In this document: piece after piece, positions 1-64,000 of the stretch
How positions within the stretch are numbered: position 1 is the stretch's first letter
Layout of the letters: each line of letters begins with the position of its first letter
DNA from: Klebsormidium nitens
Lineage: Eukaryota > Plantae > Klebsormidiophyceae
DNA length: 64,000 nt
Direction of reading: 5' to 3'
Assembly: GCA_000708835.1 (NCBI GenBank)
Contig: DF237176.1
Coordinates: 62,001 to 126,000, forward strand
The notes under the pieces: model-generated
Databases searched by the model: none
The model's input: the letters and a program-made list of their open reading frames with translations, nothing else
What the model was told of the DNA's origin: nothing
Made by a program: the position numbers and the translations under genes

Positions 1-371
1 TTCGGAACTCAGGGCACGCGAAGTTTCCTTGGGCTTAACCAGCGAGAGAACGGATCGAAGCATTCAGTGTCTCGACATGTCTCTTCATGTCGCAATATGT
101 GTGGAGCTGGAGCAGGCTCCTAGGTCAAAAAGTCACAGAAGAGGGGGACTTGAAATTGCGGCACGTGCAACAGGAAGTGAAACAACGGCACGTCTGCAGG
201 AAAAGATTGACCAGGACCCGGAAGGAAAAGAAAGCGAAAGAGCACAGACCCATATGCAGAGGTCTTAGACCGAGGGCAACCGTAAGACACACAGAAGCGA
301 AAAGGTGGACACGACAAGACAATAAGTAGGAAAGAACAAGCAAAACGTGGAAGCATTGCAGCGCTCCTTAC

Positions 372-3300
372 CCGTGTGGAACCACCCGTCAACGACCACC
401 TCGCTGTACAGCTCCGGCTGCTTGTAGTACCCGCTGAACAGCGCCGGCCCGCGGAAGCAGACCTCGCCCCGCGCGGGCGTGCCGTTCGGGTCGTAGTTCA
501 TCTCCGGGACGGCGGCCAGCCGGACCTCCTGCTGCGGCTGGGGGGGCCCGACGGTGCTGGCCATGGACGCAACGTTGGGGATGGCGATGCACCCGCCCGC
601 GCAGTTCTCGGTCAGGCCTGCACGTCGTGGAGAAAGTTTAGAGCTCGAGTATCGGGAGTGTTTGACTAAAGACTCTGCTTTCGAGAGTCTGGGTGTCGGG
701 GTTGGTGGAGCTTTGGATCTATACTCGTCCGTTGAGAAACGTCAGAGATCCAATGTCGGCAATCTTGGGTCGAACGGCTCTGTTTCTGAGGATCTGGGCA
801 TTGAGGTTGGTGGAGTTCTGGATCTTTACCAACCTCACAGAAATGTAAACCCAAGAAGGCAAGAAAAAGGATGCCACGGACCGCAGCCTTGGACAGGCCT
901 GCCGGTGGAGCTTCGCGGCTTATGCTGGATCGACATTGTAGAAATCTACTTTATCAGAGAAGATTTTGGGCACGAGATCTTCATGTGGAAGGATCGGAAC
1001 TGGGCGCATTGGCGCACAGCTTCCTCTACCTAACAGTTCTTTGCTGTGCCGCTTCCTCTGTAGTTGCAGGTCTGAACGTTGGCAGGGGATGTGTATCGAG
1101 CGTCCTCAGGAAGAGCGTATTCAGAGGAACAGGATATTCCGTTTAGACCAGTCCTGATGAACCAGAGCGACAAAGATGGGCATCTCAACTTGGAATTCAC
1201 AATCCAATCTTATAGAGCGTGGAACAAAGCAACGTGGCTGCGAAGTGAATTGGCCCCCCGTTGTGAGAAGACAGCTTACCATATCCCTGAACCACTGGCG
1301 CGCACATTGTGACCTTGAGGAAGTCCTCGACGTGGGGGGCAAGAGGGGCAGCCCCTGACAGGATGAGCCGCACGTTGCCACCGAGGCGCTGCTTGACCTG
1401 TCGTCGAAAAAGGTTTGGACGTGGTCAGATGAGGTGGGTCTACCGGACTTTGGAGTTCCAAGCTTTTTTTGCGCACAGAAAGTTTCTGATTTCGAATCCC
1501 TGTGCCTTTCGAGTGGTTTCTGCCAGACGTTCCTTGCTCTTTGAAGACGGCACTGCCGGCACGGCCTTGGTCACACTAAACGTTCATTTGAGAAACTTTA
1601 CCAGCTCGCTTTACCGGTTCAGATGCTGGGAAGAAAGAGTCTCTTTGAATCACATTTGTAATCTTCTTAACACAGACTATCAGCCTTCAATATTGTAAAG
1701 GAGGCTCAAAAGGTGTCTCCGAACGAGGCTAAAACTGCAGAGGAGCCTCAAGAAAGAGGAGAGGTCAGAGGAACGAAACTTCTATGCCCAGCCTGTTTGA
1801 CGTCTATGAGCTGGGAGATGTCCCACAAAAACAGTCGGAAACAGGGATTTGTCAAAGACGTTGATGAAGTTGGTTACGAGCTTCGAACGAAGAAGAACGG
1901 GTGAGCGAGGAACAGCGAGCAAGAATCGTACCCGGAATAGAAAGGGTGCTGCAATGATGGCAGCCGAAAGCCAGGCAGTCCTGAAAACCCACTCTGTCTG
2001 TCGCCTGCAGTTCGTCAACGCTCCAGACAGGATCAAGCATTGGTGTTTAAAAGGTGCTAGCATCGAAAGCGTTACCTTGCCGAAGACGAGGGCGTCCATG
2101 ATCGGAGCGGCCTGATCAAAGCGCTTCCCTGCCTGCAGACTCTTGAGCTTTCTGCACAAAGCAGATCGCAAGTGGTTAGACTTGCAGGACCAACCATTCC
2201 ATAGATTGGAGCTAGTAGCTGATTGCCAAGCACGCACGCCACATGCAAATGGGGCGTTTTCTCAACAGAACCCTGGACCAGGACTCCCACAAAGTACATA
2301 CAGGTCTCCTCAGGCAAGAAACCGATAATCTTCGAGGCTTCAAAAGATTAACCAGAGATTAGCATTGAGGGCACGTTATGCGGGGGGTCCGAAACTTAGA
2401 TTCGGCCAGGGCAAGTTCCAGAACATTACAGATAACAAACGATTGTTGTTTTAGAAAGCCCGCGACCCTCGCTCTGCTTTGTAGGCTGCTTGGCACGACG
2501 CGTTTTCTGTAGGTGAATCGGGGCCACTCATATTAAAAACGCAAGAGGGTATGCAAGCAGAAAGGTACCTTGAAGATCATAACAGAACTCTTACCTGTCG
2601 AAACCAAAGTTGAAGAGCCACTTCTTCAAGCCCCCGCTCTCGTTCACCTTCGCTTTGATGCCAGAGTAGATCCTGCAGCAAACAGTCTGTTTAGAAACAT
2701 TCTACGGCCAACCAGCTCATACCTTCTCATTCTATGGCATGGACAAGCACGATGGCTGCACTTATGAATGAGTCGTCGTGAAGAAACCGCACTGGCACAA
2801 CCGTCTTAGTACCACAGGAAAATCTCACCGTTGACAGCAGAGAACCAGTTGTGCTGCAGCACGAGTCACGCACTCCCAAGCGGGGGAAATAACCCCAATC
2901 ACAGAACAATCTGCGGATGTTTGGCGCACCTGTCGAAGATGCGAGGCGCGCCAGCGAACAGCGTAGGTTTGAGCTCGCCGATGTCATCCACGAGGAGCTT
3001 GACGTCACCCTGCCAGTAGCCAATCGAGGCTCCCAGGTAGATGAACATCTCCTCGAGGACCCGGTCCATGATGTGAGCGAGTGGGAGGTAAGACAAGAAC
3101 TTGTCGTGCTCTGTCAACTGGACCAAAAAAACCAGTGCATGTGTTACAATTCGGCATCAACGAACCGTCTGATCGCCACACAAGGAAGCTCAAGCGAAAG
3201 CAGGGAAGAAGCCGGCCAGATGTTGTTTGGAAGAAGAGACCTACGACCGAGACATTTCAAGGGGATGAGAAGCAAGCATGACGACTGATTTCTGGAGCTG

Positions 3301-6300
3301 ATCATCCAACAGGAACATCCTCTGTGTGACGCAAGGAAGGGTGGGTGCGAAGATAGTAACGGTCAGCGATTGAGAGGCGGCTCCGCAAAGGTCGTCAGGT
3401 GAGCAATCTACGAGAAGGAAGCGTCTGCCCTTTGCAACTTGTGTTTAAATCCTCGTACACAACATCCTTCTGCAATTACTGCTGACCCTGTTTGCTCTTT
3501 CGAATGAAGTGCTGTCCCTTGGTACCAGAAGCAAAAGTTCCCTGAGGACACCGGATAGCAAGACCTTTAACCAGTCCGTGCTGCGAGACGGCTTTGCATG
3601 CTGTGGAGCAGAAGACGGAAAGTACTTACTTCGTAGTTGGCATCCTTCAAGTAGAGTGCGCCAGCGGCAATGGAGCTCAAGATAGCCGAGTGAGTAATCT
3701 CAACACCCTGGGACCAACACGAAGCAATCATCAGGTCGCTTGCCAAAAGACTTGTCAGACGACATTGGAATCGATTCTAATGGCAGGCAACTCCGGTAAG
3801 GCAAAAAAGCCCCTTGAACAAAACTAGGATGCGGCACCCACTCTGCACTGATGCCAGGATCAAGTGCCAAGGCCAATCCCTTTACTGGTCCTGCTCTCTT
3901 TCTGTACTGGCTACACGCTGATATGAGCGGCGAAGGGTCAGTAAAAGCCCTTAAGTATCTGCTCCTAAATGCCGCAAAACTCATGTAAAACCCGCTTGCC
4001 ATTTTCCCTTGCTCAACCGCTCCCTCGACCCCAGTCTGCCATATCGCTAACCCCCTCCTTAACCCCTTCTCAGCGCCCTTCTGCCCCTCGCTAACCCAGT
4101 TCTTGACATGGTCTTTGCTAAAACGTACCTTGGGGTCTCCCGTCGTGCCACTGGTGTACATAATGGTGCACAGGTTACTGCCCTGGGGCGGCACCGGCTT
4201 CGCAGGGTTTGCTGCTCCCTACAAGGAGCACCCAATATGTTGGTGAGCTTAGAACCGGGTTGTCTGACAGTGAGAGGGGGTGGTCAAGAGCAAGAGGAGC
4301 GGTGGCGGTGTGCTTGCTCTGCTTTTGCAAACACAGAATGCCAGAAGTGACAGAAGCTATGCTAAGAATGACAATGCAAAGAAAAGCACAGAAAGCCGGC
4401 TCAATCAGTGCTTGTACGTGACGAGCAATTATGCAGATGTAGGGCAGTTGAGAAGGTCTATGCAAAGCGACCCACATCCCAGCAAGAGTATTTGCAAGGT
4501 CTGACCAGAGGTTCCTATGTTTGAATCATACCAGCTCTCTGAACTCAGCCTGGCTGTACGCAGTCATGCCAAAGCTCGCAGCCTTCTCCTTGAACTCCAA
4601 CGACAAGTCGCCAAAGCTCACAACAGCTGCATCAGACAAGGTCAAAGGGACTATGTTAGAAACTGCCTGCGAAAAAAGTACGAACCAGCCCTGAGAACCA
4701 TTTCAGAGTGTCGGAAGGACTTCTTTGGCAGAGACAAGTCACTCGAACCCGGTGTTAAGGCAGTCATAATCACTGGAACATGATACTGATACGGAGGAGG
4801 GGCTTGAGCAGAACGCCTCTGGTGAGCATGTGCTGAGTCAGGATTCAGAAAACGACTTCTCATGTACAGCGCTCATGTCGGGATGCTTACTCTTTACTGT
4901 CTTCGCGTTTGGCAGGGCCTCAAACAACTGCAAAGACATGGCAGAGGTGAGGATCAAGGAAAGAGATCATGTTCAGTAAGAACGCTAGACTCTGTAACTG
5001 AGAGGTCCAACAATCCGTACTTTTGACGACCATGCAGTGTTTAGAGGTTTGTCCAGGCAACTTGAGTCATACTTCCGAAAAGAGCATCAGAACTCTCTGC
5101 TAAACTCTTGTGCCACTTTTTAAAGTACCACCAATCTGGACCCTTGGTGGTACAAATTGGTGGAACTTGTACCAATTCCACAAGCATTGAAACCACCAAT
5201 CCGCACACAAGCGAAAGGCACAATTAAGGGGAAATCAATCTCACATAAATTCAGCCCGTCTTACCTTTGCTGCCTTTTCCGCTTGGAAGAATACGATGGC
5301 AACTTCGGCGTGGTTCAGGATGTACTCAACGGCGTTCTCACCTGCGACAAAACTATTCTTGTTCTGAGCTCTGTCCAAAGCTTGAAAAAGATTTGCAAGT
5401 AGAAGCATTTGAGCTGAAACAAATCCTGACAGGCGGCCTCATGCTTCAAAGCTGAACAGAAGTCCTGAGAGCGACACAATGCTGAAGCCTTCACTGTGCA
5501 AAGCTGCCCTGTACTGCAAATTTTCAGCAAATGAAAAGCCAGTGCTCTGGCGAGTGACAACCTGTGCGGTTTTCACAGCTTCCAGACTTCAATGCACTTA
5601 AAGAGGTCAGTGTCGTAATAACCTCCTACAACTGAAAACTCACCCAGCGTGTCATACAAGGGAACACAGAACACGCTCTGCGAGTTGTATGCTTGCATGG
5701 CCAGCATCCATTCCACTGAATTGATGCCATAGATACCACCTTTCATGCCCTGCACAAAGGTTACAAAGTAGAGTTGAAACATCGACCTTCCCAACTTGGT
5801 CAATTTTGTCGCCTGCCTCGACTCCCTCCACAACTGCTCAGTAGCAGGTTCCAATCCCAAGTTGTTCACAATTTCATAATTGCTTACACTTTGCAAAGGC
5901 TGTTCAACTATGCAAGTGGCTGCCTTCAGCGAACACCGGGGTCTTCTTCACTTTCCTGAGGGTATGAAGAGCAATGAGGTTTATTTGGTCATAAAGAACA
6001 GCACCAGAAAGATATCTCCCTCTTTAAACAAATGCACGAAATAAGGTTTCTGATTTCAGGAGATGCAACAGAGTGGTACTGGAAAGGTTGGACACTTACA
6101 GGCTTGAGTCCAATATGGTTCAAGGCAGAGCCAATCTTGTCCACTTCCTTTCCGGCGTCCGCGTACGACATCCACTTGAAAGGGCCAGCCTGCACAAAAC
6201 CCTAAGACTGATCTTCAAATGCTTCAATGCATGATGACGCCAGAGTTGTGATGACATAACCAGAGTGGCGTCAGGACAAGTCAAAGGCATCGCAAGAAAG

Positions 6301-6790
6301 ATAGGGTCTCCTGCACGAAACACTTCACCGTGCAACACTGCAAGAAACCTTTGATGCTGAGCATATTTTAGAAATCACATGCGCCAAAAAGCTTTTCTGC
6401 GATGGGAGCCAGGTGTTGATGAGCACACCTTGCCATCGACCTTCCCTCTCCAGCCAAAAGCCTTGTTCAAAGGATACTTTTCCACCGACCTCCTGCAATG
6501 CAGACAAGAGCATCTCAGACCACACGTCAAGCTGCGACCTCGGCATGGCAAAACCTTGAAGAAGACAGTGCCAACGGCAAATGCATATGCAAAAAGACAC
6601 AGCTTGTCTTTTGGAGCATTTGTTCAATCGCGATTACTTACGTGAAATTCTCGTAAAGGTTTGTCACCCCAGGGATTGTCGGAAACCCATCCTTTGAGCC
6701 AGAATACCGATATGTGGGACCGTATGAGTAGGGATTGTTGCCAGTCGCCGGCTGAGCAGGCGCGACCTCTACAATGTACTTAGAATCCAT
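372..6790 (-). CDS. LACS: Long-chain acyl-CoA synthetase, plant LACS4/5-like; 13 exons in window, 3' end continues left of position 1
   Basis: Phase-consistent GT-AG exons 6790-6642, 6492-6429, 6190-6100, 5749-5644, 5341-5265, 4666-4532, 4218-4129, 3707-3630, 3117-2930, ~2672-2595, 2151-2076, 1397-1280, 617-372. Translation has the AMP-binding motif CTIMYTSGTTGDPKGV, FLSYLPLAHIMDR, LGGNVRLILSGAAPL, QGYGLTE, RGEVCFRGPALFSGYYK and DGWFHTG. An upstream in-frame start at 6928 is possible. Confidence 0.95.
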
Positions 6791-7437
6791 CTGTGCGCGT
6801 TCAACCAGCTTTCCTGAAAGATTGGTCAAACGCCTTGGTGGTCCTTGCTCTTGAAGGAAAATGCTCAAAGAAGGAAAGCCTGATGCATTGGCTGCAATGT
6901 CTCTACGGCTTCTCAAAAACGCCACCACGAGCCTGACTCAGCAGCCTGTTGACATCAAAACGTCTCCTCACATGGGCGCCTGTCTACCGTACCTAGATCT
7001 GAGCTGTGCAGGATGAACTCCGCAGGAAGCAAGATTTGAACTCCTGAATCAGGATTCAGCCTTCATTGCTCGATTCAAGAAGGCTTTCAAATAGGTAGGT
7101 ACTGAAACAGAGCGAAATTGGCGCAGATTGCTCTTACTTTGGGCTGATTTTCTGCGACGGGTACCCCAGGCCCCACGGTCACAGGCTACGGTCACATGCA
7201 AACTACAAACTTTGACCATGTATAACTTTCTGAGCTTTTGTCTGCTAATATTGTGCTAGCAGTCAAAATCCATCTTCTTTCTGTCAGCTTTTCAATGCTA
7301 TAATCGGACTTTACCAAATCGAAGGGGCTGCAGCCTGCGGGTGCATACAAGCAGATGTATCGAAAGGTAGCCCTGGTCACACTTTCTGCTCCCTGGGACT
7401 GAACTTTGAAGTTGGCGGGTGGATTTGCACCGGTCAG

Positions 7438-7655
7438 CAGGGTTTCCCACAGCCGGCAGCTACACTTGGACCTGGCCGGCCGAGAAGAGACCCCGGCCGG
7501 TGCCGAAGGCACCCTGCCGGCTGGTCAGCCGGCAGAAAATGCAGGCGCTTAGTGGGCTCAGCCGGCCGGTAAACCAAATGCTGGCTACCGAGCCGGCAGA
7601 ACCGGGGGGGCGCCGGCAGCTGGCCGGCCGGGACAAAAGTCCGTGGGAAACCCTG
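7438..7655. mobile_element. Non-autonomous hAT-type MITE (218 bp)
   Basis: 13-bp perfect terminal inverted repeats CAGGGTTTCCCAC (7438-7450) and GTGGGAAACCCTG (7643-7655). Identical 8-bp flanking duplication CCGGTCAG at 7430-7437 and 7656-7663. The interior is full of GCCGGC motifs. An 8-bp TSD with CAGGG ends is the established hAT signature. Confidence 0.85.
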
Positions 7656-9194
7656 CCGGTCAGTACTTATTTCTGACCCCGACCCGAATCATGGGCTCTT
7701 TAGGGGTCCCATGGGGCCCTGCCAAACGCCTCTCCTAGTCAAAACAACCAACTGAGCAATGGCTATGGGTCGGTGAAGTCTGCTGAGCCGTTTCACTAAT
7801 ACATGCAATCGGGCGGCCTTCATAAGGTGACCCTCCGACGGCCAAATGAACCCCAGATTTGCATCACTTTTGACCAAAGGTACCCCCGAGGTGACGACCT
7901 TCTCAGATTTTCATCGAAGTGCCCGGTTGGACTTTAGCAGCTTTGGTTGTGCCCAAAAACGGGTTATTTTTGCAGGGCAGTTTTTTACCATTGTCAGCTT
8001 GATTGTGCCCTCGTGGTTGCCAGATTGACTTCGACGTCGATGTTAGGCTCTAAACACCTTCTCCATGACCCAAGCTTTCCATCGAACCTTGGGTCGGGGG
8101 GCCAATCGCAACCGCTGAGGTATTATAGCGCCCGCCAGATTACCCTCTTTCCAGATTTGTTTGAGGGCAAAACTCGATAACGTCAACATCCAGACGTCGT
8201 ATGGCAATCTAACCCACTTCAACGACCTAAAATTGGTTGAAACCCCCCTTCTGGGTCCTGCCAACCTATACGGAGGCCTGCGAAGCTCGTATGATGGGCC
8301 TCAGGTGGTCCAGCTGGCTCTGATTAGGGTTGCAGCGATGCCTTACCAGCCAGATTAGGGTTCTGAAATAGGACAAAACGAGGGCATCTTACGGTGCTCT
8401 TGAAGCCGTCGATGCGTACTTTGATTGGTATTTGACCGTAGATGACCTGCCTAGCCGCCCCGACTCCTCATACGACCTGGAGAGTGCACTCGTGATATTC
8501 GCCCAGGGAGCCGCGTTGGGGTACCCGTCGCAAAAAATCAGCCTTTGGTTGGTAACGCACATTGCGCAAGTGACGTCCGTACCAAAACCGTCAGTCATGA
8601 AAGTCAATCTCGGCTCTTTGACCTGCTTAATGAAAAGTTTCGCGACAGAACGAACGGTAAAAACGGTGCATTTTCGTTACGTTGTCATCAATGCAGCTTC
8701 AAATAATCACCGGGTCAGCTTCTCTCACGGTTACGAACAGGCTGTCATGCTGACGGCAACTTTAGGCAACTTGCAAGGCTGCCACACGACTGTCAGCAAT
8801 TGTCGAGCGTCGAATATGTCCAATCTCAACATCGCACGGCTTGACGTTTGACGAGAAGATTCTGTACAAGTCAGCGCCCACCTGGACCTTTCTCCACCTT
8901 TCCTGACGTCAGCGCGTACGCATATGGCTAGCTCACGCCACAATTTCCAGTCATGGCAAATGGGTCATGGCATTGCATTCATGAAGCAAATGATTTGCAA
9001 ATGAAGCTGCAGCCACTCCGCTATCACTATTAGTAAAATGGTGGTCAAAAGCTAAAAGGCGAGGAATGTCTTGAGGACCAAGGAAAGACGGTAGAGAGAG
9101 CAACGGTGAAAGAGGGAGACAGTTGGGGTGGTGGCAAGCCCTTCTTTATTAAAGCTACTTGGCTTACCACCACTGTGTGGCATTCAGGCAGGTG

Positions 9195-12100
9195 ATGGCA
9201 GGAGCGTATGGGGAAGCGGAGGTCGTCCCCGTCTCGCCTTCAGGAGAGTATCCCGATGTCGAAGCTGTTGGGAGTCTGGCGAAGGTAAGTAGGTTCGTCA
9301 CACCGACATGTCGCATGAGGGAATGATGCATGATCGCCTTCGAATGAAGCAGCGGACTGGTCAGACGGGATTCGTTCTTGAAAAGTGATGAGTGAGCTGC
9401 CTCTCTGGATCTGGCAGTGCTGCCGTGATCCAGCTGCATGCATGTCAAATGTTGTATCAGCTGACTTTGGTTGCGGTTGTCAATAAAGTTCCTAGCCACT
9501 ACTGCAGTTCTCCACCGTCAAAATCCCAGGCAATGGCAAATCAGGGACAGAAGTTGCAACTATGCTGGCGCGATTATTTGTATCAGCTAGAATTTTGTCA
9601 AGATTCTCTGGTTCAGGTCCTTCCTAACAAGGCAAAGTGAGCTTTTGCAGGCAGCCATAGAGATGCGAGCTGAGCGGGAAGTCCTGGATAAGAAGCACAT
9701 TGAAGATGGTTAGTTTTCAGTGTGACAACTGATAAGCGGCCGTCGTCAGCTGGCATCCTGCGGTTGCTGACTGATTGTAGAAATGGTCGTTGTCATGCTG
9801 CCTCAATCTCTTGCAATCAGCTCACAAGTCCTCAATCTCCTGCATTCAGGCCACGAAATCTGGTTATGCTTTCAAACGATGCTGCGTCCAGCTCACTGAC
9901 TCACAGGGATTGAACGGTTCACATGCTTAAGGACTCAGGTTGCGTCCCAATGTGTAACATGCCGCCATCGAGAAGCAACACCAGATCTTACGATGCCAAT
10001 CACTCAGGACCTTAGTTTTGGACTGAAGCTGCTGATGATATAAGATCGACGACATGCATTCATAAAGCTTTGCCGATGCGCATAATCAAGACTATAGGAT
10101 ATTATGCTGCAGGTTCGCTGGACAAGATGAAGGCTGCAGTGGGGGAAGCAGTCCTTAGAAATCCGTATGTGGATGAGCAGTGGTAAGTGATCAGGGGCAT
10201 CATGTGAGTGCTTGTCCTTTTTTCGATCTGGTCCTTCATCATCTTTAGTTTGTCCACGGCTCGTTCCAAGGGGTTATATCTCGAGCAAAGCTTGAACAGT
10301 CTTCGAAACGGAATCTCAACGAGGGAGAATGTCTACAGCTGTAGAGATTTAGGGCGGCAGATCCTGCATCAAATCCCTGCAGTGACAATCGTTCCTCCAA
10401 TTGTACCACCCCTGTCCATGGACGAAGATATCTGATGCGAGTGCGCCGCTAATCCTTTCCAGCAACAATCTATATCCTGACAAGTTAGGTAATATTTGCA
10501 TAGCCCTTTCGGTTTCAACATTCAATCCCATGTTTTCCTTCCGCAGTCTGCTGAGGTTCCTGCGGGCAGATCTTGGAGACGTCAAGAAAGCGTCTAAGCG
10601 GCTCACGGCTTGTTTGGAATGGAGGGTGAGCTCTTCATTGTCCAGTTGTGTTTTCTAAGTCGTCTTCACTTCACTGACGCCTTTGTTTAATGAAAAGATC
10701 ATTCAAAGTTAAGGTTGCACGGTACTACCAACCTGGCAGAAGAACAAAATTCCCAGTCTACTTCAGCATTACAGGTGGCTTGAAGAAGTTCTTAGAAAAC
10801 ATGAGTTCACATTTAACTTCGATTCTGCTTTCAAAAAAGCTGCTTGCAAGAATGAGTGTATACAACAGCCTGCAAATACTTATAAAAAGCTCACTACCTT
10901 CTGTCCCTTCCGTCCCTTGTTCACATTTGCCTGTCAACTCAGCGTCTAGCTAGGGAGGATCCGATATGTCACTGCACATCTTCTCTTGACACTTTACTCT
11001 GGTACTTTGGCAGGAGAAACGGAAGCCAGAAATTGCAGTGTGTCCTTCTTGTGCTGCAGACCCTTTAGCACACTACGTTGTAAGTCCTTCTTCCCAGAAA
11101 TCTCTTCACATGTAGTTAGATGCACCTTCAGTTAGTCCTTTGGAGAGGCCATATATGCCTGCCTTTTTTGCTAACATAGGTCACTCAGTGTCAACTCCTA
11201 GCCAGACCCAGATGTCGTGAATTACTGGCAAATCAACACTTCTCTCCAAGAAAGCTTGCTGCCACTTAGGATTGAACGATACAGCAACAGCTTTGCATAG
11301 GAAGCCATAGGGTGGAATTTGCCATTTCTAACCAGGCGGTTAGCTCAGTAGCTAGTGCATATTCCTCATGCTCCGTAAGCAAGCCTGAACCAGACGGATA
11401 AGCCAATGACTAGACGTGTCATCATCGTTTCAGTCGTGAAGAAACTGATGACGAGGTAAGTATGCAACTTGCGAAACCTCGTTTTCCGTCCGTGCAGCAC
11501 TTCGTGGGCTTCGACAAATTTGGGAGGCCAGCACTGTACTCGTGCTTTGGACTTGGGGTAGGTCAACTTTCTTATCACAAGCTTCGGTCGTGATGATGTC
11601 ATCAGCCCTCCATTTCTTCTTAGAGTCTCGTATTTACAGACTCCAACATCTTGATCCTCCCTGCAATGCCAAAATATTAGGTTGGTCAGTGCGATTGTTT
11701 GGCTGCCCTCTGTACCGTGGTTAGTGTAATTGTTGAATCTGTATGTCGGGCCAATAAACGTTCCTCTGCAAAAACACCCCTGGACCTTAACAGTTCCGCG
11801 GTTGGATAAATGTGATGATTGCCATGTTCTGCGTACATCTGGACTTCACTTGCAGACACCGTACCTAATCGATGATTTTGTGCCGTCCAAAATCTGAAGT
11901 GATGTCTAGCACGCACTCCAGTCCGCGTCGATGCGCCCCGTTTTTGAAACTACAAACGGTTGCGAAACAGTTGCTCTATAAGTCCGTTGCTCACGTCTGT
12001 CATTAACAACGTATGAACATCAGTGGAAGTATTCGTGGCCGGTCATTCTCGTCTTTTGACGCCAAACTTCCCAGGTCGCCGTGACACGTTCGTTGCTCAC

Positions 12101-15100
12101 TTCTGTCAATAACAACGTACGTACATCAATGGAAGTATTCGTGGCCCGTCATTCTCGTCTTTTGACGCCAAACTTCGTCGGTGTCTCTTGCAGAAGGAGC
12201 ACATTGTCGAACACAACATCCAACATCTCGTTGTGGTATTGGAGGAAGTCATTGCCAAAATGCCTCCTGGTGTTGAAAAGTGAGCTGGCTTTTCCTTCAT
12301 CTCCCGCGATTGCCTTTAGAAAGAATGGCTCGCTTCTAACCGGATGTGAGATTCTGCTTGAACGTGTCTTTTGGCTTTCCAGCTGTGCTTGACAAGGGAC
12401 ACCGCTTGCTGGACGGCGTTGTTGTCAGCACGGCCTTGTCACTTAGTTGATGACGTGGCATGTCATACCAGAACTCCTTTGGCATCGGCCTTGTCTGCCT
12501 CTGCTAAAATTGGTTTGGCAGTCTTCAACCAGCTGTAAATGCAAAGGGATCACATCTGACGGCTTGCTTTTGAAACGTTATCCGTTTGTTAATATCGATT
12601 CCTTCACTTACAAGTTCGCTTTCATTCATGTGTTCCCTTACGAAAGGGCTCTCGTTCTGTCCCTCTCGCCTAAGTCCGGCTTTCTGCGGGTTGCACGAAA
12701 TTGAACACCGTGTTCTGGAATCCGGAAGGTGCTGATTCCGCTGGTCCATTCTCTTTGTGACGAGGCAAGCAAGATCCTCGGTCCGTGTCTGTTTGATTGA
12801 GACAGCCCCTCCACAATTACATCCCATCGGTACCTTCTTACTAGAGCTCGAGGCAGTTTTGAAATACTGCGCTGTCTTCCGTGCAGCTACGTTTGGGTAA
12901 CGGACTTTCACGGTTTCGGCATGGTGGACTGCAACCCGAAGCTCCCGCTAGCATCGAACGAGGTCTTTGGCAAGTGAGTACGCTCATGCGGCGACGAGTC
13001 TCCTTCTGAACAGACCGCGAGACTGTGACCCTCCTTTTGGTCATTTCTTGACTCTCTTCTTACGTCCTACGTCCATTGGACTGGCGCTTGGGTTTTTTTG
13101 ACAAATTGAAGCCCGAAATTCTAGAGCGGGTTGATACTTGCTCTTCTACAAAGAATTTGTGAACGCCTTGTTCGAATGTCCTGCCGACAGCTACGAAGAT
13201 AGCTTCAACATCAGCCAGTGGTAAGTGCAAGTTGCAAGCCAGTCTCCCGAGAGGATCAGACCACGTCCACTGACCGCCAGCTTTGAAAAAGTCCTCATAG
13301 ATTCTCGCTGCCGATTTACTATTTCTTTGTTCTGTGCAGACATTACCCGGAACGAGTGGGCACGTACATATTCGTCGAAGTGAGCATCTCCCTTAAAATT
13401 TGCTCTGATTGTCGCAGAGTTCCAGGCACAGCCCTTAGAAATTATAGTTGGCAGTCTTGTGAAACCTTCTTTGGAGGGGGTTCCCGTTCGTAGCCTTCCT
13501 AGCACGCGTCTATCGGGTGCTAGCTGTCTCCTGGCGGAAAGCGTACAACGAGTAAGGTGCAGGCAACGTTTGAAGGTAGAGGTACTGCTCTGTAGGGATT
13601 GGCATCCCGCCTTGTCACGCAATTTGGACGCATTTGTTCTCGCCAAGAGTCATTTTCTGGCCCCCTGGCGATCGGTTCTGCGCTTCTTTAAACGGCGGCC
13701 GCTTTAGTGCGTCGTTGAGACTCTCCAGAGAAACCCACATGAGGCGGTCGCATCGAAGCGCGTCATATTGTGCAATTTCGCAGGCCTTGAATCTCGGGTA
13801 CGCTCTAGAATCGGCTTCGGCCGCGGTATTCGTCGCCCTAGTCCTTCATCACTGGATATAAAGTTGCACGGATTCGGCCGAACGACCGTTTCTCCTCATG
13901 CATGCCGGGGCGCCGCTGCAGGCCGCCATAACAATCCGTGAGATTCTCGAAGCAGATCTCCAGACAACATGACGTCATGATACGCGTGGGCCTTGTCTAA
14001 GCTCTATCTCGTGCAACTCTGCAGGCCCCAAAGATCTTCAGCGGGCTCTGGAAGCAGATTCGGGTCTTTGTCGACAAGCGGACGTACCGGAAAGCCCAAT
14101 TTGTCGAAGGCCCGAAGAAGGAGAAGGGCGCGAAGCTGCGCGCGCGGCTGGCCGAGATCTTCGACGAGGAGCTCGTGGACTGGCTCATGGTCGAGGTAAG
14201 TGGACTTTCGTGTCGAACTGCTGCTACGTGCGCACCGTATGTCATTGATGGTTGGCAAAGCAGGGTTTGTTTCAACTAACGAGACTTCGGAGGGGCTCAT
14301 TGGCTTGCTGTTTGGGTTCACTAGAATGCGGTGTATCCTGGACAAAGCGGGTGCCTTGAGGTGGCCAACTACCTTTGAAAAAACTCAAAGACCTGCGCAT
14401 CGTTAAAGTGGGCGTTCTGTTCCGCGGAACGCCGGACGTCCAAGGTTAGCGGCAGGGGGTCTCACGCAAATTTGAGTGAGAATCGCGAACGTCAAGTACC
14501 GGGTTTCGTGCCGGTAACCAGCGCAGCGACGGCCGAAGTCCTGGCTCAGTTTCAACTTTATCGAATCAGTCGCCGTGACATGACGTCAGTGCTGACATTT
14601 TGAAACGCTCACTTTAACGCGAGCCCCTTGGCCACCACGGTAAGCTCTTGGAGGGGGCCAAAATCGATTGGCAGAAATCGTCATCACGACCCTCGGCAGT
14701 GCGCTCAGACCCTTCGCAGATGTTGAATGAGAATGGTGCGCTCGTTGTCGGACGCTTCAGATTGCTGCCGGTCAGAATCTGATTTGGGACTAGGTATTCC
14801 ACTGTTCGGCTGCCCAAGTGCGCCGTGAAGCGTGGGTTGCGCACGGCTCGTTTCTTGGTAGTACATTGCAAGGCGACTTTAAGAAGCGTTTGTGCTCCTT
14901 AGAGAACTTGATTGCAGCCAAAATCAGATCCCGAAGTTGAACGTTCGCAATCAAGCGTCGGGAATTGGGAGCATCAGGCCCGGAGAAAGAAATGCTAAAA
15001 CCGGGCTTTAGTTTTCGGTTTGCTGCCGCCGTTCTGAGTGGAACGACTATGCGTTGCCTGCTGTTGGTAAAGCTCCGTGCGCTTTGCGACGTCGCTGACC

Positions 15101-15300
15101 TTGTCTGCTGTGCATTGCAGATGGTAGAAAACCGGGATAAAAAGAAGGCGAAGGAGAAGCATAATCCGGAGCTTTACTCGTACACTGCTGAAAGCTTAGA
15201 ACGCGCCTTAGCGAGCAATGTCCACGATCCGAGGGGCCCAAGGTCACACTTGCAGCGGTTGCTCGAGAGTGCACAGGGGAAGGGCTTAACAAGGACGTAA
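9195..15300 (+). CDS. SEC14/CRAL-TRIO lipid-binding protein, 11 exons, ~328 aa
   Basis: Exons 9195-9284, 9651-9708, 10113-10182, 10547-10625, 11014-11079, 11498-11557, 12194-12279, 12887-12973, 13340-13379, 14025-14195, 15121-15300; all phases join (987 nt). Motifs: DEQCLLRFLRAD..DVKKA (CRAL-TRIO_N), GFDKFGRPALY, VWVTDFHGFG, HYPERVG..IFVEAPKIFSGLW, FVDKRTYRKAQFV. Confidence 0.92.
11984..12177. repeat. Imperfect ~90-bp direct duplication in a SEC14 intron
   Basis: cgttgctcac..aacaacgta..tggaagtattcgtggcc.gtcattctcgtcttttgacgccaaacttc occurs at ~11984-12070 and ~12090-12177. Confidence 0.85.
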
Positions 15301-16043
15301 ACGAATGTAGATAGTCAGTTATGAGATAAACGATGCGAAGTCGGCTCTGCATTTTGCTTCCGGTTCTTAATCAGGTTCGAGGAGCCATGCATGCAATCTC
15401 AAGTGTCATGTCCAAGTGGAGAGCGCGCGCACGAATGGAGCCCGCTGCGCACGCGCGCGCGCTCAGGGCTAGTTCTTCTGCTGTTTGCTTGCAGTCCTTC
15501 ACAATTGATTGGCTGCATATGTATGTACTTGCAGTGGACTTTCGCAAATGACGCATCATAGCAAACCGAGCAATCCACAGCGCAGTGCGTGGTCCAACGC
15601 ATGGGATAATCATTGTTCCCCGCGGCGCATGACCCAATATTTGTGCGGAATGCAGGCTGAGGCAGACTCGGACTCGGAGCTATACTAAGCTACCCAAGCA
15701 ATGGATTGCATCTGATTAAACCGAGTCACTGCATGCTTTATCGCTAATTAGTCAATTAGACGCTTGGCTGTACATCATTGACCTGCCAGTGTAGGCAGTT
15801 GGCAAGTGCAGCGCAACGCCACTCAGTCAGATGTCTGCCCGCTGCCACTGGAGATGTCGCAGGTCTGGAGACAACTCGGACAGAAGAACGTTTGAGATGT
15901 AATCATGTTGAATTTTGTGGAGCTTCGTTGGAACTTCATGAACGTTGATGAATTATGGATCGGACGGTACCAAACCCGTATGATGTTCGTCTGGACATTG
16001 GACTCTGGAGTCTGGACAGTGGAAGTGTATCCGCAATCTGCCT

Positions 16044-16070
16044 GCCACGTGGAAGTCGCCTGGTGCGCGC
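16044..16070 (+). promoter_or_regulatory. G-box/ABRE-like GCCACGTGG followed by GGTGCGCGCAC upstream of gene A
   Basis: GCCACGTGG at 16044-16052, 582 nt upstream of the ATG. The same motif block recurs upstream of paralog B. Confidence 0.45.
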
Positions 16071-16625
16071 ACAGTGTGCGCTGCACTCTTGCACTGGCAG
16101 AGGGAACCCCCAACTTTGCCCCCATGTGCAGTGTGCACAGCTTCTGTCGACACATTCTGGCCATATCCGAGCAAGATCAGCTTGATGCAGTCCTTCCAGC
16201 CAGCTGGCAGATGTCAGCTCATATTCCCTCTCTTCGTGGCTAAAGTTTCCCAAATTTCAGAAGCAAAGCAGGAATCAGGATAGACGAGCAGTCCGCGAAT
16301 CCTAGCACTACCGAAGACATTCCCCTTCCTCAAGAGTGGGCGGAGCTTCAAGCTGCATCAATCCACCATTTGAACCATTGAAGCACCCGACGCGCTCCTT
16401 GACGTATCAGACGGCGGTCTTTAATTTTAAAACGGCCGAGTTTGTGCTTTTTGACTGCACACAATTTCTAGCTTACCAGTCAACCTTAACCCATTGCCAT
16501 TCTCACTCCACCTTCGCAACTTTCAGTGAGCTGACCTCCCTTTCTGTGCCTCTGACTTTATCAGGCCTGATCGCCACTGCTCATCTTTTGCTTCTACCTC
16601 CATACAATTTCCGCCACATCTTTTA

Positions 16626-18459
16626 ATGGCGCAACCTTCCCACTCCGAGATCCCAATCGCTAGCGCCGCCCCCCCTCCGGCGGCATACGGTGAGAACTAC
16701 AAGCAGGAGAAGCAGTATACGGAATATGCAACGCCTCCGTATGGCCAACAGTACCCCCCCCAAGCGGTGCCGATTGCGCAAGGGCAGCCAGCATATTATG
16801 CACCTCAAGGGCAGGGTTATTATCCCGGTCAATCAATGCCTGGTGGAGGCGCATACCCCCCGCAACAGCCGAGCGCTTTCCATGTGGTTCAGGTAAAGTG
16901 ACGATGCTCGTTACATGCAAAACCCTCATCAGATGCTTCAAAACCGCAAATTAGAGGTACCCCCATCCCCTTGAACGGAAACGGGCTGACAAAAAGTCTT
17001 CTATGAAGGTTTTCAGAAGGCGTTACATGTGAGCGCAATTGCATCGCCCTGCTTCGCTGTGAGTGCATGCACCAGAAGTGAATGGGTACACAGGGTTGGG
17101 CAGTCCCCTTCAGCCGCTGAAAAGTAGTTAGAATACAGGGGGTGTATCCACGCCCATAATGTCAACATTGCTCTCCTGATTGTACTTTGAAGTCTATTCC
17201 TTTAAGCTGGCAGTGCTGCTTCAATTGTTGTCCACTTTAGGTTATCTTTAACAGTAGCTATAGTACACTTAAATTATGAAAGAAACGAAGCTAACATAAA
17301 AGAGGCTAATGGCAAACCTCTTCCCGCTCCGTAGCTGTGCAAATCTAAACCCCCTTATCAACCCCAACCTTTCCCAGTATTGTAACATGAGTATATTATG
17401 AGTGAGCTCGAGGCAACTCAAGTTACTCAGGAGAGGGGTCATTTTGTCCATTGACTTATGTCGAGAAAGGGCGATCGGTACAAAGTGGTAAATGTCATAA
17501 CTTGCTGCGTCTACAGCGCAACAAATCTTTAGCAACGAAGGAGCCTTCATTTTTGACACATCTGCTTGTAAGTTTGACCCGCTTTCAGTACGTACATTGC
17601 ACTCCTTATGTCCACATAACCAGAAGCCGAGCTGACTTCCAGCAAGCCCGCCACTCCCTTGAAACCAATTATCTCGAGAAGAGGCTGCATTTCATGGGCG
17701 CTCAAGAGGGATCCCCGATGCACTCAAAAGCCCCCCTGTTACTTGCAAGGAAACTGTTTTTTATGTGCTCTAAAAGCCGTCGTTCCAGAGTTGACCATTT
17801 AACATTCCCAAGCCCGACTCTCGTCTGCAGGTAGTCCTGATAAACCGTTTGAGAGCGACGAATTGAGGAAATGCAAATGTCGATTTTAAAGTTCAGAGGC
17901 CTTTTGGCAGGGTAGCAAGCTTTTCCTTGCTCTGCCGGTGGAAGCAGTTCTGCTTGACTGTCTTCATATCACGGATGATCTCTTGTGAAGAAAAGAGAGT
18001 AGTGCAGCTCGCACCAACCTTTTTCATCTGATTCTTTTCAAGTCTGAACAGGGTGGATCAAGACCTGTGATCTTCACGCAGGCAGGGAAACCGGGCCCGT
18101 TTTCTCCTCCACAAACCTGACAGGTCCCCCAGAACTTCCGACAAGCCATCCAGTAACTAGAACGGGAACTTTCTCTGAACCCACGCTGTTGCTCCTTGCA
18201 GGTGCCGCCGCACCAGCCGTCTCGCAACCAGCACTGCTGCGCAACCCCTGACTGGATCTTCTTCATTCTTGGATGGATATTTGGTATTTTCTGGCCTATC
18301 GGGGCCCTGCTTCCGCTTTGCCGCACACCCAAGTTTGCAAACCCCACAGTCAAGGCGGGCTGGGTTGCCAATTGCATCGGGACGGTTCTCCTCATCGCTG
18401 CGATCATAGTTATCATCGTCGCAAGGCCCAAGTCGGATGATCCTTATTACAGGTACTGA
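16626..18459 (+). CDS. Small membrane protein A (174 aa): Pro/Gln/Tyr-rich N-terminus plus Cys-containing hydrophobic C-terminus
   Basis: Exons 16626-16892 (gtaaag donor) and 18202-18459, phase 0. C-terminal part: VPPHQPSRNQHCCATPDWIFFILGWIFGIFWPIGALLPLCRTPKFANPTVKAGWVANCIGTVLLIAAIIVIIVARPK. Confidence 0.88.
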
Positions 18460-19513
18460 CCACGGTTAAGAGGAACCCGCTGTTTACCTAGTCCGGTTAA
18501 GCGGCGATTGATGGTGGAAAGTGGTCAGAGACGTAGTCCGGATGCTTCATTGTTCTGAAGTAATGACGAGGAGACGCAAAGCTTTGCTGCTATTCGGGAG
18601 AGTAGTGGTCAGAGTGTTGAGAGAGTGTCCGGGGGCCAATCAGTGCTTGAAGCTGTCGGGTGCTGCCTTTGATAAGCTTTTATTCCAGCGTGGCGATTGC
18701 CTGTTGGCGCTTCCGTCAGTCGCTCGATCAGACCGGCGACTTGTATATTGGATTGATTAGATCGTACTTCACAGCCAGGTAGTCCACGTAGCTAGCGACG
18801 TCAACTGCATGGACGTAATGTCCAGCCAAGAATCGTTTCCTTACGATCCGGCCTAGGTTTACAAAACCCATGTAAGGAATAGTCGCTTGTATAGGTGTCG
18901 TTGGAGAAGAGTCGGCGAAGATGCAATCGACGCGCATCTTAAGCATGCCAATAGATTGTTGGATAGCACATCTTCTAAACCACGTATCGATTGCTGGAGC
19001 TCACTTGTAAGCTGTCGGAAGCGCCGCCATCAGGCGTTTACAATGAACGCAATCCTGCAAACAAACCATTGAGCAGTGCATTGTCCAACGCATGGCATGA
19101 TCATTGTTCCCGCGCGGCGCATGACCCAATATCTGGGCGCATTGCAGGCTGCATGAGGCAGCTTTAGTAGTTTAAAATTGCGTTCTGAAAGGAAGTGCGT
19201 TAGTCAGTTAGACGCATGGCATACATCATTGATCTGTAACTTGTATTAAGTATTCAATACTAATACAAGTTCGATCGAGGCAAAATGATTTTGCCTCGAT
19301 CGCGAACTTGGCCGACTGGACTCTGGAGACTCTAGCTCTAAGTTGACTCTGGAGTGTGAACAGCGCCGTCAACGAACTTTTCGGTATGTCTCCTATAGGA
19401 GCTTCAAGGACGTCGATAAGATGGATCGAAGTCATCGGACGGTTCACAAACCTGTATAAACAGTACAACATCGACGTTTCTCCGTACAGTGAAAACAAAC
19501 TCGCGGAAGGCTT

Positions 19514-19540
19514 GCCACGTGGAAGTCGCCCGGTGCGCGC
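19514..19540 (+). promoter_or_regulatory. G-box/ABRE-like GCCACGTGG followed by GGTGCGCGCAC upstream of gene B
   Basis: GCCACGTGG at 19514-19522, 591 nt upstream of the ATG; positionally conserved with the gene A copy. Confidence 0.45.
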
Positions 19541-20104
19541 ACGATATGCGCTGCACTCATGCAGCTAGTAGTAGAGGGAACCCCATCATGCGCACAGCTT
19601 CTGTCGACACCATCGGCCGTATCCGGATCCCTGGGCCGAGGCTTAAAAGTTAAGATTCAACCAGCTTCCAGCCAGCTGCAGCAGATGTTACCTAGCTCAT
19701 AATTTCTTCTCTTCACAGAATTTCTCAAGTCGAATCTTGAACATAAGAATCAGAATTGACCGGTCTTTAGCGCTACCAAAGACGTAGGCTTTCGACCTCC
19801 TGAGGAGTGGGGCGGAGCAACAAGCTGCATCATCCACCATTCAAAGAAGGCACGCGCTGCGCTCCACTTGCAGCATCAGAAGGCGGTCCTCCAAAGGCGG
19901 CCCAATTCACGCTCATCAGGTGTGTACTGAGCTCCTTTACCCATTGCCATCCGGCCCACTCCACCTTCGCACCTTCTAGTGAGCTGACCTCCCTTTCTAC
20001 ACAGCTGTGCCCCTGACTGTAACACGGCCAGCACACGCTGCGCATCTTCTGCTTTTACCTCTTAGGTACATTATTCGCGCAACAACTTTCGGTTTTCCAA
20101 ATTA

Positions 20105-22111
20105 ATGGCGCAACCCCCCCACTCCGAGATCCCTGTCGCGAGCGCCGCCCCGCCCCCGGCTGCATTCGGTGAGATCAACAAGCAGGAGAAGCAGGATACG
20201 CAGCACACAACTCCGCTGTTTGGCCAAAAGTACACCCCCGAGGGGGTGCCAATTGACCAGGAGAAGCAGAATAAGCAATACACAACTCCGCCAACGTTTG
20301 GCCAAAAGTACACCCCCGAGGGGGTGCCGATTGCCCAGGAGAAGCAGCATACGCAATACACAACTCCGCCGACGTTTGGCAAACAGTACACCCCCGAGGG
20401 GGTGCCGATTGCACAAGGGCAGCCGGCATATTATGCACGTCAGGGGATCCCTGGTGTTCGCGCTTTCCATGTGGTGAAGGTGAGCTGACGATGCGCACCA
20501 CATGTTGAAACCTCATGAGACGCATCAAAAACTGCAGGTATTTCCATCTCTTTTGATAAGAATGCACTTACAAGAAGTCGAGATGGAGCTACTTGGGAGG
20601 CATTATGCAAGCGCGAGTGCATCGCTGTCTATGCAGCTTTGAGAACTCTTACTTTACTATGAGTGGATGCACAAGAAGTGGGTTATTCACAAGATTGGCC
20701 ACTCCCCTTCAGCTTCTGAAAGTACTCTGATACACTGGATTCTTTTCACGCCCGGTATGTTGACATTGCTGTCCTGATTTAACTTCAAACCAACGTCACA
20801 TGAGTGGCAAGCGAAGGGCTGCTTCACCTTTCTCTGCTTCTGCTAAGGTTATATGAATATACAGAATCCCTATAGTAAGCTCAATTTAAAATCACAACAA
20901 AGCCAACACTAGAAACTTAAACCCAAACCTCTTTCCATTCCGTACGCGTGCCCACTCTAGAACCCTACTAAAACCACCCTCCCGGTTTCATAACTTGAGC
21001 TGATTGTGAGCGATCTGGAGACAACTGAAATCACTTAGCCGGAGGGCTCCAAGCATTATATGATAGGGGGTCATTTGTCTATAAGACTCATGTCGAGAAA
21101 GGGCAATCAGTCTGGAAATACAGAAGATTGGTGTGTCTACATGGTGACAGATTGGAAAGGATGGGATGAAGGTTTTTGAATCATTCTTTATTGCGCGGCT
21201 CTTCAGCGCATATTTGCACTCCTTCTTGTCCACAATCCCAAAAGCTGACCTGATATTGGCAAACCCGCACCCCCTAATATAACCAGCTGCGTGGAGAAGA
21301 GGCTGATATCATGTATCCTCGAGAGGGATCCCCCTGGTTACTTGTTGGTAATCAAACCGATTGTTGTCTCAGGTGCTCGTTAACAGACAGGGTTGACTCT
21401 TTACCAATGTCAGGCCCGATTCTTGTCCTCAAGCACTGAGAGAGGATCCTAAGAATGACGGGTCAAAGGATATCCGGAGGTCGAATTCAAAGACCAGAGC
21501 CCCTTGACAGGAGAACATGCCGTTCCTCGTTCATCCATAAGACGCGCATCTGCTTGACTGCAGTCTGTATCACGTTCATTTTTAACAAAAGGAGAAAGCA
21601 GGGCAACTGAAATCGTTTTAGTGAACCCCATTTTACTCAGTCCCGTTTCAATCAGTCTCCTAGACTGAAAAGGGCCGATCAAACCCTGCGATGATTCTCT
21701 CATGTAGACAACATTCTGCCCGGTTCTTTCCCACAGTTGCGCTCAAAGCCACAAGCCTTCCAGTACTTCGACATACCTAACAAAAAGTAAAACAGGAATG
21801 CAGTACAGAAACAAGAGCGGGAAACTTTTTTGAACCCACGTTGTTGCTCTTTGCAGCAACCGCACCGGCAGTCTCGCAACCAGGACTGCTGCGCAACCCC
21901 TGACTGGATCCTCTTCGGCCTTGGCTGGATTTTTGGGATCTTCTGGCCTATCGGGGCGCTGCTTCCGCTGTGCCGCACACCCAAGTTTGCAAACCCGACC
22001 GTCAAGGGGGGGTGGTTTGCCAATTGCGTTGGGACGGTTATCTTCATCGTTGTGGTTATAGTCATCGTGACCGCACGACGCAAGTCGGATGATTCCTATC
22101 ACAGGAACTGA
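20105..22111 (+). CDS. Small membrane protein B (209 aa), tandem paralog of A with a triplicated N-terminal segment
   Basis: Exons 20105-20479 and 21857-22111, phase 0. C-terminal part: DCCATPDWILFGLGWIFGIFWPIGALLPLCRTPKFANPTVKGGWFANCVGTVIFIVVVIVIVTARR. Confidence 0.88.
20183..20413 (+). repeat. In-frame coding tandem repeat, three units (75+78+78 nt)
   Basis: Units start at 20183, 20258 and 20336 and encode QEKQ.(T/K)Q(H/Y)TTP(PT/L)FG..YTPEGVPI(D/A). Confidence 0.95.
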
Positions 22112-24202
22112 TCACGGTTAGGGGAACCCGCTGTTATTCTAGTCCGGTTAGTACTGCATGAGTGCTGGACGATGGTCAGTGACGTAGTCCGCGGATGCTT
22201 TACCGTCCTGAAGTTCTTATGAGGAGACGCAAAACTTTTCTGTCTATTCGAGATAGTATTGGTTAGACTAGAGTTGAGAGAGTGTCCGACTGGGGGCCAG
22301 TCAGTGCTTGAAGCTGCGGGTGCTGCCTTTCGATAAGTGTTTGACTTCAGCGGCGATTCTCCGTTGGCGCTTCTGTTAGTTGCTCGATCAGACCCGCAAC
22401 TTGTAACGGGTTCGATCATTTAGAAACGAATCAGATCATATATAGCCAGGTGATTCACGTAGTGACAACTGGACGTAAGTTTCAGCCGAGATTCGTCTCC
22501 TTATTTGGGCCTTTACGGGAACATGTGAGGACTAGTCGCTTGTATAGGCATTGGAGAATTAGATTGAGAAAATGCAAGACGCTCTTTGAGCATGCCAGTA
22601 GATTGTTAAGGATAGCAGACTATCGAACCCATGTTTATTGTTGAGGCTTGTACACAGTCAATCGAGACCCGGTTGTAAGTACGCTTCTCTGTATAGGCAG
22701 GGAAGATTGAGTCTATCAATGATCTGGAAAAAGGAAACCTTTCAGACGATCTTGACCTTAATTACGATCTTGTGTGAAGTTTCAGAGCGCATGTGTCCTT
22801 AAATAGGGGACTTTTAAGTCGGAAGTGTTCTTAAAGTCGTTTGAAGACCGTGATCAACGATCGGGGTTTTCATTCTTTGTGCTTATTGAGCTGTACGGTT
22901 GGAAGCCGCCATCAGGCATTTACAATGAACGCAATCCTGCTACGATTACATCGTACGTACTGTACAAGCTAGAGGGTTTTGAAGCTAGTCCTATCAATCA
23001 CAGGATCGCGCGCCCTGAGTCTTCACATGCACACGGTCAGGGTCATTGGTAACGTGCATCACTGATCGGCCTCGGTTCTAGCGGCCTCCTTTCAATGCTC
23101 TCGCACAAGCTTGTGAATTGGTTGTATTCGATCCGGCAAGCAGGCCAGTCCTGTCCGTCGCGATCGCGTTGCACTATCATATTTGAAAACAGTCCGAGTC
23201 ATATTATTGTGTAGACCTGCTCTACAGAGTTATACATAGGCGCTCGAAAGGCCGGGGTCCCCGCGCGGTGACTCAATCCAAATCAGGCATTTGCATGAAT
23301 GGATTTGCGACATGCATGATAAGATAATAGCTCGCTGGTTATGTTTATTGCATGTGTACGAGCTTGAAAGCTTAATCGAATCTCAGTGCAATTATGCCAT
23401 GCATCTAGCTCGATCAGTCTTGCTTGGCACTTCGAGCGCCTGCAGAGACGGTCCCTACAGCTAAGTCTTGAACGTCCAATCGCTTATACAACGCGGTCGA
23501 TTCGGATCTCGTGCAGAATGAGACGTGCCATTGTGCTCGGATCTATTCACGGCAGCGTGGCTAGTACTACCTTCCATGAAATAAGGCGGCTGCCGTGCCA
23601 GCAGGGACGTTATACAACTCGCGTCATCGGATTGATCGATGATTTATGTACGTGTGTACGAACTGCTTCATAAGAGTGCGATGATCAGACATGCAGATGT
23701 TGCAATGAACAGCGACGGTAGTCCCGGCCGGCCGGCCGACTCCTCGACTGAACATCAATTAATAGGTGGGATGCTCAACGTCATGCTCAGCTAGATTATG
23801 TCTAGATGCATTTTCAAAGGGCCTAGGCAGATTGATGCGGCCGCGGGCCGGGCACTGAACCTCAACCTCAACCAGACATGAGCCATAACCACAGCAGTAT
23901 AGCTATTAAGCGCTTACTCTGGAGTGTTCTCAAGTCAGCTCGAGCAGTACGTCGCAAAAGCATTCGAGCCGACGTTTCTCTTTGCCCCGCGTCACTGTAC
24001 CCAATAACAAGGCTCCGATCTTGCGAGTTACACGACAGATTCCGGCCCGCCGTTCCGGAGTTTCCAACCGAACAACCAAGAATGGCACTGACCTTACCGC
24101 GTCCAGTTATTGGAAGCAGTTATGACATCAAGGGTAACAGTTCCTCTGCTCTACTCCAGCTCTCTCATATAATTTGACGTGCATTCTGCTGACGCACCAG
24201 TA

Positions 24203-26479
24203 CTAAGCGTACAAAAACAGCAGGACTACGACGATATAAACAACTATCATGACGCAATTGGCGACCCAACCCGCCTTGACGGCGTTATTCGCAAACTTGG
24301 GGGTGCGACACAGCGGTAGAAACGCCCCGATGACCCAGAAGACCGAAAGCACCCAGCCGACGCCGAAGAAGATCCAATCGGGGGTCACGCAGCAGCCCTC
24401 TTCCCGGGGGGGGGTTTGTGGGGGTACCTGCAGAAACAAAAGGTCGTTATCAACAGATCTTCGCACTCGCTGTTTGATTATTGAAGCGCAGCGTCTGTCT
24501 GAAGGGGCGTGACTCAGTTACCTGCAGAAAGAGGGGCAAGGAACTTTGGGGGGGCGCGTCGTCAATCGGTCGATCCTTTGTACCACGAGAAAGGGGCTGG
24601 CGCAAGCGCCCAGGCTTCTGGGCACCTTGTCCCTGCCAAGCTGACGGGCTGGGTCCTTCCAGTTTACTTCGTCACGAATACAAATGATCGTGCAGATCTC
24701 GATATTAAGCGGAGAGCAAATGGAGGAGTTAACCGAGAACGGAGTCGGGGTATGTGGGGTGGTGCCTCGAAGAGCGGGGACGTTCCGAAACTTCTTGTCG
24801 CTCTAGTTCGTCTCTTCATATAGACGAGAAACCGGACGTGGTCCAGCTCTGGCTTGTGAAGCGTCCTAAGGGAGTGTTTGCCGAAAGCAGGACCGCACGT
24901 GAGAGCTCGTCGCGCCCTGGTGCGATTGAAGGAGAGCGGGGCAAAAGCAAGGCGGAGTCATCGGATGGAGTAACCGTTTTGGTTTCCTGAGCTGAGTTCC
25001 TTCAGAAAAGCAGGGGCGTTCTTACCGTACTCCAAGTACGGTAACCGATGCTTTGGGTTTTGGCAGAAGCCTGTCCTGCTAGAGTTTTTCCAAAGCGCGA
25101 ATCACTTTTCCCAAATATAGCGAATAGAAGCTTGCCAACTTAGTTGTTCGAAGCTTCAGACGACTCTGTACTTCAGGCGCCCAGTGGAACCATTTCCTTC
25201 AATAAGTTATGCCACTGTTCTGCAAAGGCTCTGATCGAGAGTAATAGTATTTTGTTCAAAGTACTCTCCTCCAAAGTCCTTCCGTGTCTTGGCAGACGTT
25301 CTTGAAGGGGCGAAAAGTTCCGACGCACTTCGACGATCTGGAGCGTCCTCGAACAATTCATGACGTGAGTTTTACATTCAATCCCTTGAAATCGCACCAA
25401 AGTTCAAGCGACCGCTTACCAATTGCTTTCAGGCAGTTGCGAGCCTTTTTAATCAGGCTCTTCACTCACGTGCCGCATTTTTGTTGCCTTCTGGTTACTT
25501 CCCACGTTCCCGCTTTCAATTGAGTGCGATCACCCGAAACGTACTGGAACTTTCGTGTCTGATAAAAAGATGAACTTGAACCGAGGAGCTTCATGACGAA
25601 AGACAGATCAGATATTTCAAACTCCCCAGTTCGAATCAACGAAAGCTTTTACTTCAGCATGGTGTCCTAAGCTCTCTCCGTTCTTGGAACAGCGGTACTC
25701 GTTGCAGTGCTTTCCCAATGAATCGAAGCTTCGATCGTTTGCCACGGGTTATCAGACCACATAACGAACCGGAAACTTTAGCCTATCGTTCGTTTTATGT
25801 CTTGCCCATGTGCTGGCAACGATTTAATCATCAACGTCCTGGACTCTCTCTGAAAGTTGGAATAAGTGTTCGAAGCATATCTCGTGACAGTTTATGTCTG
25901 ATCCTGGTTTGGTTCACGGTTATCATCGAAATACCCTTGAAAATCTTCATAAGTCCTGGAGGCAGCTTGCGCTTCTTAGTTGGGAAGACCCAGCAGCCTT
26001 CTGGTTTTAGTGCAGTGTACGGAAACAAAGGGGGCGTGAGGTATTATCCCGTCCTCGATCGCGGGCCAGCCCCGCGCGACAGCTCCCTATGTTTTTGATG
26101 CTTTGTGGCACACTTATGAGCTCGAAGAGGCAAAAAGCAAGCTCACCAGCCCTTGTTCTTAGCTATCTGAGCTGCCCCTCGAGGTACTTGTTGCCTATAA
26201 GCGTCTGCTCACCTGTACCACATAAAACGCGCCTGGCTGCTGAGGGGGGTAGCTCCCAGCGACCGGCTGCGCCGAGGGATAATATCCTTGCGTCTGTGGG
26301 GAAAAGTAATATGTGGGCTGCCCTGGAATCGCCTGAGGAGCATATGCCGGTTGCTTATAAGGCGATGACGTGGCGTCTGCGTTCTCATACTGCTTCTGTG
26401 CATATTCGTTCTGAGGACTTGGCGAAGCGGGCGCCGGCGCAGGGGCGTCAGCCTGCGGGGTGGTGTCGGGAATCTGCAT
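24203..26479 (-). CDS. Small membrane protein C (163 aa), inverted paralog
   Basis: Exons 26479-26213 (gtgagc donor) and 24427-24203, phase 0. Exon 1 ends AFYVVQ; exon 2 is VPPQTPPREEGCCVTPDWIFFGVGWVLSVFWVIGAFLPLCRTPKFANNAVKAGWVANCVMIVVYIVVVLLFLYA. Confidence 0.88.
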
Positions 26480-28111
26480 TGTGAAGCCCCCTCTGCCAGT
26501 CTCAGAGATCGATTAAGCAGCTCGTATCGTGGCCCAAACAGTGGCCAATGAGCGACTAGAGGGGCGACTAAAGGAAGGACAAAGGGTTACACTGAAACAC
26601 ACTACGGATAAATTTGACAGGTGTGGACATAAGTAGCTTTCCGTTCTGAAAGTCATTGGCGTCCTTCTTAACTGGACAGAAGAACCAAGTCATACAGCTG
26701 AAAGGAGGTCATACGGATCTGGAGTTGCATATATAAGCGGAAGTCGAGGGGGGAGCACTTATTCTATGAGCTGGTCTAGCTCTGACATTGCCTATGACTT
26801 AGTACCGCGCAGCAGCCAGGATCCGAAGACGACTGGCTCTGATCACTTGATGCCAAGCAGCATAATATCACGTTTTACAGAGCCCAAATTGCGGTCTGAA
26901 AGCAGCCGCAGCAGGAATGCCTCCCATGAGCATGCGGCGCTCACTGATTGAATCAAACCTTGATCAGCAAGCCGAGCTTTTGAGATCTGAAGCAAACGGA
27001 GGAGGTAGGTACTATCAGAAGTCATTGAAGGGCTACTAGGTACACAGAAGCAGCTGATTGAGAAAGGACTCCGAGACCTTCAAGTCTGATAATGTGTCAG
27101 GTCTCTCACTCTGAGTCTCAGGCTCTGCCAATGATACTAACAATGAGAAGTGCAAGGGCATGAGTTTCGGCATCTACCGTACTTTAGCCGCCTGTAACTG
27201 TCGTCTCGACCCAATCTTGAACGTCGATCACAAGGATTGTCATCTATAACCGTCCGATTGAATGCGCGCGGAGTTGAAGTCATGCCGCCTGGCCGGCCGG
27301 CGCGGCGATAGGTATCAACTGCTGGAGTTGACTACCGTACTACCGGTACTAGAGTCAATTACCGTACTAGGGCTGCGTGCTGTGACTCACAGCCTATCTC
27401 CAGTCCCTTTCAAGTTTCACCCTTTACATCTGCTCTGTACAAAGCGCCGCACTATTAATTTGAGCAGTGGCCAGTATCTGGTACACGTCATGAAGTACTT
27501 AGGTGCCGGTGAAGGCAAGCCTGAACCAGCTTATATAAGTACCGTGACGTCGTGGGATTCCTGCCGAAGCTAGAATGCATTGCGCAAGCGCACAGCTGGC
27601 AGCATAATGAAAGAGCTGCAGCTGCAAGGTGAAGTTTGTTCGCCAGGCTGAGACCAGCAATTAGGGAGCACTTCGGAAGCACAACAGCCGCTACATGTAC
27701 AGACAAGGCAACCTAATTTCTACTGTGATTTCACCAGATTGCCACTTTTGACACGGGACACTGCTCTTCTACACTGGAGCTCACGACGTAAGCGCTGCAA
27801 TCGAACTTTGCTGCCCGGCTATATATGCTGTCCTTACCGTCCTCTTCTAGCACAGCGGTGATTTGGTTTCCTCTTCGTGGCACAGAACTTGCGCCAACAG
27901 AGGGGCTGTGCCAGTGGCTCCAATATCTTCATGTTTCAAATCGAACTGATCAAGCTATATGGAGGCTCAAACCTTTATCACACGCAGCAAAAAAGGTATC
28001 CAACGGTAGCAAGCTGCAGCTGTCGAGCTGATAGATACCGAACGTTTGAGCCAAATGCGAAGAGGGATTCTAGCAAATTAGGTTGATGCGGACTCAAAGC
28101 TCAGTTTCACG

Positions 28112-30228
28112 ATGCCGCATCCAAGCACCGTGATCCCTCTACCGGTTAGCGGGCCCAGCCCATCTACTGCCTTAGAACCTGGACAGAAGCAATACGAGGC
28201 CAACGCCATGTCTCCACATGCGGCGGACCTGTCCCCAGGGCAGGCTTTCAGTGCATCAGCAGCTCATGCGCCATTTGGTGGAAACGCGTCCCCGCAGCAG
28301 CCTGTCGCGTACTATGTCCAGGTAAGTAACTCAGCTTTCAGCAGGAGTGACATGTGTCTAGACCAGCTTTTGATTCGGCCCCCTTCATTCATTTAGGTTC
28401 TATTAGTGCAACCCAACTCTAAGCTTTACTTTTGCTGGTCTAGTTGAGCTCTGTAGAAGGTAAGGGCGGCCCACTATCTGAAATTTCGATGCAGGTAGGT
28501 CAGGTGAGTGTACCCTTGATGGAGTACTTGGCAAGGATCTTTGTGGGTATATGCTCCCCTAGATGATCGTATATGGCAAAGTGGTCGCGCTTGCTTAAGC
28601 GCGACCTGAAGAGGCTATTCTGGAATGATAGAGAAAGCGTGCTTACTAAGAGATGCACCAGCTAGAAGAAGCACCGATGATCAGAATTACTGATGCCGAG
28701 ATTCAGCTTTCACCTTCCGCTGAACGCTCGCCTGCCTTGTAAAAGCGCCCTATTCTGAGCAGTAACGAGGTGAGGTTCGCGATGCGCGGTGGGCCCGTTC
28801 ACTGAAGTGCCTGCGTTTAAAAACAGGTTTGCGAGCTGGGTTTCCAGGCTGTTTGCAGAAGGCACGGTCTGGGCTGTCGTCAGAAGGAGGGTAAAGGTCG
28901 AGTTTTTAAATACGCGGGGTGAGCTTGCGGGCAGAACCTCTAGGGGTCCTTCCAGGGGTCCCCATAATGCTACGGTTGTTTACCATGGTATTAGTAAGCG
29001 GGCACTGGACAGAATACAGAAACATGCTCCCCCAAAATCACAAGGAGACGTTTGTCCAAGAAGACGGCCATGCAAACTCCACACGAGTAACCCCGCGATT
29101 GGTCTCGAGGACAAACTTCCCTTAATAGGAATCCTTCAGCGGAGGCTTTTGCTGTAAAAGAAGCCTGATCATTCAGAGGGCATCAAGGCGCAGATCTGGC
29201 AGAAAGGAACGAACCCACGACTGGCGGCCGGGGCGCTTAATTGACGGTCGAGAAACGGATCCTAAAAAGCAGCAAAGTCTGTTGTGATTCCGAGCTCAGA
29301 TGGCGACGAGACTCTCTCGACATCTCGAAACGTGTCCTCGTCAACAAAATTAGAGCCCTAATAGCTTGTCGCCTTATCTGAGGACGTCAAACTTTCACCT
29401 TTAAAGCCAGGCGACTTTGGGCCGGACAAACATTGTTTCTAGCTAAGAGCGAGCGAAAAACCACCCAACTTTTACCACGCTTCCAAGAATAGTGCCAATC
29501 CAACGTTGAAGAGCGACACATTCGGCAAGTCCGTAATCAGCAAGAAAACCCCGATACGGCGCATTGGATCTTGAAGAAACTGCCGCTGCAGGAACCACCA
29601 AGCCTATGTTCGTTCACAGCTGCTGTGATGGACGTAGGTCCACGAGACAGGGGAAATCGTGGATCTTGCCTTTAGAAACTGATTGCCCAGCTAATTCGAT
29701 TTCGTGGCTCTCGCCTTAAACCCCATTTTTCGAGCTTGGATTTCGTGGGTCTTGCTTGAACTCCAATCTCCGAGCTCGGAACTGACTCCTCAGAACGCCC
29801 TCACGAGCGTGCGATTTATAAAATCGTCCTTCTCAAGGGCCGAACCGCGTTGGCGCTTGCGTTTAGCCCTCTTACTCAACCCACAAGGTCTGCTTCTATC
29901 AAGCGCTTTCCAGTCAGGTAGGCATGGTTAAGCAGAAGATTCTCTGCAGGTTAAGAAAGAGAATTCTCCGCAGGTACCCCCCCCTGGGCGTCCCCGGAAG
30001 GACGGGTGGTGTGCGACCCCCGACTGGGCCCTCTTCTTCATGGGCTGGTTTACCTGCGGGGTTGGCTGGATCGTGGGGGCGTTTCTCCCGCTCTGCCGAA
30101 CCCCCCGATTCGAGAACGGAATGATTATGGGTGCATGGATCGCCAACTGCGCTTGCGCTTGTGTAGTGACGACTTATTTCTCGTTGATAGCCGTCTTTTT
30201 CACGGGCATCGCTCTCTATGGCATATGA
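28112..30228 (+). CDS. Small membrane protein D (154 aa), most diverged paralog, head-to-head with C
   Basis: Exons 28112-28321 (gtaagt donor) and 29974-30228, phase 0. Exon 1 ends AYYVQ; exon 2 is VPPPGRPRKDGWCATPDWALFFMGWFTCGVGWIVGAFLPLCRTPRFENGMIMGAWIANCAC... Confidence 0.85.
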
Positions 30229-31093
30229 GCAGAAAACTCTCATAGGTTTTGAGTTGTAAAAGGGTAAGAGGAGAAAGCTGCAATTCATCGCGGATAATTA
30301 CTTCGGATTAAGTAGTCAAATCAGCAGCTGCATTTGAGCTTAAGTTTGAGTCCACAAAGAGAGCTATGCATCTGAGATAGTCTTATCGATATTCGACGGT
30401 TGTTCTGGACTTGTAAGCAGAGCAGGTTAGTCGCTCAACTGTAGGAACGGTGCTCAGCCCGCTGAACACATATTGAGAACGTCCGAGAAAAGTGTCTGTT
30501 TGACAAACCCGTGACCGTCCAAGTTTGTACAATCTTATGAGTCTAGGAACACCCTCGGACTTCGCAGTTTCCGCAGGCAGGTAAAGATGCCATCAGGCAC
30601 GTAAACGACCCTGGAAATGAGTGTAATTTCGTCTTAAAGTAAGTCCAAAACGGCAGCGCTTCTCTGTGTCGTGTTATGTGTCGTGTTATCAGAGACGTTT
30701 TTGAGGGACTCTTCTTCGGTTTCACCAGTCCAGTCAAAAAGGTATCGCCTCATTCCATAGATTCCTCGAGATGAATCAAGGCACTCCTAAAATGTGGGAT
30801 ATGCCAGGTGGGTTCCAAGCTTCGACACTTTGAAGACTCGAAATCGAACCAGAAGAGTCTTCTGTTACACAATCATTGCACACAAATACAACCGGGTTCG
30901 ATGGATTGCTTGCGTTCGTACAACACGACGTTCCAAAAGTATCGATCTGTTTCATGAAAGACTGACGAGAAGAAGTTAGCGACTAGAATTACTCGGCAGT
31001 CTTGATGCATAGACAACATTAACCGCAAAGTATTGTTGAACCCTTCAAATGTCGAGCGACGCAATGAAGTGGGCGCTGCTCGCTTTACAGCGC

Positions 31094-31221
31094 GGCAAGA
31101 TGGTCGGGAGAGTCTCCCGACCATCTTGCCAGTTTTACTCACTAAATTAGTCGGAAAGAAGTTGAAAGTTGAAAATAGTGCTACATTAGTCGACACTAAA
31201 ACTGGCAAAATGGTCGGGAGA
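31094..31221. repeat. Compound inverted repeat: perfect 18-bp-arm palindrome whose right arm also pairs with a third copy
   Basis: GGCAAGATGGTCGGGAGA-G-TCTCCCGACCATCTTGCC at 31094-31130. 31113-31137 matches the reverse complement of 31197-31221 at 24 of 25 positions. Confidence 0.9.
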
Positions 31222-33904
31222 AGAGGCTGTAGCCAAACGCTTGAAAGTCCCAGAAATCAAAGACCTTTTTCCCCAAGTGTACAGAATCTTTACGCACATC
31301 TACGTCATTAGCACTGAGGTTCTGGACGCCGCCGTTATCATGTAATGATGGTGCCTGCAACTTTCGAAATTTAAAAGTTGCCTTAGCCACCAGCTGGCCT
31401 GAGGGGAGGCCGACTTAATTCGGTGTTGAAGCCTGCACTTCAGTGACTTCAGAGCTGCATGGATTTCCTTGCAGGAGCATCATCGTTGGAGCTTCGCAGT
31501 TCAGCTCCGCACGTGTATAAATAGATGAATATCGACAATGATTTTCGCCCTTTCTTCCCGTACCAATTGTATTGTGACGTCGGCCGGTACATGCACACGG
31601 AGTCTTGTCGGAGTATATATAGTGCGAGGTACGTTCTGACAAGAAATGAAAGACTAGGCCCTTCAGGGAAGATTGTGCGGTATGCTTCTGGAGGGGCTTC
31701 CTCATGATTCATGAATCTTCCGGAGGAGTCCGTCATGTCGACCGATACCACTCCGCTAGATGATCGACCGTCCTCCTGAGATTTTCGCTTCGAGAATATG
31801 GACCTGGCTCCATATTCTCAATCATAGAGTCGATGCACATCCAGCTGTTTTGAGTCCAAATGGTTCAAACTTCCGGGCAGTAGAGTATCAAGTGCAGACC
31901 TCCGAAGGAGCGCGCCTTTGCACCCAGACAAGTTTCGAAAGCAGAAAGCAGTTAATCCTGGAACTGCTCGATCGATCCGCGAATCGAGGGCTGTAGCTGT
32001 AGTCCATGAAGCTACAGCTCTGATCGAGCTCAATATCAGCATGTGCCAGTCGTTAGAACTCGTGGTTTACTACGGGTTTAGAGAGCTGGAGAATCTGGTC
32101 CATGCAGGGCAGCGCAGCCGGCCGGGACCTCAAAAGCCCTAGTACTCAGGACGTCACTATAGCATCATGGTCTTGACGGCGCATGTGATCATACTAGGCG
32201 CATCACTGCAAAGATCATGATGAGTACATGCATCTAATGGCCAATCCAGTGAGAAGCTGATGAACGCGTCACAACGAGGTCTTGCCAGCCACATACGTTA
32301 CAAGCCTGCTAGACTGCCATAAACTAATATTGGCAATTGAGTAGCTGTATTTGGTCTCCAAAACGCGCACAGCGTTTCAGAATCAGTATCCTAATATTGA
32401 TATTCGGAGGGAAGGCATAGATGCAGCTTTTTTGAGCTGAAAGTTCAACCCCTGGAGTCCGTACATCGTGCAAATCCTGATGAAAACTCTCCTGGCTAGG
32501 TGCAACCAATAATCGTTGTGCATATGTCCGAAATTCAGAAGCAGCTTGGATCAGATCTGGCATTCGATATCAGTGTGCGTGCGTTGCCACAGTGCATCAT
32601 CATCGGCAGAGATCTGTTCCGTTGACTTCAGGCTTAACTTATAATCCCATCGGTTGACGCAATAGAATCAGCCGTTGACTAGCTGCCAATATAATGGTTG
32701 TAACTTTTGCCCAGTCCTCACATGAGTGCTTCGGTCTTGCGCCCGAGTCTGCAGACGCGTGACTGAGGTTCGGAGTCAGCGAACTTTCAATCCGCTCGCG
32801 CGAATGTCCACACATGATCATCCGACCGTCCATGAAACCATCGAGGGTGAGTCGCGTACCGGAGCGCGCGCAGAGACTGCACCAGATCCTAGGTGCCGTC
32901 ACCTACTCTAGGCGTGAAGCGGCAGTGCACTCCCGGGCCCCACGTACCGTACGCTCTTGTAACAATGTATCGGAAGGAGCATGGCAGCAGGATGGCAGCT
33001 CACTTCTGCGGTGGTCAGATTACCCACACAATGTACCCTCTAGAATTGTACCTGGCTTGTGTACTCCTCAGTCTGCCCTTACTGCAAGCTGAACTTCTAC
33101 ATCCCGGGCAGTTCCTTCTGCAGCATGCACTGATGTACTACTGTAGTACGCAGCCCCCTTTGAACCTTTGACCCGGAAATCATTCAAGCTCAAATCTGTG
33201 GTCAAGATTCTGCTGGACAAAAACATTCCGAGCATCTGGGAAGAGTGCGGCTATTTGACACAGTCACTGCATGTTTTTAAAGCTTGTGAGACCAAATTAA
33301 GTAAACTGTGTGTCAAGACCAAAGCTCGTATTTTCATACGTGAAATCATGCAGCCGCTTCTATACTTGCATCAAGTGACCGTTGATGATTTGCTTTCTTG
33401 GGTGGCATTGATGGTCTGCTCATCAAAGAGCACTGGTGTCAATGTAAGCGACAGCCTCACATAGCGACTTGAATCAGGAAGCAACGAAAAAGTCAAGCTG
33501 GTTTCAGAATTGCAAGCAAAAGATTCCTTCAAAAGGGGAAAATCTTGGCAGAACGTCATTGCGAGAGTCAGCATTGCGCATATCACTTTGTTAGAGCAGA
33601 AAGAGAAGAGGAGCATACAGCAGATCCTAAGACACACGCAGATCCAATAAAGGCACGCTCTAACGCGGCGACCCAACCGTTGGACAATGCTGGCGTCTGC
33701 TTAAGACTCTGCTTTTAGCATCACGTTTCTTCTTCAGCAGAGTTCAATCCAGGCGTCTGTGCTTTCCTGCACAACAACCTTCTCTGCACAGTTCGCCATC
33801 TTCTGTTAAGATCTGTTTTCACGCAGGCTTTCTGGGACAGGAGGCTCTGAGGCTTTTCTCCACAGATCGCCCGGTGCGGGCGGCGCCTCACTCTAGTTCT
33901 GCTC

Positions 33905-36900
33905 ATGGCGATCCTGATGGCTGAGGAACCGGAGGCGCAGTCTGCGGTGCCTCCGGAGGCCAATGGCTGTGTCAAGCCTGACGTCACTAAGGGTGTCAGC
34001 GGGAGCAAGGTGGTCTCATTTGGCATGGCTGCCCCCGTGGAGTCTCTGATGGAGAAGAACCTTAAGAAGGGCAAGGCACTGTCCCTGGCTGAGAAGGAAG
34101 CCAAGAGCTTCGCCAGCCTGAATGAAGTGCTCTATGATCTGTCTCTGCCGCCGCTGATTGACAACACGGCGAGGCCGAAGAGTGTTCCCAAGGATACTGT
34201 GACGGTGGTTATGCTGACCGAGCCGGAGAACCGGGTTTCGGTGTGCATGGAGGGGGCCAAGCAAAGCAGGTGAGGGGTCAAGTGCAAGTAATCCCAAGCT
34301 TGGATCGATTCTGTCAAATTGTGACTTTTTCGTTTCATTTAGGTACCAAGAGGATTGAGACCGATAAACCATGCTGATTGATATGGGCCACAGAAGGGTA
34401 TATGAAGAGCGCCTTTTGTGTATCAACAGATTGGCGAAGGCTTGCAAAGCAGGCCCCTGAATAAATCTAGAAGATGGACATTCTCATTCTTGGAGCGGTG
34501 GATCCGCTGGGTTTGCAATTGGAGGGCCTTGTTCTTTAGATAATAATTGCAAATGTTTGATCATTTTCCAAGGCAACTGGACTAGGAGGTGTCTGTGCAC
34601 AGGTGTGAAGAGATGGAACGAAACTGGCAGGCATTGTCCCCCTTGCTGCAGTGCAAGGAATTTGTCTCAGGACGCACGAGCCTCTGATTAGACTGCAGCT
34701 ACTTACCTAGGATCTTGTTTTCTGGGGATAATACTTACCATCAAGGAGCAATTTTGACCTACATAAAAGCTAGCCCTGATACTCTCCTGTGAAAGGGTGT
34801 CTGGTGCTTGCACCTGGCCCTTCGAGGACCGCTTTGGAAGCAGCTTTACCCACACAAACAGCAATGAGCACCTGCAGTGGAGTATAACGGCTTTCAAACC
34901 TCTCACGAGAGGTTTGCCGGCTCCTGCTGCTCTACTGCGAAGTGTAGAAGCGGTTCACAATACGAAGTGAAGGAACGGCTTAGTATGGACAGGTGTCATC
35001 ATATGCAAAACAGATATTCACCTTGAGCAACTCTCTCCATAGCTTCTACGTGCCTTTCCGGAAGCGCAGTCTCTGCGTAGCTGCAAGCCCACTTATCTAA
35101 ATCCCCTTTCTTAGCTGACGTCATCCCTTTCTCCCCCACAGGGGCAACGTCCTGATGGTGATCAACCCCGCCTGGCTGGAGAAGCGCCCCATCGTGACGT
35201 CAGACGTTAACGTCACCCCTCCAGCTGGCGCCACACACTCGCTGTTCGTGCACAAGGCCGTGTGGTTCGATACCAACGGGCAGGCGTACCTGGACCGGTA
35301 CGAACCCCCGAGGAAGGTCACGTACCTCGCCAACTTCTTCACGCTGCCTGGTGAGCTGCCGTCGGCAGAGAAACCTCAAGCAGGATATTGACAGCTGTCC
35401 AGAGACGTTGGCAAGGTTTGGAAGAGCTCAGCTGACTACTTCAACAGCTGTTCCCTGATTATTCTCACGCAAACCGTTCTGTTTCTCACACCTGTTTAGA
35501 ACTCTTCTCTCTCGAATCTTAACCCACAATCTAGCCAAACCCTCTTTCAGACCCCTCTTTACCTCCTGCAGACCCCCTCTCAAAAGCTTCCTAATTTCGC
35601 CACAGAACCTTCTTCAAAGACCCAGCCAGCTGCGAATCTAGACCTTCTCAGAAAAACATCCCTTGAACTCTTCCAACAGTTTTCCTCATATCTGCCTTAC
35701 AACTCTCCCCTCAAACTCCAACAAAATCCCTCATCAAATCGTCTTCAAAACTCCTGCCAATTGGTACTCAATCGATCTTCAAACCTCCCTTAAACCTCGC
35801 CCCCCAGGCTCGGAGGGCGACCGCGACGACGGCGTGCCGCTCGAGGCCGGCCTGGACTGCCCCATGAGCTCCTCGTCGGCCCTCGAAAAGATCACTAACG
35901 ACAAGCTGCACACGCGCCTGCTCCTCTCGCGCGCGCGCGTGGCGCACCCCCAGTGCGTCGCCTTCACCTTCAAGTGCCCCATGGTCTACAACACCTCCGG
36001 TGAGCCGCCGCGCTTCAGAACCCGTCTTCAGAACTTCGTGAAAAACTCCCCGCAGTGTCTCTCGTGCTCAACTCTTCTTCCTGCGATTTCTTTCTCGGAG
36101 GTCTCAGTTTTGTAAACAATGCATGCAGATGCTTGGCAGATTGATGGGCAAGGGCCGAACACGAAAGCAAGGTGCTCACGACGAGCAGTCCCTTTACCAA
36201 ATGAGGTCTGTCGGATGAAGGCAAGTAGGGAAGTGAAATTCCCCCCAATCGAAGTCACCTGACTTCGTTCCTGCGCCCTTCTTCCCCAGCAACTATCGAG
36301 AAGAAGGTCAGCTGGAGCGTCTTTCTTTGTCCCCCCTTTTCCTCACCTTGCCAGAACGCCCTCCGCTTACCCATACGCTATCCCCTCGCCACAGGCTGCA
36401 CCGGCACATACGCCGTCCACTCCCTGTCCGACCGCGCCGGCTACGAGGACCTCTTCCGGCGTGAGGCGGAGCGGTTATGCGCGCGGTTAGCGCGTGACCA
36501 GGTGGTGGTTAAGCCGAGCGGGCCCATGTGGATGGGCAGCAACGGGGTGTCGTTTTGGAGCCGGAAAGACGTCGACGGAATCGTGGGCGCCGCGACGGCG
36601 CTGCTCCAGCGGCTGTGGGACGGCGACGCGATTTTGCTGGAGGAGTTCCTGCCGACGCTCGGCCCGCACGACATCAAGCACGGCAGCGACGTGAGCTTCC
36701 AGACCTTGACATACTTCAGAGATGGGTTCAGTGTTCCCTATCCATATGTCGATGTAGTGATCTCTTGATCGTTGCGGTTGAAAGATTCAGGTTTTTAGGG
36801 GCTGAGTGCCGGCTTGCTGAAATTGGGGCCGCATCAAATCACGTTTGAGAGCGTTACGCCAACATCGTCGAAGCGTGGACAGGATTGGAGCCACCCAGGA

Positions 36901-39900
36901 AATTTCTTTCCCCCCTCTTCTTATCTTGGATCGATCGGAAATGAATCATATGACTTCTGACCCCTTCCCTTCTGATATGCGCAGGTGATGTCACCCACAC
37001 ACGCGGCGCTGGAGGTCGGGGCGGTCGCCGGGAACCCGTTCGCGGAGAACATTGTGCCGCGCTTCGACGACTCGGACCTCTCGGAGGGCGACGACGAGGC
37101 GGAGCAGGAAGAGGCGCTCAAGAACTGGAAGGTCGCCCCGCAGGCCATTGCCGGTGAGGATTTCGAGCGCTGCGGTTTGTGTTGTTTCGAAAGACTGCGA
37201 GATTGCCTTCACGCCTTGCAGAGAAAAATTTGCGAAGCTAGCGGAAATGTGTTGATTCTTTGATTCTCCTCAGAGTCGAGTACGTCCTTGGCTAAGCAGC
37301 TGGTTCTCGTACTACCCTTCGGCTTTAACAACCAAACCGCGGTTATGTGACCCAACATGTGGTTCGTTTCACGAGCATAAAAGTAAGCCAAGAAGCGGGG
37401 CTCCTGAGACCCCCGGAACTATGAACGTAATCCGAATCCTAACCAAGGGACACTGGTAGCCGACAAACTTCTGCTTAAGACCAACCCACCACAAACCCTC
37501 GTTTCCAATCATTAAGCAGGCCAGAATTTCTGGGTTTCCGTCTGCGCGTCATGGTGGCACGTGCCCCCTGGGGCGAGCCTTTGGTAACCATCTTTTTGAC
37601 ACTAACTCGCTCTAAAGTAACCCGCCACAAACCCTTTCTTCCCAGGCATCAAGCAGGCCAAGAAGCTGGGTTTCCGGCTGCGCGTCATGGTGGCTCGTGC
37701 CCCCTGGGGCGAGCCGGTGGTGACGAAGATGGTGGCGGGCATCGGACGGCTGAGCGCGCCCATCAACGGCTCAAACACGATCCCGATCAGCTTCGACGCC
37801 GTGCTGGAGCAGTGGGGGATCGTGACGGTGGAAGGGAAGCGGAAGGTCACGGATACGATATCGAACGAGGCGGGCCGGGTTATGAAGGTGGGTTCGGTCG
37901 ATCCTGCAATTTGCAGGTAGTTAAGCCGTACACATTGAAGCTGTGAATGCTGCTTGGACGAATGTTTAGCGTTGTCAAGATGAACTAGGTGATTTCAAGT
38001 TTAGGGGCCCACTCTTGTGCAAGGGAAAGCAGCCAAAGTCGTAGCGTAATCGCACTGAAAGAGTTGACAGATCTGGTCGGATAGTCGGTAAGGATTGGGA
38101 AGAGCTGGGCACGCTTTCTAAGCGGTAACAACAATTTGTGTGAAACCGAATGACTCTTCAAAAGTGCTGTACAGTTCTTTCTTTGCTTCTCAAAGAGTGA
38201 AACAAGCCGCACTGCAGAGAAACAAAGTTCAGGAGCATTCCTACCGCGCCGATTGACTTTCACTTTTGTTTTCAACCGGATCAATATTCGATATGCGCAG
38301 GCAATCATGGACTACGAGGCTGGGATGCCGATCGAGGAGCGCGGCGGCGCCAACTGCCAGACGGACCTCATCGGAATCGACTTCATCGTTACGCCTACCG
38401 GAACCGGAATCATGCCGTACGTCATTGAGGTGAGGAGTGACTTCAGCTTTTAGATTCTTTCCTGTTGGAAGACCTTCATTGGCCTTCATAAGTCAGCGTA
38501 AGCTTGATGAAGCGGATTCTCATAACGAAGCGGCTTTGATTGGCTCGTCCTTGCCATGATGCTTTTAGAACACGCAAAGTCTTTGGAGAAGCGCACCTCA
38601 CAAGAATCACTTTCGTGAAGAGACAAGGTTTGAAGACTTGGGCTTCGAGTCCTCGGGCTTCAATCTGTACAAGCTCAGCCAAAACCGACCGCTCAACCCC
38701 TATGCCTGTGACGTCAGATTTTTTAGCCCCAAGCCCCAAGCTCGAAATGCTAAAACGCGCGCCCGCCCTCCCCGCAGGTGAACGACCACGACTGCAGCCT
38801 GCAGGCGCAGCAGCTGGAGTGCCTGCTGCCGGAGACGCGCTTCGAGAGCGTGCGCTGGTGGGTCGCCACCATGATCTCCCGGTCCGAGACGTACCTGCTG
38901 GGCGGCCGGCGCATTTTAGTGGTCGGGGCAGGTGAGCCGCGGCGACCAGATCGGATTGTGAAAAATGGTATTTCGACGGTTGTCGGGAAGGTCGTTCGGG
39001 AATAAGCTAGGAAGTATGGCCCGACTGTACGGGCAGCGCAAAGGTGAGGCCGTCAGCGTCGCGAGAGAGGAGGTATCAAGTTTTGCCAGCTTTCAGATAT
39101 TTGAACAGGCAACCTGCTTAGGTGATTAACACTCGTGTTCGGTCGACACATGATTCTGTCGAGGCTATTGTCAAAGAATGCGTGCATCACTGTAGCATTG
39201 CGGGTGCGAAAAATCTCAACGTAGAGCATACGTCTCACTCTTTTCTTTCACCGGGCTGAAACACGCTGCAAGAATGGCACGAGTAGTGGAGTGATCTAAA
39301 ATTGGTCGTCGCGCGCTCGCAAGTTTTGCAACTCGCTTCAAATTTCAATCTCTTGTTTCAGGGGGGTGGAGCAAGCGATGGGTGTGGGGGGGGTCCCGCA
39401 AGCTGGGCGTGCAGTGGTACTGGTGAAACATTTGACAAGCACTCTGCGCGCGCGCTCAAAAGCTCTGAAGAAACTGCAAGTCTCAAATGTATCCACGTTT
39501 TCTTTTCAGGGGGGTGGAGCAAGCGGTGGGTTTGGGAGGGGTCCCGCAAGCTGGGCGTGCAGGTGGTGCTGGTGGAGGAGTTCGACACGCACTTCGCGCG
39601 CGACCTTGCTGACGTCTTCATCGCCTTCCCGGGGCTCAGCGACCACACGCGCGACGAGGAGCACGCGCGCAGAATCGTGGGCGCGCTCAAGGTGAGCGCG
39701 TTTGGGGTCAGAAAATAGGATTATGAGAGGAATTTCAAGGGTTTTGGGAGCGTCTTTTTGGATTCGCGTCTTGACGGGGCTGAGCAACCACACGCGCGAC
39801 GAGGAGCACGCGCGCCGAGAATCGTGGGCGCGCTCAAGGTGAGACGCGGACGCGCGCGCGGCGTCGCACTCTGGTAGTTATGCAAAGGTTTTCGATGCGC

Positions 39901-42900
39901 TTTTGCAGGCGCGAGCAGTATCGCGGCCGCGCTCATGGTGATGCGCGCGCAAAGTTTTGGGTCAGGTTTAAGGTTAAGTTACGTTTTTGATAAGGTTACG
40001 AAAGGCTTGTGGGTGCGCTTTTGACCACACGCGGGACGAGGAGCACCCGCGCAGGATCGTGGGCGCGCTCAACGTGAGGCGCGCTACAAAAGTCCAGGGA
40101 GTTTGCGTTTAGATGATAGGATTCTGACAAGTTGATGGTCGGGCGAGACTGGCTGCAGTTACGGCCTTCGACGGCTTTGAACAGTTCGGGGAAAGGGCTA
40201 AAGATTTTCTCGACTTCTGCGGCAACGTGTCGGCGAGCTTCAGGAAGACAGAGAAGGGTTTATCAAAGTAGGCTGGAGAATTGTGGAGGATACGTTTCAA
40301 TGGACGCAGATGTAAGGTTTTACTAGCCCAATTCTGTCATATACTGCCTTTCTGTCAGTCTAACCTGCTTTCAGCCACCTTTCAGCCTGAACGTCTGCAC
40401 AGAAGTATGGCGACGTCAGCCTTTGTGAACCGCCTAACGTTCGCTGAATGAATCTCGTTCCGTTCCTTCCTCGCAGGAGCGGCAAATCACCGTCGAGGGG
40501 TGCCTGACCTTCTGGGAGGACTGCGGCCCGCTGGCGAGCCTGGTGACCAATCTCTTGGGGACACGTGGCAACAGCTTCTTGGCGCAGAGCCTGGCCAAGT
40601 CCAAGTTCCGGACGCAGGACACGCTCATGAAGGACAACCGGGAGTACCAGCACAAGCCCACCACGTCGTTCTTCGCGTCGAAAGTGAGCGCCTCAGAGTC
40701 GCTGTATGGATCTTCGACACGCAAGCCAGTGTTGGTCTCTTCCTGTCTCAACTTTCCAGTATCCTATTTCAGAAGCAGTGTTGTTGCGTGTTGAAGGCAA
40801 TCATGGGCGAGATACTCGAAAGGTACAAGTCGACCGATGACACTAAAACTAAATCTCGAAACTAAATCTCGAGCGCGCATGGAATCCATCCTCACTCACT
40901 CATCAGCATCTGGAGGAAGTTCAAATCTCAAACAACCCATGAGGGAATCTTATGCTTTCATATAATTCACGGCTTTTAATCTGGGACGCTCAACTCCTCT
41001 TTGCAGGCGTACAGATTACAATCCGAGGCAGATCTAGAGCGCGCGTGGGAGGACCTGGGGGGCATGCCGGCTGTGCTGAAGCTCGAGTACGGCTCTTCTG
41101 CGTGCGGCGTCGTTTTGGTGGCCACGAAAGAGGACGCGCTCGCAAAGTTCCGGCAGATCCGGTCGGAGCTCAGCAGCGAAGGGGATCACGGCGGCGTCGG
41201 GCTGGGCTTCGGGTAAGGATCAATAGACCTGAAGTTTGATTTCGTTCGCGTCTCTCCTCTTTACTCTGCGCAATCAACCTCAACTGTCTCGTTCGATTCC
41301 CTTTGTGTTTGCTTTTACTGAAACTTGGAGCTCAGCAGAAGGTAAACAAGGCGGCGTCGGGCTGGGCCTCGGGTAAGAGCAAATGTCTCTGCCTTTTTTC
41401 CAATTTTGCCTGATTTTTGGGTCGTTTTTGAAGTTCCTTCCTTTCATCTCTTGTTCTTTCTTTGCTTCTCCGAGCTCAGCAGCGAAGGGGACCACGGCGG
41501 CTTCGGGCTGGGCTTCGGGTGAGAAGCTGAATCCACCTGTTTCCTGCTATTTTATGTTCCCCCTCTTCCGTTCTTTCTAGCTTCTATTGTCTCGAATCTA
41601 CTTCGGCTGTTTTGTGCAACTCTTAGAGAAGGGTTTACATGATTCACGGCGGCGTCGAGCTAGCATTGTCTCGAAGTGTTATGTATTTGTAGGAAGATCG
41701 CGAGGAACTCGCAACGTAGATTGGCTGCCGTTCAGATCTACCTTGGCTCGACTGATTCCCTGAAACCTCCAAGATGCTAAATAAAAGAATTCGCTCAATT
41801 CTTGTCCCCTTCTTCATTTCTTTGTCGCCACCGCAGAAGTCCGAACAAAGTCGCGCTCAATCCTTCCGACCTTGGTTGCACGATCCTTTACCCCCGTTGG
41901 TCTCCCTTAAACGGCACTGAACCCGCTGAATTTCTTCCTAAACCCCTCGCTAACCCTCATTCCGCAGGTCGTCTCTCGTGTTGATGGAGTTCATCGAGGG
42001 CAGCGAGCATGACGTGGACATCGTCATGTATGACGGCCAGACTGTGGCCGCTTTCGTCACCGACAATGGGCCCACCCGCATGCCCTACTTCAGTGAAACC
42101 GCTGCCGCCATGCCCAGCCGGCTGCATCGGTAAGCGGATTTTGTAAGCAACGTTTCAGGGGTTGAATAAACCCGATGCCAGGGCTTAGAGTTTGACCCGT
42201 TGCAAAGCGTAACTACTTTTAAATGCGCCCACCGGTAGCTTGGGCACGTCTCAAGCTTACCAAGGAGATAGTGGATGATGGTTCCAATCCCAGCACCCTC
42301 ATGAGCTCTTCTTGCACCCAATCAATTTAAGATTAGTGCGAGCGTCTGGCTCTCAGATATCGAGGTCAAAGAAAAGAGTCTTTCTTCTTGCTCATGTCGC
42401 CATGAAATTTTTGCTCAAAGTTCTGGAGATCTTGCAAGTGTGACTATACAATGCTCCGAGTTCCGGAGATTTCCTTGTCGGTAATCTCCTTTTATTCCTT
42501 TGCTTATTTCGCAGTGATTAGTCGAGACTTCCTTACCCTAGTTCTCGCTTCTCGCTCCAGGGACAAGCAGATGGTAATGGTTGCCGCGGCCGCGCAGTGC
42601 TGCGCGTGTCTGGGTCTGCAGAACGGCGTCTTCAACGTCGAGTTCAAAATGACGGGCATGGGGCCCAAGCTCATCGAGATCAACGGCCGCCAGGGGGGCT
42701 TCTATATCCAGGTAAAGCAACCCCCCCCCTGAGCTAAAAAAGGTGCAGAACCCAATACACCGCACTCTGCCCTGAGAAGACCGTTTGGGTCAGCGGGCGC
42801 CTTGAAGCCGGGGGGCTTGGATTGGTTACAAGTTCAAAGCGCAAAGTCAAGTTTTGTTGGTTTTGGCTCGAGATCCCCGACAGTCCATCATCTTCGCGTA

Positions 42901-43787
42901 TTGCAATTAGGTGTATCCCGAAGATTGACCTGTCTTCTACGCCTTTGTAATGAGGTTACTCTGCCCATTCGACCTAACCCCTCCTATCCCATCTTCTCTT
43001 CTCTTTCAGGACTGGATTGAGCGGGTTTGGGGCGTTAACCTGCTGAAAGCGAACATTCTCGTCGCACTCGGCGTGCGGCCGTCCGTCTTCCCGGCGCCCA
43101 AACCGCGGACCCACATTGTCGGCCGGATGATCTACAGCTCCGTGTGCTCGGTAAGTTCCCCCGGGCCCTTTACTCGCCCTTTCACAGACTGCTTCTTGTG
43201 CCCGCTTTATTGATGTGCAGGGTACACTGTGTGCTTGTTTGGGAATCACGCGGGGAAAAATCACGCTCACTATTGTGCCCCAACGTCGGAAAGTACCGTT
43301 TGGCGGAGCCTCATTGATGAACGAGATGAGTCGCCTCGAGCTTTGCACTTCCACCTTACATATCATACAACCGGCTTCGGAGAACTTTTTCCCTGCTTTA
43401 TTGAGCAATCTGCAATAGGAGACTTTGAAGGTTGTGGTGAGCTCTGTTCCAATCGTAAGTATCTCCACTAGCATCGTCTGTGACTTGGCCAAATGAACAG
43501 CCCCCGCGACTCGTTTTCGATACGACATCTCTTCCCCGCAGAACGCCCTCAAGACGACGTGCACCGTCGAACGCCTGCACGAGCTGCACAACCAGGGCGT
43601 CATCGTTCTGAACCAGTTCGAGCCGACGGTTCCGGAGGTCGAAGAGTTCGAAGAACCATTCGCGAGCGTGGGAATAAAGAGCGCGAGCAAGGCGGGCGCA
43701 AAGCAGCAGCTTCAGGCGCTCTGGAGCATTTTGGGTTTGGAGGATAAGGACCCCAAACCCTGCGGCTGGTATCTGAAAAACCTGTAA
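33905..43787 (+). CDS. CARNS1: Carnosine synthase 1-like protein with tandem ATP-grasp domains, 15 exons, ~1016 aa
   Basis: Exons 33905-34269, 35142-35350, 35808-35999, 36395-36690, 36985-37153, 37646-37887, 38301-38429, 38778-38931, 39510-39691, 40477-40683, 41007-41212, 41968-42129, 42561-42711, 43010-43150, 43542-43787; all phases join (3051 nt). Motifs recalled from vertebrate CARNS1, in the same order: ILVVGAGGWSKRWVW, HTRDEEHA, GCLTFWEDC, LKLEYGSSACGV, DHGGVGLGFG, LMEFIEGSEHDVD, AAFVTDNGPT, GVFNVEFK, LIEINGRQGGFY. Confidence 0.88.
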
Positions 43788-44532
43788 ACCCTGGGCGCGG
43801 AACGGCGGCCGCGACGGCGGCCGCGTGTACGAGAGGCGGAAGAATTCAAAGAATTGAAATGGGGTTCGCGTGAAGAAAAAGAAGCGGGTTAAAGGAAGTA
43901 CTTGGAAAGTTTCGAAGTTTTTGAGAAGCCCAAAACAAATAACTGATCAGGAGAGGCACGCGTAGGCTTAAGATGAAATGCAGAGAGGTAGGACTGCGAC
44001 TATGGAGACGGAACTAGAGACGCGTTGTACAGCTAGCAGAATCGAAATGATGAGCGCACTTCTGTACAGCACAGTTGAGAGGGATCACCGTAGACAGATC
44101 CGCATCAGCCGCTACCGTTCTTTATTTTGGTGGGATCGCAGCCCAGGCGTGGGCTTCTAGCGCGCTCTTGAAAGATGAGCAGACGTCAGAATAGACAATC
44201 TCGTCACTATATGCGCTTAGTTGGCATAAGAGAAGCTGCCTTGAACAGACTCAATTTTTTTGACCTCACTCAAGCAGAACAGTCATTCGACTTTGTTTCT
44301 TTCGGAAATCTAAACGTCCACATCGCTGGAATCATGGACATGTAACTCAGAATGTGTGACAAATTTACGGTCTTCCAAGATGACGTTTGCCATTGGTTCA
44401 CGTCACTCAGCTCGTCCCACTTATCGATAAGAAGTGTTGAATGACCATTTCGCCCTCGAATTCGATGAAATGAGCGCACAAGAATTTCTGCGTGCAGTGA
44501 TTCTGCAAGCACCGTCTATCAAAGTTGACGAT

Positions 44533-45470
44533 TCAGGTTAAATCTAAGCCATTCAAATCCAAATTCGAATCCTCACGAAGTTCGTCGTCTCCAAGGTTAT
44601 CATGGTGAGCTGTCTTTTTGAACTGATCTCAGACCTGAAGTTGAAGCAAGGTAGACATGATAAAGCCCCTCGGTTCTAACGACACCAACATTGTTGACCA
44701 GTCGAATCCCAAACAGATTTCATCGTCTATTGTGACTCTGTGTTTACAACTCTCCGTGATGTCCGGTCCGATCGAAGGAATTGGTCTTGTTGAGACCGTT
44801 TCTCTTTGAGGATTGTTGTGAGCTCCGAATTCCGGAGCACGTTCACCGGAGCCTCGCGAGTCGAAGTTAGCGGACATCTTAATGAGGCATACCCCAGGAG
44901 CTCCATGATCATGTAGCAGCTATGAAAATGTTATTCAAGTCAATCAGCTCACTGTTTCAGCTTCGTGAATGTAATACTCAATCGACTAGTTAAAGCTTCT
45001 GGATATCAACCAATCAACCGGCTTCAGTGCGACATTGAAGCCCCATTTGACCGGACTCCTTGGACTCATCCAAGTCAGTAGCCAAGATCTCGACACTGAA
45101 TCGCACATGAGTTACAGTATACTTTGTTTTCTCTCAGGTTTTGAGTTGGAAGATAGTCTAAAGTTTCGCGATCGGTCCCTCTATCATGGCAGCGGAGCAA
45201 ATAAGAGCTCTTCTGTCCATGAAAGAGAGCCTTGTTGCAAAGCAGGCAGCCACCCAGTGCGCGTGCATGGGATTTTTGCTGCTGAGACGGTCTACAAATT
45301 TTGGCGCAGTTGAATGTACGTACCTACGCACGAAGGCCAAATACTCGTTCAGTCTCTTTGGCAAGCAGAATTACAGAGTACATTCGATTGTTACAAATTC
45401 TGCTCTTAGACTGGTACAAAGCATTCTCGTGCGTACATCTTCACCGTTCATCAAAGTGTTCTTTGCATTC
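44533..45470 (-). CDS. Possible unannotated spliced gene of unknown function (3' exons only)
   Basis: Four phase-compatible GT-AG exon candidates 45470-45437, 45355-45324, 44877-44748, 44622-44533 give ..NAKNTLMNGED RLNEYLAFVRR CPLTSTREAPVNVLRNSELTTILKEKRSQQDQFLRSDRTSRRV FKKTAHHDNLGDDELREDSNLDLNGLDLT*. No family recognised, two acceptors are weak (AAG), and the 5' end is ambiguous. Confidence 0.3.
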
Positions 45471-46001
45471 CTGCACCATTTGAAGTTCGAGCTTGCATTT
45501 TGGGTGATATCAACATAACGTTTGTGACTATCAGTAGCTAACAACTTACCTTGGGTCACCCAACGTGGATCGAGAGACTCTCGAGGTCTGTCTTGGTCAG
45601 CGTTGGACTCTGTCGCCGCACGGAGCGCCCCACGTTGTCTTTGACGAACGTGCGTAACCAGTAAATCTGTCGCAGCGGAATGTCAAGAACGAAGATCTGG
45701 GTGCATGGACTGGTAAATGAGGTGGCCGACTTTTCGTTTTTCAGTTACTCAGGTACAGGAAGAGAATTCAGTCTTCTGCGGATCAACTGTGATCCTTTGG
45801 CACGTGCTTGGCTTGAACGTCCGCATATCCAGTTGTGACGAGTGGCAGAAGAGCATGCTGCAGCAGATCAGTCCCCACTTTATCTGCTCTCGTTAGTAGA
45901 TGCTGACGTCATCTGACATGTGTCTCCAAACAGAGATTTGATTGGTTCACGGAAACGACAAGAAAGCTTTGTCAGCAAAAGTAGAACCGAAACAAGGCTT
46001 A

Positions 46002-46492
46002 GGGGCTATTCGCATGCCACCGCTATCGCTACATTATCGCTACATTCTGGCGGAAAACCGAGAAAATTACCATCGCATGCACCCTTTTCCGCTTAAACCA
46101 AAACTTTCGCACGCACGGAATCCCGCTACATTGTAGCGATTCCGCTAAATTGTATAACCGGCCATATACATTCTACAGATTGTAGCGGGTTCCGCTAAAA
46201 GCCGCCGTGGCACATCGAACGGCCACGATTCAATAAAGTTTGTACCCCTCCCTCGCCTGCCAGCCTCCCAGGCTCTCCGAGTCTGTTTCCAGCGGGGCTG
46301 GTCCACCCGGTGTCCGGGACCGGCCGGCCGGCCGTGCACGTGGAGCTCCGGAATCCCGGAGGTTTGCGGTAATGTCCAATTCGCGGAAAGGCATGCGGCC
46401 GCTGTTCCGTTACCCGGGCTCGGATGAAGAGTTCCGGGTTCCGCTAAAGCCCCGTTAAAATTTTAGCGGAACGGTGGCATGCGAATAGCCCC
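46002..46492. mobile_element. Tourist-like (PIF/Harbinger) MITE, 491 bp
   Basis: 21-bp perfect TIRs GGGGCTATTCGCATGCCACCG (46002-46022) and its reverse complement (46472-46492), flanked by TTA at 45999-46001 and 46493-46495. Repeated internal CCGCTA motifs. A TTA/TAA TSD is the established PIF/Harbinger signature. Confidence 0.9.
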
Positions 46493-46964
46493 TTACAAAC
46501 TCTAGAAGGGTTTTCCTAATCAACCCCTCGGGAAATGTGAAGCAGGCGCATGCTCCAAAGCAATTGATGACTCCCGCATGAATGTGCGGGCCTGGGGTGA
46601 AGTTAGGCGAAGCGCAATCCGAGGAGGGGCCAGAAAAACGACAAAACTTCAATCGAGGTGTTGTGTGGTTCTCTTCTCTTCCGCGAGTTATTCGTTCGTC
46701 AAGTCTTCACGTAATTATAGATCTTAGCTGGCACGGACTTTGTAGTAAGATTCACGAGAGAAGCCCACATGCACTCTTAGGGCGCACGCCAAAAAAGCTG
46801 ACTGGAGACGTGACCACCCGTGCGGAGAAGATATGCCGCTCGTCTCTCGCGTGCGGCTTGGGCCTGCGCTCCAGATTCCTTAAACTTGCAAGAAGCTGCC
46901 TCCTCAAAGACGTTGGATCCAAGCAAACCAAGGATCTTCTTCCTGCGCGGTTTGCAACAGGCTC

Positions 46965-49900
46965 ATGAAAAGGTCATGCTTAGGGCGCCCTTCGTGTACG
47001 AGCGCGAGGAGAGAGGAAGCAAGGAGCAACCTGGAGCTTTGCCTGGGGGGGGGTTGCAACATCGAATTTTGTCAAAGGCACGGAGAAGAGTTGAAGTGGG
47101 AGGCGCACATTTGCTTCCGATCCTTTTTAAGCTTTTCAGTGCTTCGATTGACATCCTTCCCTACTACGGAAAGAGAGAATCTATTTGAGAAGCTCTGAGC
47201 ATCTTTTCAAGGGTTTGTTTGGCACGGGAGCATCTTGCCATGGGAGTTCTTGCCCAGCAGTGCTTCAACCCTAACTGCCGAAGGAGGTCCCCTGGGGATG
47301 GACCGTGAGCAGAGTCTGCCAATTGAACCTCTCATTTCTTGGGACCAAATCATAGTCATGATGATCTCCTTGAAGCAAGGTTTTGATTTGGAGGGAGGAC
47401 TTTCAGTGTTTTCAAGTCGTTGCATTGTGGCATCCTTAGTTGCGATCCTGAGCTGTTTGTCATTCAAATGAGCTTTCTTCCTTCATCCTTCTTGGAGGAA
47501 GTTCAGTTCTGTCTGCAATTATTTGGATGCTGGATACAAATGTTACTGTGACGTGCCCTCTACTTCAGAGCTTCGTGGGGCTTACTTTTGCTTCCTTGCT
47601 GTGCTCCATCATCTATAAAGTTCTTTGCTTCAATGTCAATACAAGCATCTCAACCTTGCAAATTCATCTGATTCAAGTCTGATAATTCCCGGCTCTTCCA
47701 ATCTAAAAGTTTGAAAAATATATGCATCTTGGAAATAAAATCAATCCAGGGGTAGTAATCTTTTTTCAAAAAGATTGGGGTTGTCTGGTGTCTCTCTTCA
47801 TTTAATCAATTTTCGAATTGAGAATTTACTTGGAACAACCTTACACCAGACTCCGCATTTAGTAACGCCAAAGACATATCGATTCTCTTGTCGTAAATTT
47901 CAGGTACCGAATGGAAGTAACTGTAGCACTCTCCCGACTTATTCTTCCATTGGTGCACTGTTTGCTGAAACGATCGCACAACCGCAGCCCTAACTTCTAA
48001 AAGTTCAATGTATCTTTCTGACTATCTTCAAGTCACAGCGCCAGGATTTGTACCCATGCATTGTTTTTAGACATCCTCCTGGATTCGTGCAGAAATATAC
48101 CCCCTATCTCTGCAGCACTTGCCGATGGCACGTTCGAAACTACGGCTCTGAGGAAGAGCCGCAGAATGTGACTCTCTGCAATGCGTGCAAGATCAACTTT
48201 GACCAGGTGAGACGCCTTGCATCCAGAACCTATCGCAGGTCTTCAAAGTGATACTGGAAACCAGAGCTGTCCTGAGGCCAGCAGCGTTATCCAGGGGGGA
48301 ACTCTATAACATCTCGATTTCAATGCAGAAGCATTTCTCGTTCTCTGCAACTTTGAGGAACTGGGATGGCATTGAGCGAGCGAGCTTGAAGGCAGGATTT
48401 TGGCTGCTGACGGATGAGGAGCTTCGTATCAACATGAAAGAAGCTTCGAACGCAGAAGCCCCTGACAAGACTGTCTTTCTCTCGACCGTTTCACTTTTTT
48501 CAACACGAATCTTTTCAATCCTTTGCGAACCGCCGCCATCCACTAATTCCTTGAACTGCAGAGGAAGTACTGCCCTTACTGCGTCCAGATCTACCGGGAC
48601 AAGGACCCGGACAACTTTGACGGCAAAGAGGTGAGCAACATTCCGACAATGTAAGTCTCAGATAGATGTCTCTGATGAAGGAGAAACTGAAGCACTTCGG
48701 TCGGCATGCTGCAACCAATTGGAGTGGACTAGTGTCTACGATCGCAGCCAGGTACAGAGCACCACCTGGTTTCAAGGATTAAGCCACCTTGCATTCTTTA
48801 TTCTCAATTATTCTCGATAATGTGAACAGATACGAGATTATGATGCTGACTGTTCCTTTGCTCTTCAAAACAGTGGCGCGGCTGCGACACGCGCAGCTGC
48901 CGACGGTGGGTCCACGTTGAGTGCGAGGAGACGGCCGCCGGGGGACCGCTAAACCCTCGCGAGGTTTACATCTGCCCCACGTGTCAGCAGGTGAGGAGAG
49001 GCGCGCGGCAGCATCCCGACGAGTCCAAGTCTTTCCTACTTCTCAACCGGAAGGGCTCAGTTCTCGCAAGAATCAATCTGCGGTTGCAAACTTCTGGAGT
49101 GCAGAAATCTAGTTCAGATCACGTGCTTCAATGTGAGGAGACAGCCACCTGCCTCTTGGAGCAGTCATGTTCTGGGTCACCAGATCCTCAAATGTACGAC
49201 CTGTTTGAAAGCAAACTCTTGTTGATAAACCTGAAGATGTTCAACCTGCGCTCCAAATTGTAGCGCACGTTTGGTACGAACATCCTTGGGCGCCTCCTCG
49301 TTGTCGCGAATCTGTGACCTCTTTCTTTATCAGACGTTTCCTCTTACTCATATCTTTCTTCTCAGTATTATCTTAGCCCTACCTATTGTATCTTCTTCTT
49401 GTTTCTATTTCGACTCCGTCAAACTTATAGCGCACTCTACGCAGAACAAGTGCGCGACGCGCAAGCGCGACAAGCGCCCTGCGCGCAGCTCGATCAGCCC
49501 GCGCTCTTCGCTGCACTTTCCGGCGGCGTTCAGCAGCGACGAAGGAGGGAGCCGAGCGACCGGCGCCCAACGCGCGGACTCCGAAGAGGTGACGTCTCCT
49601 TCGAAGCTGACAGAAGGGCATGAAAATGAGAAACTCAGTTCTCATCTGAGAGCGCACCTGAAGCTTGTTTCAGAATCGTATCGCCTACCAGATCTGGGAC
49701 GGCGCTTTTGGTGACAAGGCCTCGACCGGACGGTCGATCTTCTCTGCCAAAGGAACAAGGATACTTAGTAGCGAGTCGTGGCACGCTTCTGTGCATCGTA
49801 GAATGAGACTTTGACGGGACAAGTATGACCACTTAAAGGAAACGTTTGCTGCGCCATGCACTTGATTGTCGCGGAGCTTTCAAGTCAGTGACGGCGATTG

Positions 49901-51013
49901 CTTCATTTTGCAGTTCAACGAGTACAGCAAGAGGTCTCCCGGCGTCGACCTTTCCAAGCTCGAGGTGAAGAGATTCCTTCAATTTTCTCTCGATGCCGCC
50001 TATCTCGACGGCTCAGCCGCGAGCCACCAGAAGTCTGTGAGCCCTTGTTATGGATACTCCGCGTGTGGCGGGGTCGCTCTATCCTGTTGCACCGCGGACT
50101 TGGAGATTTGATGCAGCAAAATTCTTATTTTCCCAGGCGGACCGCAGACTTCTGTGATTGGCGTGGGATCACTAAGTAATCGTGTCTCCATATTTAGAGT
50201 TCCAATCACCCCCGTTTGGCTCGAACCCCATCCAAAACTCTGTCCTCACGCGATAAAGCTGCCGTAGGTTTCTGCACTGCGCCTGTTTTGAGTCCTTGGT
50301 CAAGCAACCATAAAAAATAGCCTTTCGTAATCCTTTCCAGGCGTCCTCTCTGAAGCGCTACAAGCGCACGTTCCGGCTGGTGGAGCCCCCGGCCGGGAAG
50401 GACAGCGAGCGGCTCATCCCGGTCGTCGAGGAACACTTCGCGGCTCAGGTGAAGCTTCCTTCTTCTTGCGGCTCGTTTTCAAATATTTGACGAACAGAAT
50501 TGGGATTAAGGATGCGTGCGGCACGGTTTTAGTCTAAAAAGGTGCTAAACGACTCTCAGATTCGCTCAGAAGATCGGTGACAAGTGAGGAGAAGAGTGCG
50601 TTCGTATCATGCAGACAACGACTTTGTGCATAAAGTGACATTCACGCGCAGGGCGTTATGAGGATGCCCATTCACGCGCAGGGCGTTATGAGGATGCCCA
50701 TTCCTGAGGAACTGGTGATGCCGACCACGATACTCCTTCAGACTGGATTTTCGCATCGTGCAGGAAAGTGGACAGACAGGCTCCCTTGCGAAGCAACCGT
50801 GAAAAGTCGTTGAGCAAAGTCGATTTAATCGTTTGTTTGATGAGCGTCTGATTGGTAGTAGAATGGAGATCGGACGTTTTGTTCCCCTTGGTCATTCTTG
50901 GTGACACTGCCGATTATTCAATCCAGGTTGTTCAAGAAGCCGAGACCCTTCTCTCGTTTGCACATTCGGTGAAGCTCAGGGCAGCCTGCCGAACACCCGC
51001 TGACGACGAATAG
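46965..51013 (+). CDS. Zinc-finger/PHD-finger protein with C-terminal SAP30 Sin3-binding domain; 5' end uncertain
   Basis: Exons (~46893 or 46965)-47095 (tentative), 48116-48206, 48562-48630, 48874-48990, 49445-49588, 49914-49964, 50341-50448, 50927-51013; phases join. PHD C4HC3 pattern: YCPYCVQIY...WRGCDTRSCRRWVHVEC...YICPTC, preceded by GATA-like TLCNAC. C-terminus VDLSKLEASSLKRYKRTFRL...LIPVVEEHFAAQVVQEAETLLSF resembles SAP30/AFR1-2. Confidence 0.8.
50639..50703. repeat. Perfect 30-bp tandem duplication in an intron
   Basis: ttcacgcgcagggcgttatgaggatgccca at 50641-50670 and 50671-50700. Confidence 0.95.
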
Positions 51014-53275
51014 GGCCATAAGCCGGCGCCTCACACGCGCGGTTCTGTACCATAGGAAAACGTGAATGAAACTCGCTCATTAGAGCATGTTTTGCTAGGG
51101 GGCTGATACTTGTGTGGAACATAACATAGCTTATCCTGTACAACATGTGTCTGTAACGGACTGTAGAGTACGAGTTGAGACTTGCCGGCGTCAGAACGTG
51201 GAGCTAAAGAGTGGCGGTTTGGGCGGTCAATCAGACGGACCAGATCGGCAGGAAAAGCGTTCTGGCGTGCAGAATAACGGTCACAAAAAAGATGCGCAAC
51301 TACAACACGACCACTTAGTGACCCTGGCCTTGAGCCGACAACTTTGTATTGCATAAGAGGCGTGCCGCTCACACGGAGGGTGTAGCTTGTCGCCAAGAAG
51401 TCAATGTCAGACTGAAAGCTGATTTAGCACAATATTCTTTTGTTCTTCGTAGATAGGCTGGAGGGTCAGAGCTGTAGATCTGGAAACCGTTAGTACTTGT
51501 GTGTGCTCTTTTAACAGCGGGTCATGCAAAACGTTTTATATAGCTGCAACAGAGCATTGGCATAATGTACTAAAGAGGATAATTAGGGAGCATGTCGCGA
51601 GAATCGAGAACTAGTGAGAATCCACAGGATTTGATGGATCAAACCCGTACGTATTGTTACTAGTTTGTTGCTAACGAGCTTGCTATATTGGTCGAAGAAA
51701 CAAAATTGCAAGTTGCCGCTTAAACCTCAGATATGATGATGATGGATCCAGGTCCACATTGACGACTCTGAATGTGTGGACCATTGAAGAATTATAACCA
51801 AGCTTTAAGTTTGACTCCTCGGATGACGCCTGGCGCCCCGGGGAAAGAGGGACGGTGCTTCCCAATGCTTGATGACGAAACATGGATGCAGGCTTCGGTA
51901 ATGTCATCACGCTAGTGCCGCAGTGCGGCCCGATCAAACTTTTGATTTGCAATCTCCGCCATGTGGAGCATGGCATGCGATCATACTGTGAAGCCTGTAA
52001 GTTACACGTATACTCAACATTTGCCCAAATTTGGCGTCTCAAATAATACGTATATTCACTCGTGCTGCAAGCCGGCCCGCGCGGCCCGGCCTGCGTTACA
52101 AGTTAGCTCTAGAGCTACACGCTTCAGGGGCGCGCGGCCTGCGACGATGCCTCCGACACCGTCTGAATTGTAGGGGTGCACCCATGTGCACCCTTCAAGT
52201 TCTGCCATTTAGGCTTGCAATGATGATCATGTCTAGAACGATTGGATTGGTCAATTGTGAGAAAACATCGTCGTAAGATGGCGGATCGATCCAATATTGA
52301 CGTACGATCGGACTCCGGGATCCGTCAACAGTGCCACACAGCGATTGCACATGGCGGCAGGCGCAGCAAGCTATGCCCGTGCCGCGCGCACTGATGGGCA
52401 GCCTGCACAAGGGCGGTACGGTCACGTTTTCCATGTAATTGCATGTCGATCTGATTCGTTCTGCATCATGTTGGCCGGCGGGCCCGCGGCCGGCGCTGTC
52501 GCGTTGCAAAGCCACGATCATTCACGTGCATGCATCACTGACAGTGAGCCAATGAGTCAGACGATGCGAACATTGGACCAATTGGTGGGTTCAAGAATTC
52601 GGACTCTTCATGCAACATTGAACTTATCGACACAACCATGTTAACCGGCCTGACATTGTACGGTACAGTCACTACTCAGGACGGAGCTGAAAAGGTACTA
52701 GCTGAGGCATATGTTGATCAGGGGTACTTCAGGCTCGGCGCAACTTGCAGTGCATCATGTCGGCCGGGAAGAAGGTCGGCAGGAGGCATGTCGGACCACT
52801 CCTAGATTGGGGTCTTCCGAAACACTTCGAGCTCCCAAACGAAAGAGAGGCAATTAGCTTAAGCGTCATTTGCCCTTTCTAATCAGCGCTCATGGTTCAC
52901 CCGTCCTTAATCCTGACTATTGTTCCAACCCAATGGTCACCCACTCCATTCCCTGACAGTCCTCGTTCCTCCTATTCAAATCAGCGGCCGCACAGCTCCG
53001 CCCCGTCCGGTCAGTCCAACACTTACGCCCGATCCAGTCCTTAATACTGCAATGCACATGCAAATGCATGCTCTTCTGAGTCGACGGTCGTTCCTCAACC
53101 CCTTAAAAGCTATCAAAGCAACGGCTGCCCGTTCGCACCCCTTGCCCGCTTACCCGTTTCCGGGCTTCGTAAGCCAGTCTCGGCCGTCTCTGCCCCTTTC
53201 AAAGCAACGGCAATGCACGTCCTCATCCTTCGTTGCTTAACCTTCTAATCCTTATGGCCCGACTTCCCCCCTTCG

Positions 53276-55946
53276 TCAATCCAAAGGGACCACGGCCGCC
53301 GCCGGCAACCGCTCGACCGTCGCAATGTACGCCCCGTCCTCCTCAGGTCCTTCCCCCAATTGTGCCGTCAGATCGATCGTCACCTTCTCCCTCGGGCCTG
53401 TCGGTCTTTTCCGCTTCTCGGTGAAAATACCCTCCCGCTCCGCTGCTCGTTTCTTCAAGCTCGACAAACTGAGGGGCGCCCGTCCTTCTCGGCAGGCAGC
53501 CGCCAGCGCCCCCCGGGTGCGGTTGACCACCGGGCCGGAAGCAAGAGCGGCGTAGTCATCATATTCTGCATCACCCCGGGAGGTTTGACACTCCCGGTCA
53601 GCTCCACTGGAGGGGTGATTACCGTTTTCAAAGCGCGGTGCCAATGCAGGTATCCGGTGCCCTTCCGAAGCGGCACCGGTCGTCTGATCAGGCATTTGTA
53701 CGAAGCTTAAAAGCCCCGTTCCGCTTTGGACGGGCTCAAGGGTGGTGTGAACAGGCGCCTCGTGGGCAGATCGTCCGAGGGATCCCCCTCGACCGAGTCC
53801 ATTTACACCAGGCAGCCCGTCACTAGCAACATCATGATCGGCTGCAATCCCATTCTCAATCGTATCTGTTCCCATAAGTTGCCCCCCGACAAACTCTCGC
53901 CCTCTCTGGACTTCGTTCCCCGGAGCCGAAACGACCTCCAAATTGTCACCTGGCAGGGGGTCCGATAGCTCAGCCCCGTGGACCCCCCGTTGCGAGTCCA
54001 GCCTCCCCGCAAACAAGTTTCTCCGTTCAGGGGGTCCCAACGACGTGCTCGCAGCTGCCACCCCCGACAAGGATGCGCCGTTCCCAAGGTGTCTGTAATT
54101 CTGAGAGGGAGTGGTGGGAGCATACATGGGGCCTGCTTCTGGGACCGTTTTCTGGAGGCGGAACTTCGCCTGAGCCGACTCGTAGATCGCTTTATGGGAA
54201 GGGTTGTCGAGGTTCAGAATTTCGCGCAGTCTGAGGACGTCGGCCGTCTCAAACCTGGGAGGAAGAAGGAAACAACTTTTTGTCGAATCAAAGCGTGTGA
54301 GACTGGGTGCCGTCAAGAAAACGTCTTACCGCAGCCGCCGGAATGAGTCGTATAAGTCCGCAAGGGATCAGAAAAGTCTGAGATGCGTGCAAAAAGCTAG
54401 TGTTTCCACCCTCCTTTTATGCCTGCACAGTTTCAAAAGTTGATGACTGCAGCAGAAGCAGGTGCAACTGGAAAATCAGAACTTTGGGAGCTGAGAAATG
54501 GTCAAAAAAGCAGTTTTTAAGACACCAGCAAGGTTGACTTCTGTCTAGTCTAGCCTTCTAACTCGAGCACAAACAACCACCTTTTCTATCCTACTTGCAG
54601 ATAGTTCGAGACGCCCAAGCAGAACCAGCTGTACGCACCAATCTGCCAGGTCGTGTTTCAGTCTACGGAATACGTGGACTGCCTTTGTCTATAATCTTCT
54701 TATGTCTGTAGGACTTTAAACCGTCTTTGTCTATAGAATACTTAGACTGTCAACCTGCTTCTCTCAGCTCACAAAGTTACCAGCTTGCATGAAGATTACA
54801 ATAGCCAAGAGAGTCCAGCGGATCTGAAAGAATCGAACTAGAGTGAAACCAGGGACAGCAGAGAGAGCGATGAATCCCACCTACAAAAGAGGTCCACTGT
54901 CTCGTACTTCCTCCGGACCGCAGCCTTTTGAGTGGCAGATGCCTTCGGCCCCTTGCTGCGCGTCAACTCTCCCTCCCCCGCCCGCAAGCTCGGCTTCATA
55001 AAGTGCTTCACATCTTCCGCTTCCAACACCAATCCCTCCCCCNNNNNNNNNNNNNNNNNNNNNNNNNNNNNNNNNNNNNNNNNNNNNNNNNNNNNNNNNN
55101 NNNNNNNNNNNNNNNNNNNNNNNNNNNNNNNNNNNNNNNNNNNNNNNNNNNNNNNNNNNNNNNNNNNNNNNNNNNNNNNNNNNNNNNNNNNNNNNNNNNN
55201 NNNNNNNNNNNNNNNNNNNNNNNNNNNNNNNNNNNNNNNNNNNNNNNNNNNNNNNNNNNNNNNNNNNNNNNNNNNNNNNNNNNNNNNNNNNNNNNNNNNN
55301 NNNNNNNNNNNNNNNNNNNNNNNNNNNNNNNNNNNNNNNNNNNNNNNNNNNNNNNNNNNNNNNNNNNNNNNNNNNNNNNNNNNNNNNNNNNNNNNNNNNN
55401 NNNNNNNACGCCCTTTGATTGCCCCCCCTGAGAGCTCTCTTCTTCGGCCCCCCCCTTGCCGGAGCCTGATTCTGGCCCCCCTAAAGGGCCAAGAGACCAC
55501 CCCCCGACCTCCCTAAAGCGCACTACAATTGTCCCCATTTCAGAATCGGCAAAAGGCAGCACGCGCGTGCCTGGTTCGTTTCTGTGCCGAGTTTCCGGCA
55601 CCGCGAATGTGAATAGGCTCTTGTGGTGGTCCCCGTGCGCCTTCCCCCTGAAACACACGCTCTCGCTGGCCCCTTCCTCAACCCCTGAGATGTTATCCGC
55701 AACGTAGCAGAGCTTAGTGTACCCGACAGACTGGCCGTCTACTTTGGCAAAGACTTTGAACTGGGGCTTGTTGGGGCGGGCTAGCGACGACGAGTTGCGG
55801 AAACGCACGCGTGCTCGGATGCGAAAGACCTCCCCTGGGTGGCCAATGATGTATGTTGTTCCCTGGTGTTGGATTTTGGGTAGTGGTTGATTCGCAGCAT
55901 CCAGAAGCTCAGCGGAGTAGACCAGCTGCTGGGAGATGGTCTGCAT
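53276..55946 (-). CDS. Uncharacterised protein, N-terminal domain reminiscent of DUF7918-type proteins; 2 exons, interrupted by an N gap
   Basis: Exon 55946-54881 (gap inside; gtggga donor) and exon 54254-53276. The splice restores ETVDLFCR-FETADVLRLREIL. The N-terminus is beta-rich (PLPKIQHQGTTYIIGHPGEVFRIR, AKVDGQSVGY, FTFAVP, GTIVVRF); the C-terminus is low complexity with basic KKR/KRKR patches. Confidence 0.65.
55043..55407. other. Assembly gap (365 N) inside a coding exon
   Basis: Run of n flanked by C/G-rich, Gly-rich coding sequence; the reading frame differs on either side, so the gap length is only an estimate. Confidence 0.99.
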
Positions 55947-56459
55947 TGTGGTGGGGGAAAATGTGCCAGAGTTTTGTCTTCCACCGCATCCGGAGAGTCC
56001 TTCCGTGGGAAGTGTCGGCAGGCGCTATTCCTAGATGTGTATGAAGCACCCGGAAAGAGAAGGCGTAACTCGCTCTCTTCAACAGAGACACATGACGCAC
56101 AAAGAGCTAATGGTCAAACACGTGCCTGCGATCTTTGGGCGGCCTGCATTGGCGCACCCTTTTGCAAGGACCGAGCAACGTGCCTGCTGGATCCCTGAGA
56201 AGCCCAAGAGGAACACGCCAGCAGCCGATCTGCAGCCATCCGGCCAGAGCTGTGTCTGCAGCCTGTCTGCAGCTCTGCTTTCTTTGATTTGCCTCTTGAC
56301 GTCCTTGAAGTTGATCTTGAAGTTGAAGTAGGTACTGGAAATGCAGCAATTTCAAGGTGGAATTACCTATGTGACCGCCATGGCAGTTCCTGCATAGGGT
56401 TTGCTTAACCTTGGGCCAACCCCCTGCGCAAACCTTGATAGTTAGTCTGTCACAATGCC

Positions 56460-56476
56460 AAACCCTAAAACCCTAA
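56460..56476 (+). promoter_or_regulatory. Telo-box (AAACCCTAAAACCCTAA) in a divergent promoter region
   Basis: Two overlapping AAACCCTAA motifs between the minus-strand ATG at 55946 and the plus-strand ATG at 56698. Confidence 0.5.
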
Positions 56477-56697
56477 TAACTCGTCACTTCTCCGGAAAAT
56501 CATACGTGACCAATTTATGGCTGCATTTCTTAGAGTCAGACTACCGGTTTGGCTCTTGCCACCGTTCACTTCTGATCGCCACCCTTCAAGATGTCACATT
56601 TATGGTCTCTCGATCCTGTGTAAGCGCTTTGAAGGAAACAAGACAGCCGCCCTGAACGCAGAGGATCTACCTTTCGTGCCTCTTTGCGTGGAGCAAG

Positions 56698-59600
56698 ATG
56701 TCGGGCGCGGTGGCTTGCAGGTGCAGAGCAACCTGGCGCGTGCATGCAGCAGTGGACTCTGTGGGGAGGAGTGCGACAGTCATTTCAGGTCCCCATCTTC
56801 CCATCAGGCGCGCTCCATGCAGCCAAGTGGGGGCTGCTATGCACCTTCCTGCAGTTGGACTGACAAATGCTGCAAAACTCAATGGCCTCAGAGGCGGGGG
56901 ACGCTGCATGCACAGCAAACGAGAGAAGCGTTTGTGCGTGCATGCATCTGCTGGTGACAGCGGTTTGCAAGAGAGTGCTCCTGCCGCAGGAAAGAGTGCA
57001 ACTGGGTCTCCGAATGGTGGTGTCGATTGCACCAGTGCACAGGAACCTGTTGCTAAGAGTGGTCAGACAGACACTGCCACAAATGGCGTCAATGGAGCCA
57101 GTACGGTGGAGAAGGTTGCCCAAAAGAGCGGAGTCGCACACCAGGGCAGGTTGGCGAAAGCGTCAGACTGGTTTCACGAGGCCGCAGAAGAGGAGGCGTT
57201 TACGAAGTGGTTACCGGTGGTTCAAGAGAAAGAGCGGGAGCTCCCTCTAGTTGCAGGTGAGCAACATCAATGATTGATAAAGTGAGTTGATGATCAGGTG
57301 ATGAGTGAATAAGCAGGTGAGCAACACTCGGCGATAACAAGTAATAACAAGTGATGAGTTGAGAGCAACGGGTGGATGTCTCTCATAAGATGGTGTTATT
57401 ACAACTATCGCCTTAAAGTGATCTTTTGAGACAATAGTTGGTGGTACTGTGGTGTGATCATCACAGCGATGACAACAAGTGGTATGGAGAGGCCCTCTGA
57501 GAACACTAGTCGGCCTGCTGAGAACACTAGTTGGCGGAGGTTCGATTTAGCTCCATAAAGGACAGTACTCGAATGTGATCTTTTGAAATGCAGCCCCAGT
57601 GCTTTTGTGATGTCACAGCGCATGTCTGCTGCTTCAAGCTTGTGTTTATCAGCTTGTAGGGACTGACTGCTTGGCCCTGTGAAAGTCTCTCCGCTTCCTA
57701 TGAGGCATTACTTTATAATGGTGGTAAATGATATAAACGGGAGGAAACCTGCCATATGGAAATGCAGTAGGAATCTTGGAGTTTGCGCTTGCAGACGTAA
57801 CATTGCCTGGTTTGATGTGTTCTGGCTCCTGAGTGTTCTCAGAACTGCAGTCTGATAAGCATTTTAGGGGTTAATCGCCTGAGCAAGGAGTGGTGGAAAG
57901 CGCGGGGTTACATTTTTTCAAGACTGATCATTGATATGCTCACGATCTTCATGGATTGTTTGTGGTTGTTAATTGGCGAGTCCACCAGATTCAGACCTTT
58001 GGACGTCCTTGATATCGGAAAGATTTCGGATTATGTGCTGTCTTCAATGTTCATTCATTGCTTTCTGCTCTGCAGTTGTGGGACTGACTGCGGGGGGGCT
58101 CGTTCTGGCGATCGTTCTCTTTCTGCAAGGCTGGAGCAGGGTACAGCACAGGGGTGAGGAAAGTCGGACCCTTTTGACCTTTTAGGAACAGTAGCAGGTC
58201 ACAACATGAGCAACTTCGACTGATGCACTTGTGACAATTAGATCTCTAAGGAGCGCAGGTGCTTTTCTGGTCGTTGTTTACTGGGTGAGACAAGTGATAT
58301 ACGAGGAATCTTCATGAGCCGATCTTGCACATCTGTGCGATTGATCCCCAAACAAAAGGAATCGGCGATCACCGGAAACACCCTGCAGATTGTGTGTCCT
58401 GTTGTGTTCTGTTGTTTCTATCTATGGTCCGCTATTGATGAACCTGGAGATCCTCAAATGACATCCAAGATCTGCTGAACATCCGGACCATGTGGATCTC
58501 AAAATTGCTCTGCCAGAATCAGGAATCTCTGTGAGTGTGGTTTCCTTGCATGTTTGTTTGCATGGCATTTTATCAGTGTCTCCTGCTTAAAGGTGACTTA
58601 CTTGCAAATCAAAGAAGCCCAATGGATCTGAAACACGTTCACCTCAAATTTTGGCGTGTCGATTCCTTTTCAAAGGTAGCATGCATGCGCCGATTCCGGT
58701 GTTGTACGTAGTACAGACATTTTCAACATACTTGCTTCTAAGACAAAGAGGACTGTAAATTTTTAGCCAGCTTTCTTTGCAAATGCTGCAGTTCCGGGGC
58801 TCCCGCGGCTGCCGTTCTCCGTCCACAAGCCGCACCACGGGGCGAAGCCCGAGGAACTAGGCGCGGCGGAGAAATCCAGGACGGAAGCTGAGCCGCAGGG
58901 TACGCAGGGACCTACTGCTTCTTTGTCCTCAGTGCACAGAGAGACGATGGCTGACACGGCACGTGCTGAACCAGTTGAAAGTGCTCAGTCAGAGAAGAAG
59001 GACGAAAGCGGCGGGTTTGGGAAGTCGGTTTTCAAGAGCGTCGCTTCTTTGGTTCCTGGCTTCAAGCATAAGAAGGCAGATAAAAGCACTGAGACACCAA
59101 AGGAGGGTGCAAAAGGACCAGTTGAAAATGCTCAGTCAGAAAAGAAGGATGAAAGCAGTGGTATCGGGAAGTCAGTTGTCGAGGAGGTCTCGGCTCTGGT
59201 TCCTGGTTTGGATAAGAAGGGGGACGGTAATGCTGAGGAGGGAAAGAAGGGTGCAGAGATGGAAGAAGTTGGTGGTGGGAAAGAAAAGAAGGGTTTGGAG
59301 ATGGAGGATGTTGCAAGGCAGCAGGGTAACACGGGTGAGAAGGATGGTGGGGAAGGCGAAAGCAAGCCTGTCGATCATAGTGGAGACGCGCACCTGGAAA
59401 GCTCTGCGGTTTCGGAAGCGGAAACGAAGAAAACACTCCAGGACAGTGCACGGCAAAGCCTGATCGAGAAGCCAGACATCCTGATATCCCCCATCGGTGC
59501 AACAGACACCATAGAAGCAGAGCGCCCGTCTGAGAAACCCGCAGTTCAGCCAGCGCATGAGGAGGCAGCTCAACCCACAGTCCAGTCGGTGCATGATGAT

Positions 59601-62600
59601 GCAGCTCAACAGCGCCAAGTGGAAAAGCCTGAGGGGGCTGCAACTAGATTGAGGGAAAACGAGCCAGCCCCGGTTGTGCTTGAGCCTGCTGTGAATGTAG
59701 TTGTTCTGAGGGGGGGAGACGGACGTAGGGCGCCTCCTTCATCCCCTGCGCTGATGGGGGGGGGCTCGCCGACCGCCGTGGAAGAGAATAAGGGGGCGGT
59801 GCCGGCAGGAATCTTAAGAGCGGCGGCGGATATGCTGCGCTCCAAGGAGCTGGTGGATCTAGATCGAGGGGAAGATGCTACTCCAGGCGAAAGCGTGTCT
59901 GAGAAGGGGGAGGGAGTTTCCGCGGAAAGGGAAGGGGTCTCTGAGGAGAAAGCTGCTTCAAAGCTGGAAACGGGGGAGACTCGAGAAGGGGGCGAAAAGA
60001 ACCAGTTGCTTCCTGAGGGGGGGAATGATGGTCAGGCCAGCGAAGCGCGGGATAGCCCCCAAGAGGGAATAAAGTCAGCGGTGAAACTTTTGGGGGGGGA
60101 GCCAGGCCACGTAGAGCAGGAAGGGGGGGTCACGAAGGCTCTGGCTCTGCCCCCCCTGCCGAGCCCCACGCCGTCTCTCTCTTCTACTGAGGAAGCAACC
60201 CCTGCCCAAGATGACGAGCGCCGTCCTTCCCTTGCAGGGGGGGAAGGTGCCACTGCCAACGAACCCCCTGCAAGGGGTGAGCCGGCCGCGAGCGGGGGGG
60301 GAATCGTTCCAAGACTGGTACGCTAAGCAAAAAAGTGGGGCGGGGAAAAGTGACGTCAGCGCCTCTAGTAAGCGGCCTGCCGGCGATCTGAAGCCGTCCG
60401 CTTATGTCGACAAGGCTCAGCTGCAGGCCCTCCAAGCGCTCCAGAAACTCAGCGTGAGTGCGCGTTCGCTTTTTGGACCACTTTGCAATCCAAGTTATGG
60501 TCTTTCCGATGTGTGGCGCATGGCGGACTCTGGAAATCCTTAATACGTCACGAACTGGCAAGGTTGTGAAGCCGGATTCTAGCACAAGGTTGATCAAGCT
60601 CGATCGACTTTCTGGCTCAGTTCAACATCTCCAACCCGTAACTTTCTGCTTCATTTCATGTGGAAATTAAGTGCAAAGGGAAGATTTGGCAGACCGAATC
60701 CGGAAGAAAATCTGTTTTGAACCAGCCGCTCGCTCGCCACTGATCACAACCGGATTCCTGAAAGGTCATTCTGTGTGGGCTAAGTCGGCCTTTCGCTGAT
60801 GGCCAAACGGAAAATCGCCAGAGAGCATGGAGACGTTGAGGTTGTGTCTACACGCTCGAGAAATGTGAAGTAAACTCGCTTCGGAACGAGGCTTATCGAA
60901 TCTGGTTCGGATGCAGGTGGTGGAACCCGACGTCCAGCCAACGGCCGTCTGTAGCCGGAGGGATTTTGCGAGGTGGCTGTTGTCTGGAAGCAGCGTCTTG
61001 ACAGGGTAAGCATCTCTAGCTTGGAACAGTCTCTTTCAACCAGACACTCATTTTCTGCTCGGAAACGCCAATCTTTGCACAGATTTGCTTGTGCTTGCGA
61101 TGTTGACAAGTCCAGTGTCTGATAAGATGAGGAGTAGAGACTTGCGCGCCGTCTTTCGTCTTTGAGTACAGCTGCCCTTGAGACGCCTGTTCGGGCGACT
61201 GAGAGTTTAATGTATAACTTTGCCATGTCCTTTTGCTGATATCTCGTCTCTACTATAACGGTCGGTTCTTGTGCGTCTTGTCTTATCTTTTCAATGCCGA
61301 AACCCAGCAGGATAGGATTCGGACCACAAGGGTGCACAAGAGGACGGAACGGTCAGCAAGGAGACCATAGGACTATTTCTTGTCTCTTCCGATCCCTTTT
61401 CTGAGAAGAATGGACAATCGACTGCTGTAGCAAGAAACTTGTGTTGTCGAACTGGATCGAGAAACTGAAAGATGATCTTTTCTTTCGCCCATATGCAGAA
61501 CCCCGGGAGTACACCCGGTCCCGAGCGAGGGCGTCACTGATACTGCCTTCGATGACGTCACTTTTGACGATGAGGACTTTGCTGCCATCCAAGGTTCGTT
61601 GCGGTTTTCGCTTACAGACTGTTTCGTTTGGCTGTTGCCTCTCTCTTACACTGCCACTGGGCATGCCCCAGTTGCCATCATGATTCCACTTTTATAAAGC
61701 GCTCAGATTATTTCTGTTCTTCAGAAGATAAACACGGAGCTTCTGTTTGAGCGCCCGGTCACAGCATCACGCTTCTCAAAGCAGGAATTGAAAGTCTTCA
61801 TCTATCTTATGTACAGCCCACCTCTGGTGCAGCTTTTGGGAATACCAGCCTTGACTCTGGTAATCGGACGAACGACCCGGGCTCTTGACATTGTGATTAC
61901 CAGCCGAGTCTGTTTGTTGTTTCAGAACCAGCTTCAAGCCTGTAACCGACGATGCTTAACCACCAAAAACTCTCTGTTCCTTTCAAACTAAGAACGAGCC
62001 CCTCCTGTTTGCTTTCCTGCAGGCCTTGCGGAAGCTGGCATCATCCCCAGCCGGTTGTCTCACGGCTCCGCAGCCTCCAGTGACGGCCAGTTTCACCCCG
62101 ACGCGTAAGTTTTGCCCGGCCGTACTTGATCTGTAGGGGTGTAGAGAACTCGCTTGCATAGGGTCACCACAGAACTTGCTCATCCTCGCAGATTCCCCTT
62201 GGCAAACTTTCCCAACTAATAACTGTTTTCGTCGAGGAATGGGGAAAGGACGGGGCTCGAACGCAGTTAAGTAGTAGCGAGAGTTACTTGCGTCGGCGGC
62301 ATTCATGCAGAGCAAAGTGTTTCACCCCGAAGCTTGCAATCCTTGGAGTCTTCTGGTCGCATCCTGACTGCCCTTTTTCCTGAAACGGAGAGTTGAGAAC
62401 TTGCCGTGTTTATCATGATACCTATCTTACTGATCGCAGACATTGAAGGGAGCTTGATCTATTTTGGTTTATTCAGATCTTTCATATTTTCCTACTCTTT
62501 TATCGAGGTCTTTGGTTTAAGTTGCATTCTGTTATTCCGTACAGGCCGTTGACCCGGCAGGACTTGGTCCGCTGGAAGATGGCCCTCGACCGGCGGCGCC

Positions 62601-64000
62601 TGCCGACGGAAGCGGATCCCAAAACGGTGAGGCCCGACTTGCGACGTTGCCGTGTGTTAGGTCGCAGACATCCGGATAAGCAAGTGAGGTGATTGTCATC
62701 GAAACGGAAACGAAAGGAGTTGAGCGGAAAGAGTCTGCCCTATCTTGATAGAAGGGTCCTAGAAAACATGATCAGCTTTTTCTATCAAGAAACTCGTGTT
62801 GACGGTCCGGTTTGCCTTCATCTCCTGCGCCGCCATTTTATTGCTTGTGGATCTGTTTAACCCCTGTGCGCCGATCCGCTAGTTGGAGAATTCCAGTCCT
62901 CCAAGTCGGCAGAGACTTTGTCTCTCCTGGGATCTCGGTCTGGTTACTGCGCAAATTCTTATTGAGGCAAAGCTGTGCTTTCGCCCCCTCTACCGATTCG
63001 ATATTCGCTAGCTTTGACATGGCCAGCGCGGATAAAAAGTCTGTATCAAGATTTGTGTCAACGTCACATACTACCAGCAGGAGTATGGAAGGTAGGATTG
63101 GCGGCTGAATTCGTTATTCACTTGGCAGAATCCTAGCAAAGCCCTTAGGGCCTCAGAAAACAAACACCAGTGTAGTGAGTAGCAGATGCATCTCGCAGAT
63201 TAAAGCTGTCAACTGCCAACAAACCTTATATTCCTGTGCTTCTTCGCTTTGCAGGCGGTACTCGAGTCGTGGGGCTTTTTGGACGCGGAGCTCGTCCACC
63301 CCGCTACTCTTCCCGCCATGATCGCCGACTTCCAAGCGGGGGACCAGAGCGTGATTGCTCGTGCCTTCGGTAAGACGCCACCTGTTTCTCGTCTTTCTTG
63401 GATCTCGATGCGGTCTTTCAGCGACGCTCTTCTTCCTGTAAACTCTTCGATGTGTTCCCAGGCTACACGCTGCGCTTCCAGCCCCACAAGCTCGCCTCCA
63501 TTTCGCAAACTCTGCTCTAACCGGCACGCTGCTGGATCCTTTTCCTGCTTGGTGTCTACCACTTTTTCTGCCTTCATGCAAGCTTTCTCGACCTCGGCCT
63601 TTGCGAACGCCGTAACAACCTTTCCAAATCTCTGTTCCTCATTTCTCTCCTGACATGTTCCAGGCTACACGCTCCGCATCCAGTCCACAAGCCCGTGTCT
63701 GTCGTGCAAGTTGCGGCGGCGCTCGTATTTTAGCTTTTGAACATGCTTACTTTTATAAAGTACGCGTTTCGGTTTTCAGGTCTACCACTTTTCTTCTGTT
63801 CATCTTTGATTCTTTCGGATCTCAGAGCCTCGATTTGCGCGAACAAACATATCATACTCCTTTTCCAATATTTTTCTTGACCTCTTTCGCAGGCTACACG
63901 CTCCGCTTCCAGCCTCACAAGCCCGTCTCCGTAGCGCAAGCCGCGGCGGCGCTCGCGGCCGGCTCCGCATCCGAAACAGTGTCCGAGCGCGTGTCCGAAA
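56698..64000 (+). CDS. Plastid-envelope S-layer-homology (SLH) domain protein of the plant At5g23890/At5g52410 type; 3'-partial; apparent frameshift at 60294-60301
   Basis: Exons 56698-57256 (transit-peptide-like), 58076-58153 (TM helix VVGLTAGGLVLAIVLFL), 58792-60453, 60917-61005, 61499-61593, 62023-62104, 62545-62626, 63255-63369, 63893->end. Motifs: VDKAQLQALQALQKL, CSRRDFARWL, AFDDVTFDDEDFAAIQGLAEAGII, PLTRQDLVRWKMAL, GFLD, AFGYTLRFQPHKPVSVAQAAAALA. Confidence 0.88.
58971..59220 (+). repeat. In-frame two-copy repeat (147-nt period) in the SLH gene's acidic linker
   Basis: PVESAQSEKKDESGGFGKSV..SVASLVPGF and PVENAQSEKKDESSGIGKSV..EVSALVPGL, starting at 58971 and 59118. Confidence 0.9.

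Follow-up and report, generated by a model that had tools for sequence, protein, structure and literature searches.

We identified in Klebsormidium nitens an intact eight-exon gene for a single fused protein that joins a GATA-like finger, a C4HC3 PHD finger and a SAP30-type Sin3-interaction domain (SID). The gene spans positions 47240-51013 on the + strand of the window (the whole 64,000-nucleotide stretch of contig DF237176.1 that was analysed). The encoded protein is probably a nuclear chromatin protein that serves as a Sin3-HDAC subunit with its own reader of methylated H3K4. The Sin3-HDAC complex is usually thought to reach H3K4-methylated promoters via separate PHD subunits, and in animals and yeast it is the ING and Pho23 proteins that read the mark for the complex. 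From the domains of the K. nitens protein it is reasonable to predict, instead, a reader wired directly to the Sin3/HDAC adaptor. In this arrangement, a GATA-type finger packed against the PHD finger would form one compact zinc cassette in the N-terminal ~115 residues, and the cassette would most likely bind K4-methylated H3 tails. The SAP30-type C-terminus would, most likely, dock on a Sin3-like scaffold at its PAH3 region. The protein would then belong to a Sin3-HDAC deacetylase complex of the RPD3/HDA19 type and tether the deacetylase straight to H3K4-methylated chromatin. If true, a reader built into the SAP30 subunit would provide simpler wiring of Sin3-HDAC to H3K4 methylation.

Gene structure and reading frame

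The eight exons are separated by GT-AG introns, and the translation of the spliced coding sequence matches exactly the deposited 243-aa protein of K. nitens (P0001), which was first identified through an exact-word match to the sequence of exon 5. The exons and the protein segments they encode are as follows (coordinates of the window):

Exon 1, 47240..47304, + strand: aa 1-21 plus 2 nt; start codon and C8-x4-C13, the first GATA-like knuckle
Exon 2, 48116..48206, + strand: aa 22-52; remainder of the GATA-like finger, TCRWHVRNYG...VTLCNACKINFDQ, with TLCNAC
Exon 3, 48562..48630, + strand: aa 53-75; N-terminal half of the PHD finger (C56, C59, Y63, F71), aligned to MLL1 PHD3
Exon 4, 48874..48990, + strand: aa 76-114; C-terminal half of the PHD finger (W76, C79, C84, W87, H89, C92, C109, C112)
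Exon 5, 49445..49588, + strand: aa 115-162; basic, Ser-rich linker with RKRDKRP
Exon 6, 49914..49964, + strand: aa 163-179; the SAP30 Sin3-interaction domain begins here (VDLSKLE), aligned to human 2LD7
Exon 7, 50341..50448, + strand: aa 180-215; SAP30 Sin3-binding core, SSLKRYKRTFRL...HFAAQ
Exon 8, 50927..51013, + strand: aa 216-243 and stop codon (51011-51013); last SAP30 helix, EAETLLSFAHSVK

Intron 1 is in phase 2 and introns 2 to 7 are in phase 0, so the reading frame continues over every junction without a stop. An earlier note on this DNA had described one phase-consistent ORF from 46893 onwards. A single gene with its frame preserved is indeed what the exact translation supports, but the gene is spliced rather than continuous and its coding sequence begins downstream of the proposed start, with the ATG at 47240 and an in-frame stop upstream of it at 47186. 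The interval 46893-47239 is noncoding, either 5' flank or UTR; coding sequence in this interval was ruled out by the in-frame stop and by a Pfam search with its two long frames that gave no meaningful match. The position 48116, which the note had used as a boundary, is the exact acceptor of exon 2. This exon carries the TLCNAC motif at which the note ended a Cys-rich segment, but the first two cysteines of the segment are in exon 1, which had been left undefined. The other modules described from the letters were each located: the C4HC3 PHD finger in exons 3-4, the basic Ser-rich linker with RKRDKRP in exon 5 and the SAP30-type C-terminus in exons 6-8.

The N-terminus encoded by exon 1 (MxxxQxC.N..C) is kept in orthologues, and the end of the exon is identical in Marchantia paleacea. 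Two other acceptors for exon 2, at 48071 and 48093, would have supplied a canonical C-x2-C knuckle ('CSTC') and were rejected: orthologues keep QxC.N..C..SPGDGP joined to TCRW, and P0001 is reproduced only by the model that joins 47240-47304 to 48116. The 'CSTC' knuckle (about 48093-48115), which appears when frame 0 is read through the acceptor, is intronic. Conservation is low in the exon 5 linker except for an RK.R motif, and the segment is predicted with a pLDDT below 50 (AF2); it probably serves for nuclear localisation or as a flexible hinge.

A PHD finger with aromatic residues at cage positions

Residues 53-114, which are divided between exons 3 and 4, are a genuine PHD finger by ligand pattern, profile match to MLL1 PHD3 and fold. 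The eight ligands (C56, C59, C79, C84, H89, C92, C109 and C112) are invariant or nearly so in 75 homologous cassettes. With the Pfam PHD model (PF00628) the K. nitens protein scores 16.7-18.5 bits, under the gathering threshold of 24; the exon 4 piece alone matches at E 0.0033, and 61 of the 75 cassettes match at E<=0.01. The closest solved PHD by profile is MLL1 (KMT2A) PHD3 (E 2.6e-8), the cage of which is formed by Y1576, Y1581, M1585 and W1594 (PMC8022399). The invariant Y63, W76 and W87 align with MLL1 Y1576, M1585 and W1594, and in the BPTF alignment W76 and W87 fall on Y23 and W32, so that the cage positions of these two readers correspond to invariant aromatics in the K. nitens protein. 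A fourth invariant residue, F71, stands opposite MLL1 Y1581 in the pairwise alignment only; compared with MLL1 and BPTF, the loop from the first cage Tyr (Y63) to the beta-strand Trp (W76) has four to seven extra residues, depending on the alignment, and F71 is, therefore, ambiguously aligned as a cage residue. One further aromatic, Y55, accompanies these four.

Structure prediction gave a similar picture. A whole-protein AF2 model built from 12 sequences (pLDDT 45.9) was discarded and a model of residues 1-120 from 75 sequences (pLDDT 81.8, pTM 0.70) was used instead. The top Foldseek rows for this model were the H3K4me3-bound PHD fingers of ING4, BPTF and MLL1. No match to the PDB reached E<=0.001 in the Foldseek search, which is usual for small zinc domains, and the structural Z-scores were modest, as expected for domains of this kind. 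A feature search of the ESM Atlas returned nothing beyond one sub-threshold PHD cluster. The likeness of the finger to MLL1 PHD3 and BPTF, together with its aromatics at cage positions, suggests that binding of methylated H3K4 is its most likely activity. Its context differs from that of MLL1 and BPTF, with a GATA-like finger ahead of the PHD finger instead of a bromodomain after it and with another effector partner. The proposed role is closest to that of ING1/2 and Pho23, in which an H3K4me3-reading PHD finger positions Sin3-HDAC. The ING proteins are, however, subunits in their own right, with an ING domain at the N-terminus and the PHD finger at the C-terminus, whereas the K. nitens PHD finger resides on a SAP30-type subunit, and the Pfam scan of the protein gave no ING domain match.

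Relationship to the VAL1/VAL2 PHD-like domain

The GATA-like and PHD fingers are one cassette homologous to the PHD-like domain of Arabidopsis VAL1/VAL2 (HSI2/HSL1; PDB 5Z28/5YUG), where a C-x-N-x-x-C ... W ... LCxxC pattern also precedes a PHD-type finger. The AtVAL2 domain is the best PDB match to the whole cassette, both by profile (HMM E 2.8e-6, residues 5-112) and by structure (Z 5.3 over 87 of 98 residues), and it has been reported to function in dimerisation and silencing rather than in H3K4me3 reading (PMC7383879). Hence, the K. nitens protein could be a Sin3-HDAC subunit in which the cassette is a dimerisation or protein-protein platform, as in VAL1/VAL2, and does not read H3K4 methylation. 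We consider this possible but unlikely, because the PHD part of the VAL proteins is degenerate: in the profile alignment VAL2 is missing the first CxxC knuckle and two cage aromatics ('KRLHCGC' where the family of the K. nitens protein has 'RRWVHVEC'), whereas in the PHD-type SAP30 family the eight ligands and the aromatics are all invariant. The VAL proteins also differ in carrying B3, CW and EAR domains but lacking SAP30. Pfam detected neither a B3 nor a CW domain in the K. nitens protein, which thus shares a module with VAL1/VAL2 but is not a member of their family.

The GATA-like finger

Residues 6-52 are probably a divergent GATA-type finger with a C-x4-C-x29-C-x2-C spacing, compared to C-x2-C-x17-18-C-x2-C in canonical fingers. 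The Pfam scan of the whole protein gave no GATA match, and exon 2 alone matched PF00320 at E 0.0033 with 17.4 bits, under the cutoff of 26.8. The 'GATA-like' label, already used in the earlier note, is nonetheless supported by remote homology and by the modelled fold. The half-finger of exon 2 aligns with the canonical GATA fingers of related cassettes, 26 of the 75 cassettes match Pfam GATA (best E 2.7e-11), and a protein with the C-x4-C variant (P0077) passes the Pfam threshold. Furthermore, the cassette model superposes on the GATA1 and AreA fingers with 41-42 residues aligned at 1.8-2.4 Å (Z only about 3), and residues R25, W26, R29 and N30 of the finger are conserved.

Yeast Rpd3L has a comparable GATA-like subunit, Ash1, and the same homology, overlay and conserved residues could be taken to indicate that the K. 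nitens finger binds DNA sequence-specifically, the protein being a DNA-binding recruiter of Sin3-HDAC with the PHD finger as an auxiliary. Canonical GATA fingers, however, bind DNA with a basic C-terminal tail; the PHD finger of the K. nitens protein starts at a distance of 9 residues from the last GATA cysteine and leaves no room for one. The low Pfam score of the streptophyte finger and its non-canonical first-knuckle spacing also argue against DNA recruitment, as does hhalign, which pairs it with canonical GATA at a probability of only 64% (E 6.7e-5). We therefore regard a DNA-binding recruiter as improbable.

The SAP30-type C-terminus

The C-terminal ~70 residues are, as judged from their sequence, a SAP30-type Sin3-interaction domain. 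Residues 178-231 match the Pfam model SAP30_Sin3_bdg (PF13867) with 47.4 bits, well over its cutoff of 22.2 (E 2.3e-12), and exon 7 alone matches at E 1.1e-7. The family profile also matched, at E 8.8e-10 over 66 residues, the human SAP30 SID that was solved in complex with Sin3A PAH3 (PDB 2LD7), and yeast Sap30 was a weak match to this same profile of the PHD-type SAP30 family. A SID at the C-terminus makes docking on a Sin3-like PAH3 domain, and with it membership of a Sin3-HDAC complex, the most likely function of this region. Loss of Sin3 binding, with the protein acting in another chromatin complex or alone, could be envisaged because the SAP30 domain is found in several plant families with partners that are mostly unstudied. 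Yet such a loss is very unlikely given the strong match to the PAH3-bound human SID and the demonstrated interactions of Arabidopsis AFR1 and AFR2, which have the same domain and bind SNL2, SAP18, HDA9 and HDA19 (PMC3760768).

Human SAP30/SAP30L and Saccharomyces cerevisiae Sap30 resemble the K. nitens protein in their small size, C-terminal SID, basic linker and zinc-binding N-terminus. The zinc-binding part is nevertheless of a different type, a C2CH finger in SAP30 of the animal type and a GATA-like finger plus full PHD finger in K. nitens; the Pfam scan of the K. nitens protein gave no match to the animal-type finger (zf-SAP30) at E<=1. AFR1/AFR2 are alike in belonging to the green lineage, in length (about 220-250 aa) and in carrying the SAP30 Sin3-binding domain at the C-terminus. 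Their N-terminus matches PUB62-63_C (PF23112) and has neither a zinc finger nor a PHD, in agreement with the statement of the earlier note that the angiosperm proteins have no PHD. PF23112 was absent from the K. nitens protein in the Pfam scan, which places it outside the AFR1/AFR2 family.

Distribution and origin of the fusion

Among other algae, the same three-part protein was identified in Chara, Chlorokybus and Closterium; it is also present in mosses and liverworts and in the protist Diphylleia. Orthologues from more than 10 species, from Klebsormidium to mosses and liverworts, are 50-55% identical over more than 90% of their length, which takes the fusion far beyond chance. All seven intron positions are common to K. 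nitens and Marchantia paleacea. Intronless contigs (L001, L004/L005) carry a single uninterrupted ORF; one of 1314 bp, closely related to the moss sequences, contains the entire ORF and is transcript-like because the genomic genes have seven introns. With the architecture and introns thus shared, single ORFs on intronless contigs and the frame continuous over all junctions, an annotation artefact in which a small PHD gene and an adjacent SAP30-like gene were merged is highly improbable, despite the poor conservation of the exon 5 linker.

The earlier note had not recognised this architecture from model organisms. It is, in fact, present in Physcomitrium patens and already auto-annotated there and in Marchantia paleacea, as well as in Chara, Chlorokybus and Closterium, as a 'PHD-type domain-containing protein' with PF13867. 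The claim stands in so far as no vascular-plant member of the PHD-type SAP30 family was found and the literature searched contained no description of a GATA-like/PHD/SAP30 architecture, and it is tempered further by the relationship of the zinc cassette to the known VAL1/VAL2 domain. Thus, the fusion is uncharacterised, although its component domains are all known and its orthologues are in databases. PHD fusions are, in addition, common among chromatin proteins. Because the protein occurs in the tractable Physcomitrium and Marchantia and is seemingly missing from vascular plants, it offers a clean test of what the reader contributes and of what replaced it.

We tentatively propose a broader scenario, in which streptophyte algae and bryophytes have a one-polypeptide reader-adaptor whose cassette binds H3K4me2/3 and targets Sin3-HDAC without an ING subunit. 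The protein would have been present in the ancestor of the green or streptophyte lineage, or perhaps earlier, as the Diphylleia copy may indicate, and would have been lost in vascular plants, which retain only the separate AFR1/AFR2-type SAP30 family without a PHD. The cassette could also have given rise to the degenerate PHD-like domain of VAL1/VAL2, and their homology suggests a possible evolutionary origin for this plant silencing module. In a weakly supported SID tree, with an alignment of only 68 columns that is too short for deep relations, the PHD type grouped with short chlorophyte SAP30 proteins and apart from land-plant AFR, and one chlorophyte AFR-type group fell on the PHD-type side of the unsupported deepest split. 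The AFR type itself ranges from chlorophytes through angiosperms and is found beside the PHD type in mosses.

Gene structure and unity of the fusion

The K. nitens gene is intact and strongly conserved. It lies in a eukaryotic, spliced region without any single frame open throughout, and its eight joined exons translate letter for letter to P0001, a deposited protein of 243 aa entitled 'Putative PHD zinc finger containing protein [Klebsormidium nitens]'. We found this record by exact-word search with the linker exon, after reading GT-AG exons from the sequence. The joined exons served this identity test only; searches were run with separate exon pieces or, for the whole protein, with the stored P0001 record.

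Exons of the gene, which when joined translate to P0001
47240-47304, + strand, exon 1
48116-48206, + strand, exon 2
48562-48630, + strand, exon 3
48874-48990, + strand, exon 4
49445-49588, + strand, exon 5
49914-49964, + strand, exon 6
50341-50448, + strand, exon 7
50927-51013, + strand, exon 8

GT...AG borders flank all seven introns; intron 1 is in phase 2 and the remaining six in phase 0. Position 48116, named in the earlier note, is exactly the first base of exon 2, and the start proposed there (46893) has to be moved, as it lies about 350 bp upstream of the coding sequence, with an in-frame stop (47186) between it and the ATG. A 'CSTC' knuckle (48093-48115) was rejected as intronic: it arises only when frame 0 is read across the exon 2 acceptor, in a read-through ('KYTPYLCSTC') that mimics the canonical C-x2-C knuckle of GATA fingers. 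The true first knuckle of the GATA-like finger is C-x4-C and is encoded by exon 1. Intron 7 carries a perfect 30-bp tandem duplication (50639-50703; 2.2 copies of the unit CATTCACGCGCAGGGCGTTATGAGGATGCC).

An artefact of gene merging is essentially excluded by orthologous genes. Intron positions in Marchantia paleacea match those of K. nitens at 7 of 7 sites. An intronless contig of 1314 bp, closely related to moss sequences, holds the whole ORF (237 aa) and is transcript-like, because the genomic genes have seven introns; a compact genome from ENA metagenomes has an intronless copy amid tightly packed neighbours (L004:1947-2762, L005:56-871). Shared introns and intronless single-ORF copies argue that the fusion is one old gene rather than a merged annotation. 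In the compact-genome orthologue, an Ala/Gly/Asp-rich stretch of 25-35 residues is inserted into the PHD loop, after the third cysteine and before the fourth. A genomic ORF on a 13.5-kb Logan contig from a close relative (P0019) is the exon-4 orthologue (WRNCDTRSCRRWVHVKCEE...YICPTCQQ) continuing into the intron, so a second Klebsormidium-like genome has the gene.

SAP30 domain and paired zinc fingers

The three-part protein belongs with the SAP30 family, as a variant. Its C-terminus is a bona fide SAP30 Sin3-interaction domain: Pfam SAP30_Sin3_bdg matches residues 178-231 of P0001 (2.3e-12; 47.4 bits, cutoff 22.2) and exon 7 by itself (1.1e-7), and the human domain (PDB 2LD7) aligns over 66 residues with a 12-orthologue profile (E 8.8e-10).

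The PHD finger is complete, has aromatics at cage positions and packs onto a finger of the GATA type. P0001 scores below threshold against Pfam PHD and PHD_Oberon; across 75 homologous modules, the C4HC3 ligands (C56, C59, C79, C84, H89, C92, C109 and C112) show little or no variation, and the profile of these modules matches MLL1 PHD3 (E 2.6e-8). The methyl-lysine cage of the latter consists of Tyr1576, Tyr1581, Met1585 and Trp1594 (PMC8022399), to which Y63, F71, W76 and W87 correspond by alignment (F71 in the pairwise alignment only). All four are invariant across the family, and BPTF places Y23 and W32 opposite W76 and W87.

The GATA-like finger (residues 6-52) has the spacing C-x4-C-x10-C-x18-C-x2-C. 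Its streptophyte form scores under the Pfam GATA threshold and, aligned alone with canonical GATA fingers by hhalign, gives 64% probability (E 6.7e-5). Protist cassettes have textbook GATA fingers at the equivalent position (CxNCGT..TPQWRKGW...LCNACGLKY); Pfam GATA matches 26 of the 75 cassettes (2.7e-11 at best), and variants with the C-x4-C spacing, for example P0077, exceed the threshold.

An AF2 model of residues 1-120 (75 sequences; pLDDT 81.8, pTM 0.70) finds its best whole-length PDB match in the PHD-like domain of AtVAL2 (5Z28; 87 residues, Z 5.3), although structural Z-scores are modest, as expected for zinc domains this small. Its N-terminal part superposes on the GATA1 and AreA fingers (1.8-2.4 Å, 41-42 residues) and its C-terminal part on many PHD fingers; H3K4me3-bound ING4, BPTF and MLL1 PHDs fill the top Foldseek rows. 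The 75-sequence profile also matches VAL2 (E 2.8e-6, residues 5-112). Fold and profile together indicate that the two fingers form a single cassette, a homologue of the PHD-like domain of VAL1/VAL2. Unlike the cassette, that domain (5Z28 and 5YUG, compared with the alignment behind the profile) seems to have lost two aromatics of the cage and the first knuckle of the PHD. The Arabidopsis domain looks like a degenerate relative of the cassette, and these losses may account for its unclear histone-binding status. Several unnamed ESM Atlas clusters contain the cassette (TM 0.76-0.79), and the extended PHDs found in methyltransferases of the ATX and KMT2C types resemble it more weakly.

Predicted function

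We propose that the C-terminus docks on the PAH3 region of a Sin3-like scaffold while the cassette binds the K4-methylated H3 tail; together, these contacts would recruit a deacetylase of the RPD3/HDA19 type to chromatin marked by H3K4 methylation. A probable role of the basic linker (RKRDKRP) is in nuclear import or in contacting nucleic acids non-specifically, and can be likened to that of the basic hinge of animal SAP30. By analogy, the cassette may instead be a VAL-like platform for dimerisation or protein contacts, since VAL1 requires its PHD-like domain to dimerise (PMC7383879). Other alternatives are that the GATA-like finger may bind DNA and that the SAP30 domain may have a different partner.

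Distribution and relation to the AFR family

Public databases already list P0001 and its orthologues under automatic names, so the earlier view of an architecture unknown from model organisms was too strong. A full-text search (SAP30 with PHD, AFR, bryophytes, Klebsormidium) found no paper describing the three-part SAP30-PHD family. Orthologues share 50-55% identity over >90% of length. When 1.84 billion representatives were searched exhaustively with a profile, 1076 matched at E<=1e-3 (143 at E<=1e-10); the best of these, with proteins fetched earlier, were sorted into three classes by local domain HMMs and name look-ups.

Orthologues with the three-part architecture
Liverworts: Calypogeia, Marchantia paleacea, Riccia
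Mosses: Sphagnum, Physcomitrium patens
Streptophyte algae: Chara braunii, Chlorokybus

Classes among the profile matches
Full architecture: Closterium (Zygnematophyceae), the CRuMs protist Diphylleia rotans, Logan/ENA contigs
Short, SAP30 only: chlorophytes, e.g. Pyramimonas, Polytomella, Cymbomonas
GATA+PHD cassette without SAP30 (fusions to CW+ARID, Myb or PX occur in this class): Heterolobosea, ciliates and Rhizaria among the named proteins

Neither the ortholog search nor the exhaustive profile search returned a vascular-plant member. Loss of the three-part family in vascular plants is therefore a well-grounded reading of the sequence searches, though not proof, because a tracheophyte orthologue should share the search words of motifs this conserved. 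The AFR1/AFR2-type family gave >1000 matches from chlorophytes to angiosperms and is present in Physcomitrium, Selaginella, ferns, conifers and many flowering plants. AFR1/AFR2 bind SNL2, SAP18, HDA9 and HDA19 (PMC3760768). AFR-type proteins combine PUB62-63_C (PF23112) with a SAP30 domain and lack the PHD present in the K. nitens protein; the N-terminal match to this Pfam family (U-box protein 62/63 C-terminal) is seen in P0158, P0202 and about 1000 relatives. In a short, weakly supported SAP30-domain tree, the streptophyte PHD type groups with chlorophyte short proteins, apart from land-plant AFR proteins, and the PHD-type side of the unsupported deepest split also includes one AFR-type group from chlorophytes. 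This is only a hint that the PHD type may be closer to the chlorophyte short proteins than to land-plant AFR.

The cassette is N-terminal in CW+ARID proteins and also occurs with Myb or PX, in proteins mostly without an assigned taxon (P0058, P0087, P0101, P0110, P0146, P0027, P0130); these partners point to a mobile chromatin module, and the pairing with CW recalls VAL1 (PHD-like + B3 + CW). The D. rotans transcriptome protein (P0028, 522 aa) has the second knuckle and PHD followed by the SAP30 domain, in the same order as in K. nitens; either this architecture is ancient or the sequence is a contaminant derived from algal prey. Its N-terminal 'CDNAYC', which draws no score from the local finger HMM, may be the first GATA-like knuckle, and a long Ser/Thr/His-rich insert separates it from the second.
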